Shown: positions 1 through 64,000 of the stretch, piece by piece
Layout: every line of letters starts with the position of its first letter
Numbering within the stretch: position 1 is the first letter of the stretch
Sequence record: MT119360.1
DNA length: 64,000 bases
Strand: one strand, 5' to 3'
DNA from: Enterococcus phage nattely
Notes under the pieces: generated by a model
Told to the model about the DNA's origin: nothing
Seen by the model: only the letters and a program-made list of their open reading frames with translations
Database searches by the model: none
Program-made: the position numbers and the translations under genes

Positions 1-21
1 TATTTAATAGGAGGACACAAT

Positions 22-249
22 ATGTTAGAAAAAGCAAGAGAATTATTAAAATCTCTAAATGGATATATATATTATCCAGCTTTCGAAGAGCTAAAAGATT
101 TAGCTGATAAAGATAATAGAAAAACTTTTACACTTACCTGGACATTAGCTTATGATAACCCAGGTTGTGAAGTTTACACTATATCTTTAGCTTATATCGG
201 TGAAGATGGTAAAATAGAATTAGAAACGGCAGTTAGTTATTCAGTATAG
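22..249 (+). CDS. hypothetical protein
   Basis: ORF with AGGAGG-type RBS upstream; same orientation as the surrounding early operon. Confidence 0.5.
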   Translation: MLEKARELLKSLNGYIYYPAFEELKDLADKDNRKTFTLTWTLAYDNPGCEVYTISLAYIGEDGKIELETAVSYSV

Positions 250-261
250 GAGGGAATATAA

Positions 262-504
262 ATGGAACATGAAAAATTTTTAAAATTAGCAGCAGAAAAA
301 GTTGCAGAAATGATTGGTTGTAGTAAATATGAAGTGTTTTGCGTTTGGTCTTGTAAAACTCTAAAAAATAGTAAAGCTATTATGTCAGCAAAACCAAAAG
401 CTTCTCCACTTTTTGAAATTACAATGGATGGAACAAATGGAATCATTTATTTTGATTCTTACCGAAAAACTTCCCAACGAAAAATCTTCTTCAAACCAAA
501 ATAG
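262..504 (+). CDS. hypothetical protein
   Basis: ORF with GGAGG RBS. Confidence 0.5.
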   Translation: MEHEKFLKLAAEKVAEMIGCSKYEVFCVWSCKTLKNSKAIMSAKPKASPLFEITMDGTNGIIYFDSYRKTSQRKIFFKPK

Positions 505-516
505 GAGATAATTAAT

Positions 517-744
517 ATGAAATATAATGGAAAAGAACAATTTTACAGCAATAATATTTTTATATTATTAGTTGTTTTACTATTCATTTTCTTAGGTGTT
601 AACATTTATTTCGGCACCTTAATGATGCATTATCGTGATGAATATATGAATCAAAAGAATTATAACGATATGAGAGAAAGAGTTTGGAATGAAAAGAATC
701 ATAAAGAAAATGATATTGAAAATGTTCCAAAAAGTGTAGCTTAA
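517..744 (+). CDS. small membrane protein (one TM helix)
   Basis: hydrophobic stretch IFILLVVLLFIFLGVNIYF near N-terminus; RBS AGGAGA. Confidence 0.45.
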   Translation: MKYNGKEQFYSNNIFILLVVLLFIFLGVNIYFGTLMMHYRDEYMNQKNYNDMRERVWNEKNHKENDIENVPKSVA

Positions 745-772
745 AATAAATGGGTATTTTGTAAAAAAACTG

Positions 773-801
773 TTTACAAATGCCCATTTTTGGTATATAA
801 T
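773..801 (+). promoter_or_regulatory. sigma-A type promoter (TTTACA-17-TATAAT) overlapping the arm of an imperfect terminator hairpin
   Basis: TTTACA 773-778, 17 nt spacer, TATAAT 796-801; the -35 lies inside inverted repeat aaatgggtatttt...aaatgcccattt. Confidence 0.6.
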
Positions 802-837
802 AAATATATAAATAAATAAAAGAAAGTAGGAATTACA

Positions 838-1050
838 ATGAAAAAATTTGAAGATAATCCATTTAACTTTATCGAAGATGGAATTTTTATTGAGCCAATT
901 AAAAATCCATTTTCATGTGAAGCAGCATATGAAGAAGCTTGTTCTCACGTATTAGGTATTATTAAAGTAAATGAAGAAGTTGGTAATGATGTAACAGTTG
1001 AAAAACAAATGATGTCATGGTTAGACAAATTATCATATGAATATATTTAA
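838..1050 (+). CDS. hypothetical protein
   Basis: ORF after promoter; RBS AAGTAGGAA. Confidence 0.5.
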   Translation: MKKFEDNPFNFIEDGIFIEPIKNPFSCEAAYEEACSHVLGIIKVNEEVGNDVTVEKQMMSWLDKLSYEYI

Positions 1051-1064
1051 AGGAGGAAATTATA

Positions 1065-1439
1065 ATGGAATTTTTTGGTGGAGAAGAAGTAACACAAGAA
1101 CAACTTGAAGTATTTTTTAATAAACACAATATTGGAGAACCGGGTGACAAGGCAATTTACTGGAGAGCAAAAGGGCAAATTAAAGATTTTGATGAGCGAA
1201 TTGCAGAATATTTACTTCAAATTAATTTTTTAGAAAAAGAATATAGTGAAATGAAAAAACGAAAAATTGAACAAGAAAATGATGATAAAATTTCTAAAAT
1301 GGATTGTGAAGAAGAATGTAAACGTTTAAATAAACTAATTTATGCTTATAAAAAATTAGTTTATGTTACTTCTATGCTTAAAGATACTTATAAAAAAGAT
1401 TTAGACATTAGTTTACATTTAGACGATATATTGATATAA
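1065..1439 (+). CDS. hypothetical protein
   Basis: ORF with AGGAGG RBS. Confidence 0.5.
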   Translation: MEFFGGEEVTQEQLEVFFNKHNIGEPGDKAIYWRAKGQIKDFDERIAEYLLQINFLEKEYSEMKKRKIEQENDDKISKMDCEEECKRLNKLIYAYKKLVYVTSMLKDTYKKDLDISLHLDDILI

Positions 1440-1472
1440 TATAATTATAAAATTTTATAAGGAGTTGAGTAA

Positions 1473-1976
1473 ATGGCAAGATTGGTCAAATGTTATGGTG
1501 AAGCATGTGAAAGCATTGGAAAAAAATGGGAAAAAGACATGTTAGTAAAATATAAAAATAAAAATTATTGTCCACAATGTGCAGAAATTGAAAAGAAAAA
1601 TGATGATGACCGTCAGTTATTATATAATTTAATTTCTGAGTTGTATAAAATTCCATTTCCAAATGGGTTAATGCTTCGTCAAATTAAACAATTTAAAGAA
1701 CAACGAAAATATTCATATGAAAATATTCGTAAAGCATTATTATATGCAAATTATGTTCAACATGTAAATTTTAGTCCAAAATATGGGTTGGGAATAGTTC
1801 CATATGTAATTGACGAAGCAATTCGTTATCATGATGATCAAGTGAAAAAAGCCAAAGAAATGGAAGGCAAACAAGTGGTCACAACGAAGACAACGGTTCG
1901 TAAAAATTTTAACTCTTATGATAGAGATGAAAAAATGAAAAAGAAAATGATTGATTTGGAGGATATTGAATTATGA
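1473..1976 (+). CDS. zinc-ribbon protein, possible replication initiation or helicase-loading factor
   Basis: CxxC...CxxC pairs (CYGEAC, CPQC); stop overlaps the helicase start (ATGA), suggesting translational coupling. Confidence 0.35.
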   Translation: MARLVKCYGEACESIGKKWEKDMLVKYKNKNYCPQCAEIEKKNDDDRQLLYNLISELYKIPFPNGLMLRQIKQFKEQRKYSYENIRKALLYANYVQHVNFSPKYGLGIVPYVIDEAIRYHDDQVKKAKEMEGKQVVTTKTTVRKNFNSYDRDEKMKKKMIDLEDIEL

Positions 1977-3553
1977 GCACCATGGAGTTAACATTAAATC
2001 CGACAAGAGCGATTTATAATTTTTTTGGCTCTGTAATGAAATCACCGGAAATTTTGAAAGCACCTGAAATTATTTTAGGTGACCGTGATTTTGTTCAATC
2101 ATTTCATAAAATTGTTTATGCAGCATTGAATAACATTATTTTTAGTAATAGAGATAATATTAGTGATATTAGTCCAATTGATGTGGATAATTATCTTGCT
2201 AAGTATCCAAACTATTATCGAGTTTGGGAAGAAAATAATGGTGTTGAATATTTAAATAATGCAAAACAAGTTTCAAACACTCAAATTGCGACAAAAGACT
2301 ATGAAACAATTAAAAAATTTAGTTTATTAAGAAACTATGTTGAAAATGGTATTGATGTTTCAGATATTTATGAATATGATAGCAATGATTTAGGAGCATT
2401 AACAGAGAGTAATAAAGTATTAGAAAATACAAGTATCAACGAAATTATTGAACATTTCACACAAAAAGCAATTGAGATTCGAAATGAGTGGAATGTTGAT
2501 GATGGGAAAGTTAAAGATTTTAAAGCTGGTGATGACTTAGATGGACTTTTGGATCGTTTAGTTGAGAACCCAGATTTAGGTTTTCCATTTCAGAACTTAA
2601 TGTATAATACACTTTTTCGTGGAATGCGCAAAGAGAAATTTATGTTGAGATCGGGTGCAACGGGTACTGGTAAAACTAGACAAGCAATAAGAGATATGGT
2701 ATCAATTGCTTGTGATAAAATTTGGGTCACAGGATTAGGTTGGAAAAGTTTGGGTCCTTCATTTCCAGCATTGTTTATATCAACCGAAATTGAACAAGAA
2801 GAATTACAAACAATTATGTTAGCATATTTAACTGGAATTCCAGACTCTGATATTAAAAATGGTAACTATGATACGGCAACACGTAAGAGATTAGAAGAGG
2901 CAATTGAGATTTTGAAGAAAGCGCCTTTATTCATGACTTACATTGAGGACTTCTCAATCAGTGATATTGAAATGAAAATTGAAGAGTATATTGTCAAAGA
3001 AAACGTACAATATGTTGCATTTGACTATGTTCAAATGACGCCAAAATTGAGTAAAACAATGAATGATAATTTTGGAACAACTTTGCGTGAAGATCAAATT
3101 TTAGTTCATTTTTCGTCAGCATTAAAAGGTATTGCTGGTCGTTATGGAATTTTTCTTGAAAGTAGTACACAATTAAATAGAGGTAGTAAAGAAATCGAAA
3201 ATCGTGATGCATCTTCACTTCGTGGAGGTTTAGCGACAGCTGATAAGGTCGATTATGGTATTTTAACATTTAAAGTTTCTCAGAAAGAAAAAGATGGATT
3301 AAAACATATTTTGCAGCAAGGTTTTGGTGGAGATATTCAAAAAACACCGGATTTTTCACATTGGGTTTATAAAAATCGTGCTGGTTTAGACCATGTTGTA
3401 ATTTGGACAAAAATGAATTTGGGAACAATGCGTGAAGAAGTATTATTTGTAACTGATTATGATTTTAATTTAATTGAGATAAATGGAACTGAAATTGAAT
3501 TTGAAAGTGTTGATACAATGCCAGAAGAAATTGAAAATGTTCCAGTATTTTAG
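1973..3553 (+). CDS. DnaB-like replicative DNA helicase
   Basis: Walker A RSGATGTGKT in the C-terminal RecA-like domain after an N-terminal helical domain; 526 aa. Confidence 0.75.
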   Translation: MSTMELTLNPTRAIYNFFGSVMKSPEILKAPEIILGDRDFVQSFHKIVYAALNNIIFSNRDNISDISPIDVDNYLAKYPNYYRVWEENNGVEYLNNAKQVSNTQIATKDYETIKKFSLLRNYVENGIDVSDIYEYDSNDLGALTESNKVLENTSINEIIEHFTQKAIEIRNEWNVDDGKVKDFKAGDDLDGLLDRLVENPDLGFPFQNLMYNTLFRGMRKEKFMLRSGATGTGKTRQAIRDMVSIACDKIWVTGLGWKSLGPSFPALFISTEIEQEELQTIMLAYLTGIPDSDIKNGNYDTATRKRLEEAIEILKKAPLFMTYIEDFSISDIEMKIEEYIVKENVQYVAFDYVQMTPKLSKTMNDNFGTTLREDQILVHFSSALKGIAGRYGIFLESSTQLNRGSKEIENRDASSLRGGLATADKVDYGILTFKVSQKEKDGLKHILQQGFGGDIQKTPDFSHWVYKNRAGLDHVVIWTKMNLGTMREEVLFVTDYDFNLIEINGTEIEFESVDTMPEEIENVPVF

Positions 3554-3564
3554 AGGTGAAATAA

Positions 3565-4614
3565 GTGGACGCTAAAAAAGTTGTAGAAATGTTAAATGAT
3601 CGAGACATATTTGATCTTCTTGAGGAATTGGGTGGACAACCAATCGAAAGAGGAAATACAATTGATGCGTTGACAATTTGCCATGGTGGACATAAACATA
3701 AATTGACTTATTATAAAGAAAGTAAATCATTTCAATGTTGGACAAATTGCGGCCATATGTCAATTTTTGATATGGTCGCAAAAGTTATTGATGGTGAATT
3801 TATAGATGCTTTAAGATTTATAGTAAAAAAATATAATTTACATGATAATGATTATCAAATTGGTTTTACATTTGAAAAAGTAGAAGATCCTGGTAAAAAA
3901 TTATTAGAAAAAATGAAAGGAGTAGAAATGCCAACTTTCATGAAATTAAATTCTGATATTTTAAAAGATTTTTATCCATTTTATCACCAACTTTGGATAA
4001 ATGATGGAATTTCTATAGAATCAATGAAAAAATATAAAATTAAATATTCCATTGAGAATAATCAAATAATCATTCCACACTTTGATAAAAATGGAAATTT
4101 AATTGGAGTTCGAGCACGTAATTTGAATAAAAAAGAAATTGATGAAGGTAAAAAATATATGCCGATATTCCACGACGGAAAAGTTCTAAAACATATGACT
4201 GGAGCTAATTTGTATGGTCTTTATGAAAACAGAGAAAATATTGAAAAAGATAAAAAATTAATATTATTCGAATCAGAAAAAAGCGTTTTGCAATTAAATA
4301 GTATGTTGCCTGAGCATTCAATAGGTGTGTGTGTTTCTGGATCGTCATTAACACAATATCAACTTGAATTAATTAAGGAACTTAATATAGATGAAGTAAT
4401 TATTGGTGTTGATAAAGAATTCAGTGAAGTTGGAACTGAAAAAGAGAAATTGTATGCTGAAAAAATATTAAGAGTTTTTAAGAGAAAATTAGCACCATAT
4501 GTAAGAGTGTCAGTTTTATGGGATTTGGAAAACGACATTGAGGAAAAAGATAGTCCAACGGATAAAGGAAAAGAAATATTTTTAAAATTATTTAAAAATA
4601 GAATATATATTTAG
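3565..4614 (+). CDS. DNA primase (zinc-binding plus TOPRIM-like)
   Basis: GTG start with GAGGTG RBS; CHGGH...CWTNCGH zinc motif; acidic TOPRIM-like ESEKS / DxD region; directly downstream of the helicase. Confidence 0.6.
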   Translation: MDAKKVVEMLNDRDIFDLLEELGGQPIERGNTIDALTICHGGHKHKLTYYKESKSFQCWTNCGHMSIFDMVAKVIDGEFIDALRFIVKKYNLHDNDYQIGFTFEKVEDPGKKLLEKMKGVEMPTFMKLNSDILKDFYPFYHQLWINDGISIESMKKYKIKYSIENNQIIIPHFDKNGNLIGVRARNLNKKEIDEGKKYMPIFHDGKVLKHMTGANLYGLYENRENIEKDKKLILFESEKSVLQLNSMLPEHSIGVCVSGSSLTQYQLELIKELNIDEVIIGVDKEFSEVGTEKEKLYAEKILRVFKRKLAPYVRVSVLWDLENDIEEKDSPTDKGKEIFLKLFKNRIYI

Positions 4615-4624
4615 GAGAGATTTG

Positions 4625-6451
4625 ATGGAATTCACAGAGAAAAATTTGTTTAACCCAGGAAAAAATTCGTTTGTTAAGGATGTATTAGAACAAAATGGAG
4701 TTAATCCAGAAATGTTTTTAAATGGAAAAAATTATGAAGATGAAATCGTAAGTCGTCCAAATTTGTATTTTAACATGTTTAAAGCTGTAAATTTAGTTAA
4801 TAAACATGTGGCAACTAATTCTTCAATTGGAATTTTAGTTGATGATGATGCTGATGGAATGACTTCAGCTTCTGCCATGGCGCGCGTGTTATTTAAGATG
4901 GGTCACCATGGAGCTAAATTCATTTTACACGATGAGAAAGGACATGGACTCCATGGAGAAGTTGAAAAAATCATTGAACAGAAAATTGATTTTTTAATTG
5001 TGCCAGACGCGGGCTCAAATGATTTTGAAGATCAAAAATCTGTGTTAGAAGCTGGGATCGACTTATTAATTCTTGATCACCATGATATGGATAATGAAAG
5101 ACCAATTTTAGAATTGGAAGCATTATATGATGGTTATGTATTAGTAAATAATCAATTATCTTATAATATCAAAGGTGTTAATAAAAATTTAGTTGGTGCA
5201 GGAATGGTGTATAAATTTGCACAAGCCGCTGATGAAGAATTTGAAACAGATAAATTTTCGAAAGATATTGTTGATTTAGTTGCGGTTGGACAAATTGGAG
5301 ATTCTAGTGACGTGTCCGATCTTGAAGTTCAATTAATTGTGCGAGAAGGATTGGATAATTTAAAAAATCCACTATTAGTTGAAGCTTTAAAAAATCGTAT
5401 TGTAAAAGGTCAAAAAATTGCTCCAATTAATATGTCGTTTGACATTATTCCATATATTAATGCAGTTACGCGTGTTGGTAAAAAAGAAGAGAAAATTGAA
5501 TTAATAAAAGGATTAATTGGTTTTTGGCCAGCGGATGAAACTGTAATTATTCAAAAGAGAAGAAAAAATAAATTAACGAAAAAATTCGAAATTCGTGAAG
5601 AACCATGGACTCACTATGGAATCTTAATGGATAATTTAACAAAAATAAAAGCTCGTCAAAACAAAGAAATTGACAAAGTTCTCAAAAAAATTGAGGATCC
5701 TTATAATGAAAACATTGTAATAGCGGCCCTCAATGAAGATGAGATTGAATATCGGTCCATTACCGGTCTCATTGCTAACAAATTGGTTTCTCAATATAAT
5801 AAACCGGCTCTTGTATTAATTTCTGAAAATAATGGAACGAAATTTAGTGGTTCAGCTCGTGGACATGAAAAAACTGTTTCTTCATTTAGGCAATGGTGTT
5901 TAAACACAGAATTATTTGAATTAGCACAAGGTCACGACAATGCATTTGGTGTTATTATTGATGATTTAAAATTAGAAAAATTAATGGAGAATAGTGCTTT
6001 AGAAACTGTAGTAAATGAAGTGACATACGAAGTTAATAAAATCTATGAAAATGAAACAAACATTGAGGAAATTAAAATGATCAATGATAACGCATGGATT
6101 TTTGGTGGCTCCATGGCGGCACCCAAATTCGGATATAAAAACTTAGTGATTGGACGTAATTGTGTATCACAAAGAGGTTCTGTTGTAACATTCTTCGACC
6201 ATGGTCTAGAATTTATTATGTATAAACAACCAGCTGGTTTAGTTGATTCATTTTTAGAAAAAATGGGATTTGAACAAAAATTAGTTGTGAACCTTGTCGG
6301 ACACGCAAGTAGAAATGAATGGAATGGTAGAGTAAAAGAACAAGTTGTTTTAGATGATTTTGAAATGATGACATTAGCAGAAAGTGGAATTGAAGATAAG
6401 GCACCAACTTTCGATCCTAACTTTGATGACGATGGAAATTTAGTTTTTTAA
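4625..6451 (+). CDS. DHH-family phosphoesterase, RecJ-like ssDNA exonuclease
   Basis: DHH motifs DDDADGMTSA, LDHHD, GHDNAFG; ATG at 4625 preferred over the TTG at 4622. Confidence 0.65.
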   Translation: MEFTEKNLFNPGKNSFVKDVLEQNGVNPEMFLNGKNYEDEIVSRPNLYFNMFKAVNLVNKHVATNSSIGILVDDDADGMTSASAMARVLFKMGHHGAKFILHDEKGHGLHGEVEKIIEQKIDFLIVPDAGSNDFEDQKSVLEAGIDLLILDHHDMDNERPILELEALYDGYVLVNNQLSYNIKGVNKNLVGAGMVYKFAQAADEEFETDKFSKDIVDLVAVGQIGDSSDVSDLEVQLIVREGLDNLKNPLLVEALKNRIVKGQKIAPINMSFDIIPYINAVTRVGKKEEKIELIKGLIGFWPADETVIIQKRRKNKLTKKFEIREEPWTHYGILMDNLTKIKARQNKEIDKVLKKIEDPYNENIVIAALNEDEIEYRSITGLIANKLVSQYNKPALVLISENNGTKFSGSARGHEKTVSSFRQWCLNTELFELAQGHDNAFGVIIDDLKLEKLMENSALETVVNEVTYEVNKIYENETNIEEIKMINDNAWIFGGSMAAPKFGYKNLVIGRNCVSQRGSVVTFFDHGLEFIMYKQPAGLVDSFLEKMGFEQKLVVNLVGHASRNEWNGRVKEQVVLDDFEMMTLAESGIEDKAPTFDPNFDDDGNLVF

Positions 6452-6467
6452 TAAAAATGTGGAGAAT

Positions 6468-6520
6468 GTTGTTTACATTCTCCTTTTTTATGATATAATA
6501 TAAATATAAATAAAAAAAAA
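6468..6520 (+). promoter_or_regulatory. terminator hairpin fused to sigma-A promoter
   Basis: hairpin ggagaatgttgtttacattctcc plus T-run; TTTACA inside the hairpin; TATAAT downstream. Confidence 0.55.
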
Positions 6521-6546
6521 AAGAAAAAAGAAAGTAGGAATTTATT

Positions 6547-7155
6547 ATGGCAAAAGTAAAATATTCAAAATATGATGTATATTCATTCTTAGATGACAAA
6601 CAGGTTGAAATCACTGATAAAAAATTGAAACCAATTCAAGATGATATTAAAAAATTAAAAGAAAATTATTTAGTAGAAAAATTTCCAAAAGAACAAATTG
6701 AAAAAATTAAAGTAGCACTAATTAATTATGTAGAAGCAACGCGTGACGTTCAATTTGATTATTCAACATATGCATCAAAAGTATATGATTCGTCTTCAGT
6801 TCTTGTAAATTTATTCAATACAGCTAAAGGCAGCAACCGCGCATTAGAAGATCAAATTATGCTTGATATTACAAGCACAGTTGATTGGTCCGATTGTCCA
6901 GATTTAGAACAATTAAAAAGTGTTGAGCGAACGACTCGGAGCGAAATTCGTGAAGAATTTCAAAAATTAGAAGCGATGGTAAAAAGATGTAAAGATGGAG
7001 CACAAGCAGTTTTACAATTACAAAAATTAGGATTCGATACTTCATCAATTAAATCAACATCGGGCGACACGTCAGTATTGGTATTAAATTTAAATAATGA
7101 TTTACTAGGTTTGCCTGAAGAAAATTCTGAAGTCGTAGAAAATTCTCAATTTTAA
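6547..7155 (+). CDS. hypothetical protein
   Basis: ORF with RBS AAGTAGGAA. Confidence 0.5.
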   Translation: MAKVKYSKYDVYSFLDDKQVEITDKKLKPIQDDIKKLKENYLVEKFPKEQIEKIKVALINYVEATRDVQFDYSTYASKVYDSSSVLVNLFNTAKGSNRALEDQIMLDITSTVDWSDCPDLEQLKSVERTTRSEIREEFQKLEAMVKRCKDGAQAVLQLQKLGFDTSSIKSTSGDTSVLVLNLNNDLLGLPEENSEVVENSQF

Positions 7156-7168
7156 TGGAGGTTCTACA

Positions 7169-7555
7169 ATGATTGAAAATAATAAAATTGAAGATAGTAA
7201 AGTTGAGAAAATAGTAGATTTAATTGAATCATTATTAATTGTTAGTGAAATTAATGAAGAAACAGAAGTGTGGATTGAAACACTAACTCCTTCGCATGGA
7301 CAATGTCACTTACCGGTTACTGGTCTTTCCATGGACGGTGAAAATGATCTCTTCTTACTGTTGGATATTGATAAAGACCATGGAGTGAAAGTTCCACAAC
7401 TGCTTAAACATTTACAAAAATATATTGATGAGAATGAAGTAGAAGAATTATGGTATTGGAGTGGAATTAACGAACCTTTTACAGTTGATTCATATTATAT
7501 TATGGAAGATAACACTTTAGTTTTTAGTGATTATAATGGTGAACGTGATGAATAG
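7169..7555 (+). CDS. acidic hypothetical protein
   Basis: ORF with GGAGG RBS. Confidence 0.5.
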   Translation: MIENNKIEDSKVEKIVDLIESLLIVSEINEETEVWIETLTPSHGQCHLPVTGLSMDGENDLFLLLDIDKDHGVKVPQLLKHLQKYIDENEVEELWYWSGINEPFTVDSYYIMEDNTLVFSDYNGERDE

Positions 7556-8018
7556 AAGAATTGAAGGTCCATTAAAACATATTATTGATGATAAAAATAG
7601 GTATCTTGCACGAGATGTAAATTTTGTTCCAAAATTAAAAGATGAATTAATTAAGACATTTAGGCTGCTTTGTGATGGTGATGATAATGTTAGATTAGTT
7701 TATGATACTCATTTTAAACAATCATATATTTTTCATGCTCGAAAAGATGGAAATTTAATTTTTCCAATATTAGGTTTTTCTTTACAACAAAATGAAGATG
7801 AAATATGTGAAACCATTTTCGACCCATATAAAATGAGATATAACTATAACGTGTATATTATTGTTCATATTTTTGGTGAAGAAATATATCAATTGTCTAT
7901 TGACCAAATATCAGTTTTTCATGATGAAAAAGGTGAAGAAATACCTATAGAGATTAAATTTTTAAATGGTAACACAAGAGAATTTAGTCGTTACAACAAA
8001 CTATTAGATTTATTTTAA
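7548..8018 (+). CDS. hypothetical protein
   Basis: ORF; internal ATG at 7548 preferred over the track start 7527. Confidence 0.4.
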   Translation: MNRRIEGPLKHIIDDKNRYLARDVNFVPKLKDELIKTFRLLCDGDDNVRLVYDTHFKQSYIFHARKDGNLIFPILGFSLQQNEDEICETIFDPYKMRYNYNVYIIVHIFGEEIYQLSIDQISVFHDEKGEEIPIEIKFLNGNTREFSRYNKLLDLF

Positions 8019-8021
8019 AAA

Positions 8022-8080
8022 ATGAGACTTTGTAAAAAAACTATTTACAAAGTCTCATTTTTTATGTATAATAAATATAT
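8022..8080 (+). promoter_or_regulatory. terminator hairpin with embedded -35, then -10
   Basis: hairpin tgagactttgtaaaaaaactatttacaaagtctca plus T6; -35 TTTACA in the 3-prime arm; TATAAT in gtataataaatat. Confidence 0.6.
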
Positions 8081-8308
8081 AATAAATAAACGAATAGAGG
8101 TAAGAAAATGCTTAATGAACAATCACCTTTAACTGTAGAAGAAGAAGAAATTGAATTACAAATTCAATCAATAGAGATGATTATGGAAATTGAAGAAATA
8201 ATTGATAAAAATGGAAAAATTTATGGAAAAACTTTATAAAAACTGTTTACAAAACATAAAAGTTAATGTATAATAAATATATAATAAATAAACAAAAGAA
8301 AGTAGGAA

Positions 8309-8509
8309 ATGACAATGATGAAAAATTTAGAAAAATTCAGTTTAAACGCAGGAGATAAAGTATTAATTGATGGTGATGTATATTTAATCTTAGATAGAAA
8401 AATTACTCCATACAACATTGGAATGTATCAATTACAAGATCCAACTGATGAAAAACATAGATTTTGGCAAGCTGCTCAAATCACAGAACAAATTTCAACA
8501 AAATTATAA
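8309..8509 (+). CDS. hypothetical protein
   Basis: ORF after the promoter at about 8250 with RBS AAGTAGGAA. Confidence 0.5.
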   Translation: MTMMKNLEKFSLNAGDKVLIDGDVYLILDRKITPYNIGMYQLQDPTDEKHRFWQAAQITEQISTKL

Positions 8510-8681
8510 AAAAAAAGAAAGAGGTAAATAAAAATGAAAAAACAATACCAATCTAAAGAACAAGAAATTTTAAACCAAGCTAAAACAGTATCAAAATTAG
8601 AAAGCTTGAGTGCAAAAGAAAAAATTGCAGTATTAAAATTTTTAGAAAAGAAACATGTAAACATGGGAGGAAATTGGTAAC

Positions 8682-8882
8682 ATGAAAGAAAAATTAGAAT
8701 CAGGAATGGCAGTAATGGTTAATGTGGACGATGGTCAAACTTTAATCAAGGATAAAATTGGAATTATTACAGAAGTTTTTCCTCAAAAATATACAGCATT
8801 AACTGGTTTTCATTATGAAGTTTCACTTTTAAATTGTGGAACTGTTGTTAGATGTAATAAAAAAGAAATTAAGAAAATGTAG
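8682..8882 (+). CDS. hypothetical protein
   Basis: ORF with GGAGG RBS. Confidence 0.45.
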   Translation: MKEKLESGMAVMVNVDDGQTLIKDKIGIITEVFPQKYTALTGFHYEVSLLNCGTVVRCNKKEIKKM

Positions 8883-8953
8883 ACCGATAGGTTTACATTT
8901 TCACTATTTATTGATATAATATATTTATAAAATAAATTAAATTGGAGGTATTT

Positions 8954-9469
8954 ATGAATTTAGTTATTGAGGGTCCTAAAGCAAGTGGAAAAAGCACAAT
9001 TTCTCACCACTTTATTGAAAAATATTTAACGACATATGACCATATGAGCTCCGATAGCGATAACTCATTAAAAGGACATTTAAATTTATTAAAAGGCAAA
9101 AAAGGTGAATCATTAAATCATGTAATAGATCGTTTTTCAGTTGGGGAAATGATTTATCCTAATTTATATGGCCGTGAAGGAAAATTAAATTTAGATGAGT
9201 TTAATGTCACAATGAGTTCAGAAAACACATTATACGTTATTCTTTATTCTTCGTCTGATCAATTATTATTTGATCGAATTGAATGGAGAGGAAGAAACAC
9301 TGATGATGAAGATCATGATTTAGTGTCAAAATCAAATTTTGCATTTAAAATGATTGGTGAATCATTGAAATATCGTGAAAATGTATTATTATTTGATGTT
9401 GCAAAAGTAGGATTAAAAGAAATTATTAAAATAATTGAAGATAAATTGGAGGAGTTAAACAGATGTTAA
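8954..9469 (+). CDS. P-loop deoxynucleoside/deoxynucleotide kinase
   Basis: Walker A IEGPKASGKST; DRFSVGE resembles the dNK ERS/DR motif; ATG at 8954 with GGAGGT RBS. Confidence 0.5.
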   Translation: MNLVIEGPKASGKSTISHHFIEKYLTTYDHMSSDSDNSLKGHLNLLKGKKGESLNHVIDRFSVGEMIYPNLYGREGKLNLDEFNVTMSSENTLYVILYSSSDQLLFDRIEWRGRNTDDEDHDLVSKSNFAFKMIGESLKYRENVLLFDVAKVGLKEIIKIIEDKLEELNRC

Positions 9470-10308
9470 AATTTAAAAATGTAAATGATGCATGGATTCA
9501 TTTGGCAAAAAATGTCGTTTATAAAGGTGATGTTGTTGGAAATACAAAAGAATTAACAAATGTATCATTCCAAATTGAAAATCCATTAGATAACATTGTA
9601 AAAAGCCGTCACAATTTTTCATTAACATATTATTTAGGTGAAACTGTATGGTATGGTGCTGGTAAAGACGATGTTGAATTTATTAGTAAATTTGGCCGTA
9701 TTTGGAATCATTTAACAGATAATGGAATTTATAACAATAGTGCTTATGGTTATATCTTAAAAAATAAGCATGGTTTTGACCAAATCGAAAAAGCAATTGA
9801 ATTATTACGTGGAGATCAATATAGCCGACGAGCAGTGTTAAATATTAATATTCCACGGCGTGATGTTATTGAAACAAAAGATGAAATGTGCACAATTGCA
9901 TTACAGTTTTTAATTCGCGATGGAAAATTAAATATGACTGGAATTATGCGTTCAAATGATTTATGGACTGGTACTCCATATGATATTTTTTATTTCACAA
10001 CATTACAACGATATGTTGCATATAAATTAAATATTGATATGGGAACATATACGCATTTTGCAACTTCTTTACATTGTTATTTACGTGATGAAGAAAAATT
10101 AATTAAATCTTTTGAAAATGATGCAAATAATATTTATGCTGGTATCGATATTAATGGAATGCGTTTATTATTACAAGCTGAAGAATTATATTATACAACA
10201 CGTAAAGAAGAAAATGCAAAATTAGAATTAGTTAAATTATGTAAAGAACGTAATATTATTAAAGGAAAAGAAGTTGAAAAAACTATTGAAAAACTATCTG
10301 CTATTTAG
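9463..10308 (+). CDS. thymidylate-synthase-fold pyrimidine hydroxymethylase, best match to T4 gp42 dCMP hydroxymethylase
   Basis: SRRAVLNI / EMCTIALQFLIRDGKLN / MRSND block aligns to T4 gp42 DSRRGIMIY / FMCTNTVQYLIRDKKIN / MRSND; Asp in TPYDIF aligns with gp42 Asp179, where ThyA has Asn177. Confidence 0.7.
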   Translation: MLKFKNVNDAWIHLAKNVVYKGDVVGNTKELTNVSFQIENPLDNIVKSRHNFSLTYYLGETVWYGAGKDDVEFISKFGRIWNHLTDNGIYNNSAYGYILKNKHGFDQIEKAIELLRGDQYSRRAVLNINIPRRDVIETKDEMCTIALQFLIRDGKLNMTGIMRSNDLWTGTPYDIFYFTTLQRYVAYKLNIDMGTYTHFATSLHCYLRDEEKLIKSFENDANNIYAGIDINGMRLLLQAEELYYTTRKEENAKLELVKLCKERNIIKGKEVEKTIEKLSAI

Positions 10309-10336
10309 CAGATAGTTTGTATAAAGGAGAAGAGTT

Positions 10337-10753
10337 ATGAAAATTAAAATTAATATGTTTAGTGATGAAGAAATTTATCAACCAAAAAGAGCACATTATA
10401 ATGACGCAGGAGCCGATGTTCGCTCAACAGAAGAAATGTTAATTTGGCCAGGAGAAACTCGAAAAATTCCACTAGGTTTTGGATTAGAATTACCAGATGG
10501 ATATATGGGAGTTATGATGAGTCGTTCAGGATTAGCTTCAAAAGGATTAGTTTCACAAAATGCACCGGTTGATTCTGGATATAAAGGTCAAGTTCACGCA
10601 ATTATGACAAATGTATCAGATGAAGTTATTAAAATTGAAAAATATGATAGAATCGCACAATTAGTAATTATTCCAGTTATGGTTGCAGATTTTGTCACAG
10701 AAACAGGTAGTGAAAGAACCAGTGATGGTTTTGGAAGTACAGGTTTAAAATAG
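10337..10753 (+). CDS. dut: dUTP diphosphatase (trimeric dUTPase)
   Basis: motifs AGADV, MSRSGL, VDSGYKG, DGFGSTG in canonical order; 138 aa. Confidence 0.85.
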   Translation: MKIKINMFSDEEIYQPKRAHYNDAGADVRSTEEMLIWPGETRKIPLGFGLELPDGYMGVMMSRSGLASKGLVSQNAPVDSGYKGQVHAIMTNVSDEVIKIEKYDRIAQLVIIPVMVADFVTETGSERTSDGFGSTGLK

Positions 10754-10762
10754 GAGGATTAT

Positions 10763-11821
10763 ATGGAAATTTTATTATTGAATGTCGCAAATAACATTAC
10801 GGATTTTCGAACAGTATCAAGTGGGGAAACAGTTTATCTAAAACAAATGTTAGAACAGTTAGGCCATGGAGTTACAATTGCTTCAAATAAGAATGGTGAA
10901 TATGCGGTTGCATTTGAGGAAATTGAGGATATTAACAATTTTGACAAAGTAGTTGTTTTACCTGCTTCACTGAACTTTTTCGGTGGTGTAGAAAACCCGA
11001 CAATTATTAAAAATTATAAATTATTAGCAAAATATAATGGAACTATTAATATTTTGCAAACTGACGCACGTTTGCCATTTAAGCAGTTGTGGCCAGCAAT
11101 TGAGAAGCGGGGATGGGGATATAAAAAAGAAGAAGTTTGGATTAATGCCCCAATTAAAGTAATTGCACAATCAAAAAATTTAGATGAAGTTAAAACACAA
11201 TATGAAAAAGAAATTTTCAATAACATTGAGTTTACACATTTTCCAATTGAGCGTTATGCTGGCATTGTGGCGCTAATGAATCCAATTGATGAAGTCGAAG
11301 AAAAAGAACATGATTTAGTTTATTATGGTTCATTCCGTGGAGGCAATCGTGCTGCTAAAATGGCAGAATTTTTATGTGGAAACATTGTAGAAAAATTAGA
11401 TGTCCACGTATTTGGAACAATTCGAGAAAAACAATTAGCTAAAAGTAGCGATGGTCCATTTCCTTCGTTTGGTAAAAAGATGAAAATGAATGAAATTAGA
11501 CAAGAGGTTAGCAAAAGTTTCTCAACTTTAATTATTGGTGAAAAATTTTATAATAATGCAATGTTGACAGTGAGGGTTTGGGAAACATTAAGTAGCGACG
11601 CAGTAGTTCTCATTGACAACGATTTTGACTCTTACCATAATTTATTTCCTAATTCGCCATGGCGGTATGTTGAAAAAGAAGAAGATCTTATCGAAGTAGT
11701 AAAATCTCTTAAAGATGATGAAAATAAGAGAAAATTAGCGATTCAAGAGCAAAAAGAAGTGTTAGAAAAAATGATTGATTCTTCTCAATGGTTAAGAGAT
11801 TTTGAAAATATTTTAGCTTAA
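10763..11821 (+). CDS. bgt: DNA beta-glucosyltransferase (T4 BGT homolog, GT-B fold)
   Basis: full-length collinear similarity to T4 beta-glucosyltransferase: MEILLLNVANNITDFRTVSSGETVYL vs MKIAIINMGNNVINFKTVPSSETIYL, NFFGG, TDARLPFKQLWP vs TDIRLPFSQSWP, YGSFRGGNRAAKMAEFL vs YGGSFRSGQRESKMVEFL, LRVWETLSSDAVVLIDNDFD vs LRVWETMASDAVMLIDEEFD; 352 aa vs 351 aa. Confidence 0.85.
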   Translation: MEILLLNVANNITDFRTVSSGETVYLKQMLEQLGHGVTIASNKNGEYAVAFEEIEDINNFDKVVVLPASLNFFGGVENPTIIKNYKLLAKYNGTINILQTDARLPFKQLWPAIEKRGWGYKKEEVWINAPIKVIAQSKNLDEVKTQYEKEIFNNIEFTHFPIERYAGIVALMNPIDEVEEKEHDLVYYGSFRGGNRAAKMAEFLCGNIVEKLDVHVFGTIREKQLAKSSDGPFPSFGKKMKMNEIRQEVSKSFSTLIIGEKFYNNAMLTVRVWETLSSDAVVLIDNDFDSYHNLFPNSPWRYVEKEEDLIEVVKSLKDDENKRKLAIQEQKEVLEKMIDSSQWLRDFENILA

Positions 11822-11860
11822 CGGTTTACGTTAAGCTTTTTTTATGATATAATATAACTA
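11822..11860 (+). promoter_or_regulatory. terminator hairpin fused to promoter
   Basis: gcttaacggtttacgttaagc plus T7; TTTACG -35 in the loop; TATAAT. Confidence 0.55.
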
Positions 11861-11892
11861 TAAATAAATTAGAAAGAAATGGAGAGAAATTT

Positions 11893-12417
11893 ATGACGGT
11901 TCAGTTTAAAGCGAAAGGACATGAAGATAACATTATTCACTTATATTCAGATGGTGGTTGTCGGTCAACTGCTAAAAAAGGTGAAACTATAAAAGAAACA
12001 GATAAAAGTGCTTATGCATTCTTCTTAAAACAAGGTGGAAATGAAAAATTAGATGGGCAAGCAAGTTATGGTAAAACAAATAATAATCAAGAAATTATGG
12101 GATTATTAATGGGCTTACGCGCTATTAAACGCCCAGAATTTCCAGTTGTTGCATATTTAGATTCAGCTTATGTTGTTAACTGTTTACAAGCTGGCTGGTG
12201 GAAGAAGTGGAAAGCTAATGGATGGACGAAAAAAGGTGGATTAGCAAATGCTAAAGAATGGAAAGAATTAATTGAAGAATTAGAACGTTTTCCATTTTTT
12301 AGAATTGAAAAAGTTAAAGGACACAGTGGCTTTGCAGATTATAATGATTTAGTTGATAAACACTTAAATAAATTAATGGATGAATTACCTGAAATTGGAA
12401 AGGGAAATGTTTTATGA
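11893..12417 (+). CDS. rnh: ribonuclease H (RNase HI-like)
   Basis: YSDGGC N-terminal motif and C-terminal GHSGFADYNDLVDKH; 174 aa. Confidence 0.75.
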   Translation: MTVQFKAKGHEDNIIHLYSDGGCRSTAKKGETIKETDKSAYAFFLKQGGNEKLDGQASYGKTNNNQEIMGLLMGLRAIKRPEFPVVAYLDSAYVVNCLQAGWWKKWKANGWTKKGGLANAKEWKELIEELERFPFFRIEKVKGHSGFADYNDLVDKHLNKLMDELPEIGKGNVL

Positions 12418-13376
12418 TATATTATGGAGAGCCATATTTTGAACTATTTTCATATGAGGCGACTGATAAAGCAAGAAATGACACTTGTAAAATATTAAAC
12501 TCCATGGGGTATTCACCTTTAAAATTATCTTGTTTTTCAGACGTGAACATTGAGAAAGCTGATGAAGAATTAGCTAACATTGAGGAAAATGACATAATTC
12601 TCTTACAATATCCAACTTACAGTGGAGCAGATTATGAAAAGAGATTAATTGAAATTTCTCATAAGAAAAAAGCAAAAATCTGTGCAATTGTTCACGACTT
12701 AGAATCAATAAGATTCTATGGAAATGATAGTGACATTGAGATTTTGAATGGTTTCGATATTATATCTCTTCCCTCCATGGAGATGTATAAAAAACTCTTA
12801 AAACAAGGACTAAAAACAAAAGTAAAGATACAGTTAATTTGGGATTTTCTCGCCATGGATAATCAACAATGGTATGATACAAATTCGGACATTGTCTTTG
12901 CTGGAAATTTAACAATGGAAAAGAGTAAATGGATAATGGATGTAGATTTTCCTATGTTGGTGTATGGCGACAATATAAATAATTTAATTTTTAATGATGA
13001 TGTAAAATATTGTGGTAAAAAGAATGATTTGGAATTAGTAAAAGAAATTGGTGGACAAATTGGATTATTATGGGAAGAAGGATTATATAAAGATTATTTA
13101 AAATATAATTTATCGTTTAAGCCTTCTTTATATCTTGCAGCAAATTGTCCGATTATTGTTCCAGAAAAAACCCATATTGGAAATATTGTAAAAACATACA
13201 AAATAGGCGTAACTGTTAAAGATATTAAAAGACAAACAATGTTGGATGCTGTTATTAAATTAAAAGATAATTTAAACTTTTATCAAGAACGTGTTTCAAC
13301 ATTTGGAGAAACAATTAGAAATGGGCAAAATATGAAAACGTTAGTTGAAAGTATGGTGAGAGAAATTGAAAATTGA
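12414..13376 (+). CDS. putative GT-B glycosyltransferase (C-terminal GT4-like nucleotide-sugar binding region)
   Basis: DIVFAGNLTMEKSKW and LYLAANCPIIVPEKTHIGNIV resemble GT-B donor-binding motifs; start overlaps the rnh stop (ATGA). Confidence 0.4.
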   Translation: MIYYGEPYFELFSYEATDKARNDTCKILNSMGYSPLKLSCFSDVNIEKADEELANIEENDIILLQYPTYSGADYEKRLIEISHKKKAKICAIVHDLESIRFYGNDSDIEILNGFDIISLPSMEMYKKLLKQGLKTKVKIQLIWDFLAMDNQQWYDTNSDIVFAGNLTMEKSKWIMDVDFPMLVYGDNINNLIFNDDVKYCGKKNDLELVKEIGGQIGLLWEEGLYKDYLKYNLSFKPSLYLAANCPIIVPEKTHIGNIVKTYKIGVTVKDIKRQTMLDAVIKLKDNLNFYQERVSTFGETIRNGQNMKTLVESMVREIEN

Positions 13377-13623
13377 AATGTATGTTTTTGATAAAGTTGA
13401 GGTCGATTATGAAAATTTCACTAATACTGAATATGGAGAACAATGCAAAATTTATCGATTCTCGCTAGTTGGGTTAAATTCAGAAATAAAATCAAAAATT
13501 TATTCAATTAAATTTAGAAAATTATTAAAATATCAATGGTATGTTGATTTACAAATTTGGATTATGAAAATGAGAAAGAAAACATTTGTGCAAAATGTAT
13601 TAGGAAGGGAATACTATGGATGA
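13366..13623 (+). CDS. hypothetical protein
   Basis: ORF overlapping the upstream stop. Confidence 0.4.
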   Translation: MKIEMYVFDKVEVDYENFTNTEYGEQCKIYRFSLVGLNSEIKSKIYSIKFRKLLKYQWYVDLQIWIMKMRKKTFVQNVLGREYYG

Positions 13624-13807
13624 AAAAACTAGACTAATTAATAGGCAAGAAGAATTATCAGCACGATTAGAAGGTTTAAAATTTGCGGAAAAATGGATAA
13701 AAATTTTTGGACCTCTAAATGAAGATAATGTTCAAAAAGAAATTAAAACAACTATGGAGTTAATGGATGATAATTTAGCTAAATTGGAGGAAATTATATA
13801 TGGTTGA
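13616..13807 (+). CDS. hypothetical protein
   Basis: ORF, coupled to upstream gene. Confidence 0.4.
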   Translation: MDEKTRLINRQEELSARLEGLKFAEKWIKIFGPLNEDNVQKEIKTTMELMDDNLAKLEEIIYG

Positions 13808-13908
13808 AATATTAATTGATTTTTTATTGGTTTTTCCAGCGATAATTCTTATTATTTTATTTGCGGCTATCTTAGCAATTATTAGTGAAATTTAAAGGAG
13901 AATGAAAA

Positions 13909-14517
13909 ATGGCAAAATTTACATTTATGTATGGAACTATGAAAAGCGGAAAAAGTATGGAGTTAATTAAAACTTATACAAATTATTTAGTAAAAGATCA
14001 AAAACCATTGGTGTTAAAAAGTGCAATTGATACACGTGACTCCAATACAGTTGCTACACGACTAGGCTCTGCAATTACATGTCAGCTATTAGGACAAAAT
14101 CAAAATATTGCAGATTTTTTACAACAAGATGGTCGTAATAATCCTCCTGTTATTTTGATTGATGAAGCACAATTTTTAACAAAATCACAAGTTATCGAAT
14201 GTGGTGTTCTAGTTGATACGCAAAATATTGATGTAATATGCTTTGGTTTGAAAACTGATTTTACTAATCATTTATTCGAAGGAAGTAAAGCTTTAATTGA
14301 AGAAGCTGATAAATTAGTGGAAATTAAAACATTATGCGCTTTTTGTAATAAAAAAGCAACCCATAATTTATTAACTGAATTAAGAGAAGATGGTTATCGT
14401 TATGCTGTTGATTCAGAAAATGTTGATGGAAATATTGTGATTGGTGATGAAGACTTTTTCCAATGCTGCAGAAAACATTATTATTTTTATGGAACTCAAA
14501 CAAGGAAAGTGCAATAA
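13909..14517 (+). CDS. tdk: thymidine kinase
   Basis: P-loop YGTMKSGKS; C-terminal zinc cysteines CAFC...CCRKHY; 202 aa. Confidence 0.85.
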   Translation: MAKFTFMYGTMKSGKSMELIKTYTNYLVKDQKPLVLKSAIDTRDSNTVATRLGSAITCQLLGQNQNIADFLQQDGRNNPPVILIDEAQFLTKSQVIECGVLVDTQNIDVICFGLKTDFTNHLFEGSKALIEEADKLVEIKTLCAFCNKKATHNLLTELREDGYRYAVDSENVDGNIVIGDEDFFQCCRKHYYFYGTQTRKVQ

Positions 14518-14518
14518 T

Positions 14519-14761
14519 ATGAAAATAGAAAAAGATAAATTACAAAATATTGTTAAAAAATTAGAATATGAAGTTGAGTTTAATTCTCCAATTCCAGGAA
14601 TAATCAATAATGAAAATATTGTTATTGATTGGGAAGATATAATGGAAGATAGCGAAGAAGATTTATGTGAAATTTGTGGTTGTGAACATATTGATTCGTG
14701 GGAAGCAGGCGCATGTTGGTCTTCACACAACGATCCTGATTATGACCCATTCGACATTTAG
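14519..14761 (+). CDS. small Cys-rich acidic protein
   Basis: ATG immediately after the tdk stop; CEICGCEH...ACW cluster; the track ORF 14441-14761 extends spuriously into tdk. Confidence 0.45.
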   Translation: MKIEKDKLQNIVKKLEYEVEFNSPIPGIINNENIVIDWEDIMEDSEEDLCEICGCEHIDSWEAGACWSSHNDPDYDPFDI

Positions 14762-14770
14762 GAGGAATAT

Positions 14771-14987
14771 TATGAAAGCATTAGTGATGCAAGTGTTAGG
14801 ATTATTAGAAAGAATTGATGAAGATAATAAATATGTAATTTTTGATGAAATTGGTAGAATTGTCTCAGGAAATGAAAAATATCTATCTTTTAAAGTCGAT
14901 TATCATATTAATTTTCCCGATTATTATTCATTTGTTTATGTAGACGATGATGGTAACTTGAAACAAGAAACTGGAATAGTTTATTAA
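14771..14987 (+). CDS. hypothetical protein
   Basis: ATG with AGGAGG RBS at 14760. Confidence 0.5.
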
Positions 14988-15087
14988 AAAATGTAAAAAA
15001 ACTGTTTACAAACAGATCTGCTTAGTGTATAATATATTTATAGTTAATAAACAAACTAAAATATTTTAACAAGAAAGAGGTAGTATT

Positions 15088-15276
15088 ATGTTAGAAACAG
15101 TTGAAGAGATCGTAGAATATTTATGGAAAAAGGTTGATCAATACGAAAAAGAAATTGAAGTTATTAAAAAGAAAATTTCTGTTTCGGGTGAAAACGAAAA
15201 AGATTTAGCAAATCTAAAAGGTTATCGATGGATTTTAGCTGACACGATGGAATTAATTTCATCAATTAAAAAATAA
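15088..15276 (+). CDS. hypothetical protein
   Basis: ORF after the promoter at about 15000; RBS AAGAGG. Confidence 0.5.
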   Translation: MLETVEEIVEYLWKKVDQYEKEIEVIKKKISVSGENEKDLANLKGYRWILADTMELISSIKK

Positions 15277-15290
15277 TATTTTTAGAAAAA

Positions 15291-15325
15291 AGACTGTTTA
15301 CAAAACAGTCTTTTTTTGATATAAT
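15291..15325 (+). promoter_or_regulatory. terminator hairpin with -35 in its loop, then -10
   Basis: agactgtttacaaaacagtct hairpin 15291-15311, T7 run, TTTACA 15297-15302, 17 nt spacer, TATAAT 15320-15325. Confidence 0.65.
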
Positions 15326-15358
15326 ATAAATATAAATTAATAGAAATGAGGTAAATTA

Positions 15359-18300
15359 ATGAGTTGGTTTAGTATTCACAATCATTCGCATTTTAGTAAT
15401 TTTCGTTTAAGAGATGCAACCAATGCGCCACAAGATATTTTAAGAGTCGCAAATGAAAAGGGATTGAAAGGAATTGTATTATCAGATCACGAGACTATTG
15501 CGGGTGCACCTACATTTTTAGATAATGCTAAAAAAATGAAAGAAGAAGGTAAATTACCAGAAGATTTTGTTGCAGCAATTGGTAATGAAGCATATTTAAT
15601 TGATCGTAAATATGAGGAACCAATGAAAAACCAAGAAAAAGTTAGATATTTTCATTTTTTAATGGTAGCAAAAAATCAACGTGGTTTTGAATTTTTGAAA
15701 AAACAAACAGCTAAAGCATGGGAAAATAGCACATACTCAAGAGGTATGGAACGTGTTCCAACATTTAAAGATGATTTACAAGAATTAATGAAAGAATATA
15801 AAGGTGATGTAATTGCATCAACTGCGTGTATTGGTGGCGAACTTCCGCAATTAATCCTTAAGTTAGAAGAATTTCAAAAATCAGGTGATGCGTTACGTAT
15901 TGAAACAACAAAACGAGAGATACATTATTTCATTCAATTTTTAGTTGAAACTTTTGGCCACGATAATGTATTTTTTGAATTACAACCATCAAAACAAAAT
16001 GAACAATTGATTGTCAACAAATGGTTACCAAAAATTGCAAAAGCGTATAATATCAAATGTATCGTCACAACAGATGCTCACTATCTTACATTAGAACAGC
16101 AAGAATTTCATAAACAATATTTACAGGCATCTGAAGGTGAGCGTGAAGTTGAATCTTTTTATGCAACAACATATATTTTCTCATATGATGAATTATTGGA
16201 ATATTTCGATAAAGAATTATTAGATGAATTATGTGAAAACACATTGATTATTCGTGATATGGTTAATAATGAATTAAAATATAAACATGAGACAGTTATT
16301 CCACGATCACATATTCCACATTTTGAACAAGATGAAAATGTGATGCAAAAAATTGATGAGACAAAATATCCGAACATTTATAAGATGATGAGATCTTCGG
16401 TTATTGAAGATAGATATTATCATTTTAAAGTTATGAAAGGTTTTGTTGAAAAAGAACAAGAATTTAATGATGAAAATTTAAGTAGAATTGATTTAGAATA
16501 TAGTGAACTTCAAGCAATTAGTGAACAATTAAATCAACCGATGACGTCGTACTTTTTGGCAATGACAGAATTTGTTGATATTATGTGGGAATATTCATTA
16601 GTTGGGGTTGGACGTGGTTCTGCAGTATGTTATTATACAAATTATTTATTAGATATTGTTCAATTAAATCCAATTAAATATGATTTACCATATTGGAGAT
16701 TTTTATCTCGTGAATATGTTGGAGAATTTCCAGATATTGACGTTGATGCTCAAGGTAGTGAACGTGCAAATATTATTGAAGGTGTAAAAGAAAAATTTGG
16801 ACATGAAAATGTGTTAAATATTGGAACTTACACAACTGAGGGACCTCGAGCAGCATCATTAACCGCATGTCGTGCATTCGGTTTAGATCCGGATACAGCA
16901 CAAAATATCACAAATGCAATTCCGAGTGACAAGGGGTTCGCTTGGCCATTACAAGACGCATTTTTCGGAAATGAAAAAGAACACAGAAAACCAGATAAGC
17001 AATTTATTTATATGGTAAATGAATATCCAGGACTGCAGGAGTTAATGTTACAATCTCAAGGTTTAGTAAGTGGACGTGGACAACATGCTTCAGGTGTTGT
17101 TGTTTTTCCAGACGGATATACTTCTTTAAACACAATGATGAAGACAAGTAAAGGGTTGCCAATCACTCAGTGGGATGCACATACAACTGAGGTCGCTGGT
17201 GGAATTAAATATGACTTTTTATCAATTAATGCACTAGATAGAATTAGAGCCGCAATTGATATGTTGTTAAAAGATGGTAAAATTGAATGGCAAGGATCAT
17301 TACAAGAAACTTTCAATAAATATTTTCACCCGGACGTTTTAGATATGGAAAGTCAAGAAATGTTTGATATGCTATTTAATGGAGAAATTATTTCAGCTTT
17401 TCAGTTTGAAGCAAAAACAGGTAGACAAGCATTAGAAAAAATTAATGCGCGTACATTCGATCAATTAGTTGCTGCAAATTCATTAATGCGTTTATCTTCA
17501 GATGGAGAACAGCCAATTGATAAATACATTCGTTATAAAAATGATTTAAACGAATGGGAAAAAGATATGGACGAATATAATTTAACTGAAGATGAAAAAG
17601 CAGTTATGCACGAATTATTAGATAAAAAATTTGGTGTGTGTGAAGTTCAAGAATCAATTATGAAAATTGCAATGCATGAAAAAGTAGCAAAATATAATTT
17701 GAGAGAAGCAAAAGGATTACGTAAAGCTTCAGCGAAAAAAGACCCAACAATTCAAGTTAAACAAAAAGAATTATTCTTTAAAAAAGGTAGAGAAAATGGA
17801 ACTAGTGATAATTTATTAAATTATATTTGGAATGAATGTTATGTTCCAACATTTGGTTATTCATTTTCAGAACCTCACGTAGCAGCATATACAATGATTT
17901 TAATGATTGAAATGAATATTGCTTATAGATATGGGGTTCATTATTGGAAAGCAGCATGTTTGAATGTTGATGCGGGAATTATCGGAGAACTTGAAGCGGG
18001 GACAAAATACGGTAAAGTCGCAAAAGCATTATCAAATTTCCGAGAAGATGTTATTCCACCGTCAGTTAATAAAAGCGATATTGGTTTTACACCGGATCAA
18101 AATACAGGCAAAATTATGTATGGATTAAAACCAATTGTTGGTATGAATAGTAAATTAGCAAAACAAATTATTGAAGGTCGTCCATATAAAAATATGCAAC
18201 ATTTTATTGATCATAATGTTATAAATGGTGATTTAACAAATACAAAAATGGTAACATTAATTAAAAGTGGATTATTTGATGAATTATATCCAAATAGGAA

Positions 18301-19213
18301 ACAATTAATGGTAAATTTTGTTATGTATGTAGAACCATTTAAACAAAAATTGTCAACTTCAGTGATTCCAAAAATTGCACATTTAATTCCAGATAAATAT
18401 AAAGATGCAAAAGAAGCATATTTCTTTTTGAAAGAAATTAAAAGTAAAAAAGTTCATGATGAATATACGGAATATTTCTTTAATAATTTTAAAGAAGATT
18501 GTGATAAAAAAGTAACTAAAAAATATCCAGAATCATATACCTATAATGATAATGGGAATTTTATAATTGAAATTAAAGTTTTAGAAAAAGTTGTAAAAGA
18601 TAGAATGGAAAAATTAAAAGAATGGTTACAAACAGAAGACGCACTAAAAGCTGAAGCTTCACTAAGAAGAAGTGCATATTGGCAAAAATATTGTTTAGGA
18701 ACAATATCTCACTGGGAAATGGAATCAATCACATTCTATATTTCACAACATGAGTTAGAAGAATATCCAATTCATTCATTTTTCGAATTATCTAATTTCA
18801 ATGAATTACCGAGAGAGCCAGAAGTTGATGGTTGGAATAATGGACGTGGTGGTAAAAAATGGCCAAAATATAAAAGTCATGTAATTGCGGGAACGGTAAT
18901 TGACACACTTCCACAAAAAGGTATAGTTACTTTAATCACCAAAGACGGTGTTGTTGATGTTCGTGTTGGAAAAGGAAAATATCAATATTATAATAAAAAG
19001 ATCATGATTGGACAAGGTAAAGAACGTGTTAATATTGATGATACATGGTGGAAACGCGGAAATATGGTAGTTGTTGTTGGTTACCGTAGAGAAAATGATT
19101 TTTATGCTAATGCAAAAAATAGTGCATATCAACATTCAGTTATGTTAATTAAAGGACATGATGGAGAAAAAATATTTTTACAACAAGAAAAAAGAAAAGT
19201 TGAAGAAGATTAA
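15359..19213 (+). CDS. DNA polymerase III alpha-type replicative polymerase (DnaE/PolC family, N-terminal PHP domain)
   Basis: PHP motif HNHSHFS; 1284 aa, architecture of bacterial Pol III alpha. Confidence 0.8.
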   Translation: MSWFSIHNHSHFSNFRLRDATNAPQDILRVANEKGLKGIVLSDHETIAGAPTFLDNAKKMKEEGKLPEDFVAAIGNEAYLIDRKYEEPMKNQEKVRYFHFLMVAKNQRGFEFLKKQTAKAWENSTYSRGMERVPTFKDDLQELMKEYKGDVIASTACIGGELPQLILKLEEFQKSGDALRIETTKREIHYFIQFLVETFGHDNVFFELQPSKQNEQLIVNKWLPKIAKAYNIKCIVTTDAHYLTLEQQEFHKQYLQASEGEREVESFYATTYIFSYDELLEYFDKELLDELCENTLIIRDMVNNELKYKHETVIPRSHIPHFEQDENVMQKIDETKYPNIYKMMRSSVIEDRYYHFKVMKGFVEKEQEFNDENLSRIDLEYSELQAISEQLNQPMTSYFLAMTEFVDIMWEYSLVGVGRGSAVCYYTNYLLDIVQLNPIKYDLPYWRFLSREYVGEFPDIDVDAQGSERANIIEGVKEKFGHENVLNIGTYTTEGPRAASLTACRAFGLDPDTAQNITNAIPSDKGFAWPLQDAFFGNEKEHRKPDKQFIYMVNEYPGLQELMLQSQGLVSGRGQHASGVVVFPDGYTSLNTMMKTSKGLPITQWDAHTTEVAGGIKYDFLSINALDRIRAAIDMLLKDGKIEWQGSLQETFNKYFHPDVLDMESQEMFDMLFNGEIISAFQFEAKTGRQALEKINARTFDQLVAANSLMRLSSDGEQPIDKYIRYKNDLNEWEKDMDEYNLTEDEKAVMHELLDKKFGVCEVQESIMKIAMHEKVAKYNLREAKGLRKASAKKDPTIQVKQKELFFKKGRENGTSDNLLNYIWNECYVPTFGYSFSEPHVAAYTMILMIEMNIAYRYGVHYWKAACLNVDAGIIGELEAGTKYGKVAKALSNFREDVIPPSVNKSDIGFTPDQNTGKIMYGLKPIVGMNSKLAKQIIEGRPYKNMQHFIDHNVINGDLTNTKMVTLIKSGLFDELYPNRKQLMVNFVMYVEPFKQKLSTSVIPKIAHLIPDKYKDAKEAYFFLKEIKSKKVHDEYTEYFFNNFKEDCDKKVTKKYPESYTYNDNGNFIIEIKVLEKVVKDRMEKLKEWLQTEDALKAEASLRRSAYWQKYCLGTISHWEMESITFYISQHELEEYPIHSFFELSNFNELPREPEVDGWNNGRGGKKWPKYKSHVIAGTVIDTLPQKGIVTLITKDGVVDVRVGKGKYQYYNKKIMIGQGKERVNIDDTWWKRGNMVVVVGYRRENDFYANAKNSAYQHSVMLIKGHDGEKIFLQQEKRKVEED

Positions 19214-19282
19214 GAGAAGTGTTTACACTTCTCTTTCTTTTTGATATAATATAAATATAAAATTAATGAAAGAGGTTAGAAC

Positions 19283-19558
19283 ATGGATAAGAAAGAACAT
19301 GAGTTATTATCTAAACAATTGAGGGATAGCTATGAAGCGTACAATATTTCTCTAAATGATATTGTCCGTAAAGAAAGAGAAATTAATAAAATGGATTTAG
19401 AAATTAGTAGATTATCAGCTCAAATTGATGGAATAAAAGCAGAAAAACGCAAAGAAGAACAATTATTATTATTAGATAAAGCAGATAGTGAGCGTTATAA
19501 AGAACAATTAGAAAAAATTAAAGATAAAATTTTTGAAGGGATGTTAAATAATGGATGA
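19283..19558 (+). CDS. hypothetical coiled-coil protein
   Basis: ORF with AAGAGG RBS. Confidence 0.5.
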   Translation: MDKKEHELLSKQLRDSYEAYNISLNDIVRKEREINKMDLEISRLSAQIDGIKAEKRKEEQLLLLDKADSERYKEQLEKIKDKIFEGMLNNG

Positions 19559-19820
19559 TAAAAAAGTAGCATTAATATTATTTAAAGCAAAAAATCATTT
19601 ATCTAAAGACGAATTATTTGCTTTAGGATATTTATTTGGTCATGTTGATGGAGCAATTGGTGCAGCAAAATCTATTAATAATTTATCAACGGAAGATGCA
19701 CAAGAATTAGCAGACGACATTTTTGATTTAAAACGATTAGAAAGTGATTGGGATAAATTAGTTGAGAAATTAAATATTAAAGCACGAAGCTTTGAGGAAA
19801 TTGTCGTAATATTTAAATAA
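19551..19820 (+). CDS. hypothetical protein
   Basis: overlapping, coupled ORF. Confidence 0.5.
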   Translation: MDDKKVALILFKAKNHLSKDELFALGYLFGHVDGAIGAAKSINNLSTEDAQELADDIFDLKRLESDWDKLVEKLNIKARSFEEIVVIFK

Positions 19821-19821
19821 T

Positions 19822-19852
19822 AAAGAGGTGACTAGTTCACCTTTTTATTTTC
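19822..19852 (+). terminator. rho-independent terminator
   Basis: aggtgactagttcacct hairpin followed by ttttatttt. Confidence 0.6.
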
Positions 19853-19928
19853 TCAACTTAAAGTAAAAATTTGATAAAAAATGGGAGTGATGGTTTACAA
19901 ACACTTTTTCTCTTGATATAATATTAAT

Positions 19929-20050
19929 ATGCGCGATAAAGAGATACATGAATAAAAATAAACAACTCGGAAACTTCCTTGAAGTTGACGAAGGTGCAAC
20001 GTTCCGTTGCAACCTTACTTAGCGAAAATTATGCAAACTTTTTGCATTTT
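19929..20050 (+). ncRNA. candidate small non-coding RNA between a promoter and a terminator-like hairpin
   Basis: promoter TTTACA 19894-19899 / TATAAT 19917-19922; about 120 nt with no plausible ORF; internal hairpins gcaacg-ttc-cgttgc and atgcaaa-ctt-tttgcat plus T-run; next promoter begins at 20055. Confidence 0.3.
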
Positions 20051-20112
20051 ACTGTTTACATATTGCTCAAGATAGTATATAATAAATATATAATAAATAA
20101 ACAAAAGAAAGA

Positions 20113-20304
20113 GTGATTATAATGGAGTATAATGAACTATTAGACTTTGATGACATGTTAGACCTTGATGAACTATTAGACAGTGAAGAATTTAAAAAAG
20201 AAATGGATAATCTTAATCATGTCCCTCAAATGCAACCACAATCACACACAAGTAATACATTAGCAGATACTGGACGCTATCCAGATAAATATATAATCAA
20301 TTAG
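20113..20304 (+). CDS. acidic hypothetical protein
   Basis: ORF with RBS. Confidence 0.45.
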   Translation: MIIMEYNELLDFDDMLDLDELLDSEEFKKEMDNLNHVPQMQPQSHTSNTLADTGRYPDKYIIN

Positions 20305-20316
20305 GAGGAAACAACG

Positions 20317-20514
20317 ATGATGAAAAAACTAAACAATCTATCATATTTAGATGGTGTAGACATTTACAAATATCTCACTAAGACACATGGTAAGAAAAAT
20401 GTAGAACGCAAATTACGTAAACATACAACTGACATTTATTTATGTGGAAAATACTTTGACACGTATGATAATGAAGGAGAAGAACAAGGTTATAAATTAG
20501 TAGCAATAAATTAG
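20317..20514 (+). CDS. hypothetical protein
   Basis: ORF with GGAGG RBS. Confidence 0.45.
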   Translation: MMKKLNNLSYLDGVDIYKYLTKTHGKKNVERKLRKHTTDIYLCGKYFDTYDNEGEEQGYKLVAIN

Positions 20515-20527
20515 AGGAGGAACTTAT

Positions 20528-20836
20528 ATGTCATATTATGATTATATACACAAACAGGAAGAGATTGATCGAATGGTTGACCAACTACAATTATTAGATT
20601 TAACAATTGGTTGGTCGACTGATAATAAAGACTTAGGATACGCAACACTAATTATCGAATCAGGTGATTTTAGAATGTGCTTTAATGTCGACTATTTTGC
20701 TTATATGGGTAAAGATCTTAAAAGCACTGAAGATAGAACTAAAATCATTGATTATAGCATTAATAAATTTAAGAGAGCATATGTACAATATAAATATAAT
20801 TTAAAAGAAATAGGAGAGATCAATCATGTTATTTAG
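20528..20836 (+). CDS. hypothetical protein
   Basis: ORF with GAGGAGG RBS. Confidence 0.5.
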   Translation: MSYYDYIHKQEEIDRMVDQLQLLDLTIGWSTDNKDLGYATLIIESGDFRMCFNVDYFAYMGKDLKSTEDRTKIIDYSINKFKRAYVQYKYNLKEIGEINHVI

Positions 20837-21371
20837 AGAAAATGAAAGAGCACAAAGATTAAAAAATAATCACATTAATTTACAAGGTGCAATCCAAGAC
20901 GCAGGATATGATGCACAAAATATGTTTCCAGTAATGGTTCAGTTTAAAACTAATGATGGCCTTTGGAGTAAAAATGAATATTGTTATTTGTTTGACATTC
21001 AATGTGGAGTTAAAGTAATTTTAAGAGATGATATTGTTGTCGTTCAAGCAAAACGGCCTGGTAATTATGAAATTGCTCGTATTTCAAAAATTCCTGACGA
21101 TATTGTGAATAATAATAATTTAATGCAAAAATTTATTGACATCATCGAAGATGGTGAACATCCATTAAGAGTAGTTGTCACAAATATTCAGCATCATATT
21201 GATCAGTATGAAAAAACTGAGCGAGATAAAGCTGAAGCAGAAAAATTAAAAATGCAATTAGAAGAAGAATTTGAAAAAGCAAATAAGATTGCACTATATG
21301 AACAGCTTGCTGAAAATAATCCTAAATTTAAGGAAAAATTAGATCGTATTAAAGAACTTGGAGGACTATAA
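20826..21371 (+). CDS. hypothetical protein
   Basis: coupled ORF. Confidence 0.5.
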   Translation: MLFRENERAQRLKNNHINLQGAIQDAGYDAQNMFPVMVQFKTNDGLWSKNEYCYLFDIQCGVKVILRDDIVVVQAKRPGNYEIARISKIPDDIVNNNNLMQKFIDIIEDGEHPLRVVVTNIQHHIDQYEKTERDKAEAEKLKMQLEEEFEKANKIALYEQLAENNPKFKEKLDRIKELGGL

Positions 21372-21372
21372 T

Positions 21373-21660
21373 ATGAAATTTGAAAAAGGTAAATTATATA
21401 TTGTTCGTGAAGATGAAAATAACTATATTTTCAAAGTAAAGAAAGAGCCAAATCCAGGACATATTATCGCTGAAAATGCAGTACGTATTGACAAAGTTTT
21501 TGGACAAGAGCAAATTTTAGTATTTTTACATGATAATGAAATGCTAATGCAGCTTTTTAAAAATGGCGCAGAAGAAGTTACTGATGATTATGAAAAAGAA
21601 AAATATTATGATTTAATTAATGTGCATACACAAATGTATAACACAAATTTAGGAAGATAA
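21373..21660 (+). CDS. hypothetical protein
   Basis: ATG with GGAGGA RBS; the track start 21358 is less likely. Confidence 0.45.
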   Translation: MKFEKGKLYIVREDENNYIFKVKKEPNPGHIIAENAVRIDKVFGQEQILVFLHDNEMLMQLFKNGAEEVTDDYEKEKYYDLINVHTQMYNTNLGR

Positions 21661-21677
21661 TATAGGAGGAATTAAAA

Positions 21678-21956
21678 ATGGAGCAAAATAATAAAGAAGT
21701 AATAGAAGAATTACAGAAAATTATTAATAAATTATATAGTGAAGAAATTTATGCTATAGCTTTTTTACAAGGTGCGATTAGTGGATCACTACAATCAATT
21801 AAAATATTAGAAAATTTAACAGATGAACAATTAGAAATTACAAGAAATAATATTTTCACTGATGAATATTTTGAAAATAAATGGAAAGAACTTAGTGATA
21901 AATATCAACTTGAATTACGTCCTTTTTCTAAAATAGCTGAAATTATTGGTGAATAA
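21678..21956 (+). CDS. hypothetical protein
   Basis: ORF with AGGAGG RBS. Confidence 0.5.
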   Translation: MEQNNKEVIEELQKIINKLYSEEIYAIAFLQGAISGSLQSIKILENLTDEQLEITRNNIFTDEYFENKWKELSDKYQLELRPFSKIAEIIGE

Positions 21957-22019
21957 CTATTTACAGTTATATAAGTTTATGATATAATATAAACATAAAT
22001 AAAGAAAGAGAGTGATTAT

Positions 22020-22241
22020 ATGACATTTGATGAAGCATTTGCAACAGTTTCTAAAAATCGTAATGTATATATGGCATTACCAACGTGGAAAGATGATGTA
22101 AAAATTTTCTGTCAATTTCCAGATGAAAAAAGCAAAATGACACATAAATATTTATATGTGGATTCGCGTTTTGGTCGCGTACCATGGTTACCGACCCAAG
22201 TTGAATTATTTAGTGATAAATGGAAGGTGGCAGCAATCTAA
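22020..22241 (+). CDS. hypothetical protein
   Basis: ORF after the promoter at about 21965. Confidence 0.45.
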   Translation: MTFDEAFATVSKNRNVYMALPTWKDDVKIFCQFPDEKSKMTHKYLYVDSRFGRVPWLPTQVELFSDKWKVAAI

Positions 22242-22942
22242 TGGAAAGAAAATTTGAAAAAGTAAGTGGATATGAAGATGTAAATATCCCATTAAGAGCG
22301 ACTCGTTTTTCGGCCGGTTACGATTTTGAAGCGGCGGAAGATATTACAATTCCTTCGTTGGTGATTGGAATTGACCAATACACAGAAAATATCAAACGAA
22401 AAATTGATGCAACAGATGATGTATCTATCACTGAAGATCAATTTGAAAAACTTAATAATATTAATAGTGAATTTGAAGATAATTCAATTTACACTCAAGC
22501 TGATGAAAAAAATTATTTGGACGTATTAACAATTATGAATGATATTTTAGATGAAGATGTGGATGCTGATACTGTTTTAGACCATTTGAATCAATTTAAA
22601 AATACATTCAAACCAACTTTAGTTCCAACTGGTATTAAAGCAAAAATGCCAAGTGATGAAATGTTATTATTATATAATCGTTCTTCAAATCCATTAAAAC
22701 GTTTCTTGTTTTTAGCAAATGGTGTTGGAGTTATTGACAGTGATTATTATAATAATGAAGGAAATGAAGGTCACATTATGTTCCAATTTATTAATTTAGG
22801 TCCCACACCGATCACTATTAAAAAAGGTGAACGAATTGGCCAAGGAATTTTCCAAAAGTTCTTATTAACGACAGATGTTGAAATTACACAAGACGTTGAA
22901 CGAACTGGTGGTTTTGGTTCGACTAATAAGGAGGAACAATAA
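22241..22942 (+). CDS. dUTPase/dCTP-deaminase superfamily protein with a roughly 100-aa insertion; candidate dCTP/dUTP pyrophosphatase
   Basis: dUTPase motifs in order: SAGYDF (I), GVIDSDY (III), RTGGFGSTN (V), with a long acidic insert between I and III. Confidence 0.55.
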   Translation: MERKFEKVSGYEDVNIPLRATRFSAGYDFEAAEDITIPSLVIGIDQYTENIKRKIDATDDVSITEDQFEKLNNINSEFEDNSIYTQADEKNYLDVLTIMNDILDEDVDADTVLDHLNQFKNTFKPTLVPTGIKAKMPSDEMLLLYNRSSNPLKRFLFLANGVGVIDSDYYNNEGNEGHIMFQFINLGPTPITIKKGERIGQGIFQKFLLTTDVEITQDVERTGGFGSTNKEEQ

Positions 22943-23235
22943 TGGAACGTAAAGTTATTCATGTGTTTTATGACAAAAATCATACAACAGACTTAGCTGT
23001 CTTGAATGTTATTGAAGAAATTGAAAGCAAATTTGATTCAAAATTAAATTTAATTATTCAACCATTAGAAGTTGAGCAAGATATTGTTATGACAAATGCA
23101 TATGGTATTCCTTTATCTTTTGAAGGTGTTTATATTATTGTATTAGATAAAGATAATAATCAAGAGCAATGTATTCATGCAAAAACAAAAATTCAAGCTT
23201 TATCTAAATTGAAAGGAACGAGCGTTTATAAATGA
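22942..23235 (+). CDS. hypothetical protein
   Basis: coupled ORF. Confidence 0.45.
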   Translation: MERKVIHVFYDKNHTTDLAVLNVIEEIESKFDSKLNLIIQPLEVEQDIVMTNAYGIPLSFEGVYIIVLDKDNNQEQCIHAKTKIQALSKLKGTSVYK

Positions 23236-23858
23236 AATTGACTAAGCCAATATTTGTTCTTGCTGGAAAAACACTTTCTGGTAAGACAACATTATTAAAT
23301 TATTTAATTGATGAATGCCATATGAATAATCATAAAAAAGTAGAAAAAGTTGTAACAATCACGACACGCCCCAAACGCCCGGGCGAAATGGATGGCAAAG
23401 ATTATTACTTTATTACTAATGATCAATTTGATAAAATGGTAAAAGAAAATAAGATTATTGCTCCACGGGAATACCATGTTGCGACAGGAGAAGTGTGGAA
23501 ATATGGAATTGAAAAAGGTTTTGAAAATGAATATGAAATTCCAGTTGTTGTAACAGATGTTCAAGGAATTAAAGATTTGAAAAAAGAATTTGGAGCACAT
23601 AATGTAATTGTATTTTATAAAGAAATTTCAACTATTTTACAATTAAAAAGAGCGATGAGTCGCAAAGAAAATAGTCGTGACGAACAAATTCGTCGCATTA
23701 TCTCAGATGATGAAGATTTTAAACATATTTGGGAATGGGCAGATTATATTCTAGATGATGAAGAAAGTAATATGCCTGATGATGCTGGTTTTATGTTAAA
23801 TCAAGTGGATTATGAAATTGACCAATTCAATGATCCTGACCGTGACATTTATATCTAA
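23232..23858 (+). CDS. P-loop nucleotide kinase (candidate dNMP kinase)
   Basis: Walker A VLAGKTLSGKTTL; guanylate/dNMP-kinase-like size of 208 aa. Confidence 0.5.
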   Translation: MKLTKPIFVLAGKTLSGKTTLLNYLIDECHMNNHKKVEKVVTITTRPKRPGEMDGKDYYFITNDQFDKMVKENKIIAPREYHVATGEVWKYGIEKGFENEYEIPVVVTDVQGIKDLKKEFGAHNVIVFYKEISTILQLKRAMSRKENSRDEQIRRIISDDEDFKHIWEWADYILDDEESNMPDDAGFMLNQVDYEIDQFNDPDRDIYI

Positions 23859-24433
23859 TGTCAAAATCAATTAAGATAGTTCTGCCAATTCCACCTTCAG
23901 TTAATGGATATTTATACGCGAAGATGATTCGTGTAGGAGGAAGAATGATTGGTAGATTGGCAGAAACTATCGAGTCTAAAGAATATAAGGCTCATGTTAT
24001 TAATATTATTAAGAAAAGAATGAAGGAAGAGAATTGGGAAGCTCCAAAATCGGGTAAGTTCTTAAATGTTAAAGTTGATTATTTTTTCCCACGAAAAAGA
24101 ATGGACCCTTCAAATTATGTAAAAATTCCATATGATGCGTTTACAGCAGCAGGATTGTGGAATGATGATGATATGGCAAAGCCACAAACCGGAATGGTTA
24201 TAATTGATAAATTCGATCCACGAATGGAGTTTACAATTTACGAAAGTGAACAAATTGGAATTTTTCATTCTGAAAAAGATCGAAATAGATTTATTAATAA
24301 ATATAGCGAGCGAATGCCTAAAAGATCATTTGATGCACTGATGAAAAAACTAGATGAAGGGCGTTTAACTGAAAAAGTTTATTTAAATAAAAATATGAAA
24401 GTAGAGATAAAAAATGAATTTCTTAAAGCATAA
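23858..24433 (+). CDS. rusA: RusA-like Holliday junction resolvase
   Basis: LPIPPSVNGYLY matches the RusA signature LPxPPSxNxxW/Y; basic, with conserved acidic residues downstream. Confidence 0.6.
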   Translation: MSKSIKIVLPIPPSVNGYLYAKMIRVGGRMIGRLAETIESKEYKAHVINIIKKRMKEENWEAPKSGKFLNVKVDYFFPRKRMDPSNYVKIPYDAFTAAGLWNDDDMAKPQTGMVIIDKFDPRMEFTIYESEQIGIFHSEKDRNRFINKYSERMPKRSFDALMKKLDEGRLTEKVYLNKNMKVEIKNEFLKA

Positions 24434-24743
24434 CTTTAAAGAAGTTATATTATTTGCTCTTTTAGCTATGACTGCATCTCTGATTATTAAAAATAATAAT
24501 CTAGAGGTGTCAGTTAAAACTTTAAAAGATAAAAATGAAACATATCAAAACGTAATTAAAACAGTAAATGAAAATAAACGTTTTGTTTCAGATTCAAAAT
24601 ATGGCAATCCAAATTGGCAAGTAGTTGGACATGATTATTTTGATGGAAAATCAATGACAATTATAAAAGATAGTAAAAACAATACTGAATATATCGTTAT
24701 TGAAAATGGTAAAGCTTTAGGTGTAACACAGCGTATAAAATAG
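24414..24743 (+). CDS. membrane-anchored or secreted protein
   Basis: N-terminal hydrophobic segment VILFALLAMTASLII. Confidence 0.45.
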   Translation: MNFLKHNFKEVILFALLAMTASLIIKNNNLEVSVKTLKDKNETYQNVIKTVNENKRFVSDSKYGNPNWQVVGHDYFDGKSMTIIKDSKNNTEYIVIENGKALGVTQRIK

Positions 24744-24823
24744 TACCATTTTACTATCAAATATCTTTATGATATAATATAATTATAGAAGAGTTAGAAA
24801 TATATAGAAAGAAGGAAACTATA

Positions 24824-25372
24824 TTGAAAAAATTTTTATTAGGAATTTTATTAGTTTCAGGTTTAGTTATAGTTGGTTGTCAAAATAAATATGAAAATAA
24901 AGACAATAAAACTTCAGAATCAACAGTTGTTTCAACTACGAAAGAAACAACTAATAAAACTGAAGAAACAACGACAATCACCGAGGAAAATAGCGCTGAA
25001 CCATCGGTTACGAAAACTTCAAAACAGTTAGAGGAAAAACGTAAAGATGAAGCAAAACCTGATTATGAGGGAAAAATTGATAAAGAAACATATGATCAAT
25101 TATATCGATTAAATCAATATTTAACTTCATTTAAAGTTTATGTATCTGCTGGAGATATGGATTCATTAATTGCTGAAGCTGGCGTTTGGGACGATCAATT
25201 TTTAAAAGATCCTAAACTAAAAGATATTTATGCACAATTAGTAACTTTAACTGACGAAACAAATGAATTATATTTGAACAAACAATTAACACCAGAAAAA
25301 CAAAAAGAAGCTTTAGATAAAGTGGATAAAATGATTGAACAAGTTCGTGAGATGTCGAACGGTTCAATGTAA
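24824..25372 (+). CDS. lipoprotein (signal peptide plus lipobox), candidate superinfection-exclusion protein
   Basis: TTG start; MKKFLLGILLVSGLVIVGC with lipobox IVGC; Thr/Glu-rich linker after it. Confidence 0.55.
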   Translation: MKKFLLGILLVSGLVIVGCQNKYENKDNKTSESTVVSTTKETTNKTEETTTITEENSAEPSVTKTSKQLEEKRKDEAKPDYEGKIDKETYDQLYRLNQYLTSFKVYVSAGDMDSLIAEAGVWDDQFLKDPKLKDIYAQLVTLTDETNELYLNKQLTPEKQKEALDKVDKMIEQVREMSNGSM

Positions 25373-25394
25373 AAAAATAAAAAAAATATATAAA

Positions 25395-25429
25395 AGGCTG
25401 TTTACAAACAGCCTTTTTTGGTTTATAAT
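25395..25429 (+). promoter_or_regulatory. terminator hairpin with -35 in its loop, then -10
   Basis: aggctgtttacaaacagcct hairpin plus T6; TTTACA 25401-25406; TATAAT 25424-25429 (17 nt spacer). Confidence 0.65.
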
Positions 25430-25481
25430 ATATTTATAGTTAATTAATAAATAAATAAATAAACGAAATGAGGAATTTACA

Positions 25482-25673
25482 ATGACAATCAATCAATTTT
25501 TACAAATCACAGAACGCGGAATTAAAGTAGTTATCAATTTTGAAAATGGCGAAACTGCTTCATTTAATTATTTTAGTTCATTCGAAAAAAATGATGTATA
25601 CCAAGCAAACAAAGATAAAGAAATCGTGTTAGTCCAACCTGCTGCAGGAGCAATCTTTCTAACGGTTAAATAA
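25482..25673 (+). CDS. hypothetical protein
   Basis: ORF with GAGGAA RBS. Confidence 0.45.
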   Translation: MTINQFLQITERGIKVVINFENGETASFNYFSSFEKNDVYQANKDKEIVLVQPAAGAIFLTVK

Positions 25674-25775
25674 AAAAATAAATAAATTGTAAAAACTGTT
25701 TACAAATTACAAAAGTTAATGTATAATAAATATATAATAAATAAACAAATAAAAAACAGAAAGAGGAGATACAAA

Positions 25776-25925
25776 ATGACAAAAGAACAACAAATCAAAA
25801 TGACAGAAGAAATGCTAAAAGGTTTGAGAGATTCATTATTAGAAGCAAAAGATGAAACAACTAAACGAGGTATTCAATCATTGATTGATATGGCAGTTAA
25901 AAATATCGAAGAATTAAAAAAATAA
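25776..25925 (+). CDS. small hypothetical protein
   Basis: ATG with AGAGGAG RBS; track start 25719 is less likely. Confidence 0.4.
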   Translation: MTKEQQIKMTEEMLKGLRDSLLEAKDETTKRGIQSLIDMAVKNIEELKK

Positions 25926-26027
25926 TTTTAAAAAATATCATAAAGGCTGTTTACTTTTCAGCCTTTATGATATATAATAAATACATGATAAACAAACAAA
26001 ACAAAAAATAGAAAGTAGGAAATTAAA

Positions 26028-26375
26028 ATGACAAACTTATTAAACGAAAACGAAACTCTAGCAGTGAAAATCTTACGAGATAATTTACTTTATGATTATC
26101 AAGGATTAGTAAATGGAATTAATGATGGTGAAATTGAAATGCAAGAATGGTTAGATAATTTCGATTATAAAATTTTAATTCAATCAGCAGAACAAGAATT
26201 TAATAAAGCATACAAAAATGGATATTTAACAAACAATATGAATGGTACTACACTTGAAATTAAACATATTAATTTCTCTGGTAAAGATAAGAAAAAATTA
26301 ATTTTTGAAACCGCGGCTGCACTAGCATTTATCAAACTTGATAATAATTGGAAAATTGGAAATTTATTCTTCTAA
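26028..26375 (+). CDS. hypothetical protein
   Basis: ORF with AAGTAGGAA RBS. Confidence 0.5.
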   Translation: MTNLLNENETLAVKILRDNLLYDYQGLVNGINDGEIEMQEWLDNFDYKILIQSAEQEFNKAYKNGYLTNNMNGTTLEIKHINFSGKDKKKLIFETAAALAFIKLDNNWKIGNLFF

Positions 26376-26379
26376 AATG

Positions 26380-26421
26380 TTTACAATCTACTGTGGATAT
26401 GATATAATATATCCACAGTAG
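26380..26421 (+). promoter_or_regulatory. sigma-A promoter whose -10 box sits between a perfect 13-bp inverted repeat (candidate operator)
   Basis: TTTACA 26380-26385, TATAAT 26403-26408; IR ctactgtggatat 26388-26400 / atatccacagtag 26409-26421. Confidence 0.55.
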
Positions 26422-26452
26422 TAATTAATCAAAATGAATGGAGCGTATATTA

Positions 26453-27088
26453 ATGAACAAATTATTTTTATTAAACACAGAAAACGGTATTAAAAAAATT
26501 AGCATGTCGTACAACGATCTTTATGATCATTTTTTCAATATGATTCAAAATGAAACTTGGAAAATCACTAGAGTTTATTCTAATAGTATTGATAGAGATG
26601 AAGTAGAGCAGCAGTTCACAATCGAGTTATGGTACGCATTTGAAAATTATGATATTTCAACTGGTAACTGTATTTCAACATATATCTTCCACAGATTTAA
26701 AAAAGCAAAACGCGATTTATTATATCCTGTTCTGCAATCTAAACGCAATAAATGGAAAAATTCAAATGTTTCTTCATTAAATGTAAAATTAAGTGAAGAC
26801 GATAAATATGATTCTTCAAATAAAAAATTTGAAAATGATGAAACATATCAACAAATGGAGAGCAATGGCGCAGAAGCTTTATTAAATGATGAAGCATTGG
26901 TTGATTTAATTTTATCACATTTTAAAACTGATTCAGAATTAGATTTAATTAGAATTTTAATAGATAAGAAAAATTTTAGTGTTGTAAAATATGCAGAAAA
27001 ATATTCAATTTCACGCGTGGCGGCAAATAATCGAGTTAAAAAAATGAAAGAAAAAATGGCAGAAATTTTAATAAATGAATGGTTATAG
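26453..27088 (+). CDS. sigma-70 family (ECF-like) sigma factor, candidate late-gene sigma
   Basis: region-2-like EQQFTIELWYAFENYD...YIFHRFKKAKRDLL and region-4 HTH ELDLIRILIDKKNFSVVKYAEKYSISRVAANNRVKKMKEKMAE. Confidence 0.55.
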   Translation: MNKLFLLNTENGIKKISMSYNDLYDHFFNMIQNETWKITRVYSNSIDRDEVEQQFTIELWYAFENYDISTGNCISTYIFHRFKKAKRDLLYPVLQSKRNKWKNSNVSSLNVKLSEDDKYDSSNKKFENDETYQQMESNGAEALLNDEALVDLILSHFKTDSELDLIRILIDKKNFSVVKYAEKYSISRVAANNRVKKMKEKMAEILINEWL

Positions 27089-27103
27089 TGGAGGATAAGT
27101 AAT

Positions 27104-27316
27104 ATGAAATACAAATGGATAGAAAAAGGAACTCGCTTCAACAATAAAGATTATTTGTTTTCAATAGAGGAATCTGACTATTACAACGCCGTTTTAGTTA
27201 CGTGTCAGTATGGCTCTTATGTAACGCAAGCATTAGTAGAACCATCACAAGAAGCTTATTGGTCTGAAACTTTAGACGAGATGAAAGAATTATTATATAA
27301 TAAAAATTATAATTAA
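27104..27316 (+). CDS. hypothetical protein
   Basis: ORF with GGAGGA RBS. Confidence 0.45.
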   Translation: MKYKWIEKGTRFNNKDYLFSIEESDYYNAVLVTCQYGSYVTQALVEPSQEAYWSETLDEMKELLYNKNYN

Positions 27317-27329
27317 AAGAGGGATAAAT

Positions 27330-27491
27330 ATGACAGTAGAAGAATTATACAATAAATTAGGCGAAATGCTAAAATCAGAAGAAGTTTACAATCATTCACG
27401 TGTTTGGATTGATCGCGGAACAAACACTTATGATACACTTGAAAGAGCGACGTCTGATATCGATAATGATTTAATATTAATAGTAGATTAA
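27330..27491 (+). CDS. small protein, paralog family member 1
   Basis: 53 aa, below the ORF-track cutoff; MTVEELYNKLGEMLK; RBS AAGAGGGA. Confidence 0.45.
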   Translation: MTVEELYNKLGEMLKSEEVYNHSRVWIDRGTNTYDTLERATSDIDNDLILIVD

Positions 27492-27513
27492 AAAAATAAA
27501 AGAGGGAAAATAA

Positions 27514-27711
27514 ATGACTGTAGATGAATTATATAAAAAATTAGGTGAAATATTAGAAAAAGGTGAAGTGAGAGAAAGTTCGCCAGTTTGGTTTATTGGT
27601 GGTGATGATGAATTAGTGTCTGTTGAAAATTTAGAAATTGATAATGATGGAGATATAATTTTAACTATGTGGACTAAAGAAGGACTATATAAAAGTAAAA
27701 GAATGGTATAA
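27514..27711 (+). CDS. small protein, paralog family member 2
   Basis: MTVDELYKKLGEILEK; same RBS context as member 1. Confidence 0.5.
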   Translation: MTVDELYKKLGEILEKGEVRESSPVWFIGGDDELVSVENLEIDNDGDIILTMWTKEGLYKSKRMV

Positions 27712-27723
27712 GGAGAGAATGAA

Positions 27724-27933
27724 ATGATCTTAAAAAGCTTTTTAATCACAGTTTGCATATTTTTATTTGTTGGTTTAATTATTGGTTTAGTTGAAGGATA
27801 TGATAGATTGCAAAGATATATTAAATGGCGTTGGAATTTTGATATTGGGCCCTGGTTTTTATTTTTAATAATTTTCTTAGGATTTTGGTTCTTAATATAT
27901 GGAATTGTTCAAAGTGGCGGGTTTACATTTTAG
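27724..27933 (+). CDS. small membrane protein (two TM helices)
   Basis: two hydrophobic helices. Confidence 0.45.
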   Translation: MILKSFLITVCIFLFVGLIIGLVEGYDRLQRYIKWRWNFDIGPWFLFLIIFLGFWFLIYGIVQSGGFTF

Positions 27934-27982
27934 TCCTTATATGATATAATATAAAAAAGATATAAAGAAAGAGGTAATATAA

Positions 27983-28144
27983 ATGAAAGCAATGGATTTG
28001 TATCGTAAGCTAGACAAACTAATTAAAGATAAAAAAATTGATGAATTAAGTAATGTATATTTTCTTGACACTCCGGGAATATACGCAGAAATGGAAAAAG
28101 TAAAAGTTGATGAAGATAAAGATTTGATTTTGGAGGAATTTTAG
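27983..28144 (+). CDS. small protein, paralog family member 3
   Basis: MKAMDLYRKLDKLIK...DEDKDLILEEF, related to members 1 and 2; below the ORF-track cutoff. Confidence 0.4.
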   Translation: MKAMDLYRKLDKLIKDKKIDELSNVYFLDTPGIYAEMEKVKVDEDKDLILEEF

Positions 28145-30073
28145 ATGGCTGATAAAATTAAAAAATTAGATGATCGCGCACAAGCTAGGGAAAAACTGAG
28201 CATATGGTATGGCTCACGTGATAATTTTTATCACGGTGTAAAGGAGCTTATTGCAAACGCTGCAGATGAACTTAGAAATCACTCTAGTGAACCTGGTAAA
28301 ATCGAAGTTACTTTATCCAATAATAATAAAAGAATTATGGTTAGTGATAATGGTAGAGGCATTCGTATTGGTGGCGAAACAGACGGTGAAAAAAATTATG
28401 ACTTATTATTCCGTACACTATTTGCAGGAACAAAATATGATGTTACCGAAAATGTGACAACCGGAACTAATGGAGTTGGAACAACCGTATTAAATTATAC
28501 TTCAAAATTATTTGCTGTTATGTCACATTATGATAACAAAGTTCATAAAGTACGTTTCATTAATGGTGGAGAACTAGATGGTGAATATATGGAAAAAGAT
28601 ATGAGTGAAATTGAAAATGCTCACGGTTCAACTTTTGTTGTTGAACTTGACGAAACAATTTACACACATACTCAATTTGACCCTAATCATATCAAAGAAA
28701 TTGTCAAACATTTTGCTGTGGCTTCACCAGGTATCGAATATCGTTTTGTTCATGATGAAACAGTTACAAAATTTAAATATGAAGGTATTCGCGATCGTTT
28801 TGATGAATTAATTGGAACAACTACAACGTCAGGTATTTTCACACTGGGCGAAGTAGAAAATACTAGTGAGGTTCCACAAATTGACGGGGAGGTAGTAGTT
28901 GAAAAAAACAAATATAATATTGTATTAACAACCTCACCGGACACGCATCAAGAATCATATTTGAATATGACATGGTTAGAAGAAGGTGGCGCAATTAATG
29001 ACGGGGTTTTAGATGGTGTTCGTTTATATATGAATAAATATTGTCGAGCTAAAAAATTATTCCCTAAAAAAGTGACTGCTTTTAATAAAGAAGACATTGA
29101 AAATTCACTATCGTTTATCACTGTGGTTGAATCAAACATTGTTGAATTTAGTAACCAAACAAAATTAAGTACAAATAAGAAAAAATATAAAGATGAAGTA
29201 AAAGTATATATTGAAAATTTATTAACAGCAATGGAAGCACAACAGCCGAAAGAATTCAATAAATTTGTTGATCATTTGTTAACTGTCCAAAAGGCAAATG
29301 GCGCAAACGATCGTGCTCGTCAAAAATTGAAAAAACAATTGACGGAAAAAGTGACTGGAATTGGCAATAAGATTGAAAAATTAATTGATTGTGAAATTCA
29401 TGGATTAGATGCGGAACTATTTTTAACAGAAGGTGATTCAGCGAATGGATCGATTGTTGATAGTCGGGATGATCATTTTCAAGCTGCATTTCCATTGCGT
29501 GGCAAAGTGTTAAATGTTTTACGCGCTTCACCTGAAGATATTTTCAAAAATAAAGAAATTGTAAATATGATCAAAATTATTGGAACTGGAATTCAATTTG
29601 GTAAAAAAGATGATTTTGATATTGATAACTTACGTTTTGGAAAAATTATTATTACAACAGACGCAGATGCAGATGGTGGACATATTATGTCACTATTAGT
29701 TGCATTTATTTATCGGTTTATGAAACCATTATTGGAAAAAGGACATGTGTACGTTGCACAAACACCATTATATGAATTGAAATTTAGTGATGATTCAGTA
29801 GTTTACTTTTTAACTGAAGATGAAAAAAATAAAAATATTGGCAAATATGAAGGTCAAAAATATACTATTAATCGTCTAAAAGGATTAGGTGAAGTTGATG
29901 CTGAAACAATGGAAGCAACAACTATGAATCCAAAAACCCGTAATCTTATTCAATTAACAACAGAAAAAGCAGAAGATTTTCTAATGATTGATAAATGGAT
30001 GAACGATGATGTTGAACCCAGAAAAGAAATGATTAATAATCAACTTGCAAATTATGTTCACGACATTGATTAG
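28145..30073 (+). CDS. type II DNA topoisomerase ATPase/TOPRIM subunit (GyrB/ParE-like, T4 gp39-like)
   Basis: GHKL ATPase N-terminus; TOPRIM EGDSANGS and DADADGGHI motifs. Confidence 0.8.
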   Translation: MADKIKKLDDRAQAREKLSIWYGSRDNFYHGVKELIANAADELRNHSSEPGKIEVTLSNNNKRIMVSDNGRGIRIGGETDGEKNYDLLFRTLFAGTKYDVTENVTTGTNGVGTTVLNYTSKLFAVMSHYDNKVHKVRFINGGELDGEYMEKDMSEIENAHGSTFVVELDETIYTHTQFDPNHIKEIVKHFAVASPGIEYRFVHDETVTKFKYEGIRDRFDELIGTTTTSGIFTLGEVENTSEVPQIDGEVVVEKNKYNIVLTTSPDTHQESYLNMTWLEEGGAINDGVLDGVRLYMNKYCRAKKLFPKKVTAFNKEDIENSLSFITVVESNIVEFSNQTKLSTNKKKYKDEVKVYIENLLTAMEAQQPKEFNKFVDHLLTVQKANGANDRARQKLKKQLTEKVTGIGNKIEKLIDCEIHGLDAELFLTEGDSANGSIVDSRDDHFQAAFPLRGKVLNVLRASPEDIFKNKEIVNMIKIIGTGIQFGKKDDFDIDNLRFGKIIITTDADADGGHIMSLLVAFIYRFMKPLLEKGHVYVAQTPLYELKFSDDSVVYFLTEDEKNKNIGKYEGQKYTINRLKGLGEVDAETMEATTMNPKTRNLIQLTTEKAEDFLMIDKWMNDDVEPRKEMINNQLANYVHDID

Positions 30074-30157
30074 AATTTTGGGAAAAGTAGTTTACTTTTC
30101 CCCATTTTCTTGATATAATATAAACATAGATATTAATAGAAATGAGGAATATAAATT

Positions 30158-30370
30158 ATGTTGGACGTTTTAAATTATCAATCTAGATTAGCTATGATTA
30201 AACAACAAATGAATGCTAATATGGATATTATTATTTTTTTAAGTTGTAAACAAACATTGGAAAAAGAAGAAATTGATGAGCTACAAAGTAGATTAAAAGC
30301 ACATTATAGTTTGGCTCATAAATTTCAAGCTATTGTTGAAAAACGTATTAAAATGGAGGAAGATAAATGA
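30158..30370 (+). CDS. hypothetical protein inserted between the topoisomerase subunit genes
   Basis: ORF with its own promoter cassette at about 30090. Confidence 0.45.
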   Translation: MLDVLNYQSRLAMIKQQMNANMDIIIFLSCKQTLEKEEIDELQSRLKAHYSLAHKFQAIVEKRIKMEEDK

Positions 30371-32355
30371 TTAATAAAGTTGGTTTAGGCGAACAATTAA
30401 ACGATGCAATGATGGGAATGAGTGCATACACTATTTTACAACGTGCAATCCCTGATTTTCGTGATGGTTTTAAACCAGTAAATAGACGTATTATTACATC
30501 AATGCTTTTAAATAAGACTTTTAATTTCACCAAAAGTGCAACAGTTGAAGGCCGCGTAATGCAATTGCATCCACATGGAGGATCATATGGTTCAATCGTT
30601 GGATTAGTTCAAAAAGATCGAAATAGTCTTCCATTTTTAACTGGAAAAGGAAGTTGGGGTCAATATACATCAAGTGACCAACAACCAGCTGCTGCTCGAT
30701 ACACTGAAGTAAAATTAGGTAAAAACGCACTTGAAGTAACAAAAGAGTTAAAAGAAAAAAGTGTTGATTATGTACCAAATTATGATGGCACAATTAATGT
30801 CCCCGAAGTTTTACCTGTGACATATCCATCAATTTTAACTCAATCACAAAGTGGTATCGCAAATGGTTTTGCAACTTCTATTTTATCATATAATATTCAT
30901 GAATTATATGATATGATTGATGATATTTTAATGTTACGTGGAAGGACAAAACCAATTTATCCAGATTTTCCAACAGGTGCAACGATCATAAAAGATGATG
31001 AGGAAGCACTTAATGTAATTAGAACTGGGCGTGGTTCATTTACAATGAGAGCAAAAATTGAAATTGATAATAATAAATTAATTGTAACTGAAATTCCTTA
31101 TGGTGTAAAACGTGAACAAATCATTAAAAAAATTATTGAGTTGAATAAACGTGGAACACTAAAAGAAGTTACAGATGTTCGTGATGGTACGTCATTTAAA
31201 GGTATGAAAATTGTAATTACAGCTAAGAAAAATACAGATATGAAAGAATTAATTGTAAAACTGTATAAGCTTACTCCACTTCAAGCGAAAGTTAGTGCTA
31301 ATATGAACGTATTAATTGATGGTAGATTAGAAGTTTTAGGAGTAGAAGAATTATTATTAAATTGGATTAAATGGCGTGTATCTGTAATTAAACGTGGATT
31401 AAATAATAAATTAACAAACATGAAAAAAGATTTACACATTTTAGAAGGTTTGCGTAAAATTGCTTCAGTTGATGAAGTTATTCGTATCGTTCGTTTCGAA
31501 GATGATGATAAAGTTGATCAATTGTTAATGGAAGCATTTAATTTAACAGAAGAACAAGCAGAATATATCGGTAAAATGACATTACGCTCATTAAATGAAA
31601 AACGTATCCAAAATAGATTAAAAGATATTGAAGATTTGGAAAGTAGAATTAAAGATTTAGAAGAAACAATTGATAATGATGGATTATTAAAAGTTATTTT
31701 GCAACGTCGTATGATGGAAACAATGAAAGAAATTGATGCTCCAAAACGTAAAACTGAAATTATCACAATTGATGAAGAAAAAGAAAAAGAAGTTCATAAG
31801 ATTGTAAAAGTAAAAGAAGTAGATAATGCTAAATATTTTGTGTGCTTCACCAAAAATGGATGGTTATTAAAAGGTAAAAATAAAAATGATATGGAATCAC
31901 AATTAATTTTAGGTGATGAAATTGTTCAATATTGGGAAGTACAAAATGATAAAAATATTGTTCTATTTATGAAAGATAAATCAGTTAGAAACATTAAAGT
32001 AAAACAAATTAAAGATAAAGAATTTGTTGGAAATGATGCTTTATTTGCTGAATGTAATGTTGATGAAAGTGCATTAGTTTTATTAGTCTTTGATGAAGGA
32101 CATATCGTAAAAATTCCAATTGATGCATTTGTGAAAAATCGTCAAATTATGGAAAAAGGATATTTTGATGGTGAAAACTTAATTTACGTAAAACAATTAA
32201 ATGGTGAAAAATTAATCAATATTTTCATTGGTGATAAACAAAAACCAAAAACAATTGAAGTTGAAACTATCAATATTAAAAAGAACCGTTTAGCGCGTGG
32301 TCAAAAACTATTTAATAATAAAAAATTAGAAAAAGTGAATGTCACTCTGGGTTAA
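30367..32355 (+). CDS. type II DNA topoisomerase DNA-cleavage subunit (GyrA/ParC-like)
   Basis: RDGFKPVNRRII (GyrA DGLKPVHRRIL); catalytic tyrosine context AARYTEVKL. Confidence 0.8.
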   Translation: MINKVGLGEQLNDAMMGMSAYTILQRAIPDFRDGFKPVNRRIITSMLLNKTFNFTKSATVEGRVMQLHPHGGSYGSIVGLVQKDRNSLPFLTGKGSWGQYTSSDQQPAAARYTEVKLGKNALEVTKELKEKSVDYVPNYDGTINVPEVLPVTYPSILTQSQSGIANGFATSILSYNIHELYDMIDDILMLRGRTKPIYPDFPTGATIIKDDEEALNVIRTGRGSFTMRAKIEIDNNKLIVTEIPYGVKREQIIKKIIELNKRGTLKEVTDVRDGTSFKGMKIVITAKKNTDMKELIVKLYKLTPLQAKVSANMNVLIDGRLEVLGVEELLLNWIKWRVSVIKRGLNNKLTNMKKDLHILEGLRKIASVDEVIRIVRFEDDDKVDQLLMEAFNLTEEQAEYIGKMTLRSLNEKRIQNRLKDIEDLESRIKDLEETIDNDGLLKVILQRRMMETMKEIDAPKRKTEIITIDEEKEKEVHKIVKVKEVDNAKYFVCFTKNGWLLKGKNKNDMESQLILGDEIVQYWEVQNDKNIVLFMKDKSVRNIKVKQIKDKEFVGNDALFAECNVDESALVLLVFDEGHIVKIPIDAFVKNRQIMEKGYFDGENLIYVKQLNGEKLINIFIGDKQKPKTIEVETINIKKNRLARGQKLFNNKKLEKVNVTLG

Positions 32356-32462
32356 CCAGGGTGCTCGTTCATTTTATAGTAATATAATTAATTGAATGAA
32401 TTAATTAAGCATCATGTATAATTGTTAAAATTGACAACATTATGATATAATTATTATAAGAA

Positions 32463-32479
32463 GATGATCAATGATCATC
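32463..32479 (+). promoter_or_regulatory. perfect palindrome GATGATCA-A-TGATCATC between promoter and RBS (candidate operator)
   Basis: 8-bp arms, seen directly in the sequence. Confidence 0.3.
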
Positions 32480-32506
32480 AAAAAGGAAGAATGGAGATAG
32501 ATATTT

Positions 32507-32667
32507 ATGGATAAAAATATCGAACCAAAAAGAGAAGTATTAGAAAATGGCGACATCAAAGTAAATGTTGGTGATAATCAAATTTTAGTTACTCATGTTT
32601 CCGATGAAATTCCTGTTGATCAAATTGTGACAACTCAAACGACTAAAAATCATAATAGTGTTAATTA
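32507..32667 (+). CDS. small hypothetical protein
   Basis: ATG with AGGAAGAATGGAG RBS; 53 aa. Confidence 0.35.
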
Positions 32668-32733
32668 GAAGAAAAATAGTGTATAATAATAATATAGCCT
32701 TTGGGCTAACAAATATATTTGGAGAGTGATATC

Positions 32734-32922
32734 ATGGTTCAAGTAGCAAAAGTAGCATATACTGGTGAAGAACAAGATTTACCATTAGATGTAACGGAGA
32801 AAAATTTATTCGCCGGCGCTGTAACAAAATCAACAGTTAAAGAAGCTATTGATGAAGCAGCAGCTTTGGATAAAAAAGAATTACACCCAACGACAACAAC
32901 TACGACGACAGTTGGTGGTTAA
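32734..32922 (+). CDS. small protein ending in poly-Thr-VGG (same tail motif as the tail tube and capsid extension)
   Basis: ...KKELHPTTTTTTTVGG stop; GGAGAG RBS before ATG 32734 (track starts at TTG 32719); followed by the terminator ggaccgaagtcc plus T-run at about 32930. Confidence 0.55.
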   Translation: MVQVAKVAYTGEEQDLPLDVTEKNLFAGAVTKSTVKEAIDEAAALDKKELHPTTTTTTTVGG

Positions 32923-33076
32923 TTTAAAAGATAGGACTTCGGTCCTATTTTTTTTACATTAATATTACTAAAATTACATTGGTGAAATACTGTTTACTTC
33001 TATTAGTTAACATGATATAATATACCTATAATCAATTAATGATTATAAAAAAATATAGAAAAGAGAGTGAATTATT

Positions 33077-33784
33077 TTGCTAAAAGGAACTATCACGAAA
33101 GGTACAATTTTATTATTAGCTACTGTTGGTTTATCCGGATTCGCATACCAATCGAACCAGGAGAATATTAAAGAACAACAGGAGAAGCAGCAAAAACTTG
33201 AAAAGGAATTCTTCGAATATCAGGCAAAACAAGATAAGAAAATGATCATTCGCAATCAAAAGCAAAAAGCTCAATTGGCGAAAATGTCTGTTGATTTTAA
33301 AAAGAAAATTGCAGAAGAAAAGAAAAAAATTGCCGAACAAAAACAAGCAGAATACGAAGCGACTTTAACTAGACAAGCTGAAGAAAAGCGGAAACAAGAA
33401 GAAGAATTTGCGGCTTGGCAAGCAGAAATTGCTCATCAAGAAAAAATTAAAAAAGAACAAGAAGCAGCAGCTCAAGCAGCTCAAATTGCACAACAAGAAC
33501 AACAAGTTCAACAACAGGTTCAACAAACACAAATTCAGCAACAACAAGAACAAGCTCCTGCACAATCGAGTGATGCAAAAAGTCAAATTGCTATGATTGA
33601 AAGCACGAATAATTACAATGCGACTAATGGAAAATATATTGGTAAATATCAACTAGATGCAGCGTATTTAAATGGAGATCATTCTCCGGCAAATCAAGAA
33701 GCGACAGCAGACCGTTACGTGGCGGAACGTTATGGATCATGGGAAGCAGCCCTGGCATTCCATCAAGCAAATGGTTGGTACTAA
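33077..33784 (+). CDS. secreted or membrane-anchored IsaA/SceD-like transglycosylase-domain protein with Q/E/K-rich coiled-coil spacer
   Basis: TTG start; N-terminal signal/TM GTILLLATVGLSGFA; C-terminal NYNATNGKYIGKYQLDAAYLNG...GSWEAALAFHQANGWY matches the transglycosylase-like GKYQF...W...GW motif. Confidence 0.55.
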   Translation: MLKGTITKGTILLLATVGLSGFAYQSNQENIKEQQEKQQKLEKEFFEYQAKQDKKMIIRNQKQKAQLAKMSVDFKKKIAEEKKKIAEQKQAEYEATLTRQAEEKRKQEEEFAAWQAEIAHQEKIKKEQEAAAQAAQIAQQEQQVQQQVQQTQIQQQQEQAPAQSSDAKSQIAMIESTNNYNATNGKYIGKYQLDAAYLNGDHSPANQEATADRYVAERYGSWEAALAFHQANGWY

Positions 33785-33912
33785 ATAAAAAATAAATTTT
33801 ATTTAAAATAATTGTACTTTGTGAGCAAAAACTGTTTACAGAGTACAATTTCTAATGTATAATAAATATATAATAAATAAACAAATAAAAAATAAAGAAA
33901 AGAGGAAATGAA

Positions 33913-34131
33913 ATGATTGAAACAACTCTATTTATGACAGGTAAAGAAAATGAAGAACAGTTAGCAGATTTTAACAAAAAGAGAGCGTTAGCATTGAACT
34001 TAATGGGATATGTTATTATTAAAACACCGGAGTTCAACAAAATGCTTATCAGAAAAGGTTTAGAATTAACATCGGATAAAATGATTGAGTTTATAAATGA
34101 ATATAAATTAGACTTAATTGAAGTAGCTTAA
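33913..34131 (+). CDS. hypothetical protein
   Basis: ORF after the promoter cassette at about 33830. Confidence 0.45.
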   Translation: MIETTLFMTGKENEEQLADFNKKRALALNLMGYVIIKTPEFNKMLIRKGLELTSDKMIEFINEYKLDLIEVA

Positions 34132-34199
34132 AATAAAAAAATGTACACCTATATAAAAATATAGGTGTACATAAATAAAAATGAAAAGAGGAAAATAAG

Positions 34200-34610
34200 A
34201 TGGAATACACAATAAAAGACATTAAAGAAGGCATGAAATTAATTTGTACAAATGACGGTGATTGGACATTTTGGACGAAAGATAAAATATATGTTGTTAA
34301 AAAGACAGATAGTGGAACATTATATATTAAAAATGATGATGGTAAAATGCGTTTCGTAACTAATATAGTAACATATTTAAATAATAAAGGTGATAGACGC
34401 GTAGTTAGTTTAGAAGTTATGGACACAGAAGAAAATAAAATTATAAATAAAGAAGAAGAAAACATTAAAAAATTAGAAGTTAAATGTTTTACAAGTTTAG
34501 AAAATTTAAATGATTTTTTAGATTCTTTAAAACCAGGTGAAAAAATTATTTCACATGCTATAGGGCAATTTAATTTTCATTATATTATTTATGAAAAAAT
34601 AGTTGGTTAA
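34200..34610 (+). CDS. hypothetical protein
   Basis: ORF with AAGAGGAA RBS. Confidence 0.5.
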   Translation: MEYTIKDIKEGMKLICTNDGDWTFWTKDKIYVVKKTDSGTLYIKNDDGKMRFVTNIVTYLNNKGDRRVVSLEVMDTEENKIINKEEENIKKLEVKCFTSLENLNDFLDSLKPGEKIISHAIGQFNFHYIIYEKIVG

Positions 34611-34693
34611 AATAAAAAAAAACTATTTACAATATCTTTATTATATGATATAATTATTTATGTAAAACAAATAATAAATCGGAGGAATTTAAA

Positions 34694-34906
34694 ATGACAT
34701 TAGAAAAATTATTAGAAGTAATGGAATATGGTAAAAGAGTAATGATCACTATTGGAGAAACAGGTGCCACTTCAGCTTGGATGCATAATGAACGTTCAAA
34801 AATGATTTTAAACTATAAAGAAAATAAAGACCGTAATGTATTATCATTTACACCGTCTACAAACGGTATTGAAATTGTTTTAGAAGGTGATAAAGATGAA
34901 AATTAA
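34694..34906 (+). CDS. hypothetical protein
   Basis: ORF with GGAGGAA RBS. Confidence 0.45.
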   Translation: MTLEKLLEVMEYGKRVMITIGETGATSAWMHNERSKMILNYKENKDRNVLSFTPSTNGIEIVLEGDKDEN

Positions 34907-35300
34907 TAAATATTTCTTAAGTAGTGATAACCCAGCAGAATATGCTGATGAATTACGTTCATTAAATAAGACAATGAAAGACGTAAGATTTGAAGATAAC
35001 TTCAATTACCGTCATCCTTATGTTTTAATTGAAGTTAAAGATGACAAAAAGAAAAAGAATAATAATAAAAAAATTAAATATTTTGTTATTCTTCCAGGAC
35101 TTCCTAATTCTAAAAAATATTTAATTAAAGATCAATCTTCAGGCAATATCGAATTCGGCTCTAAAAATGGTATTATGGAAAATTTAAATAAAGGCCAAGT
35201 TCTTTTCACAATTGATGAAATTAATTTAATCGATCCATTATATTTAAACTTTAGAAAAATTGCATTTAATTTTAAAGGAGAAGAAATTGATTATGACTAA
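34887..35300 (+). CDS. hypothetical protein
   Basis: coupled ORF. Confidence 0.45.
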   Translation: MIKMKINKYFLSSDNPAEYADELRSLNKTMKDVRFEDNFNYRHPYVLIEVKDDKKKKNNNKKIKYFVILPGLPNSKKYLIKDQSSGNIEFGSKNGIMENLNKGQVLFTIDEINLIDPLYLNFRKIAFNFKGEEIDYD

Positions 35301-35499
35301 AAAAGATAAGTTAGAAAACACTATAATGATGTGTATTGATTTGGATACGGGGCAATATTTTAAAAGAGAAAATACAGAAATTAAAACTGGTGTTGTTGAA
35401 GATCTTATTATTGATTTAGAAAAAATGACTAGTCAAATGATCGATTTATGTAGACAATTGTGTGAAGAAGAGGAGCTAAAAAATGAAGGATTGGATTAA
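35293..35499 (+). CDS. hypothetical protein
   Basis: ATG at 35293 with AAAGGAGAAG RBS, preferred over track start 35260. Confidence 0.4.
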   Translation: MTKKDKLENTIMMCIDLDTGQYFKRENTEIKTGVVEDLIIDLEKMTSQMIDLCRQLCEEEELKNEGLD

Positions 35500-35719
35500 A
35501 GCTATATTTTTAGGAGTATTTCAAGTTATGTTATTTATAATTGTGCCAACAATATTCCTAGGATTAATGGCAGGTTTTATGTATTTATTTATTATTTATG
35601 CCCTTATTCCAATTAAAGAATATATGCCCACAATTCTATTGTCCATTTTATCAATAGCTGTTTTCATTATTGTTCTATTATCTGTAGTTGATGCACATGA
35701 TAGAATGAAAAATAACTAA
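35483..35719 (+). CDS. small membrane protein (two TM helices)
   Basis: hydrophobic helices IFLGVFQVMLFIIVPTIFLGLMAGFMYLFIIYALI and ILLSILSIAVFIIVLLSV. Confidence 0.5.
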   Translation: MKDWIKAIFLGVFQVMLFIIVPTIFLGLMAGFMYLFIIYALIPIKEYMPTILLSILSIAVFIIVLLSVVDAHDRMKNN

Positions 35720-35918
35720 AAAATAATAAAAAAATGAGCATTTACTGTTTACAAATGCTCATTTTTGGTTTATAATATATTTATAGTTAATTAATAAATA
35801 TTCTTCCATAAAGAAAAAAACTTTTAAAAATATTTTAAAAAACTATTTACAAATTACAAGTAATAATGTATAATAAATATATAATAAATAAACAAATAAA
35901 AGAAAAGAGGAAATTAAA

Positions 35919-36128
35919 ATGACTAAACAAACTATGGAAAACAAAATCAATGAATTAAGAAAAGAAGCTGGATTAATGTACGGTGACTTAGATAAAGCAT
36001 TAGCTGAAGGAAACTATGATTTATATGAAGAACTTGGTGATATTATGAGCGCTAAATATGAAGAAGCTCGTCAATTGATTATTGAATTTAACGAAACATT
36101 TGGAGAAACTCCAAACTTACTTTTCTAA
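35919..36128 (+). CDS. hypothetical protein
   Basis: ORF after tandem promoter cassettes at 35745 and 35845. Confidence 0.5.
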   Translation: MTKQTMENKINELRKEAGLMYGDLDKALAEGNYDLYEELGDIMSAKYEEARQLIIEFNETFGETPNLLF

Positions 36129-36160
36129 TAAAAAATATAAAATGAAATGAGGAATATAAA

Positions 36161-36367
36161 ATGCAAGAAAATTACAAATACGCAGTGAACATCTTAAATG
36201 CAAAACACGAAAGTGATAGAGAATGGTTACAAAAATTATTTGATGAATCAATTCCTAAAACAAAAACTATTTTTGAATTTGATACAGAAGAAGAAGCTGA
36301 TGAGTTTGAAAAGAAATTAAATAAAGATGGACATAAAACTTTTAGAAATAGAATCATTCATTTTTAA
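36161..36367 (+). CDS. hypothetical protein
   Basis: ORF with GAGGAA RBS. Confidence 0.45.
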   Translation: MQENYKYAVNILNAKHESDREWLQKLFDESIPKTKTIFEFDTEEEADEFEKKLNKDGHKTFRNRIIHF

Positions 36368-36372
36368 AAATA

Positions 36373-36415
36373 TTTACAAAATGTTCTCACTATGATATAA
36401 TATTATCATAGTGAG
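36373..36415 (+). promoter_or_regulatory. sigma-A promoter with the -10 box between a 10-bp inverted repeat (candidate operator)
   Basis: TTTACA 36373-36378, TATAAT 36396-36401; IR ctcactatga 36386-36395 / tcatagtgag 36406-36415. Confidence 0.5.
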
Positions 36416-36450
36416 ATATAAATAAAAAAAAAAGAAAAGAGGAACATATA

Positions 36451-36612
36451 ATGAATAAATTAATTTTAGTAGTGGGATTATTAGTAGCTTGGTTTTTTGT
36501 AGTAACAAACGTTACATTATCTTCTCAATTTTTACAAACGCTTATGGTTGGAACTTTAACAGTTTTTATTGGTATTTTAGAAATTGGAGTTTTAGTTGGA
36601 GGTAAAAAATAA
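36451..36612 (+). CDS. small membrane protein
   Basis: 53 aa, two hydrophobic helices; AAGAGGAA RBS; below the ORF-track cutoff. Confidence 0.4.
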   Translation: MNKLILVVGLLVAWFFVVTNVTLSSQFLQTLMVGTLTVFIGILEIGVLVGGKK

Positions 36613-37172
36613 TGGAAAAATTTACATGTTTTAATTATAATCCTACTAAAGCCCGAATTGGTGATTGTGTATTAAGAGCTATTACCGCGTTTGAATATGT
36701 TGAAAGAAAATTAAAAAATGTTGAACAAATTTCTAGTGAAGAATTATATGAAAAAGTGAAATTAGGAATTACAAGTTATGGAGATTATACATTACAACGT
36801 TATTTTGAAAAATATTTGAGTGAACATGGTTATGTTAGAGTAGAAGCATTTAATTATATTGATAATATTAGAATAAGAACAGAAAATCAGTTAGCTATGT
36901 TTTGTAAAAATTTTAATGTTATGGCTTTAGCACTTTCAAATACGCATATGGCTTATGTCGACCCGATTTTAGGAGTTGTCGATACATGGGATAGCAGAAG
37001 AAAAAGATTGGAATATTTTTATATAAAAGAGGAAGATGTTGAAAGATTAGAATTAAAATTAACGGAAGATGTAGATGGAAATACTAATATTAAACGTGTA
37101 AGTACAAAAGAAAATACTATTGGTTATAATAAGATTAATGGTAAATCTCCAATACAAATGGGATTAAAATAA
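36612..37172 (+). CDS. hypothetical protein
   Basis: last plus-strand ORF before the convergent terminator. Confidence 0.5.
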   Translation: MEKFTCFNYNPTKARIGDCVLRAITAFEYVERKLKNVEQISSEELYEKVKLGITSYGDYTLQRYFEKYLSEHGYVRVEAFNYIDNIRIRTENQLAMFCKNFNVMALALSNTHMAYVDPILGVVDTWDSRRKRLEYFYIKEEDVERLELKLTEDVDGNTNIKRVSTKENTIGYNKINGKSPIQMGLK

Positions 37173-37216
37173 AAAAAATAGGAGCCAATCGGTTAAGATT
37201 GACTCCTATTTTTATT
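37171..37216. terminator. bidirectional rho-independent terminator between the convergent early and late blocks
   Basis: aggagccaatcggttaagattgactcct hairpin flanked by an A-run upstream and a T-run downstream. Confidence 0.65.
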
Positions 37217-38192
37217 ATATCCCAAATGCTTCAAAGAGAATTTCTTCACTTCTGTCCATTAGGTAAGATTCAGTAGTTGATACATCCTCATGATGAGCGA
37301 TTAATTTTAATACTTTTAAATCTAATTGGTCTTTGCCTAATTCTTTTAACACATGATGAGTTCCGTTAGAATAATTATCTAATGATGAATGGCGGAAACA
37401 GTGTGGATTAATATCTACAACTTCTCCAGTTTTCAATTCTAAAACTTTTCTGAAATATAGACAAAAATTATATAATGATTCATATGATCTTGCTCTAATA
37501 TTTTCGCCTTTTCCAGCAACCCATAAAGAGTCAATATTATCATTTCCGCGTTGATCAAACCATAATTTTGCTATTTCTCTAGTGCGATCAAAATATAAAA
37601 GTTGGAATTTTTTACCACGTTTACCAATAACTTCATTAGTCATTTTCGATTCTAAGAAATTTTGTTTTTTAACTTGTAGAATTTCATTACGACGAGCAGC
37701 ACTATCATATGATAAAGATAAATATAAAGCCATTTCATATTTTTCTTCTTCTAATAAATGTTCTAAAATAATATCAATTTGCTCATCAGTTAGAAAAACA
37801 ATATCTCTAACTTTTTCACCTTGAATTCCTTTAATTGCACGCATAACATTTTTATCATAATCATATTCATCTTCATCATCTTCAGCAAAAGCTAATAAAT
37901 TTCGAATTGAACTTTGAAAACGATTAATTCTAGCTGCGCTCGTGCCCATTTCTTGCATTGATAAGAAAAATGTTCGAAACATGCGTTTCTTAAGGTCTAA
38001 TATTGATTTATTTCCTGCATTTTGAGCTATCCAACAGAAAAAGCCTTTAATGTCGGCAGTATATTGGTAAATAGTTTTTTCAGCTCGACCTTTACTTTTA
38101 AGTTCTAAAATATAATCTTCTAATAACATTTTGTTTTCCGCATTAACTTCTTCCCATATTTTTTCATCAAATAAATTATTGCGTTTTGCCAT
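37215..38192 (-). CDS. tyrosine recombinase (XerC/D-like integrase-family)
   Basis: C-terminal catalytic region HCFRHSS...LIAHHEDVSTTESYL with the R..H..R/H..Y arrangement; 325 aa. Confidence 0.7.
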   Translation of the reverse strand: MAKRNNLFDEKIWEEVNAENKMLLEDYILELKSKGRAEKTIYQYTADIKGFFCWIAQNAGNKSILDLKKRMFRTFFLSMQEMGTSAARINRFQSSIRNLLAFAEDDEDEYDYDKNVMRAIKGIQGEKVRDIVFLTDEQIDIILEHLLEEEKYEMALYLSLSYDSAARRNEILQVKKQNFLESKMTNEVIGKRGKKFQLLYFDRTREIAKLWFDQRGNDNIDSLWVAGKGENIRARSYESLYNFCLYFRKVLELKTGEVVDINPHCFRHSSLDNYSNGTHHVLKELGKDQLDLKVLKLIAHHEDVSTTESYLMDRSEEILFEAFGI

Positions 38193-38259
38193 ATCAATTT
38201 CTCCATTCTTTATTAAATATATGTAAAAAGGAGAGCGTTAACTCTCCTTAATTTTACAA

Positions 38260-39402
38260 TTAAAATCCCCATCCCCAGGTATTAGCTGGATTATTATCGT
38301 TAGGGCCAATTGCTACATAGCTACGTCCACCACCATAGTTAATATATGTTAACCATACATAACCATTAGCAACAACGTAACCATCATATGTGAACGACAT
38401 TCCTGCATTATAGTAGTCTAATGCTGGGCTGTTTGGATCGACATCACCAGAAACTGGTAATTGGATAGATGTTGTGAAAGTTCCGTAAGCAGGATAAATA
38501 GTTGCAGTATTTTGACTTGGCACTGCTGGTTTATTTGGGTTCCAAATTTCAGCGATGTCGCCATCATTTGCATATCCTAATAATTTACCACTGTTACGAA
38601 TTTCATACAAGTTTTTACGTCCATCTAACTTCTTAGTGATTGTTCCAACTTGTGTCCATAATGTATCTGCATTGATGTGTTGGCCAATTGGTGCATCTGG
38701 GTTTTTGTAGATTGTTGTGAAACGAACGTTGTCTCCGACTTTATATCGAGGTTTATTCGGTTTAGCAGGTTGATCAGGTTTGTTTGGCACATTAGCTGTA
38801 GAATCACTAGAAACTCCATTTGCCAAATCTTGTGCTAATTGTGCTTTACTAATACCCATTTCAGCTAAATATCCATAAGGATCTTGGTGATCGCCCCAAA
38901 TATTGTCAGAAACCCATTTATGTGTTTTAATACCATTTCCAGGTTGGTCCAACGTCAATGGAATACCAAAATAATTAGCGGCATCACGAGCTAAAGAGAT
39001 ATATGCTTTATAGTTCTTTTTAAATAAAGCAGGATCATGGGTGTGTTGTAATTCAATTTGAACTGGAGCATATGGATTGGCATTACCCGCTCCCCAACTT
39101 ACGATTCCCCATTGACCAACACGATAATCAATTCCACCATCACCGATGATGTCTGTTGTATATGCGTTAAACCAATTTCTTTTCATGTAAGTCGCTTCAT
39201 TTCGGCCAGTTGCTGTCTCATTTGCTGTTTCGTGTAAAATGATATAGTTTGGTGAAGCTGCATATCCGGCGCCCTCACCTGGAGCTAAATTAAATTCATT
39301 GTTAATGGTATAATCTGCAGCTTCAGCTTTATCTACTGCTCCAAAACCTAATCCAATCATTAAAGTTCCAGCAATTGCCATAAATAATTTACTTGCTTTC
39401 AT
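38260..39402 (-). CDS. endolysin: N-acetylmuramoyl-L-alanine amidase (Amidase_2/PGRP-like) with cleavable signal peptide and C-terminal SH3b-like wall-binding repeats
   Basis: signal peptide MKASKLFMAIAGTLMIGLGFGAVDKAEA; catalytic region YIILHETANE; C-terminal Trp/Tyr-rich repeats; immediately downstream of holin-like genes. Confidence 0.65.
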   Translation of the reverse strand: MKASKLFMAIAGTLMIGLGFGAVDKAEAADYTINNEFNLAPGEGAGYAASPNYIILHETANETATGRNEATYMKRNWFNAYTTDIIGDGGIDYRVGQWGIVSWGAGNANPYAPVQIELQHTHDPALFKKNYKAYISLARDAANYFGIPLTLDQPGNGIKTHKWVSDNIWGDHQDPYGYLAEMGISKAQLAQDLANGVSSDSTANVPNKPDQPAKPNKPRYKVGDNVRFTTIYKNPDAPIGQHINADTLWTQVGTITKKLDGRKNLYEIRNSGKLLGYANDGDIAEIWNPNKPAVPSQNTATIYPAYGTFTTSIQLPVSGDVDPNSPALDYYNAGMSFTYDGYVVANGYVWLTYINYGGGRSYVAIGPNDNNPANTWGWGF

Positions 39403-39482
39403 TTCATTACCTCTTTCGAATAATATTTATTTATAATAACATTTATCCCAAATGTTCTTGGCCAAACACTTGGGAAAAATGA

Positions 39483-39848
39483 TTATTTATCTTTCTTTTT
39501 ATTACTTTCGTTTAATTGTCCGTCATCTAAAAGATCTTCAATATTATCCCAATCTTTAATTTTACCACTTAAAATTGCTGCCACAATTTTAATTAAATCT
39601 TTACCTCCAGCTGCAATCAAACCAGCTAAAAAACCGTCATAAACACCGATTGCAATGGAGTTACCTGTGATCCATGTTGCGAAAATACCAATTACTACAC
39701 CAGTTGTCACGGCAATAATCGGTAATAATCTATTGTCGATTTTCTCAACATTTTTAAACAAGTATGTCACTAAAAATACTCCAGCACCAATCATTAAAAT
39801 ATAATTATTGTGCAGAGCTGCTGTTGCATTTGCGATCATTTCTAACAT
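39483..39848 (-). CDS. holin (three TM helices, charged C-terminus)
   Basis: 121 aa, three hydrophobic helices, KKKDK tail. Confidence 0.6.
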   Translation of the reverse strand: MLEMIANATAALHNNYILMIGAGVFLVTYLFKNVEKIDNRLLPIIAVTTGVVIGIFATWITGNSIAIGVYDGFLAGLIAAGGKDLIKIVAAILSGKIKDWDNIEDLLDDGQLNESNKKKDK

Positions 39849-39862
39849 ACAAAATTCCTCCT

Positions 39863-40207
39863 TTATAATTTACTTTCTACTAACTTAGTCAATCGTTCAA
39901 TTTCTTCATCTTTCTCATCTAACAACTCATACATCTCTTTTTCTTTTTTTTCTAACTTCTCCAATAAATCTTGAGATTGGTCTAATTGAAGTCGTAACTT
40001 TTCGGCTAATTCTTCTAGGCGAGAGATTTCTTTATCCTTATCCGCGTTTTGGGCTTTCAGTTCGCTAATAATAGCTCTAATTTCAGTTGTGTAAATTCCA
40101 ACTGTATCAGATTTGCTTTTTCTAGCGACACCGAGATAAGTCATATAACCGCCGAATACAGCGGTTATAAGACCAATAAACACCTCATTTGTCCATAGTT
40201 CTTTCAT
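39863..40207 (-). CDS. membrane-anchored coiled-coil protein (lysis-associated)
   Basis: N-terminal TM helix plus a long coiled coil. Confidence 0.4.
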   Translation of the reverse strand: MKELWTNEVFIGLITAVFGGYMTYLGVARKSKSDTVGIYTTEIRAIISELKAQNADKDKEISRLEELAEKLRLQLDQSQDLLEKLEKKEKEMYELLDEKDEEIERLTKLVESKL

Positions 40208-40583
40208 AAAGCCATCTATCTCCTTTGTACCTTATAGCGAAAATAAGGATAAAAAATAGCGTATATAATAATATCCATGTAATATTTTGATAACCATTCA
40301 TGGCTCTTATTGCATACACTGTTCCAAGGGAGAAATACAATGAACCTAAGGCAACGACAGAGAATTGCTGAAGTGAGATACGCTTGGCCAAGAAAGCATA
40401 TCCCATTATTAAAGCAAAACCAACAATCACAGCTCCAGTAACATTGTCATCAATCCATTGAAAACTTTTCGGCCATTTATCTAATCCATATCTAGCTAAA
40501 TAATCATCATTGATGATTTGAAATACACCGATTATAAAGGTTGAAATAGTCAGAGTAAAAGCCATTGACCTTTTCATGATCAT
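40185..40583 (-). CDS. four-TM membrane protein (holin-like)
   Basis: 132 aa, four hydrophobic helices. Confidence 0.45.
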   Translation of the reverse strand: MIMKRSMAFTLTISTFIIGVFQIINDDYLARYGLDKWPKSFQWIDDNVTGAVIVGFALIMGYAFLAKRISLQQFSVVALGSLYFSLGTVYAIRAMNGYQNITWILLYTLFFILIFAIRYKGDRWLYERTMDK

Positions 40584-40629
40584 ACATATCGGCTCCTTTT
40601 TAAATATTTGACCTTACGGTCATTTTATA

Positions 40630-42201
40630 TTAAGGAAGTTCATCATATGAACCATCCGCATTTCGTTTAGTAATATAAACCGTTCCACCGTCAAGAGAGC
40701 CAGCTGAAGGGAACGGGTCTTTTGTGAAAAATGTAGCTTGTAAATAATGGTTTCCATTTTTATTACTTGCCCAACGAACATCATTATTACTTTGTTCCAC
40801 AATTCCGGCATATTGGATAAGAGCTGTATTGTGAAAAGAATATTGAGTAGTATTCACAGGAATATTGTAAATTGTACCAGCCATATCAAAGAATGGTCTA
40901 AACCCAACTGGGAACCAATAAAACTTCGGCATACTATTTTCAAATTTAGTATTGTCTTTTACGTTTACACGCCAGTTAGCGACAATAGTGTTACCTTGTC
41001 TAAATAACTCCACTTTAGACTCAGCATCGTTTATTGCATCTTTTGCTTTTTGTTCCCATTGCGTGGTATCAAGCGATGATCTACGATACCGATAAAGAAT
41101 CGCTTCATCTTCATTTAAAATAATTTTATCATTGTTTGTGATTATTCCAGTAAAGTTTAATGGAGTACTAACATTTATTTTTGATGTTCCCGCTTTTGGA
41201 ATAGCACCAACTTGATCTGCTGTAACGCCATGTGGATTATTTTTATCATTTTTATGTGTTTGCAACTCATTTTTTACTGGTAAAATTTCAGCAGTAACTT
41301 CATCTCTTGTTGGATAATTTGATAAATCGGGTGACTGGATTTTCCATGCAGTCCATTGATTACCATAAAATGAACGAGTATAAATTTGTCCAGAGCTATG
41401 AGTGAAACGTTGAATAATTAATGAAGTTTGATTAAATACCTCTAAAGTACCGGATGAATAATCTGCCATAGGGCGATTTACACCTGTTGCTTTATTCACT
41501 TGATAAAAACCAGACTCTTTAATAGTATTCCAGTCTTCACTTGAGATTTGACCTTTAATCAACATTACTTCATCTTTCATTGCGGCACCATTATTTTCTA
41601 GTGCCGCCATTCTTTTTTCAAAATCACTAATCGTGCTTTGGATTGTATCTAATCTTCCATTTAAAGTATCAACTCTAAGTGCTTCAGCGTCAATCTTTTT
41701 CGCTAATTCATCAATGTGTTGTTTACTTAATTCATCATAATCATTTAATGCTTTTTTGTAAGCATCATTTAATTTATCAATCAATTTATTGTATTCTGTT
41801 ATAATTGTTTCTGCTTCTTTTGCAGTTATGTCTGCAACTTCTAAGACAGAAATTTGGAAATTTGAAGTCGTGCTTCTTTGTCTTGATTCAGTTTCTGTGA
41901 TTGAAAAATAAGCTCTTTCATAATCTCCAGGAACTCCAAAAGCCATATTTGGAAAAATATAATCAAATTTACCATTTTTATCATCACGATTTACAACACC
42001 TTCTGTGTCCATCACGACTGTAGCATTTCCGTTTGTCATTCCTTCAAATGTGATTATATATCCAGTTAAATCAATTGGCTCATCATTTAAGGTGAGATAG
42101 ACGGTAACTTTTTGAACGCTACCGTCACCAACTCTCCCGTAAATGATAGGCGTTAATCTTGGCTGTTTAGATAAATCAAAATTCATTTCTCTATTTGCCA
42201 T
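40630..42201 (-). CDS. receptor-binding / baseplate protein, paralog 2
   Basis: the first ~150 aa are paralogous to the adjacent 642-aa protein (IYGRVGDG...ITFEGMTNGN...YERAYFS); divergent C-terminus. Confidence 0.55.
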   Translation of the reverse strand: MANREMNFDLSKQPRLTPIIYGRVGDGSVQKVTVYLTLNDEPIDLTGYIITFEGMTNGNATVVMDTEGVVNRDDKNGKFDYIFPNMAFGVPGDYERAYFSITETESRQRSTTSNFQISVLEVADITAKEAETIITEYNKLIDKLNDAYKKALNDYDELSKQHIDELAKKIDAEALRVDTLNGRLDTIQSTISDFEKRMAALENNGAAMKDEVMLIKGQISSEDWNTIKESGFYQVNKATGVNRPMADYSSGTLEVFNQTSLIIQRFTHSSGQIYTRSFYGNQWTAWKIQSPDLSNYPTRDEVTAEILPVKNELQTHKNDKNNPHGVTADQVGAIPKAGTSKINVSTPLNFTGIITNNDKIILNEDEAILYRYRRSSLDTTQWEQKAKDAINDAESKVELFRQGNTIVANWRVNVKDNTKFENSMPKFYWFPVGFRPFFDMAGTIYNIPVNTTQYSFHNTALIQYAGIVEQSNNDVRWASNKNGNHYLQATFFTKDPFPSAGSLDGGTVYITKRNADGSYDELP

Positions 42202-42219
42202 TTACCTATCACTCCTAAT

Positions 42220-44148
42220 CTAATTTAAACATTTAACATGTACATCTCGTAAATCAGCTTGTAATAATGTTTTACCCGATTCCAAATCAACAGACATAGC
42301 CATTGATTCACCAGCTTTCATCGAAATAATTTTAGCAAAAGCTGTAAAATTTTTCCATTGTAACGTACCACCGGCTTGTCCATTAGTTGATGCAACGTGC
42401 GTCGCAGCACCTGTTGTCTCACCTTGGTCTGTGTTTACCCTTAAGTGCCAATAAGCATATCTAGATGTGTTACTATCATAAAGACCTTGAGCGCGAATAG
42501 TTCCTTCAATATAAAAGGTTACATCTCGTTTTGCGGTAAAATAAAGTCTAGATAGTTCAAATGGGTTATCGTCCATTGGTATACCATCAACTTGTTCTCT
42601 TGTATATGCTAAGCTTCCCCATCCTAAACGGCTTTTATCTCTAATAGGGTTTACCATATTACCTGTATCGAACCAACCTTCCCAACGAACCTTTTTATTT
42701 TTTAAAGATTCAATTTCATTGTCTCTTAATTTTAGTTCGCTATCCATCATTGCTTTAGAAACTAATTCTGCCCAATCTCTCCACACAGCTGGAGAACCAG
42801 CACGTGTTCTAATGAAACGTTTTCCACCTGATGTATACTCTTGTGTAACCGTCGCATTATCTGCTAAAACAACTAATGTTCCATATAATCCACCAGGTGG
42901 TTTATTTGCTCCACTAGCGTTATAAACAGTATAAACTCCAGTTGAAGTTAATGTGTCCCAATCTTGAACATTTACAACAGTGTCTTTAAACTCTAAAATT
43001 CCATATCTATGTTCAGTAATAATTCGCTCAAATGGAGTTTTTGATCCACCATTAAGAATTACGCGTGAATATCTGTCTCTTTTAGAAACACTTGTTGTAT
43101 ATACAAATTGTTGTCTGTAAGTTCCGGCTCTTGACTCACTGTTTTCAACGATATAATTATAACTTCCAACAATGTCTGCTGGTAAATCACTATTATCCGT
43201 TAATGCGTCCATTTGTGATTTAGTGATATAAAAAGTTTTTCCACTATAATCAGATAGAGCACTTAATGAAGTGACACCACTTGGTAATGGTTGAGCATTA
43301 TAAGTTTGTTCAATCTTATTTTCCAAATCTGTTTTAGCGTTATTTAAATTTGTTTGCACACCATTAATTTTTGTATCTAAAACAGTGTCTTTTTGATCAA
43401 CTTCTGTTTTAGTATAATAATTATTTTTTAAATAATCAAACGTAGGCATTACATCATTAATCGAAATTTGTTGTCCTTCAATGGTGACTGTTGTTTTACC
43501 TTGCATAAAAAATACAACATCTTCCATTTTTAACAGTCCATCATTAATTAGCTCTTGCAATCTTTTTTCTAATTCTGTCACTCGAGCTTCTGCAACTTCA
43601 TAATTTTGATTTAAAATATCGATTTTATTTTGAAGTTCTTGTACTTGTTGAGTTAACCATTGTTTATATTCTTCAACATCATTGGTTAAATCTTCTTGTG
43701 CCTCGATAAAAATCTTGTTCAATTCATCAACTAATTTTTCATATTCTGTAATAACGGTATGTGCTTCTTCAACCGTGATATCAGCATTTTCAAAAACTTG
43801 TATGTTGAAATTGTTCGAACTTTCATGTTTTTCATCTAATGCAAAAGAGAAATATGCTCTTTCATATTTTCCACTATTTGCAAATGCTGGTAGAGGGAAA
43901 GTATATTGGAAGAAACCTCCTTTTGCATTTACAATTTTAACATTTTCAGAATCTGCAATAAATGTTCTGTTACCGCTAGTATTTCCTTCGAATTTGATTG
44001 TCCATCCTGTAATATCGAACGGTTCACCATTATTTGTGACGTAAACGTCGACAGTTTGAACTAAACCGTCGGCGACACGCCCGTAAATAGTTGGCACCAA
44101 ATCAGGAGTCTTTGTAATATCTAATCGCAAAACTTTATTATTTGCCAT
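42220..44148 (-). CDS. receptor-binding / baseplate protein, paralog 1
   Basis: N-terminal anchor TIYGRVADG...IKFEGNTSGN...YERAYFSF; coiled-coil neck; C-terminal beta-rich domain. Confidence 0.55.
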   Translation of the reverse strand: MANNKVLRLDITKTPDLVPTIYGRVADGLVQTVDVYVTNNGEPFDITGWTIKFEGNTSGNRTFIADSENVKIVNAKGGFFQYTFPLPAFANSGKYERAYFSFALDEKHESSNNFNIQVFENADITVEEAHTVITEYEKLVDELNKIFIEAQEDLTNDVEEYKQWLTQQVQELQNKIDILNQNYEVAEARVTELEKRLQELINDGLLKMEDVVFFMQGKTTVTIEGQQISINDVMPTFDYLKNNYYTKTEVDQKDTVLDTKINGVQTNLNNAKTDLENKIEQTYNAQPLPSGVTSLSALSDYSGKTFYITKSQMDALTDNSDLPADIVGSYNYIVENSESRAGTYRQQFVYTTSVSKRDRYSRVILNGGSKTPFERIITEHRYGILEFKDTVVNVQDWDTLTSTGVYTVYNASGANKPPGGLYGTLVVLADNATVTQEYTSGGKRFIRTRAGSPAVWRDWAELVSKAMMDSELKLRDNEIESLKNKKVRWEGWFDTGNMVNPIRDKSRLGWGSLAYTREQVDGIPMDDNPFELSRLYFTAKRDVTFYIEGTIRAQGLYDSNTSRYAYWHLRVNTDQGETTGAATHVASTNGQAGGTLQWKNFTAFAKIISMKAGESMAMSVDLESGKTLLQADLRDVHVKCLN

Positions 44149-44161
44149 TATTATCCTCCTT

Positions 44162-46756
44162 TTAATATGTTATTCCCAACGTATTTGGTATCATATTTTC
44201 ATTATCTATTCTTTTTCGCTCTTCAATTTTCTCATAAGCTGAATTAATTTCAGACATTTCTTGGGTATCAAAGTTAGTTTCGTCATTCATTCTATCTTGT
44301 GCAGCTCCAAAATCTTCATCCAATCTAACGTGTTGAAAATTTAATCTATGAGCTACTAAGTTCCAACGAATTAAAACCCCACTTTTTTCAGCTTGAATGA
44401 TAAAATGATCAACATCCTCATGAATAACGGCACATTTCACCATTTCAGTTGGTGTTAAAAATACCATATATCTCGATGTGACAATTGTTTCCGCAAAAAT
44501 TGGATCAATATCAATTCTAACTTTTCCATCTTCACCAGTTACTGCTTCACCATAATCAGCAAAATATGATTCTGGTGTTTCATATGCATTCAATAAGCGA
44601 TCGCCATAGTTATCCGTACGAACTGTTGCATTTTTTGTACCCGAAACTGTGAAAGTTTTCGCACGCATACTTATATAATTATCGGCAGATAAACTAGCAT
44701 AAGAAGTTCCAGCTGACGCATTTCCAGATGATAAACTTAATTGTGCATTATTTATAAACGATCCATTTTTTTTAACGCCTGTTTGGATTGCAGAATAATA
44801 TTTATTCATTGAAAAAGAATTTATCATGTTTGTCCCAGTTCCATTTGAATCCCATTTTTCACCCATATGTGATATTGTAATCATTGGCGAATTTTTAGAT
44901 GCTGTCATTTCAAATTGTTGATATGCATATTTTGAATAATCTGTGACACTAGGATTTGAACCAGTTGAATGGGCTATAAGTCTAACAGTTCCATAGCCGT
45001 TCGTTCCAGTTGTCGACGCCATTTCCGCGGCTAGCACCGCGATACCTGGTGTGAATCTAAAGTATGATTCTGGCGTATGATACCAGTCATCATCTACACC
45101 AAAATAAATTGAATCTTTCTTTAACGGACGAATTGCAATTGTATTATCATTTGATCCATCTCTTACTTTACCTGGCATAATTTGGAAAAATTCTTGTCCG
45201 GACTTGTTATCTGTCCAAGTTATTTTACCATCTTCAATCACTGAGGTAAAGTTTACTCCTATGGTAGACATTCTACCACCTTCAATTGACGAACCCTTAA
45301 TTGTAACACCCATAATGTCAATTGCTTTCAAAGTACCAGTGTTAATTAAATCGGCAACAATTTGTCCGTCTTTTGTCATACCAACTGTCCATGGACCTCC
45401 ACGACCCGTTGATGAATATGCTAAACCTGCTTCAGACCAACGCCACATTTTTCTTGCTAAATTTAAGTTTTCATTATCAGTGATATAAATTTCTTGTGGA
45501 TCTGACAATGATGGATAAATTACAACTTTACCTTTTCCTGGATTATTTAAAACATCATTAAAATTATCAATGTCTTCTTGCATTCCCATCCAATCATTGT
45601 TTGCACCATTAATATAATCATCTAATTTTTTATCAACTTCATCCACTTTATCAGTGATAACATCGCCTAAATTTGTACGTGCATCTCCTAATTCAACAGA
45701 TTCAAATCTTTCTAAATCTGGACGATAAACTGTTTTAATAATTTGCGCCTCGGTGCTAATTTTTAAATCTTTAAAATAAACGTGAATATAATCACATAAA
45801 TCTACAGAATCAATGTACTTTTTAGTTCCACCCATTGCGTTACTAGATAAGTCGACAAAAGAAGCTTTAATACTAACTTTTGGAACACCAATTTTATTAC
45901 TGATCACATATTGTTGAGCCATTGTTAATAATTCAGCTTTATTTTTAGGATTACGTTGAGAAAAATCAACTGCTTCAATACGCCTTTCACGATAATTGTT
46001 AACATATTCTCCGTCAACAAAATTGCCATCAACAGTTATAATTTTTTCTTCGTCAGATCCTTCTTCTTTTATTTTTGCCCATGGATAAATCGTCGTAAAT
46101 GTATTTTCAATACTTTCTTCTTGGTTAATATCAGTTAAATTTTTACCATATGCAACGACAACTTTAGTGTGTTCACCTGCTTCATTAGGTAAACTAATAA
46201 CATTGTTGTCAAATACATATTCACCACCAAATTTATCTAATATTGAACCAGCAGTTCCACCAAAAGCATCCATAGTTGATGGAAAAACAAATGGATCAGT
46301 TAAATCCATTTCTAATTCAGTATCTCTTAAAACGCTTTTAACTGTAAAGTCCATTTTTGGCTCTGAATTTTCTAATAAGAAACGCATTAAATCATTTACG
46401 TTTCCTTTTTTCTTTGTACCTTTTTTAAGAACAGAACGTAAAAGTTGGTATCTATAATGTTCAGCATAAACTGAAACGATCCCGTCCATCGGTTTTGTCA
46501 CTTTTTGAATTTCAAAACGTTGTGCTAGAGTATTTTGTTTAATACCTGCGTCTGCAACTACCCAATTTCCTTTTTCAATTTTATCGAAAAGTGGTGAAAA
46601 CATTGGGTATCTAAATTCTAATGTATATTCACCGTTACGAGCCCGAGTAACTTTGGGCTCAATAACGTTCGTTAGTGGACCATAGCCTAAGCTATTCCAC
46701 TTAGTTTCGTTTTTATCATGTAATATAAGCGTGCTCATACGGCTAACGTCCTCCAA
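44162..46756 (-). CDS. tail-associated protein Tal (prophage tail endopeptidase family N-terminus)
   Basis: 864 aa; N-terminus typical of siphovirus Tal; directly downstream of Dit. Confidence 0.6.
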   Translation of the reverse strand: MEDVSRMSTLILHDKNETKWNSLGYGPLTNVIEPKVTRARNGEYTLEFRYPMFSPLFDKIEKGNWVVADAGIKQNTLAQRFEIQKVTKPMDGIVSVYAEHYRYQLLRSVLKKGTKKKGNVNDLMRFLLENSEPKMDFTVKSVLRDTELEMDLTDPFVFPSTMDAFGGTAGSILDKFGGEYVFDNNVISLPNEAGEHTKVVVAYGKNLTDINQEESIENTFTTIYPWAKIKEEGSDEEKIITVDGNFVDGEYVNNYRERRIEAVDFSQRNPKNKAELLTMAQQYVISNKIGVPKVSIKASFVDLSSNAMGGTKKYIDSVDLCDYIHVYFKDLKISTEAQIIKTVYRPDLERFESVELGDARTNLGDVITDKVDEVDKKLDDYINGANNDWMGMQEDIDNFNDVLNNPGKGKVVIYPSLSDPQEIYITDNENLNLARKMWRWSEAGLAYSSTGRGGPWTVGMTKDGQIVADLINTGTLKAIDIMGVTIKGSSIEGGRMSTIGVNFTSVIEDGKITWTDNKSGQEFFQIMPGKVRDGSNDNTIAIRPLKKDSIYFGVDDDWYHTPESYFRFTPGIAVLAAEMASTTGTNGYGTVRLIAHSTGSNPSVTDYSKYAYQQFEMTASKNSPMITISHMGEKWDSNGTGTNMINSFSMNKYYSAIQTGVKKNGSFINNAQLSLSSGNASAGTSYASLSADNYISMRAKTFTVSGTKNATVRTDNYGDRLLNAYETPESYFADYGEAVTGEDGKVRIDIDPIFAETIVTSRYMVFLTPTEMVKCAVIHEDVDHFIIQAEKSGVLIRWNLVAHRLNFQHVRLDEDFGAAQDRMNDETNFDTQEMSEINSAYEKIEERKRIDNENMIPNTLGITY

Positions 46757-47529
46757 TTCGGTGTGATTTTTACATTTGTCATTCCATCGTAATTAATTTC
46801 ATTTCTTCCTGGGTCTAACGTAAATGGCGAATATGATTCATTTGTGATTAAAACATCAGATGAAACATTTACCATTGTGTCCTTATTATAAGCAATACCG
46901 TCTTCACTATCTATGATGAAAGTTCCAGTTCCTGCACTTGATACATCAAATGTAAATTGCCTACCATTGATATAAAAATGTGCATCAACTAAAGATCCAG
47001 GTGGAATTGTGAACTCAACAATTGGTAATGAACTAAATTCTTCGGGGTTTGTAATTACTTGGCCACTTCTAATTGGTCTTTCATCCAAACCATTAATCCT
47101 GAAAATAAACGGTTGCATTTTGAATTTAATTGTAAAATCAACCCACAATCCATTAACATTTTCATCCAATGCTTGAGCTCCTCCATAAGGAAAACCTTTA
47201 TAAAAATATTCATCATATGCGCTAAATAGCACTGGAGAATATTCTTGTTCCGAATATAACCAAGCTACAACTTCGCGCATCGATTGAGCAATATGCTTTT
47301 CATTGTCTTTGAATAGACGAACAGGGAAGTTCTTGTCTATATCAGCATATTTTTGCCGATTCATAACAACATCCCTGTTTAAACCGTCTACATCTGTGAC
47401 ATTAAATAAGGGCTCAGGAACAACTAATTCCATATTTTTCAATATGCGCATTCCCATTTCATTGGATTTTCTACCTTTATATTGAAAATATGGAAAATTA
47501 GATAAATCATATTGATTTTTTCCTGCCAT
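46735..47529 (-). CDS. distal tail protein (Dit)
   Basis: 264 aa between TMP and Tal, the conserved siphovirus synteny position. Confidence 0.55.
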   Translation of the reverse strand: MAGKNQYDLSNFPYFQYKGRKSNEMGMRILKNMELVVPEPLFNVTDVDGLNRDVVMNRQKYADIDKNFPVRLFKDNEKHIAQSMREVVAWLYSEQEYSPVLFSAYDEYFYKGFPYGGAQALDENVNGLWVDFTIKFKMQPFIFRINGLDERPIRSGQVITNPEEFSSLPIVEFTIPPGSLVDAHFYINGRQFTFDVSSAGTGTFIIDSEDGIAYNKDTMVNVSSDVLITNESYSPFTLDPGRNEINYDGMTNVKITPNWRTLAV

Positions 47530-50500
47530 TATCCTAAGTCACCTCTTTCTTGTCTGTTAATTTCTTCAGCTAATTTTTCACCAAAAGTTTGAACGTCCAT
47601 ATCGTTGTAGATATAAACATTATCGACAGCAACTGTTACAGCTCTTGTTCCAACTGCATTTTGTGTCGCAACTTGTGGAGTTGCTGTTGCTATACTTCTA
47701 CCTTTGTTACTAATTGAGCCAAAAGTATTCATTGTGCTATTAACACCATTACCAATCGCAGAAGACGCTTTTTGAATTGCGTTAATGCTGCTAGCGATCA
47801 TTCCACCAAATCCATTTGTAGCTTTCATAGTTGCTGCTTCATAAGGATTAGTATCATGTGTTATACTAATTGTTCCTTCGCTCTTGAATGGATTAAATTT
47901 ATCGATAATGTGTCCAGCTCTATCCCAAGCAGACTGAATCTTATTAACAATACTATCAAATACTCGTGAAACAGTGTTCCATAAAGATTCGAAAGTACCT
48001 TTAATAGATTCGATTGTACCACTTAACGAACTAATAACACCTCTAATACCACCAATTGCTCCATCAATAATGCCTCTAATACCGTTCCAAACATTTGAAG
48101 TTACATTTCGAATACCATTCCAAATATTTTCAACAGTGTTTTTCACACCATTAAAAACGTTCGAAGCTGTATTTTTAATGCCGTTCCAAATTCCAGAAAG
48201 TGTGTTTTTAATACCGTTCCAAATATTAGAAGATACATTTTTAACGTTGTTCCAAATGTTAGAAATTGTTTGCGAAATACTGTTAAATATATTTGAAGCT
48301 GCATTTTTAATACTTTCCCAAATAGGTTGTAACGTATTTTTAATTGCATTCCAAACATTTGAACTAACTTCTTTTATTTTGTTCCACGCATCTGTGATAA
48401 CTTTTTTAACATTATTGAAAACATCGGACGCTGTTTTCTTAATTGAGTTCCAAATGTTGCTCAAAGTTGCTTTTAATCCATTCCAAATCTCTTCGGTCCG
48501 CGATTTTGTTGACTCCCATAATCCGGAAAAGAACTCTTTAATCGGTTCCCAAATGGCTTTAGCAGTTTCTTTAATTGTGTTCCAAACAGTTGATAGAACA
48601 TAACCAATATCAGTCCATGCTTGATTCCATTTTTCTGTTATTGTATCCCAAATATTTCCTAAGAATTCTTTAATTGGTGTCCAAATTTCATTAACTTTTT
48701 CTTTAAATCCGTCCCAGACAGCACCAACAGTCTCTTTGATTGTATTCCAAACATTTGTCCATGTTTCTACAATACCATCCCAGACCTTCATTACAGTCTC
48801 ACCAATAGCGTCCCAAATTTTCTCGGCCGCCGCTTTTAGTCCTTCCCATAAGAGAATGATTGCCGTAATAGCGACTTGAAGTGGTAAAGTGATAATTTGC
48901 CATAATGCATTCCAAATTTTATGGATTGTTTCTTTAAAACCTTCCCAAAAATCTGCAGCTTTATCTTTAAAACCTTCCCAGATTCCTGTTACTTTTTCAA
49001 TTACTCCATTCCATAAATTAGAAAACCATTCACTAAAACCGTCCCAAACCTTCTTGATCGGCTCAGTCATTTTACCCCAAACTTCTGCCGCTTTTTCTTT
49101 GATTTTTTCCCAAGATTTTACTAAACCTTCAGAAATTTCAGACCATTTTTTACTGAACCAATCTCCCAGTCCGTCCCAGGCTTTTTTGATCGCCTCTCCG
49201 GCTTGTTCGAATTTTTCTCCAGCCCAGTCTTTAATTTTATCCCATGTTTGGCCTAACCATTTTGTGAATTTATCCCATGTTTTTTGCACCCATTTAACAG
49301 TATCGTCCCAATTTAAAATTGCTACAATAACTGCACCAACTGCCGTGACGATGCCGGCTATAATTGCAATTAATGGTGCTAATCCAATCCCTAGCGCTGT
49401 TGCTGCCATACTTAATGCTCCAAATACGGCGACGGCACCGGCAATCAAGGCGGCTAAAGGGGCAATAACTGTGATTGCAATACCAATAGATGTTATAAAT
49501 TTCTTCATACCTGGACTTAATTTATCAAAACGATCTCCAAGAGATTTTAAATTTTTTACGAGTGGTAGTAAAGCTTCAGCTAAAGCCTCGCCAATCGGTG
49601 CAAGACTAGTTTTCATGTCATTAAAAGAACCTTTAAGTTCGTCAATACTTGAAACTGAATCTTTTTTCATTTTTTCAGCTGCGCCACCGGTGTCTTCAAA
49701 CATTGTTTTAACACCTTCTCCGCTAAGAGCGGTTTGACTAAGTGCTTCTAATACGCCAACACCAGCATCTTCACCCATTGTTCCGAAAATCTGACTTGCT
49801 TTTGCTAATTTATTTGTTTTTCCTTCGGTGGCCATAATTTCTCCACCTAAAACACGGAATAAATCTAACACTGAAGATGATCCATCTTTATAGGATTGGA
49901 ATGCTTTTTGTGAAGTTTGGTCCATATTTTCCATTGCTTTTTCTAATGTTCCATCACTTGCACGAATTTGAAATTCTTTCATAAGGTCATTCATTTTGTC
50001 CAAATTATATCCGCCAGCATCTAAACCAGCTTTTAGAATTTGGAACATATCTTCAGCGGAAACACCCATGTCGTGGAACAATGGTGCGTATTCAGCTAAG
50101 TTATCGCCTAACTCATGGGTTTTATCCATACCATTTTGAGCACCGACAGTGATCATGTCCATTGCCTCTTCTGCAGTTAACCCATAACTTACCATTAATG
50201 CATTTGCACCACGCATGGTTTCGTCCATATCCATGCCAAATACTTTTTCTAACGATGCTGCTTGACCAGTAATTTTTTCTAAGTCTTGGTTATTTAATCC
50301 TTGTAAATTTGATTTAACAATCCGAATTGCTTCAGTTGCCTCTTCCATTGAAGGAGAAAAACCATCTCTAGCTAAATTACGCGCGATTTCTTGTAATTTT
50401 TTTGCTTCTTCGCTAGTTAACCCAAATGCGGCTTGTAATTTTCTTTGACTACCTTCAACTTGGCCTTGTGCTTCTAAAGCTGCTCCACCAAGTTCTTTCA

Positions 50501-51347
50501 ATTTATCCGCCATTTGACCGATTTTATCCGCAATTTCAAGTCCAACTAAAGCTTTCCCAGCTTTAGCTAATCCTTCCATTGAGCTACTTGCACTACTTGA
50601 AGGTTTTTCTAATCCATCCATAGCATTTGCGGTTTCTTTAATCGTTCCTGCAGTGCCGTTCATTTCTGCTTGTAATGCGTTAATTTTATTTTTTAATTCA
50701 GTAGCTGCATTGCTTGATTTACCACTTGCTTGAACTTCTTCAGCATAAGCGCGTTGTAATTTTTGCAATTTTTCATATTGTGCTCCGTAAATATTTTTCA
50801 GAGCATTCATTTTGTTTCCTAATGTATCATTATTGTTACCAAATAATTTTACTTCAGAATTTGCTTTTGATAATTCAGATTTATAACTAGCGATTTTTTG
50901 ATCAATTTGTGCTAAATTAGTCGCTAAATCTCTAGTGCCATTACCCGCTTTATCAGCTGCTCCACCAAATTGTTGTAATTCAACTGATGTTTTATTAAGT
51001 TCACCTTTATTACGAGCAATTTGTGCAGCCAACTGATTCATTTGTTTTTCTAAAAACATTGCTTGTTTAGAAGATTGTCCACTGGCTTTAACCTCTTTTT
51101 CATAGGCTACTTTCAGTGTTTCCATTTGATCTTCTTGTTTATCAATGGTTTTAGTTAAAGCATCATGTTTTGCTTGTAATGTTTCTTGTGATTTTCCGTA
51201 AGCTTTTAATTCAGCGTCGGTTTTCTTCACTTCTGATTGGAAGACTGTTAACTCTGAACGAGTTTTCTTAATGTCGGCTGCCAATTCTGAAGAGGACATA
51301 CCGACTTTAATATCTAAACGTCTTTCATCCGCCATGAGTTTAACCAC
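47529..51347 (-). CDS. tape measure protein
   Basis: 1272 aa; coiled-coil N-terminus; TM-like hydrophobic stretch; roughly 30 tandem 11-aa W-x-x-I-K repeats. Confidence 0.8.
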   Translation of the reverse strand: MVKLMADERRLDIKVGMSSSELAADIKKTRSELTVFQSEVKKTDAELKAYGKSQETLQAKHDALTKTIDKQEDQMETLKVAYEKEVKASGQSSKQAMFLEKQMNQLAAQIARNKGELNKTSVELQQFGGAADKAGNGTRDLATNLAQIDQKIASYKSELSKANSEVKLFGNNNDTLGNKMNALKNIYGAQYEKLQKLQRAYAEEVQASGKSSNAATELKNKINALQAEMNGTAGTIKETANAMDGLEKPSSSASSSMEGLAKAGKALVGLEIADKIGQMADKLKELGGAALEAQGQVEGSQRKLQAAFGLTSEEAKKLQEIARNLARDGFSPSMEEATEAIRIVKSNLQGLNNQDLEKITGQAASLEKVFGMDMDETMRGANALMVSYGLTAEEAMDMITVGAQNGMDKTHELGDNLAEYAPLFHDMGVSAEDMFQILKAGLDAGGYNLDKMNDLMKEFQIRASDGTLEKAMENMDQTSQKAFQSYKDGSSSVLDLFRVLGGEIMATEGKTNKLAKASQIFGTMGEDAGVGVLEALSQTALSGEGVKTMFEDTGGAAEKMKKDSVSSIDELKGSFNDMKTSLAPIGEALAEALLPLVKNLKSLGDRFDKLSPGMKKFITSIGIAITVIAPLAALIAGAVAVFGALSMAATALGIGLAPLIAIIAGIVTAVGAVIVAILNWDDTVKWVQKTWDKFTKWLGQTWDKIKDWAGEKFEQAGEAIKKAWDGLGDWFSKKWSEISEGLVKSWEKIKEKAAEVWGKMTEPIKKVWDGFSEWFSNLWNGVIEKVTGIWEGFKDKAADFWEGFKETIHKIWNALWQIITLPLQVAITAIILLWEGLKAAAEKIWDAIGETVMKVWDGIVETWTNVWNTIKETVGAVWDGFKEKVNEIWTPIKEFLGNIWDTITEKWNQAWTDIGYVLSTVWNTIKETAKAIWEPIKEFFSGLWESTKSRTEEIWNGLKATLSNIWNSIKKTASDVFNNVKKVITDAWNKIKEVSSNVWNAIKNTLQPIWESIKNAASNIFNSISQTISNIWNNVKNVSSNIWNGIKNTLSGIWNGIKNTASNVFNGVKNTVENIWNGIRNVTSNVWNGIRGIIDGAIGGIRGVISSLSGTIESIKGTFESLWNTVSRVFDSIVNKIQSAWDRAGHIIDKFNPFKSEGTISITHDTNPYEAATMKATNGFGGMIASSINAIQKASSAIGNGVNSTMNTFGSISNKGRSIATATPQVATQNAVGTRAVTVAVDNVYIYNDMDVQTFGEKLAEEINRQERGDLG

Positions 51348-51362
51348 CTACCTTTGCTTTAA

Positions 51363-51614
51363 TTAAAAGAAACTTACTTTATCGATTGGTACTAAACCAA
51401 CTGCTTCGGCTTTTCCTTTAGCCAATTTTTTCTTACGTCTTTTAGCTGCTTTTTCGTCTTGCATTGCAACATGAACTTCAGCTAGGTCATTTATTTTCTC
51501 CATAGAGCTATCCCAGAATTCTTCTTCTGTTAACCCGATAACTTTTCGTCCTATATAATATAATTGAGACCAATCAAAAGTTACGGGCTCAGCTGGGTGT
51601 ATTTGTCTTTCCAT
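51363..51614 (-). CDS. tail assembly chaperone, T-like downstream ORF
   Basis: overlaps the upstream chaperone ORF in the +1 frame, directly upstream of TMP. Confidence 0.5.
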   Translation of the reverse strand: MERQIHPAEPVTFDWSQLYYIGRKVIGLTEEEFWDSSMEKINDLAEVHVAMQDEKAAKRRKKKLAKGKAEAVGLVPIDKVSFF

Positions 51615-51921
51615 CAGCTCCTAACAAATCTGTTAGTGCCTCTGATAAGCGTTCTAAATCGTCAATGCCGATAATATCTCCAACTTGTTCAGTTGTGAAA
51701 TTTTTTCCAGGGTTACCAGCATTTAGTGCTGCAGTTGCAATCGCGATCATAGATTCAATTTGTCCGTCTTGAATTTCTTCTAATGCTTTATTAATATCTC
51801 CATATTGTTTTTCTAAAAAATATAATGCGTTTAAGTTAAATTTTAATGTTAAAGTTTGGTCGATTCCTGAAAGATAAATTGATTTTCCTTCATTTTTTAA
51901 ATTGTGTGCTGAGACTACCAT
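51589..51921 (-). CDS. tail assembly chaperone (gpG-like)
   Basis: 110-aa acidic protein between tail tube and TMP. Confidence 0.55.
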   Translation of the reverse strand: MVVSAHNLKNEGKSIYLSGIDQTLTLKFNLNALYFLEKQYGDINKALEEIQDGQIESMIAIATAALNAGNPGKNFTTEQVGDIIGIDDLERLSEALTDLLGADGKTNTPS

Positions 51922-51956
51922 GTTTTATTTCTCCTTTTTCGATTTTATTTAATATC

Positions 51957-51973
51957 TATATTATATATAAGTA
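51957..51973 (-). promoter_or_regulatory. candidate late-promoter motif (minus strand ACTTATATATAATATA)
   Basis: plus-strand 17-mer tatattatatataagta is identical to the one at 62792-62808 upstream of the late operon start. Confidence 0.4.
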
Positions 51974-51999
51974 AGTGAGCACTTTTTTATAAGAATATA

Positions 52000-52035
52000 A
52001 AAAAAAATTAAGGAGAATCGAAAAAGATTCTCCTT
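52000..52035 (-). terminator. rho-independent terminator after the tail tube gene
   Basis: minus strand aaggagaatctttttcgattctcctt hairpin followed by a T8 run. Confidence 0.6.
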
Positions 52036-52043
52036 AAAATTAA

Positions 52044-52685
52044 TTAACCACCAATTGTAGTGGTAGTTGTTGTCGTAGTTGCTTTAGTGGTTGTTGTAGT
52101 TGTCACAGGATCAGTTGTAGTTGCTCCGTAAACTTTCTCGAACCATGCTTTAATAACTTCTTTATCAGCACCTGGTGCATCCTCGTTAACTGAAGCTCTC
52201 CAATCACCATTGAACACAGTTGGTAAAAATGTACCAGTGATAGTTGTAGTTTGGAATGTGATAGAATCTTCCTTAGTTTGGTAAGAATCTTCACCAACAC
52301 CAAATGAACCTTTGTATAATACTACATATTTGTAAGTTCCATTTGATTTTAAAGAACGAAACGCTAATGCAACACGTGGCGCAACTTTGTTTACGTTATC
52401 ATGAACAACGCCTTTTTCGTCAATTTCGATACCCATTAAACGAGCAACGATTTCGTCCTTAATGTCTGCTGTTTCTAATTCAACTTCAATTGAGCTAATT
52501 GTTTGATTAGAAATTAAAGCAATATCGTCCGCATAGAATGCGTCATCAGATGTTGACGGTGAAATTGAAGCACTAACAGCAGGAGCGATCTTAAACGGTG
52601 CTCCATATGCTAAATTCCCTTTTTCGTCATTTTTTAATTCGAATGCATATAAGTCACTCAAACCAATACGTACTGTATCTTCCAT
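52044..52685 (-). CDS. major tail (tube) protein with C-terminal poly-Thr tail ending in IGG
   Basis: 213 aa in the tail-tube position; C-terminus ...GATTTDPVTTTTTTKATTTTTTTTIGG stop. Confidence 0.65.
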   Translation of the reverse strand: MEDTVRIGLSDLYAFELKNDEKGNLAYGAPFKIAPAVSASISPSTSDDAFYADDIALISNQTISSIEVELETADIKDEIVARLMGIEIDEKGVVHDNVNKVAPRVALAFRSLKSNGTYKYVVLYKGSFGVGEDSYQTKEDSITFQTTTITGTFLPTVFNGDWRASVNEDAPGADKEVIKAWFEKVYGATTTDPVTTTTTTKATTTTTTTTIGG

Positions 52686-52710
52686 GTTTGTAACCTGCCT
52701 TTATAATATT

Positions 52711-53088
52711 TTACTCGTGAAACGAGTTGAAGTAATAATTTTTATTGTAATATAAAACTCTATGATAATCATATGGTTGCTGAGTTTCAGCGTATTCTTC
52801 ACCATTTCGATAATCAAAATTGTTTTCTTCTAGAACTTTCCTGATTGTGTGTTCCGCGCTTGTAAATGATGCGCCATTTCTAGCGATAATATCGATTTTT
52901 AATCGATAAGTGACTTGAGCTATCTTGTTCTCAGCCCGTCCAGAAACGTCGTCTTGATAAGGTAGATAAACTGCATAAACAGGCTCATCACCATCCCCAA
53001 TATAATATCCTTTACCTGTGGGAAATGGCAAATCTTTAAAAATATTATGCAATTCTTTATGAATACTGAATTCTGTAGTTTTGTCCAT
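52711..53088 (-). CDS. head-tail connector / tail completion protein
   Basis: position and size (125 aa) in the connector cluster. Confidence 0.4.
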   Translation of the reverse strand: MDKTTEFSIHKELHNIFKDLPFPTGKGYYIGDGDEPVYAVYLPYQDDVSGRAENKIAQVTYRLKIDIIARNGASFTSAEHTIRKVLEENNFDYRNGEEYAETQQPYDYHRVLYYNKNYYFNSFHE

Positions 53089-53091
53089 TTG

Positions 53092-53562
53092 TTATAACCC
53101 CATTGCGGCAAATACTATATCTGAGATAACTTTCGTCGCTTGATCTTGTCCCTTCTCATATGCTGGTTGCATATAAGGTTTTCCAGCGACATAACCAACA
53201 GTTTTGCCTGATTTTGTAACGATAAAGTGACCACCTTCTAAAATGTGACCCCAATAAACTCCATTTCGATATTTACCTCGTCCTAAGTAAGTACCAACTG
53301 AGACATACGGTTGTCCTGTCTCATCCATTTTAACCGGTGAAATATCAATTGCGTCTCTTAAGTGTTTACTGCTATTTCGATTTGAGTATGGCACTCCTGA
53401 AATTGCAAGTTTCTTAAAAACTTTTGCTCCTTCTTTAAGTGCCTTTTTCGCAGATTTTTCACCTTTGTCTCCCATTGTCATTAATTCTTTAAATAATTCT
53501 TCGAAACCTTCAGCTTTTACATAGAAATTTCCATTAGCCATTTTGATCACCTGTAGAAGCAA
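53092..53562 (-). CDS. head-tail connector protein (HK97 gp10-like)
   Basis: position and size (156 aa). Confidence 0.4.
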   Translation of the reverse strand: MLLQVIKMANGNFYVKAEGFEELFKELMTMGDKGEKSAKKALKEGAKVFKKLAISGVPYSNRNSSKHLRDAIDISPVKMDETGQPYVSVGTYLGRGKYRNGVYWGHILEGGHFIVTKSGKTVGYVAGKPYMQPAYEKGQDQATKVISDIVFAAMGL

Positions 53563-53914
53563 TATTTCCTCTACTGTTCTCAGTTGATGCAGTTAAAATA
53601 AGATATTCATTTCTAAAGTTTGGATTAAAAATTCCATTGATTTGATATTCTTTTTTATTATAACGGACCAACATAGCTTTCGTAATTCCTTCACGATAAT
53701 AAATTTTAAAAGTTACTCGTTCAACTGTTACTGTTTCTTTTCCATCATTAATTTCAACAGGCTCTTCTGAATTTTTAATTTGTGCCCAAGGTTTTGCGAA
53801 AGGTACGAATACTTGTTGTTGAAAACCTTCATCATCAGTTACCCACTTAATATTCCCAAGTTCGATTCTTCGATCTAATAATCCACTTTGTGTCATAAGT
53901 AATAACCTCCGCAA
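53534..53914 (-). CDS. head closure protein
   Basis: position and size (126 aa). Confidence 0.4.
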   Translation of the reverse strand: MRRLLLMTQSGLLDRRIELGNIKWVTDDEGFQQQVFVPFAKPWAQIKNSEEPVEINDGKETVTVERVTFKIYYREGITKAMLVRYNKKEYQINGIFNPNFRNEYLILTASTENSRGNIASTGDQNG

Positions 53915-54330
53915 CCTTGATTATTAAAACCAGAATCTGCTAAAGATACTTGCCAATTACGATGCATATCTAAAATTCCTTCAAAAACATAAGGCAATTC
54001 TTGTTTTGAAATATCTTCAGTCAAAACTCCACGATTTTTATACCAATGTTCAGAAATTGCTAATGTTGCAATCGTAATTTCTGACGGAATATCTCCATCA
54101 ACCCACTCATTGAATTTCCATCCAAGATAGGTTTGTACAAATGATTTTGCAGCAGCTAAAATGGTTCCAATAAACCTGTCGTTTTCCGCATCTTCAAAAT
54201 CGATTCTCATATAATTTTTTAAGTCATCGACTGTTAAATCTTGAGGCGATGTTGTAGCTACCAAAACTTCTAACTCATTTTTTTCACTATTCTCCATTTT
54301 TTTACCACCTCCGCTAATATAAAAATACAA
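53893..54330 (-). CDS. head-tail adaptor (gp6-like)
   Basis: position and size (145 aa). Confidence 0.4.
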   Translation of the reverse strand: MYFYISGGGKKMENSEKNELEVLVATTSPQDLTVDDLKNYMRIDFEDAENDRFIGTILAAAKSFVQTYLGWKFNEWVDGDIPSEITIATLAISEHWYKNRGVLTEDISKQELPYVFEGILDMHRNWQVSLADSGFNNQGCGGYYL

Positions 54331-54453
54331 TTTTATTCAATTATTATATGTTTATATTAGCGGATGAGATGACCAGTCTCATCAGCTAACGTTAATGGAT
54401 ATAAGGAAAAATCTCAGCCACAATAAAGTAAGCCTCGATTGTAAAATTTTGTA

Positions 54454-55341
54454 TTATTTTTTAACTTTTTTAATCGCTTGGACGTACTTATATGAGCAAA
54501 AATCTTTAGAAATATGTGAAAAATCATCAAAAAATGGCGTATTTTTAACATATTTTCCTTTAAAAAATAGCTCTTTTCTGTCCTCAGTGACTCCTGCGTT
54601 ATGAAAAATCTTATATTTTTCCCAATTTTCGATTGGATCTGTTGCCCAATTGAAGATAAAATCATCAGAAGTTAACGGTTTATAGTTAAATAGAACCATA
54701 TTCCAGCACTGAGACCACATTTCAGCGGTCCAAGTTTGTAAATTTGTATCAATTGTTGCAAAATAACGCCAGAGTGTATTAGAATCGTGATAAACTTTTT
54801 CCCAGAACTCTTTTTTTGGCTTATTTACTAAAACTTGTGCTCCTAGGTGCAGTCCTAGGTGTTCGTTCAACTGATCTTCTGATATTCCTATAATGTCTAA
54901 CATTTTATTTGCAATCTGAGGACCATTTTCGCAACCTTTTATATAATCTAAAGAAAGATAACCAGAACAATCTGAACCGATCCATTCATTATCTTTTAAT
55001 TGAGGAATATTTGGTATTTCTCTGAAGATAACGTCAGAATCAATATAAAGAAATTGTTCTTTTTCCATTTCTGGATTCTCTTCTAAAAATTTCCACCATA
55101 AATATGGTCGAATAGAAGGGATATATCCTTTATATTCTCTATTATCTTCATATCGATAAATAGAAATGTGAGGATATTTTTGTTTTAACCTTTCAGAAAT
55201 TGAAGGGTCAAAACTAGCAAATAATACATAAATATCTTTAATATTATGCTCTAATAAATTTGTGATTGCAACTTCTAATTCCCATTCGAAACGAACTATT
55301 TCTGGTTGGGCAAATAATACTTTCATTTTTCTAGTTCTCAC
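54454..55341 (-). CDS. GT-A fold glycosyltransferase (DxD motif) inside the structural module
   Basis: 295 aa; YIDSDVIF DxD motif after an N-terminal Rossmann-like region. Confidence 0.55.
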   Translation of the reverse strand: MRTRKMKVLFAQPEIVRFEWELEVAITNLLEHNIKDIYVLFASFDPSISERLKQKYPHISIYRYEDNREYKGYIPSIRPYLWWKFLEENPEMEKEQFLYIDSDVIFREIPNIPQLKDNEWIGSDCSGYLSLDYIKGCENGPQIANKMLDIIGISEDQLNEHLGLHLGAQVLVNKPKKEFWEKVYHDSNTLWRYFATIDTNLQTWTAEMWSQCWNMVLFNYKPLTSDDFIFNWATDPIENWEKYKIFHNAGVTEDRKELFFKGKYVKNTPFFDDFSHISKDFCSYKYVQAIKKVKK

Positions 55342-55449
55342 CTTTCAATTTCTAATTTTTATATATGTAAATTGAAGATGGACGAATTAGCATCCACCTT
55401 CAATAGTGAAAAATTTATGTTTCATACTCAACCTACCAGGACGCCAACA

Positions 55450-55589
55450 CTACCCGCCGGGGGTGACGGTGGTAGTTGTTGTAGTCGTTGGTTTAACCGT
55501 TGTCGTCGTCGTAGTTGTTGAAGTCGACGTCGTTGTTGTGGTTGTCGGTTTGACAGTAGTTGTCGTTGTTGTAGTAGGCTGAGGTGTTA
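55450..55589 (-). CDS. putative -1 frameshift C-terminal extension of the major capsid protein (poly-Thr ending in PGG)
   Basis: the -1 frame after capsid stop TAA (55587-55589) encodes VTPQPTTTTTTVKPTTTTTTSTSTTTTTTVKPTTTTTTTVTPGG with stop at 55450-55452; that frame has no start codon and opens 9 codons before the capsid stop; slippery A-AAG at the stop. Confidence 0.45.
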
Positions 55590-56789
55590 CTTTGCTGTTG
55601 CCACTACTAAAGCGTTAGGATTGTAAACTTCTCCATCCATGTAAGTGTCTAAGATAGATAATTGTCCACCAGCTAAAGCTTGTGTTGTATCTTGTGTTAC
55701 GTTAATCAAGTTCATACCTTTTTTGATCAACATACCATAACCAGCTTGGAAGTTACCAAATACAATTTTATCTGCATTTTCGCCAGTTAAAACATCAGAT
55801 ACGTGTACTGGGCATCCAAATAGAGAATAGCCAGGTTTACCGTCAACTAATCCACGGAAGATTAAGAATGTTCCGTCACCGTCTTTTAATTGCATAACTT
55901 TGTTGAACATTGGACGGCTCATTACCCACATAGAACCTTCTAAATATCCTGGGTTTAAAGTACCATAAATGTTCAATAAGTCTGGCACGTCGATGGCTTT
56001 AGCGACATCAAGAGTTAAAACATTTTTATCGCCAATAACTGGACGGAATGCTTCGTCTTCGTTTTCGCCATCTTTAGGTCCAACTAAGATTCCACGTTCA
56101 ATTGTTTTAGCAACAGAACGAGCTAAGCGACCTTGAGCATAACTAACAATATCAACACCAGAATCGTTGATCAATTGTTGAGTTAATTGAATTGCTGCAC
56201 CAACACGTTTTTGGTTAAGTGTTACTGCTTTCAATTTAGGTTGTAATTTGTTTGCGTCTACAGTTTCACCGATGAAACCTTCGTCAAAGTTACCGTCTTC
56301 ACGAGCGATTTTCAAATTACCAGTTACAGATGTGAATTTACGAGCTGCTTCGAACACAGGTGAAGTTTCGCCTAATAATTCAACAATTTCATTGTGAATT
56401 TGTGTAGGTACTAAAAATTCTCCTAATGGATTTGCGTTGTTCGCAGTTGTATTTTCACTATTTGAGTAAGTAATGTCACGCAATTCTTCCCCTTCGCGAC
56501 GACGTAAAAATTGTTCCATGCCGCGTAATTCGACTTCTTTTGTAATTTCTTTTTCCATCTTTGTTTCTCCTCCGATTGTTTCGACATCTGCATCAGCTAA
56601 TGAACGAACTTCTTTAATTTGTTTGATAGACGCATCTAAATCTGCGACTTCGCTTTTAATTTCTGAAATACGACTTAATTCACTTTCGTCAAAAGCACGA
56701 GTTTCTGCTTCAACTTTATCAGCAACTTCGCTCATTTCTTGAACTAATGCGTTGCGTTTTTCCAACATTGCTTTTAAATTAATTTCCAT
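55587..56789 (-). CDS. major capsid protein (HK97 fold) with N-terminal coiled-coil delta/scaffold-like domain
   Basis: 400 aa directly after the prohead protease gene; N-terminal coiled coil. Confidence 0.75.
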   Translation of the reverse strand: MEINLKAMLEKRNALVQEMSEVADKVEAETRAFDESELSRISEIKSEVADLDASIKQIKEVRSLADADVETIGGETKMEKEITKEVELRGMEQFLRRREGEELRDITYSNSENTTANNANPLGEFLVPTQIHNEIVELLGETSPVFEAARKFTSVTGNLKIAREDGNFDEGFIGETVDANKLQPKLKAVTLNQKRVGAAIQLTQQLINDSGVDIVSYAQGRLARSVAKTIERGILVGPKDGENEDEAFRPVIGDKNVLTLDVAKAIDVPDLLNIYGTLNPGYLEGSMWVMSRPMFNKVMQLKDGDGTFLIFRGLVDGKPGYSLFGCPVHVSDVLTGENADKIVFGNFQAGYGMLIKKGMNLINVTQDTTQALAGGQLSILDTYMDGEVYNPNALVVATAK

Positions 56790-57957
56790 TCTCTGGAACC
56801 TCCATAATTTTATTATTTTCTAACCAAGCTCTAACTTCTGCTTGTACATCAGGCTTTTTCGTGGTTGTTGTCGTTGTTTCTGGTTCAGCTGCTGTTTCCG
56901 CTTTACCTTCTTCAACTTTCGTTTCGGCAACTGGTGTTTCTTCCGCTTTTTGTTCAGTTTCGTCAACACGAGTTTCTTCACTCGGTTCTTCAACTTTAGC
57001 CTCAGCTTTAGGCTCACCATTTTCGTCCTCAACAACGGCTTTTGTACCGTCTTCAGTTTTTTCAACTTTAGCTTTTTCTTCAGTAACAGGTTCTTCAACC
57101 TTTTCTTCAGTTACTTTTTCTTCAACAGTTGGTGTTGGTTCAGTTGGTTGGGCTGGAGTTGCAGCAGCTGCTGTAGGGTCCATTGGTGGAACTTGTGCAC
57201 TTGCAACTTGTGAAACTTGTTCCATTACCTGTTTCGCCATTTCCAATCCATCAAATGCGGACTTATCTACAATTTCTTGTAATAATTTATTTGTGTCTGC
57301 TTGATTCATTGCTAAAGTTGAAATAGCATCATACAACATTTTTGGTGTTACTTCCATATTGTCTGTATTCAAACCATTTCCTCCTATAAGAGCTCTAAAC
57401 TCCAGATCATTCGGAATTTCAACGTCAGCTACTTCCATACCGCGTGCCTCCAATAAAGTAGTTGGATATGCGGGAGTTTTTAGTGCTGAAACTTCAAATA
57501 GTTCAATTTCACTAATAGTTCGAAGTGGCATTCCGTCTGCAGCTAAAGACCAATCTTCATTTAATACTTTCATACCAAAAGAAAGACCTTTAATAATTCC
57601 ATCTTTTACTAATACATATAAGTCTCGTCCGTAACTTGTTGGAGACACAGTTGCTTCAAAATAAAGACCAACTTCGTCTTCTTCCAATTTTAACGAGCCA
57701 TTTGCAGTAGATGCTAAAATCTTTTTAGTATCATGATCGGCAAGTAAATCGATACTTTCTTTCAAGCGTTTTGCTTTTGCAATTGCATTTCTGAAAGTTC
57801 CTGGAGCAATTACTTCTCTCCATTTTTTCTTACCTTCTTTGCCAAGGATGTGACTTGATGCGTCAGTTGCTACATATCCTTGCAATTTCATTTCTTTCGA
57901 CTCTTCATCAACATCATTGATGTTCAAATCAAGAGCACGAACTTCAATTCCATCCAC
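56779..57957 (-). CDS. prohead protease (HK97 S78-type) fused to E/K/T-rich scaffold-like C-terminus
   Basis: N-terminal protease domain with GYVATDASSH...FGMKVLNEDW...EVSALKTPAYP; C-terminal low-complexity acidic region with a TTTTTT run. Confidence 0.65.
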   Translation of the reverse strand: MDGIEVRALDLNINDVDEESKEMKLQGYVATDASSHILGKEGKKKWREVIAPGTFRNAIAKAKRLKESIDLLADHDTKKILASTANGSLKLEEDEVGLYFEATVSPTSYGRDLYVLVKDGIIKGLSFGMKVLNEDWSLAADGMPLRTISEIELFEVSALKTPAYPTTLLEARGMEVADVEIPNDLEFRALIGGNGLNTDNMEVTPKMLYDAISTLAMNQADTNKLLQEIVDKSAFDGLEMAKQVMEQVSQVASAQVPPMDPTAAAATPAQPTEPTPTVEEKVTEEKVEEPVTEEKAKVEKTEDGTKAVVEDENGEPKAEAKVEEPSEETRVDETEQKAEETPVAETKVEEGKAETAAEPETTTTTTKKPDVQAEVRAWLENNKIMEVPENGN

Positions 57958-57984
57958 TATTTATCACTCTCCTCTGTATTATAT

Positions 57985-59265
57985 TTATTCCAATTGTTGT
58001 TGTTCTTGTTCAGCTTTTTGTGTTGCTTTACTCTGCATTGTATTCGGAATAATGAACTCATCATTTTCAGGACGATATAGAACAGAACCAAGTGACATCT
58101 TGAAGAAGTCAGGTTGATTTGTTTTGTTACGGTCAATTTCAGCACGAGCTTCGTAGAAACTAATTAAATTTCCATCAAATGCTGCAGCAACCGCTTCAGT
58201 TTTTTCTTTCATTGTTAGTTGAACTAACTTAGAAGTGTCCATTTTAAATTGTAGTCCATCAGCTTTTTCTGATTCCAATAACAATTCTTTGTTAACTGCA
58301 TTTTCAATAGCTGACACAATTGGGTTTATACATTGTTGTAAGAAAGCGATATTTCCCTGTTCACCAGAGCCGTATTTATTAGCTTCGGTATTAATCAAAA
58401 ATTCCGGAATATTTAACATTTGTGCAATAGCTTTATTTAAATATTGGCGCAATTCTTTCATTTGTAACTTTTGCGGATCAAGTGAAACAGGATTATATTG
58501 CAATCCTTCTTCTAAGATAATTGTTTTACCCGCATTTTCAGAACCGGCATATAAGTTTGAGAAAGAATTTTTTAAGTTAGCGAAAGCTTTTTCACTTAAT
58601 TTTTTCTCAGTTTGTAAAACTGCAATTGGTGCAGCACCATTTTTCATTACCGCTTTTGAAAATTGTTGTTCCGCTAAAGCTAGCCGAAGTAAATCTTCAT
58701 ACTGTCTTAAAATACCTTTACCAGTAAGGCCGTCTTTAGAATCACGTAAAATAGTTAGTAATTGATAACCATCAAATTCTTTTGTTCCACCAAAGTCGTT
58801 ATAAATTGTTTTTGCGAACTTTTTATAAACGTCAATTGAATAAACTTGAACTGTAATTTTCTTACTCTCCAAGAGATAAAGAGCTTTAATTGTATTTAAA
58901 TTTCTTTCAATCACAGAATTTGAAACGCCATATAATAAGTAGTCTCTCGCCATAGCTCTTTTATAAGTATAAGCGTCCATCATATCATTTGGCTGTTTGT
59001 TTAACAATACTAATCTAGGATCGTCGTCTTTTCTTGTGACGTCTCCTGACTCGGGATCTTTTTTGACTAGTGAAAATGGAAGTTGACCAATTGAAGATGC
59101 AATCATATCTACTGCTGCCGCGATAGCTGGAATAGATAAAGCGTCTTCTTCTGAGATAGATGTTGATCCACCAAAAAAAGATTCTAATGCCGTTTGACCG
59201 TATGTTACCGAACCATTAGACACTGGCATATTATTATCTTTTTTGAAAAAATCAAATAGTCCCAT
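57985..59265 (-). CDS. portal protein (HK97-family)
   Basis: 426 aa between terL and the protease. Confidence 0.75.
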   Translation of the reverse strand: MGLFDFFKKDNNMPVSNGSVTYGQTALESFFGGSTSISEEDALSIPAIAAAVDMIASSIGQLPFSLVKKDPESGDVTRKDDDPRLVLLNKQPNDMMDAYTYKRAMARDYLLYGVSNSVIERNLNTIKALYLLESKKITVQVYSIDVYKKFAKTIYNDFGGTKEFDGYQLLTILRDSKDGLTGKGILRQYEDLLRLALAEQQFSKAVMKNGAAPIAVLQTEKKLSEKAFANLKNSFSNLYAGSENAGKTIILEEGLQYNPVSLDPQKLQMKELRQYLNKAIAQMLNIPEFLINTEANKYGSGEQGNIAFLQQCINPIVSAIENAVNKELLLESEKADGLQFKMDTSKLVQLTMKEKTEAVAAAFDGNLISFYEARAEIDRNKTNQPDFFKMSLGSVLYRPENDEFIIPNTMQSKATQKAEQEQQQLE

Positions 59266-59281
59266 CTTTTAATCTCCTTCC

Positions 59282-60988
59282 TTATAAAATATAAACACCT
59301 CTAGATTCGTAAGAAGATGATCCTTCTTCGATTTCAGTGTTCCATAATGCGATTGCATCAATTGTTGCTGCTAACATATCGATCTTACCGGTCGATTTTT
59401 TCTTATTTACATAACTATTTAAGTTATTATCGAAAACTTCTCTAGCATTTGCAACATTTCGTTCAAAAAGAATATTAGGTTCGTATCCAACTTTTTGTTG
59501 AAGAACATATTCTTTTAATAATTTTGTCGGTGCATGTAAGGTGTTTGAATGTTGTTTCACTTCAATAACGTCATATCCACCTTCTTCATTCCATCTATTC
59601 ACAGACGAAATTGCATTCCATTTATCATATCCGATACCAAGAATGTTAACTCCATATTCCTTTTCCAATTTTAAAACAAAATCTTCAACGAATCTATAAG
59701 AGATAATTCGATCACCACAAGCAAAAGCATATCCATTTTCAATCATCATTTGATAATCGATTTTTTCTATTTTGCTTTTTTGATCTACACCCGAGGCTGG
59801 AATAAATGCCCAACTTTTTAGAATGAACTTATCTTCATAATGGTCGTAATGTACCATTGCAACAGAAGTATTATCTCCACTTTGAGCTAAATCGACTCCA
59901 ATATAAACGTCTTTTCCATACCAATCATACGCACCATCGAGTCTGTTTTTACGCAAATCTTCAGTTCTAATATATACTTCACTATCGTCACCATCGACGA
60001 AAATGTTCATATGTTTAGTCTTGAAGTTCTTTTGTGCGGACGGCATTTCAATAGCTTTTTTCCTTTGTTGGAAAAGATATTCTTTATTGTCTTCAATATC
60101 GATCGCTAAAGGATTAGCTTTTAAAAGTTCATCATCGTCAGTCCATTTTTTACTATCATCAGGACGATAAAGCATAGCGAATAATTTTTCGTCTTCAATA
60201 TCTCCGTGAATAACTTTAGTTGCATAATCTACTTCTTCAGTCATTGGATTATTTAAAGATTCGTAAGCAGTTGAAATTAAAATACCTGTACGATTTACCA
60301 TGTTCATTTGTGAAGATTTCATTGCATCAATAGGATAACGAGTTCTTAATGCTCCAACTTCATCGGCAACGAACACATTCGCTTTACGACCATCCATACG
60401 GTTTTCTGACGTCGCTAATGGAACAAATTTACTTTTAGTTAATTTACACCTTACTTCACCACGAACAATTTGGAAATGTTTGTTAATGAGTGGGCTTTTT
60501 TCAATTTGTTGTTCCATTTCTTTCTTAACGATTGATGATAATTCTCTATCCGGAGCTACAGAATAAAATTCAGAATATTCTGGCTCTATCAAAAGAAGCA
60601 AGATAAACAGAAGAGCGACTAAAAATGTTTTACCACTTTTACGACCAATCAATAATACTGATTGTTCATATCTTCGTTTTTCAGGCTCATCCTTATATTT
60701 CCAACATAAAACGTTCATAATAAAGAACCACTGGAAGGGAGCTAATGAATCCTTAACTGGTTGTCCTTGTCTAATTCCAGAAGCCATGTTAATTAATCCA
60801 GTTAACATTGTGATTTTTTTAGCAAGATTATAATCAAAGAAGAATTTGAAATTTTCGTCTTCTTCTTTTGTAAGATCTTCTAAAAATGTTTCACAAATTA
60901 TTTTAATATCTTTATTAGTTGGAAATTTATTTTCCGTAACATCGATGGCATACTTATATGACGGATGGTCTTTAAATGATTCATCCAT
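59282..60988 (-). CDS. terL: terminase large subunit
   Basis: Walker A LIGRKSGKT; 568 aa; C-terminal nuclease-type acidic residues. Confidence 0.85.
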   Translation of the reverse strand: MDESFKDHPSYKYAIDVTENKFPTNKDIKIICETFLEDLTKEEDENFKFFFDYNLAKKITMLTGLINMASGIRQGQPVKDSLAPFQWFFIMNVLCWKYKDEPEKRRYEQSVLLIGRKSGKTFLVALLFILLLLIEPEYSEFYSVAPDRELSSIVKKEMEQQIEKSPLINKHFQIVRGEVRCKLTKSKFVPLATSENRMDGRKANVFVADEVGALRTRYPIDAMKSSQMNMVNRTGILISTAYESLNNPMTEEVDYATKVIHGDIEDEKLFAMLYRPDDSKKWTDDDELLKANPLAIDIEDNKEYLFQQRKKAIEMPSAQKNFKTKHMNIFVDGDDSEVYIRTEDLRKNRLDGAYDWYGKDVYIGVDLAQSGDNTSVAMVHYDHYEDKFILKSWAFIPASGVDQKSKIEKIDYQMMIENGYAFACGDRIISYRFVEDFVLKLEKEYGVNILGIGYDKWNAISSVNRWNEEGGYDVIEVKQHSNTLHAPTKLLKEYVLQQKVGYEPNILFERNVANAREVFDNNLNSYVNKKKSTGKIDMLAATIDAIALWNTEIEEGSSSYESRGVYIL

Positions 60989-61026
60989 AAGTAAACCTCC
61001 AATTAGATAGCTTTTATTAAGCCAAA

Positions 61027-61098
61027 CAGGTCGTAGAAGATTCGAACTCCTATCACTTGGGTTGGAGCCAAGTATGTTACCAATTACACCAACAACCT
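61027..61098 (-). tRNA. tRNA-Trp (anticodon CCA)
   Basis: folds by hand: acceptor AGGTTGT/ACGACCT (7 bp incl. G-U), U8, D-stem GTGT/ACAT, D-loop with GG and A14/A21, anticodon stem CTTGG/CCAAG with loop CTCCAAC (U33, CCA, A37), T-stem AGGAG/CTTCT, T-loop TTCGAAT, discriminator G; no encoded CCA. Confidence 0.6.
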
Positions 61099-61299
61099 AT
61101 GTGAAACTAAAAAGTTTCACTAAAAAAGAAAAAAAAGGAAGTTATGACTAGAAAAGTAGAAAGTAGAAAGGTGTTCAGAGAACACAATGATAGCCAATCG
61201 GAATCGCACCGATTCAAAAAGGCTTGTCAACCTTAATGTCTACTAAGAAGCTACCGCATTTAATGTTCCACCTTTAATGGCAGCGGGACGCCAATTTTA

Positions 61300-61569
61300 T
61301 TAAATTAATTTACGAATTGTTTTTCCATTATCATTCAATAACCAAGCTTGAGAAATTTTGCTTCCTTCAAGATAAACTTGATTACTAACAATTTCACCAT
61401 CAATTTTTTCTAATGTAACCATTCTGTCGTCTTCTTTTAATTTTAATTTATAACCATTTTCAGTTGCAAATGCTCCATAAACTCCATCAAGATAATCAAC
61501 GACTAACTTCATTTTCTTACTTGAATCTTCACTTGAAATATCGATACAACGATCAATTTGTAATAACAT
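61300..61569 (-). CDS. hypothetical protein between terS and terL
   Basis: 89-aa ORF with GGAGAG RBS. Confidence 0.45.
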   Translation of the reverse strand: MLLQIDRCIDISSEDSSKKMKLVVDYLDGVYGAFATENGYKLKLKEDDRMVTLEKIDGEIVSNQVYLEGSKISQAWLLNDNGKTIRKLI

Positions 61570-61712
61570 ATAAAATCTCTCCTATCTTTCTGTCTAATTA
61601 ATAATATGTTATATATTATGTAGGCAGACTAACAAAAAACCTAAAACATTAGTCTGAGTTTTTTAAAGGTATCCAGTTTTAAAATCGAAATATAATGTGA
61701 CCGTTTCGGTCT

Positions 61713-62210
61713 CTATGATTTCAATGCGGCTAACAGCGGATCTTCTTCCTCTTCTTTTGCCTCAACTTTAAGTTGGCTTAAACTAGCCCTTGCTGAAGGA
61801 GATAATCCAAGTTGTCCACACAAAGCTCTATATTGTGTTAAATATGCTAATTTCGTTTTTACCATTGGATGTTCTTTTGGAATTGTATTTCCAAACTTAT
61901 CATAAGAATCATATTTGATTCCTTCACGAGCTAAAATTTCATCAGCTTGTTTCATTTTTGAAAGACAATCGGCCGTTTGCGATAATAACGGCACGTCTAA
62001 ATTAGACAAAAATCCTGATTCGCTGAATTCATTAATTAGAAATTGATAATATTCTTGGGCATAATCGTCTATATCGTCTGGAACAATCCACACTAAATCG
62101 TCATTTCCTGCCATTTCTTTTTCAACTTCTGCTCGTTCGTTTAAATCTTCTTTTGTTTCACTTTTACCAGCTTTAACTGTTGCTGGTTTTCTTGGTCTTG
62201 CCATATTCAT
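61713..62210 (-). CDS. terS: terminase small subunit (P27 family)
   Basis: N-terminal MNMARPRKPATVK typical of P27-family TerS; adjacent to HNH and terL. Confidence 0.7.
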   Translation of the reverse strand: MNMARPRKPATVKAGKSETKEDLNERAEVEKEMAGNDDLVWIVPDDIDDYAQEYYQFLINEFSESGFLSNLDVPLLSQTADCLSKMKQADEILAREGIKYDSYDKFGNTIPKEHPMVKTKLAYLTQYRALCGQLGLSPSARASLSQLKVEAKEEEEDPLLAALKS

Positions 62211-62216
62211 TCCTCC

Positions 62217-62633
62217 TTATAAATTAAACGAATCGTCAACTGGTGGCTCCCAATCAAAATCGATACCATTTAATCCTAGTTGAATATTGCAAGTCTTACA
62301 TAAAGTTATAATATTATCTTCTTCAAATGTTAATTCCGGATAATAAATACGTGGCTTAATGTGGTGAACTTGTAATTGATCACCATTAATAATGTTGTAT
62401 TTAATATAGCAACGTTGGCAAATATGATTATCTCTTGCAATAATTCTTAATCTTAATTTTCTCCATCTTCGAGATTCTAATGGTTTTAAAGTTTCAATAT
62501 TTTTTCTTCTGTATTCTCGACGTCGAGCATTTGACTCTTGTCTTGCTTTTTCTTTTCCAGGACAATTATGTTTAGAATCTGCTATTTTGCCGCAATATCG
62601 ACAGATCGTTTTTCTCTCCGGCATTTTCAGCAA
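62217..62633 (-). CDS. HNH endonuclease (packaging-associated)
   Basis: CRYCGK...C...HHIKPR...CKTCN zinc/HNH motif, immediately upstream of terS. Confidence 0.75.
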   Translation of the reverse strand: MLKMPERKTICRYCGKIADSKHNCPGKEKARQESNARRREYRRKNIETLKPLESRRWRKLRLRIIARDNHICQRCYIKYNIINGDQLQVHHIKPRIYYPELTFEEDNIITLCKTCNIQLGLNGIDFDWEPPVDDSFNL

Positions 62634-62760
62634 TCAACTCCCATTCTAAATCTAAATTGTCGTCATGGATGTTAATTTCAAATCCACAATTTGGACATTC
62701 ACTAACATTAAAATAATCTATTTTTGACCAACAATTTGGACATTCAATTAAATTTTCCAT
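62572..62760 (-). CDS. small zinc-ribbon protein
   Basis: CPNCWSK...CPNCGF double CxxC; first gene of the late block. Confidence 0.4.
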   Translation of the reverse strand: MENLIECPNCWSKIDYFNVSECPNCGFEINIHDDNLDLEWELIAENAGEKNDLSILRQNSRF

Positions 62761-62791
62761 AGCTAACTCCTAAAGTTAACTCTTTATCTCT

Positions 62792-62808
62792 TATATTATA
62801 TATAAGTA
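62792..62808 (-). promoter_or_regulatory. candidate late-promoter motif (minus strand ACTTATATATAATATA) at the start of the structural block
   Basis: 17-mer identical to 51957-51973; lies in a divergent control region. Confidence 0.4.
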
Positions 62809-62832
62809 TTACACATGTTTTTTATATATTTT

Positions 62833-62865
62833 TTCAAAAAATGTTTACTTTTTTCATGAAACATG
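62833..62865 (+). promoter_or_regulatory. sigma-A promoter for rightward early genes (TTTACT-17-TATAAT) with palindromic spacer
   Basis: gtttacttttttcatgaaacatgatataat; spacer contains tcatgaaacatga. Confidence 0.55.
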
Positions 62866-62905
62866 ATATAATTTAATTATACTAAAAGAAGTGAGGTTGT
62901 TTAGA

Positions 62906-63061
62906 TGGAAGAAAAGATTTTTATCGTGTATGTAAAAACAATTAATGGCAGTGATAATTTGATGCCAATATCAGCGATATCAGAAGAAGAAGCAACACAA
63001 AAAGCTCTTAAAAGTAGTTTAGTTTCTGAAGTAATTGGAGTTGATAAAAATGGTAAGTAGA
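62906..63061 (+). CDS. small hypothetical protein
   Basis: 51 aa with GAGGTTG RBS after the promoter. Confidence 0.4.
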
Positions 63062-63913
63062 ATGGGTAAAAATAAAGTGAAAATTACGACAAGACGAGTC
63101 GCAATTACGGAAGATGTTCCACTTGGAAGATATGTTAAAATCAAAAGCAACGGTTATATTTTTGTTAATAGTTTAAACAAAGCAACTATTTTTGATAATA
63201 TCGATCGAGCAAAACAAGCTATGGAAAAATATAATATTGAAGATTTTGGTTTAAATTTTGCTCCAATTGTTGTAGATAATTCTAAACATGGAAAAGGAAT
63301 TAAAACTGCTTCAAGAAATATTATGAAAAATATTAGAGAAATTGCAGTTGTTGATGATCTTACAAAAGAATATGTTGAATCACTTATTTTTGGAAAGAGC
63401 TTTTCTTATTTTTCACTTGATTCAAAATATATTTTATCTCACCAAAAAGAATTGAAAGATGAAGTGCTAAATAAAATTGGCAAGCTAATTGAATTCCATA
63501 ATCATTGCGATAAATATTATGTTGTTTCAATTCTTCCAAATAAAACTTCAAAAGAAATGATCGCAAAAGAATGTAAAGGTTGCGCAATTTGTGATGTGAT
63601 TCAAGATTTAGCTTCATTTTTAGATGTTCCCGAAATGAGCAAAATTTATAAAGTTTCGACAATGCAAGATACAGATCGTCATAAAAAATATGATATGGAT
63701 AATTTGGAAGATTTAGCTGAAATGTATTTCGATTTTGTTACTCTTCGCAATAGTGGATATTCACCGAAAAATATCGCAAAAATGTATGGCATTTCTTACG
63801 AACAACATTGTGAAAATTATGATCGACTTCTTGAAAGTGAGTTCCATGAAATTGTTGGTCGCAAAAATCGAGGCATTGAAAAAGTCGAACGACGAACAAG
63901 GATAGATATTTAA
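63035..63913 (+). CDS. Cys-cluster protein with C-terminal sigma-region-4-like HTH (candidate transcription regulator)
   Basis: HNHCDKY...CKGCAICD; HTH LRNSGYSPKNIAKMYGISYEQ. Confidence 0.45.
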   Translation: MELIKMVSRMGKNKVKITTRRVAITEDVPLGRYVKIKSNGYIFVNSLNKATIFDNIDRAKQAMEKYNIEDFGLNFAPIVVDNSKHGKGIKTASRNIMKNIREIAVVDDLTKEYVESLIFGKSFSYFSLDSKYILSHQKELKDEVLNKIGKLIEFHNHCDKYYVVSILPNKTSKEMIAKECKGCAICDVIQDLASFLDVPEMSKIYKVSTMQDTDRHKKYDMDNLEDLAEMYFDFVTLRNSGYSPKNIAKMYGISYEQHCENYDRLLESEFHEIVGRKNRGIEKVERRTRIDI

Positions 63914-64000
63914 TTTTTTATTAAATTTTTAATTTTTATATTATATAACGCCACACACCGGTTACCCTTAATAAACGTTTTGGTACCTGGTGTGTTGTCT

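Follow-up and report, generated by a model that had tools for sequence, protein, structure and literature searches.

A GT8-like enzyme and poly-threonine tails suggest sugar-coated particles in Enterococcus phage nattely and other phages of Gram-positive hosts

Why a glycosyltransferase gene should lie among the head and tail genes of Enterococcus phage nattely is the question raised by the locus analyzed here, which belongs to a window of 64,000 nucleotides from sequence record MT119360.1 (all positions are those of the window). The candidate gene is flanked by the major capsid protein gene and the Ad1 connector gene. A preliminary description of this locus had noted its place between capsid and connector genes and had proposed that the enzyme acts on threonine-rich tails carried by the capsid and the tail tube. 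The explanation that we consider best, at a probability of roughly 70%, is O-glycosylation of the virion by this enzyme on poly-Thr tags, with the capsid tag reached by -1 frameshifting. The features concerned are collected in Table 1.

Table 1. Positions of the enzyme, candidate acceptors, and recoding signals in the nattely window
Feature	Position	Strand	Remarks
Major tail (tube) protein gene, phi13 type	52044..52685	-	213 aa; Pfam Phage_TTP_1
Terminator-like hairpin	52008..52037	-	12-bp stem and T run, directly 3' of tail tube gene
Candidate virion glycosyltransferase	54454..55326	-	290 aa counted from ATG
DxD motif, D101-S-D103 (295-aa numbering)	55033..55041	-	End of beta strand
Major capsid protein gene, HK97 type	55587..56789	-	400 aa; Pfam Phage_capsid 9.1e-42; PHROG major head protein
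Poly-Thr capsid extension, -1 frame (predicted)	55450..55593	-	46 residues past K400; ends TVTPGG
Proposed -1 slippery site A_AAG	55590..55593	-	Last sense codon of capsid gene; stop TAA (55587-55589) adjoins
Predicted long-range RNA helix, 5' arm	55555..55584	-	Begins 2-3 nt past capsid stop, 6-7 nt past slip site
Predicted long-range RNA helix, 3' arm	55426..55455	-	Covers extension stop codon
62-aa protein, third candidate acceptor	32734..32922	+	Ends ...HPTTTTTTTVGG before the stop; outside structural module
Internal Thr run PETTTTTTKKPD	56851..56886	-	Near C-terminus of prohead protease/scaffold protein

The open reading frame of the enzyme comprises 295 amino acids if begun at a GTG (54454-55341, minus strand; GTG at 55341) and includes the sequence FLYIDSDVIF, in line with the DxD protein of that length in the preliminary description. 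The true product probably has 290 residues, because the homologues begin at an ATG six codons inside the longer frame. D101 and D103 of the DxD motif are invariant across 69 homologues, at identities down to 28%, and so are H247, G250, and K261. The protein belongs to PHROG 4417, which is annotated as of unknown function, and its family comprises about 1,000 clusters at 50% identity. A Pfam scan of the enzyme gave no match, the GT8 model (PF01501, Glyco_transf_8) included; when the 69 homologues were scanned singly, Glyco_transf_8 was found in one (E 0.0027), and matches to GT-A families were marginal. A profile search against PDB sequences returned nothing but spurious TALE-repeat matches.

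The predicted structure consists of one Rossmann-like alpha/beta/alpha nucleotide-sugar-binding domain, in which a strand (residues 96-100) directly precedes the DxD motif and no membrane segment is seen. Among the best fold matches are LgtC, glycogenin, and GlyE of GT8 and the catalytic domain of UGGT (GT24). The enzyme is set apart from all of these by a sequence identity of about 10-17% and by the full HxxGxxKPW motif not being evident, with H247-x-x-G250 as the sole part present. As PF01501 gives no match and the full motif is not evident, we term the enzyme GT8-like by fold and not a GT8 member. The GT-A, GT8-like fold of a retaining glycosyltransferase is shown by the model and the invariant DxD motif and agrees with the GT-A assignment made earlier; the activity is predicted.

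Candidate acceptors are encoded in the same genome. The tail tube protein (PHROG 88, major tail protein, 3.4e-53) has the Thr-rich C-terminus previously ascribed to it, ...YGATTTDPVTTTTTTKATTTTTTTTIGG, an in-frame poly-Thr tail at about 52047-52127 whose last residues are IGG; an in-frame tail is present in all relatives, with varying length and ending. The hairpin behind this gene closes the putative capsid-to-tube transcription block. Beyond the capsid stop codon, the -1 frame reads K-VTPQPTTTTTTTVKPTTTTTTSTSTTTTTTTVKPTTTTTTTVTPGG up to a TAG (55450-55452), and the long capsid form is predicted to have 446 residues. Within the prohead protease/scaffold protein, the internal Thr run may be a fourth acceptor or a linker only, and a comparable internal Thr-rich stretch is found in the protease of another enzyme carrier, Staphylococcus phage SA2. 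The tail of the 62-aa protein had been overlooked previously; the protein has no PHROG or Pfam match, and its vipetofem homologue, gp097, ends in TTTTTTTAAGV.

With the capsid extension placed behind a stop codon, it is conceivable that its Thr tract is untranslated, either as the remnant of an in-frame tail or as a repeat for recombination or RNA structure, in which case tags would be confined to the tail tube and the small protein. In public records, the region is left as non-coding or has an ORF annotated on the reverse strand, and in Lactococcus phage bIL285, for which the only other sequence is near-identical, a short tail follows an in-frame TAA and may be a dead remnant. The pattern of substitution argues otherwise. 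Between nattely and vipetofem, 16 codons of the extension differ synonymously and 2 non-synonymously when read in the -1 frame, with 0, 2, and 17 differences at the three codon positions. Each of the 10 sequences compared from Vipetofemvirus and Denvervirus keeps this frame open and rich in Thr; the lengths of the extension, 47, 45, 40, and 32 codons (slipped codon included), fit whole-codon indels, and the frame is kept across the two genera with a DNA identity of about 73%. No ATG, GTG, or TTG occurs in the short -1 ORF that lies upstream of the extension. Because of the third-position bias, the 16:2 ratio, the whole-codon indels, and the conservation in two genera, we read the extension as coding for protein under purifying selection in that frame, with its translation predicted. 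The Thr-rich stretch that had been pointed out past the capsid stop is thus shown to be coding.

The signals by which ribosomes could enter this frame were also compared. The frame junction in nattely is GCA AAG TAA, which is not a canonical heptamer and to that extent favors an untranslated tract; A_AAG with its adjacent stop is compatible with single-tRNA slippage. Slippage on a Lys codon, at NNA_AAG or C_CCA_AAA, resembles known recoding sites, among them the -1 frameshift at CGA_AAG in B. subtilis cdd. In Denvervirus relatives, a canonical heptamer, C_CCA_AAA, occurs one codon ahead of the stop; Lactobacillus phage iLp1308 has this heptamer too, ahead of a Big_2 domain read in the -1 frame. 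As a candidate stimulator, a long-range RNA helix is predicted at about -30 kcal/mol in the Vipetofemvirus group (z -3.7 to -4.9; RNAfold, RNAduplex), and a helix at the same position in Denvervirus is formed by other sequence (GCCAAC/GUUGGC, -17 to -22 kcal/mol); the helix evidence, covariation included, comes from these two genera or lineages, whose arms are out of register in a MAFFT alignment of the frameshift region. Unlike the stimulators of usual frameshift sites, this helix would enclose about 130 nt, the whole extension ORF. No local hairpin stands out in the first 80 nt past the capsid stop (folding z -1.5), and no convincing Shine-Dalgarno-like stimulator was found by eye upstream of the slip site. 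With the Denvervirus heptamer and a helix at stimulator distance added to the evidence for selection, we hold an untranslated tract to be very improbable.

Recoding at the end of a capsid gene has precedents. In T7, gene 10A/10B gains a C-terminal capsid extension by programmed frameshifting, and the predicted slip at the very end of the nattely capsid gene would similarly lead to a minor longer form with an extra surface module. In phage SA2, recoding is probably +1; Listeria phage PSA shifts +1 at CCC_UGA. Ig-like domains borne by capsid and tail proteins of phages were reportedly described by Fraser et al. in 2006, and such domains occupy the same C-terminal display slot in sister phages of the set studied here; unlike them, the nattely module would be a disordered poly-Thr tag and not a folded domain.

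A connection between the enzyme and the tails can be judged from their distribution. All annotated enzyme-carrying phages inspected have poly-Thr C-terminal tails, as do 78 of 80 enzyme loci in IMG/VR, with 126 tails on the strand of the enzyme and 0 on the opposite strand; the other two loci (L024, L094) yielded no tail under the criteria applied. In nine enzyme-free relatives, no run of at least five Thr residues occurs in any frame, and the capsid and tail tube extensions of the enzyme carriers are missing. As the runs lie on coding strands only and are absent from these nine relatives, a chance origin can be dismissed. The strongest case for the association is a natural experiment among Lactobacillus phages, in which the capsid cores of iLp84, with the enzyme, and iLp1308/CL1, which lack it and count among the nine relatives, are 98.5% identical. 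The capsid ends in ...VPTTTTTTTSK in iLp84 and in ...IPKP in iLp1308/CL1, and the tail tube protein in ...TTTTTTTSK and ...GGSGTGA, respectively. Across many phages, the tails come and go with the enzyme.

This distribution also bears on what the enzyme modifies. It is well established that phages use glycosyltransferases on host surface polymers or on DNA; the TarP or Gtr enzymes of prophages, for example, modify wall teichoic acid or polysaccharide of the host. It could be speculated that the nattely enzyme likewise targets wall teichoic acid, polysaccharide, or phage DNA, and that the tails are unglycosylated bristles or linkers. Consistent with this, when IMG/VR matches to a DNA pattern of eight ACN (Thr) codons were sampled at random, some phages (loci L100, L195) encode several poly-Thr-tailed virion proteins while the enzyme family is absent from the stretch examined, and tails can therefore occur without the family or use other enzymes. 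Such targets appear quite unlikely, however, given the way in which tails appear or disappear with the enzyme even between capsids as similar as those just compared, the absence of a membrane segment from the model, and the position of the gene, which lies inside the late structural operon in lytic and temperate phages alike, mostly directly 3' of a tail-bearing gene. DNA glycosylation as the role of this enzyme is made unlikely by a separate gene for a T4-type DNA beta-glucosyltransferase at 10763-11821, which would serve DNA glucosylation in nattely.

The preliminary description had further taken a terminal x-G-G, thought to be strictly conserved, for a recognition motif. A terminal G-G is common to all three tails of nattely, but it is particular to this phage: tails of close relatives end in PGE, AAGK, AAGV, VGS, or AEG, and family-wide the residues past the Thr run are SHA, QA, QG, SK, HHD, RHD, KKV, V, P, or none, which rules out a motif of this kind. 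Capsid and tail tube endings tend to agree within a genome (7 of 27 distinct combinations, against 1.3 expected), which could be due to shared ancestry or gene conversion.

We therefore retain the idea of an enzyme acting on the capsid and tail tube tails, which fold and joint gain and loss strongly support, and drop the x-G-G motif that had been attached to it. In the mechanism that we propose, a metal-dependent retaining GT-A (GT8-like) glycosyltransferase would be produced late in infection and would transfer sugar from a host nucleotide-sugar to Thr hydroxyls of short, disordered C-terminal poly-Thr tags, the candidate acceptors being the tail tube protein, the long capsid form, and the 62-aa protein; the assembled particle would then bear O-linked glycans. 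The tail tube tag, being in frame, is present on all subunits. For the capsid tag, the ribosome would slip -1 at A_AAG, aided by the adjoining stop and the helix about 6 nt downstream, and the tag would be carried by a fraction of subunits only, comparable to T7 10A/10B. The glycans may contribute to surface shielding, colloidal stability, or adhesion. We infer the transfer reaction, the sugar, the frameshift efficiency, the surface exposure of the tags, and the biological role.

The direct attachment of sugar to Thr also has to be weighed against a second-step role, in which a host enzyme would prime the poly-Thr tract and the phage enzyme would extend or alter the glycan, which is how GlyE acts on PsrP, a serine-rich protein of pneumococci. 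LgtC and GlyE, both close structural relatives, glycosylate an existing sugar and not a protein. On the other hand, glycogenin and the UGGT catalytic domain have equal fold scores, and the cassette contains a single enzyme in phages of Enterococcus, Lactobacillus, Lactococcus, Staphylococcus, and Clostridium, the hosts sampled, for which a common host primer is unlikely. We accordingly think a second-step transferase unlikely. The serine-rich repeat adhesins of Firmicutes, which are glycosylated by GtfA/B and then GlyE and related enzymes, do share with the predicted nattely system a low-complexity Ser/Thr tract and dense O-glycosylation, but they are secreted, rely on an export system of their own, and are primed by a GT-B enzyme, features that are not present in nattely.

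As far as the literature searched shows, phage virion glycosylation has been demonstrated in mycobacteriophages only, where the sugars are reportedly on C-terminal extensions. Phage glycosyltransferases of Che8, Rita, Corndog, and Myrna are reported to glycosylate capsid and tail tube to form a glycan coat, and this reportedly shields against antibody binding, with less neutralizing antibody produced (Freeman et al. 2023, Cell Host Microbe 31:1216, as summarized in PMC12363180 and PMC11256854). Nattely resembles these phages in having its own enzyme and in the special tails at the C-termini of its capsid and tail tube proteins. It differs in its low-GC Firmicutes rather than Actinobacteria hosts, in a proposed acceptor made up almost wholly of Thr, right at the C-terminus, in a capsid tag reached by predicted frameshifting, and in a single enzyme encoded within the structural operon; in Maravista-type phages, several glycosyltransferases lie near the genome 3' end (PMC11256854). 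The enzyme family also appears to be another one: no mycobacteriophage protein is among the best 50 viral fold matches of the enzyme (BFVD), and by these matches the parallel drawn earlier is therefore functional rather than one of family relationship. Full-text literature searches gave no account of a virion O-glycosylation cassette in phages of low-GC Gram-positive hosts, as had been supposed, and the best reading is a widespread system of this kind, absent from the literature searched and a variant of the mycobacteriophage precedent.

The analysis suggests that the particles of hundreds of Gram-positive phages with the enzyme and poly-Thr tails are sugar-coated. A broader proposition, for which we see about even odds, is that poly-Thr tags and GT8-like enzyme form a portable tag-and-glycosylate cassette, which phages would insert into or remove from the C-terminal slot of capsid and tail proteins, with the number of tagged subunits set by recoding (-1 in nattely, probably +1 in SA2). 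If this holds, many therapeutic and dairy phages would be glycoproteins, and the tag could be of general use in the glyco-engineering of virions. Virion glycosylation itself, if true, would give a large family now annotated as unknown a function, account for stretches annotated as intergenic behind capsid genes, and supply a minimal acceptor tag and one enzyme with which to put glycans on phage particles. It would make glycoproteins of the widely used Enterococcus phages for therapy and model studies, VPE25, VFW, vipetofem, and 9183, of Staphylococcus 6ec-like phages, and of many dairy Lactobacillus and Lactococcus phages, with consequences for their immunogenicity, clearance, stability, adhesion to mucus or cell wall, and mass-spectrometric identification.

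The structural genes on the minus strand of the nattely window are arranged in the customary way: portal, prohead protease, capsid, an ORF without known function, four connector/completion genes and tail tube. The preliminary description had reported an ORF bearing YIDSDVIF between the capsid and connector genes, a poly-Thr tail on the tail tube protein, and a Thr-rich -1 frame past the capsid stop, and all three are present; the ORF contains FLYIDSDVIF and lies between the capsid gene and the Ad1 adaptor gene. The same 5-kb region is found at 92-95% DNA identity in Vipetofemvirus phages (Andrewesvirinae, Enterococcus siphophages; vB_EfaS_140, VPE25, VFW, vipetofem, and vB_EfKM29) and at about 73% in Planchet and 9183 (Denvervirus). 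Scanning the entire window adds an internal Thr run in the protease, on the coding strand, and a third tailed protein, of 62 aa. This small protein is encoded directly after the topoisomerase gene, amid early/replication genes, and has no family match; its poly-Thr and VGG tail is the same as that of the tail tube, and its homologue, vipetofem gp097, ends TTTTTTTAAGV. Two overlapping ORFs separate the tail tube gene from that of the tape measure, where a tail assembly chaperone pair expressed through frameshifting usually lies.

Features of the nattely window discussed in the text
Feature	Position	Strand	Details
T4-type DNA beta-glucosyltransferase	10763-11821	+	Pfam PF09198, 2e-61; 98% identical to vipetofem gp059
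Third tailed protein, 62 aa	32734-32922	+	ends HPTTTTTTTVGG
ORFs of 110 aa and 83 aa	51363-51921	-	overlap by 26 nt, second offset +1
Tail tube protein, 213 aa	52044-52685	-	ends TTTTTTKATTTTTTTTIGG
Candidate virion glycosyltransferase	54454-55341	-	PHROG 4417
Predicted long-range RNA helix	55426-55584	-	about 30 nt per arm; encloses whole extension ORF
Predicted capsid extension, -1 frame	55450-55593	-	VTPQPTTTTTTTVKPTTTTTTSTSTTTTTTTVKPTTTTTTTVTPGG
Capsid gene	55587-56789	-	

Codon-level comparison shows that the capsid extension is coding. A Thr-rich -1 open frame stands right after the capsid stop in all 10 Vipetofemvirus and Denvervirus sequences examined. Window and vipetofem extensions differ at 18 codons, 16 of them synonymously in the -1 frame, with 0, 2, and 17 nucleotide differences at codon positions 1, 2, and 3; between Planchet and 9183, there are 13 synonymous and 4 non-synonymous changes (2, 1, and 17 by position). 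Counted from the slipped codon, the extensions span 47, 45, 40, or 32 codons, and the frame therefore survives length changes. Upstream of the capsid stop, the -1 ORF extends for only about eight codons, with no ATG, GTG, or TTG in it, and it is therefore reachable only from the capsid frame.

The Denvervirus junction is the canonical heptamer C_CCA_AAA, and that of the window is GCA_AAG with TAA directly after, the same type of slip site as in Bacillus subtilis cdd; here, the Lys tRNA would re-pair at AAA during the wait at the stop codon. Folding gave no notable local hairpin after the capsid stop. A strong long-range helix is predicted instead (about -30 kcal/mol, with z between -3.7 and -4.9), in which two 30-nt arms pair, one starting 2-3 nt past the capsid stop and the other lying across the extension stop, and Denvervirus has a helix at the same position with a different sequence. 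The distance from the slip site, 6-7 nt, is the spacing required of a frameshift stimulator, a role for the modeled helix that is plausible but not established. The 3' arm of the helix, rich in G and U, is complementary to the extension's first Thr codons.

The joint occurrence of enzyme and tails is the main evidence for a putative functional link between them. Virion proteins with poly-Thr at the extreme C terminus occur in every annotated phage inspected that carries a homologue: capsid (...TTTTTTTQG) and tail tube (...TTTTTTTQASSK) in phiFL1A; capsid and tail tube (...TTTTTTTSK), and also a small protein, in iLp84; both capsid and tail tube (...THHD) in Lactococcus 1706; bIL285 (...TRHD); three proteins in Clostridium phiCTP1; the tail tube in Staphylococcus SA2; and two small ORFs adjoining the enzyme gene in the myovirus Lpa804. 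The family occupies at least 596 IMG/VR loci, and 78 of the best 80 have one to three tails each, 126 on the strand of the enzyme and 0 on the opposite strand. Within these 80, the tailed ORFs are capsid-sized and tail tube-sized, the former usually ending just upstream of the enzyme gene. No Thr run of at least five in any frame was found in 17-20 kb from each of six enzyme-free phages with a homologous phi13-type tail tube. Nature supplies the cleanest test: iLp1308 and CL1, phages of Lactobacillus paracasei, are without the enzyme, their capsid cores are 98.5% identical to that of iLp84, and yet their capsids end ...VLIPKP rather than ...VLVPTTTTTTTSK and their tail tubes ...GGSGTGA rather than ...TTTTTTTSK.

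Among randomly sampled IMG/VR matches to a DNA pattern of eight ACN (Thr) codons, two unrelated phages (L100 and L195; GC 51% and 44%) have at least three structural-size proteins ending in 8-17 Thr with nothing beyond, and the enzyme family is absent from the 13-15 kb examined. This may mean that the tag is more widespread than the enzyme, and in these phages another glycosyltransferase family, or another use of the tag, may be involved.

The enzyme is probably 290 aa long, as homologues start at an internal ATG. It has no Pfam match, and its only sequence-level match, over the full length, is to PHROG 4417, annotated as of unknown function; a profile of 69 homologues gave no credible match to PDB sequences. 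D101, D103, H247, G250, and K261 are invariant among these homologues, down to 28% identity, and in the enzyme model a beta strand precedes the DxD in a GT-A-like arrangement. We therefore accept the assignment "GT-A, GT8-like by fold"; as the curated GT8 model fails to recognize the enzyme, we keep it out of GT8 itself. The family comprises 1,032 clusters at 50% identity among 1.84 billion representatives. Many members are fusions of 500-790 aa (homologues P0128, P0133, P0138, and P0140) with a GT2, galactosyltransferase-type (Glyco_transf_7C), methyltransferase, or radical-SAM/SPASM peptide-modifying domain, partners that would fit a role in glycan building or peptide modification.

Other substrates can be considered. 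Glucosylation of DNA is an unlikely role, as a separate T4-type beta-glucosyltransferase is encoded in the window and the enzyme family is also found in ordinary temperate phages. That beta-glucosyltransferase, together with a thymidylate-synthase-like gene near its counterpart in vipetofem, suggests that the phage DNA may carry glucosylated hydroxymethyl pyrimidines. Action on host surface polymers would explain neither the linked gain and loss of tails nor why the enzyme gene lies within the late operon. The enzyme may also be a second-step transferase extending a host-added sugar.

The terminal x-G-G, proposed earlier as a recognition motif, is not a family feature. Tails end in PGE, AAGK, AAGV, or VGS in close relatives, AEG or TRQ in Denvervirus, and SHA, QA, QG, SK, HHD, KKV, V, or P in other lineages. 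Capsid and tail tube endings of the same genome match in 7 of 27 cases against 1.3 under random pairing, which could reflect shared descent or gene conversion between DNA repeats.

The capsid gene of iLp1308 and CL1 (L226 and L227) ends in C_CCA_AAA, the Denvervirus heptamer, with a Big_2 Ig-like domain behind it in the -1 frame (Pfam 6e-14; about 6355-6634 in L226), which public records list as a 59-aa "minor capsid protein" of its own. In iLp84, the poly-Thr protein and glycosyltransferase fill this slot. The capsid C terminus is therefore a display site whose modules differ by phage. Other junctions were observed. In SA2 (L010, 6675-6930), the tail tube ends ...TTTTTTTTP at CCC_TAA, and the +1 frame runs for about 70 Thr-rich residues to an acidic end, which suggests either a +1 recoding site like that of Listeria PSA or a sequencing error; in its relative PT1-1 (L225), a comparable tail is encoded in frame. 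Past the capsid TAA of bIL285 (L011, 8950-8988), the same frame reads NDKTTTTTTRHD, with the ending of the tail tube tail, which would mean either stop-codon readthrough or a tail that was inactivated recently; LT985583, the one further copy, is near-identical. After 7365 in Bacillus phage PfEFR-4 (L217), the +1 frame beyond the end of the capsid gene resembles an FN3/Ig-type domain (...LKVDSTTVTTANISWSPVVYDGGIKEYQI...) and would be a further capsid extension by recoding.

PMC12363180 and PMC11256854 report that the mycobacteriophages Che8, Rita, Corndog, and Myrna glycosylate capsid and tail tube with their own glycosyltransferases, shielding the particle from antibodies. No other demonstrated phage virion glycosylation was found in the literature searched, and glycoprotein staining was not seen for ten other phages, including Bacillus phage PBC2 (PMC12894461). 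The full-text literature searched, with most subscription journals outside it, held nothing on poly-Thr tails, the enzyme family, or virion glycosylation in Firmicutes phages, in line with the earlier statement that such a system is not known to have been described for phages of low-GC Gram-positive hosts. No kinship with the mycobacteriophage enzymes was detected, and no mycobacteriophage protein is among the top 50 viral fold matches.

In conclusion, the observation in the preliminary description is confirmed and extended; its interpretation is supported at the core, by the joint gain and loss of tails and enzyme, and fails in a single detail. Glycosylation of the virion by this enzyme on poly-Thr tails is predicted computationally, with strong support from comparative evidence, and we give it a probability of about 0.7. 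The predicted system would work like that of the mycobacteriophages, where glycosylation has been shown, but with an enzyme of another family, a far simpler acceptor tag, and a capsid tag that would be added by programmed frameshifting.

Follow-up and report, generated by a model that had tools for sequence, protein, structure and literature searches.

The capsid gene and the -1 frame at its end

The window analyzed here comprises 64,000 nt of Enterococcus phage nattely (MT119360.1), which is a Vipetofemvirus, a VPE25/nattely-like Enterococcus siphophage. The following features of the minus strand are considered:

55587..56789, minus: major capsid protein gene in the 0 frame, 400 aa, HK97 fold family (PF05065, E 9e-42; PHROG 10, major head protein)
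55587..55596, minus: proposed recoding site A_GCA_AAG_UAA, with AAG at 55590-55592, AAA at 55591-55593 and UAA at 55587-55589
55450..55590, minus: -1 extension of 46 codons (VTPQP, poly-Thr, TPGG) plus a TAG at 55450-55452
55371..55404, minus: hairpin with a 14-bp stem followed by UUU (the 66-nt stretch folds at -19.2 kcal/mol, z -5.25)
54454..55326, minus: gene for a 290-aa GT8-like glycosyltransferase of predicted GT-A fold, the enzyme proposed for poly-Thr tails (PHROG 4417, previously "hypothetical")
52044..52685, minus: tail tube (major tail) protein (PF04630, PHROG 88), whose C-terminus is a poly-Thr tail read in frame, ...GATTTDPVTTTTTTKATTTTTTTTIGG*, encoded at 52047..52121

The 3' end of the capsid gene reads ...GCA ACA GCA AAG TAA, as the initial annotation of this DNA had it, and the UAA stop directly adjoins the AAG slip codon. 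Translated in -1 from the G of AAG (55590), the sequence gives VTPQPTTTTTTTVKPTTTTTTSTSTTTTTTTVKPTTTTTTTVTPGG, 46 aa, and then TAG. About 32 of these residues are Thr or Ser (70% Thr+Ser), and the predicted trans-frame form of the capsid protein would be 446 aa long. The Thr string first given for this frame was exact except that one T was missing in two runs, and the accompanying claims hold: a TAA closes the frame 9 codons upstream, and ATG, GTG, and TTG are absent from there to its end. The A/C-rich stretch is open in the 0 frame too, for 52 codons, so that openness of the -1 frame alone is not significant. What sets the -1 frame beyond chance is its Thr and Ser content, its conservation in relatives, and the codon positions at which it varies.

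At 55590-55593 we observe A_AAG, a minimal Z_ZZN site for -1 slippage with precedents in cdd and IS1222 (PMC5009743). The site as a whole, A_GCA_AAG, is not a canonical tandem heptamer (X_XXY_YYZ), because the tRNA-Ala on GCA is unable to re-pair on AGC in the -1 frame. Slippage must therefore depend on tRNA-Lys and no other tRNA, possibly with low efficiency. Of the description of A-AAG followed by a stop as a classic tRNA-Lys slip context, the A_AAG "shifty stop" is present and a canonical heptamer is not. No Shine-Dalgarno-like element is obvious by inspection upstream of the slip site, and a search for phage tRNAs that might influence Lys or Thr decoding returned tRNA-Trp as the sole phage tRNA.

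In four phages, the 95 to 147 nt following the slip site folded no better than shuffled sequences did (z -0.4 to -1.8), and no stimulatory structure was found there. The stem-loop of 11 bp previously placed at about 55385-55415 is real, but it is larger (14 bp), lies slightly displaced at 55371..55404, and is misplaced for stimulation. It starts 46 nt past the stop of the extension and ~185 nt past the slip site, too far downstream for a stimulator of frameshifting, and we read it as a terminator-like or mRNA-stabilizing element. Planchet has a hairpin of unrelated sequence at the equivalent relative position (z -4.2), and in both genera, Vipetofemvirus and its sister genus Denvervirus, the terminator-like hairpin follows the extension and not the 0-frame stop. 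A strict scan of the minus strand for intrinsic terminators did not call the hairpin in the window, because its U-tract is weak.

Conservation of the extension and its slip motifs in relatives

Lack of conservation of the Thr frame had been named initially as a point that would count against frameshifting. We find the Thr-rich extension in -1 in every capsid relative examined from ~61% to 100% identity, comprising six Vipetofemvirus and three Denvervirus genomes as well as metagenomic sequences at 85, 68, 63, 62, and 61% capsid identity, and neither the 0 frame nor the +1 frame is conserved across the same relatives. After the stop, the 0 frame closes within 0 to 26 codons in relatives (10 in Planchet, 6 to 41 in others), compared with 52 here. 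In a relative at 53% an Ig-like domain replaces the Thr extension. The extension is not universal in the capsid family, since four relatives at ~40% (Lactobacillus Lenus, Geobacillus GR1, and Staphylococcus BE22 and PT1-1) lack a -1 Thr extension; in three of the four a terminator-type hairpin comes straight after the capsid stop, and in Lenus FN3 is encoded by a gene of its own.

Among close relatives, variable nucleotide columns fall at position 3 of the -1 codons in 18 of 20 cases, 17 codon columns are synonymous in -1 against 2 that are non-synonymous, and the indels, of 3 and 9 nt, are in-frame, although the low complexity of the (ACN)n stretch makes such alignment-based statistics less independent than they appear. 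By these measures the -1 open reading frame, which overlaps the end of the 0 frame and lacks any initiation signal, is conserved as coding sequence, and the comparison among relatives lends strong support to -1 programmed frameshifting.

The junction itself varies among relatives, yet in each form it remains a slippery one. It reads C_CCA_AAA in five of them (L002, L003, L097, L099, and L100), A_AAA_AAA in three (L101, L104, and L105) and A_AAA_AAC in one (L106). The NCA_AAG+stop junction of the window recurs in L098 (85% capsid identity) and L045 (~20%). The corresponding -1 frame of L098 is 142 codons long, and its poly-Thr stretch serves as a linker to a terminal Pfam Big_2 domain (E 2.7e-12); the distant L045 capsid ends in TCA AAG TAA, followed by a -1 poly-Thr frame and then a glycosyltransferase gene. 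L105 has Big_2 without poly-Thr and without the enzyme. Two further relatives of the window's capsid (L102 and L103) have CCC_TAA +1 sites.

A GT8-like enzyme beside poly-Thr-tailed virion proteins

The 290-aa protein encoded downstream of the extension was modeled with a pLDDT of 96.4. Comparison of the predicted fold returned hits to the GT8 clan, pointing to a GT-A (Rossmann-like) fold nearest to GT8 structures. Its structural neighbors include GlyE, Skp1 galactosyltransferase, glycogenin, and UGGT, enzymes that act on glycoproteins. The D-x-D motif and the His motif (H-x-x-G) are invariant in 85 sequences (D96, D98, H242, and G245), and we take D96, D98, and H242 to be the putative equivalents of D103, D105, and H244 of LgtC. 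A Pfam search gave no match to a glycosyltransferase model, with nothing even at E 10. Matches in the PDB by phmmer (polyubiquitin) and by profile (TALE-repeat) were rejected as spurious and repeat-driven. The protein is therefore identified by its fold alone, because Pfam and PDB sequence searches are uninformative.

Homologues of the enzyme are numerous, with at least 587 hits in IMG/VR, and their gene neighborhood is distinctive. A poly-Thr tail is found on the gene just upstream of the homologue in 72 of 78 viral loci, compared with 48 of 1,190 control windows. The upstream genes with such tails encode capsid, tail-tube or decoration proteins and represent at least 14 protein contexts unrelated to one another, including capsids of PF03864 and PF05065 and tail tubes of PF04630, and the linked locus is also present in the temperate 36.8-kb phage phiFL2B, whose annotation contains no hmC pathway. 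Relatives without poly-Thr (L104 and L105, and A2 within the 12 kb examined) have no enzyme gene adjoining the capsid gene.

The tail tube protein of the window is the probable second acceptor of this enzyme, and its Planchet homologue has the C-terminus ...GATTTDPVTTTSTTRQ*. A DNA substrate is conceivable as well, because phages of the VPE25 type also glycosylate their own DNA: the DNA of VPE25/VFW is glycosylated, and further sugar-transferase-like genes are present (PMC4999554).

A proposed recoding mechanism, its alternatives and its relation to known systems

From this anatomy and neighborhood we infer a "shifty stop" -1 slippage that yields a 446-aa capsid protein, followed in a second step by O-glycosylation of its tail, and we consider this combined reading likely. 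Most ribosomes would end at UAA and release a capsid protein of 400 aa. In the remaining fraction, with the slowly decoded UAA in the A site, peptidyl-tRNA-Lys would slip from AAG to AAA (A_AAG), GUA would be read next, and translation would continue in -1 for 46 codons. The product would be a 446-aa capsid protein with an exposed, disordered tail made up of VTPQP, ~32 Thr/Ser, and PGG. Under this proposal the site in the window's lineage would be a reduced form of the C_CCA_AAA_GCG_UAR cassette of Denvervirus and A2, and frameshifting would restrict the number of capsid subunits with a long tail. The GT8-like enzyme encoded immediately downstream would O-glycosylate the poly-Thr tail of the capsid and would likewise act on the tail tube, whose poly-Thr tail is in frame, giving the virion a mucin-like glycopeptide coat. 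On sequence grounds the second, longer capsid form is very probably made by a -1 slip at the stop, and all computational tests run agree with the core of the initial annotation, in which a tRNA-Lys -1 slip would produce a minor, long, Thr-tailed form of the capsid.

A reading in which the Thr frame is an untranslated relic, an ancestral in-frame tail severed by a frameshift mutation and now a spacer before the next gene, would fit the absence of a start codon, a canonical heptamer, and a stimulatory structure in this phage, the composition that alone keeps frames open (the 0 frame among them, for its 52 codons), and the ending of the capsid at TAA in all public annotations. We judge it improbable, since such a relic would need to have kept its -1 relation over ~61-100% capsid identity despite differing slip motifs, and to have changed almost solely at -1 position 3 with indels exclusively in multiples of 3; the intact Big_2 domain of L098 in the same frame also speaks against it. 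Marginally smaller still is the chance of transcriptional slippage, in which RNA polymerase adds an A within an A-run and no ribosomal frameshifting takes place. Runs of 7 A's can support polymerase stuttering (reviewed in PMC5009743), and they occur at the junction in L101, L104, and L105. However, only AAA precedes the G here, and four A's in Denvervirus, which is too short for known cases, and the conserved feature is the tRNA re-pairing potential with a nearby stop, not the length of the run. Read-through of UAA, which would give a Gln/Arg/Leu-rich 0-frame extension and no Thr tail, finds room in the open 0 frame past the stop in the window, but that frame shuts after 0 to 26 codons in relatives (6 to 41 in others) and its sequence is unconserved, because the variable sites lie at 0-frame position 2 and always change the amino acid; we regard this explanation as negligible.

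An unlikely reading, yet one to be taken more seriously than these, accepts the frameshift and leaves the tail unglycosylated. In that case the tail would serve as a bare, flexible "hair" or spacer, or would be the linker to a distal Ig-like domain that has since been lost, and the enzyme would act on glucosyl-hmC DNA, host wall polymers, or another substrate. This agrees with the glycosylated DNA and the extra sugar-transferase-like genes of VPE25/VFW (PMC4999554), with the linker role of poly-Thr in L098, and with the presence of Big_2 without poly-Thr or enzyme in L105 and A2. Against it stand the 72 of 78 loci, from at least 14 unrelated contexts and with phiFL2B among them, in which the enzyme gene comes after a structural gene with a poly-Thr tail, the lack of an enzyme gene by the capsid where poly-Thr is lacking (L104, L105, and A2 in the 12 kb examined), and the glycoprotein-active enzymes, namely GlyE, Skp1 galactosyltransferase, glycogenin, and UGGT, among the structural neighbors.

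The closest likeness of the recoding proposed for nattely is to gp5A/gp5B of Lactobacillus phage A2, whose capsid is likewise a PF05065 protein of 400 aa with recoding at the last codons of its gene. Read from the genome, the A2 gene ends ACC CCA AAA GCG TAA and its -1 frame encodes PKSVTPDG... and an Ig-like region; its C_CCA_AAA_GCG_TAA matches the C_CCA_AAA_GCG_TAG cassette of Denvervirus, and the residues after the shift are K-S-V-T-P in A2 and K-V-T-P here. Experimental proof of the A2 capsid frameshift has been reported (Garcia, Rodriguez and Suarez 2004, as cited in PMC5009743). In A2, and by our proposal in this phage as well, only some subunits carry the extension, an addition at the surface. 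However, the site is here reduced to A_GCA_AAG with an adjacent stop, no stem-loop was found past the slip site, the two capsids share only ~25% identity over 150 aa, and the A2 extension is an Ig-like (Big_2) domain, where ours is a 46-aa low-complexity poly-Thr stretch followed by a glycosyltransferase gene.

The cdd site of Bacillus subtilis and that of IS1222 use an upstream Shine-Dalgarno-like stimulator; no such element is evident here, and here the stop comes immediately after AAG. In both (A_CGA_AAG and G_CGA_AAG), as would hold for the window, -1 slippage relies on tRNA-Lys shifting from AAG onto AAA, with the preceding tRNA re-pairing poorly in the P site, and in cdd the slippage lies near the gene end and lengthens the protein (PMC5009743). 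Recoding at the 3' end also gives two forms of a virion protein in Listeria phages A118 and A500 (-1) and PSA (+1), in gene 10A/10B of T3/T7, and in SPP1 gp17.1*, the "hairy tail" (PMC5009743, PMC5221750). These systems share with the present one a single gene for two major virion protein forms, of which the longer decorates the surface, but they involve other capsid lineages and slip sites, Ig-like/FN3 or short-peptide extensions, and no linked modifying enzyme.

For virion glycosylation the precedent is found in mycobacteriophages (Che8, Corndog, and Myrna), where, according to the accounts of Freeman 2023 in PMC12363180 and PMC11256854, phage enzymes O-glycosylate the capsid and the tail tube. 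Both proteins are modified there and both carry a putative acceptor tail here. Glycosylation is demonstrated in that system, whereas for nattely we infer it. In addition, the Che8 glycosyltransferases are of GT2/GT25 type, with their genes at the genome's far end, the 290-aa enzyme shows no homology to Che8 gp108-110 (hhalign probabilities <1%), and the C-termini of the capsid and tail proteins of Che8 are ...KTGS and ...SDGS, without poly-Thr and without a frameshift. Among GT8 protein glycosylators (GlyE of S. pneumoniae acting on PsrP, glycogenin, and Skp1 alpha-galactosyltransferase), identity to the 290-aa enzyme is 9-16%, and the latter has no PF01501 match. GlyE extends an existing sugar and does not start on the peptide.

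Extending the proposal to Firmicutes phages at large, we lean slightly toward a widespread mobile module in which a poly-Thr tail on a major virion surface protein is paired with a dedicated GT8-like enzyme to build a mucin-like O-glycan coat, short tails being carried in frame and long capsid tails (31-142 aa) being added by recoding on a fraction of subunits. Such a module would be a second virion-glycosylation system, mechanistically distinct from that of the mycobacteriophages, and the tail with its enzyme would form a compact cassette that might be exploited for phage-surface glycosylation or cargo display. The lineage also offers a natural series of slip sites with one extension, from canonical heptamers to a bare A_AAG+stop, on which the needs of Gram-positive ribosomes could be tested.

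The predicted longer capsid form and its probable surface modification are missing from the descriptions of VPE25, 9183, and Planchet, which are studied as therapy for vancomycin-resistant enterococci. Therapy-relevant phages of the VPE25 group may thus bear a sugar coat. Virion glycans change antibody recognition in mycobacteriophages, and in enterococcal phages a coat of this kind would, if real, be relevant to immunogenicity, mucus persistence, and pharmacokinetics. In the literature we found no relevant report of frameshifting or glycosylation in VPE25-group phages, nor of poly-Thr tails on phage proteins, and a search for proteomic data on Vipetofemvirus or Denvervirus returned none. In the six Vipetofemvirus and Denvervirus genome records inspected and the metagenomic gene calls the capsid is annotated as ending at the 0-frame stop, and the product of the glycosyltransferase gene is labeled "hypothetical". 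The vipetofem record carries a 34-bp "repeat_region" between the protease gene and the Thr stretch, which is most simply explained by shared Thr-codon repeats (TTTTTT at 56851..56877 in the window).

Head module and the capsid 3' end

The window belongs to the genus Vipetofemvirus (Enterococcus siphophages); its DNA is 93-96% identical to that of vB_EfaS_140, VPE25, and VFW, and its capsid protein matches that of phage nattely at 100% identity. A standard head module is carried on the minus strand.

Head module of the window
(-), portal, PF04860
56779..57957 (-), prohead protease fused to scaffold-like region, PF04586
55587..56789 (-), major capsid protein, PF05065
54454..55326 (-), 290-aa gene, within the head module
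(-), head-tail connector

The capsid ORF ends GCA ACA GCA AAG TAA, and the -1 frame from the G of AAG reads VTPQPTTTTTTTVKPTTTTTTSTSTTTTTTTVKPTTTTTTTVTPGG up to a TAG at 55450-55452. As the initial annotation had described, this Thr-rich frame contains no ATG, GTG, or TTG, and nine codons upstream a TAA closes it; the extension string given there was correct overall, with one T missing in two runs. The 0 frame after the capsid stop is also open, for 52 codons of an A/C-rich stretch, and an open -1 frame on its own is little evidence.

In the adjacent protease, PF04586 spans residues 14-173, followed by a long C-terminal half rich in Glu, Lys, Pro, Thr, and Ala that is probably a scaffold and holds its own TTTTTT run (56851..56877). 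The protease gene and the capsid start share 11 nt, and a 34-bp “repeat_region” is annotated in vipetofem at both this half and the Thr extension. The single tRNA gene, tRNA-Trp (anticodon CCA; 61026..61099, -), matches the report for vB_EfaS_140.

Conservation and probable recoding of the Thr-rich frame

Comparative sequence evidence makes it likely that -1 frameshifting at the capsid stop, as originally proposed, yields a Thr-tailed capsid form: the support is strong and comes from conservation, slippery junctions, codon-position pattern, and one informative relative. Across all relatives with DNA obtained, down to ~61% capsid identity, the Thr frame stays in the -1 relation, while the 0 and +1 frames are not conserved, closing early in many of them. 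The junction motif varies and is slippery in every case.

Relatives with a -1 Thr frame
Vipetofemvirus, six genomes
Denvervirus (sister genus), three genomes (Planchet, 9183, and an 89.5-kb IMG/VR contig), ~73% DNA and 79% protein identity
Metagenomic relatives, 85, 68, 63, 62, and 61% capsid identity

Junction motifs
GCA_AAG+stop, Vipetofemvirus and L098
C_CCA_AAA_GCG_TAG, Denvervirus, L099, and L100
A_AAA_AAA_GCG_TAG, L101
A_AAA_AAC_CTG_TAG, L106
A_AAA_AAA_TTG_TAG, L105 (53%); -1 extension is an Ig-like region, not poly-Thr
A_AAA_AAA_TAG, L104 (56%); -1 extension is a short peptide, not poly-Thr

Among close relatives, 18 of 20 variable columns of the extension fall at position 3 of the -1-frame codons, with none at position 1 and 2 at position 2; 17 codon columns are synonymous-only versus 2 amino-acid-changing, and the two indels are of 9 and 3 nt. 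Since -1 position 3 is 0-frame position 2, each of these position-3 substitutions would change a read-through product. The 85% relative (L098) has the junction GCA AAG TAG, which opens a 142-codon -1 frame encoding KVDPQP, ~40 Thr/Ser residues, and a Pfam Big_2 domain (E 2.7e-12). A distant capsid (L045; PF05065, ~20% identical to the window capsid) ends TCA AAG TAA with a 49-codon -1 frame reading K-V-T-T-T-T..., so that the NCA_AAG+stop arrangement is not a one-off.

The automatic gene call at L098 3874..4131 is an orphan 85-aa “Big_2” gene that is really the end of the capsid extension, exemplifying mis-annotation of recoded extensions in metagenomic gene catalogues. Two capsid relatives of 56-57% identity (L102 3739, L103 3718) end ...ACT CCC TAA or ...ACG CCC TAA, resembling the Listeria-phage CCC_UGA +1 “shifty stop”, and the +1 frame of L102 continues without a stop for ~80 codons, encoding an acidic region and a SAP-like motif (LLVSEIKAELDNRGIDYEG); both -1 and +1 recoding thus seem to occur at the 3' end within one capsid lineage.

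Proposed slippage mechanism and precedents

While AAG occupies the P site and UAA the A site, termination would be slow relative to sense decoding, and peptidyl-tRNA-Lys could re-pair on the overlapping AAA, GUA (Val) being read next. This would be single-tRNA slippage at a “shifty stop”, because the tRNA-Ala that reads GCA is unable to re-pair with AGC. Z_ZZN, notably A_AAG, is described as a minimal -1 site, with natural A_AAG cases in B. subtilis cdd (A_CGA_AAG) and IS1222 (G_CGA_AAG), according to PMC5009743. For relatives whose site has seven A's, transcriptional slippage is a conceivable source of the long form; for the window, with only three at the site, it is not.

No stimulatory RNA structure was found in the 95-147 nt after the slip site in four phages (z -0.4 to -1.8 versus shuffled), nor any convincing Shine-Dalgarno-like element upstream of it, and frameshift efficiency without a stimulator is probably low. 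The hairpin initially noted after the extension proved real (55371..55404, 14-bp stem; a 66-nt stretch folds at -19.2 kcal/mol, z -5.25). It starts 46 nt past the extension end, and Planchet has a hairpin of unlike sequence in the same relative place. The window hairpin is best explained as an element, terminator-like or stabilising, of the capsid transcript. Its placement after the extension, not after the 0-frame stop, fits a coding extension.

Capsid frameshifting as such is already known: the -1 type is reported as established in Lactobacillus phage A2 (Garcia et al. 2004), T3/T7, and Listeria A118 and A500, and the Listeria phage PSA case as +1 (PMC5009743). On inspection of the A2 genome sequence, its capsid gene (400 aa, PF05065) ends ACC CCA AAA GCG TAA, with a -1 frame of P-K-S-V-T-P-D-G and then Ig-like sequence. 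The Denvervirus end, GCC CCA AAA GCG TAG (-1 frame P-K-S-V-E-P-T-T-T), is alike in cassette and position, and the window is alike in its first residues past the shift (K-V-T-P). Given these likenesses, the window site looks like a shortened derivative of this cassette, in which the heptamer would have been lost, A_AAG kept, and the stop shifted to directly adjoin A_AAG. It groups with the C-terminal capsid extensions of the A2, A118, and T3/T7 class, yet differs in its non-canonical tetranucleotide plus stop, in an extension that is low-complexity rather than an Ig-like domain, and in the linked gene for a proposed modifying enzyme.

Poly-Thr tails and the neighbouring GT8-like enzyme

The 290-aa gene begins 123 nt downstream of the extension and belongs to PHROG 4417 (“unknown function”); its product has no Pfam match. 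An AlphaFold model (85 homologues) reaches pLDDT 96.4, and every one of its closest solved structures is a GT-A glycosyltransferase of the GT8 clan.

Nearest solved structures, with match values
Skp1 alpha-galactosyltransferase, 15.2
UGGT catalytic domain, 15.1
WbbM, 14.6
GlyE (PDB annotation: GT8 glycosyltransferase, S. pneumoniae TIGR4), 14.5
Glycogenin, 14.5

GlyE glycosylates a serine-rich repeat protein. D96-x-D98 and H242-x-x-G245 are invariant across the enzyme family, which has at least 587 relatives in IMG/VR by pattern scan. Among the best 80 of these loci, 78 had enough upstream DNA, and a poly-Thr run (8 residues with 6 or more Thr, encoded in the 300 nt preceding the enzyme gene) is present in 72 of the 78, versus 48 of 1190 control windows from the same loci. 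The upstream proteins represent at least 14 unrelated C-terminal contexts, including capsids of two families (PF03864, PF05065), tail tubes (PF04630), and small FN3/Ig-like decoration proteins. The window tail tube protein (52044..52685) itself ends in frame with ...TTTDPVTTTTTTKATTTTTTTTIGG; among cultured phages, Enterococcus phiFL2B gp48 ends ...TTTTTSTTTTTTSSTTTTTTTQASSK, with the homologue gp49 directly next; and in Staphylococcus phage PT1-1, whose capsid gene lacks an extension, the tail tube protein finishes with a run of 16 Thr, followed by an enzyme homologue. In-frame poly-Thr tails on capsids measure ~11-21 aa in the loci examined and recoded tails 31-52 aa, or 142 aa with Big_2; a plausible but speculative reading is that only some of the subunits can bear a long tail.

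From gene association and predicted fold, we lean towards the neighbouring enzyme glycosylating the poly-Thr tails, with the tail tube and the frameshifted capsid form as proposed acceptors. Alternatively, the enzyme's substrate could in principle be DNA: VPE25 and VFW DNA bears glucosylated hydroxymethylcytosine, and their authors remarked on extra sugar-transferase-like genes (PMC4999554). However, homologues are present in small temperate phages without an annotated hmC pathway, such as phiFL2B (36.8 kb, integrase), where the gene always lies inside the structural module, adjoining a poly-Thr tail. The proposed tail modification would work like mycobacteriophage virion glycosylation, as described by Freeman et al. 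2023 (via PMC12363180 and PMC11256854), without belonging to that system: the Che8 enzymes fall in GT2/GT25 and have no sequence relation to the window enzyme, their genes are far from the structural genes, and the Che8 capsid and tail proteins lack poly-Thr tails. A literature search of incomplete coverage returned no frameshifting, poly-Thr tails, or virion glycosylation for the VPE25 group or PHROG 4417, and the module of poly-Thr tail and GT8-like enzyme, delivered by recoding, appears undescribed.

A 67-aa ORF in the replication-gene region (32719..32922, +) also ends in poly-Thr (...KELHPTTTTTTTVGG*), with “-GG” as in the capsid extension and tail tube tail; it has no Pfam or PHROG match, is conserved in Vipetofemvirus only (6 records, 85-98% identity), and may encode a third acceptor protein. 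At an IMG/VR locus (L078 ~2265..2430), a 215-codon ORF ends ...AATTTTTTTASK (AGT AAG TAG) and the +1 frame carries the poly-Thr on (SSTTTTTTVAPTTTTTTTDAG*), ahead of the glycosyltransferase gene; recoding (+1 or -2), a recent mutation, or a faulty assembly may explain this junction. In phiFL2B, GenBank labels the glycosyltransferase homologue gp49 (L009 3830..4738) “major tail protein” and the poly-Thr-tailed gp48, in the usual tail-tube position, “conserved hypothetical”; these labels are probably swapped or misassigned. The PT1-1 tail tube gene may be split (L008 11254..12498): the annotated “tail tube protein” has just 140 aa, and the ORF before it, of 246 aa and with Cys-rich motifs, resembles an inserted mobile or endonuclease-type gene.
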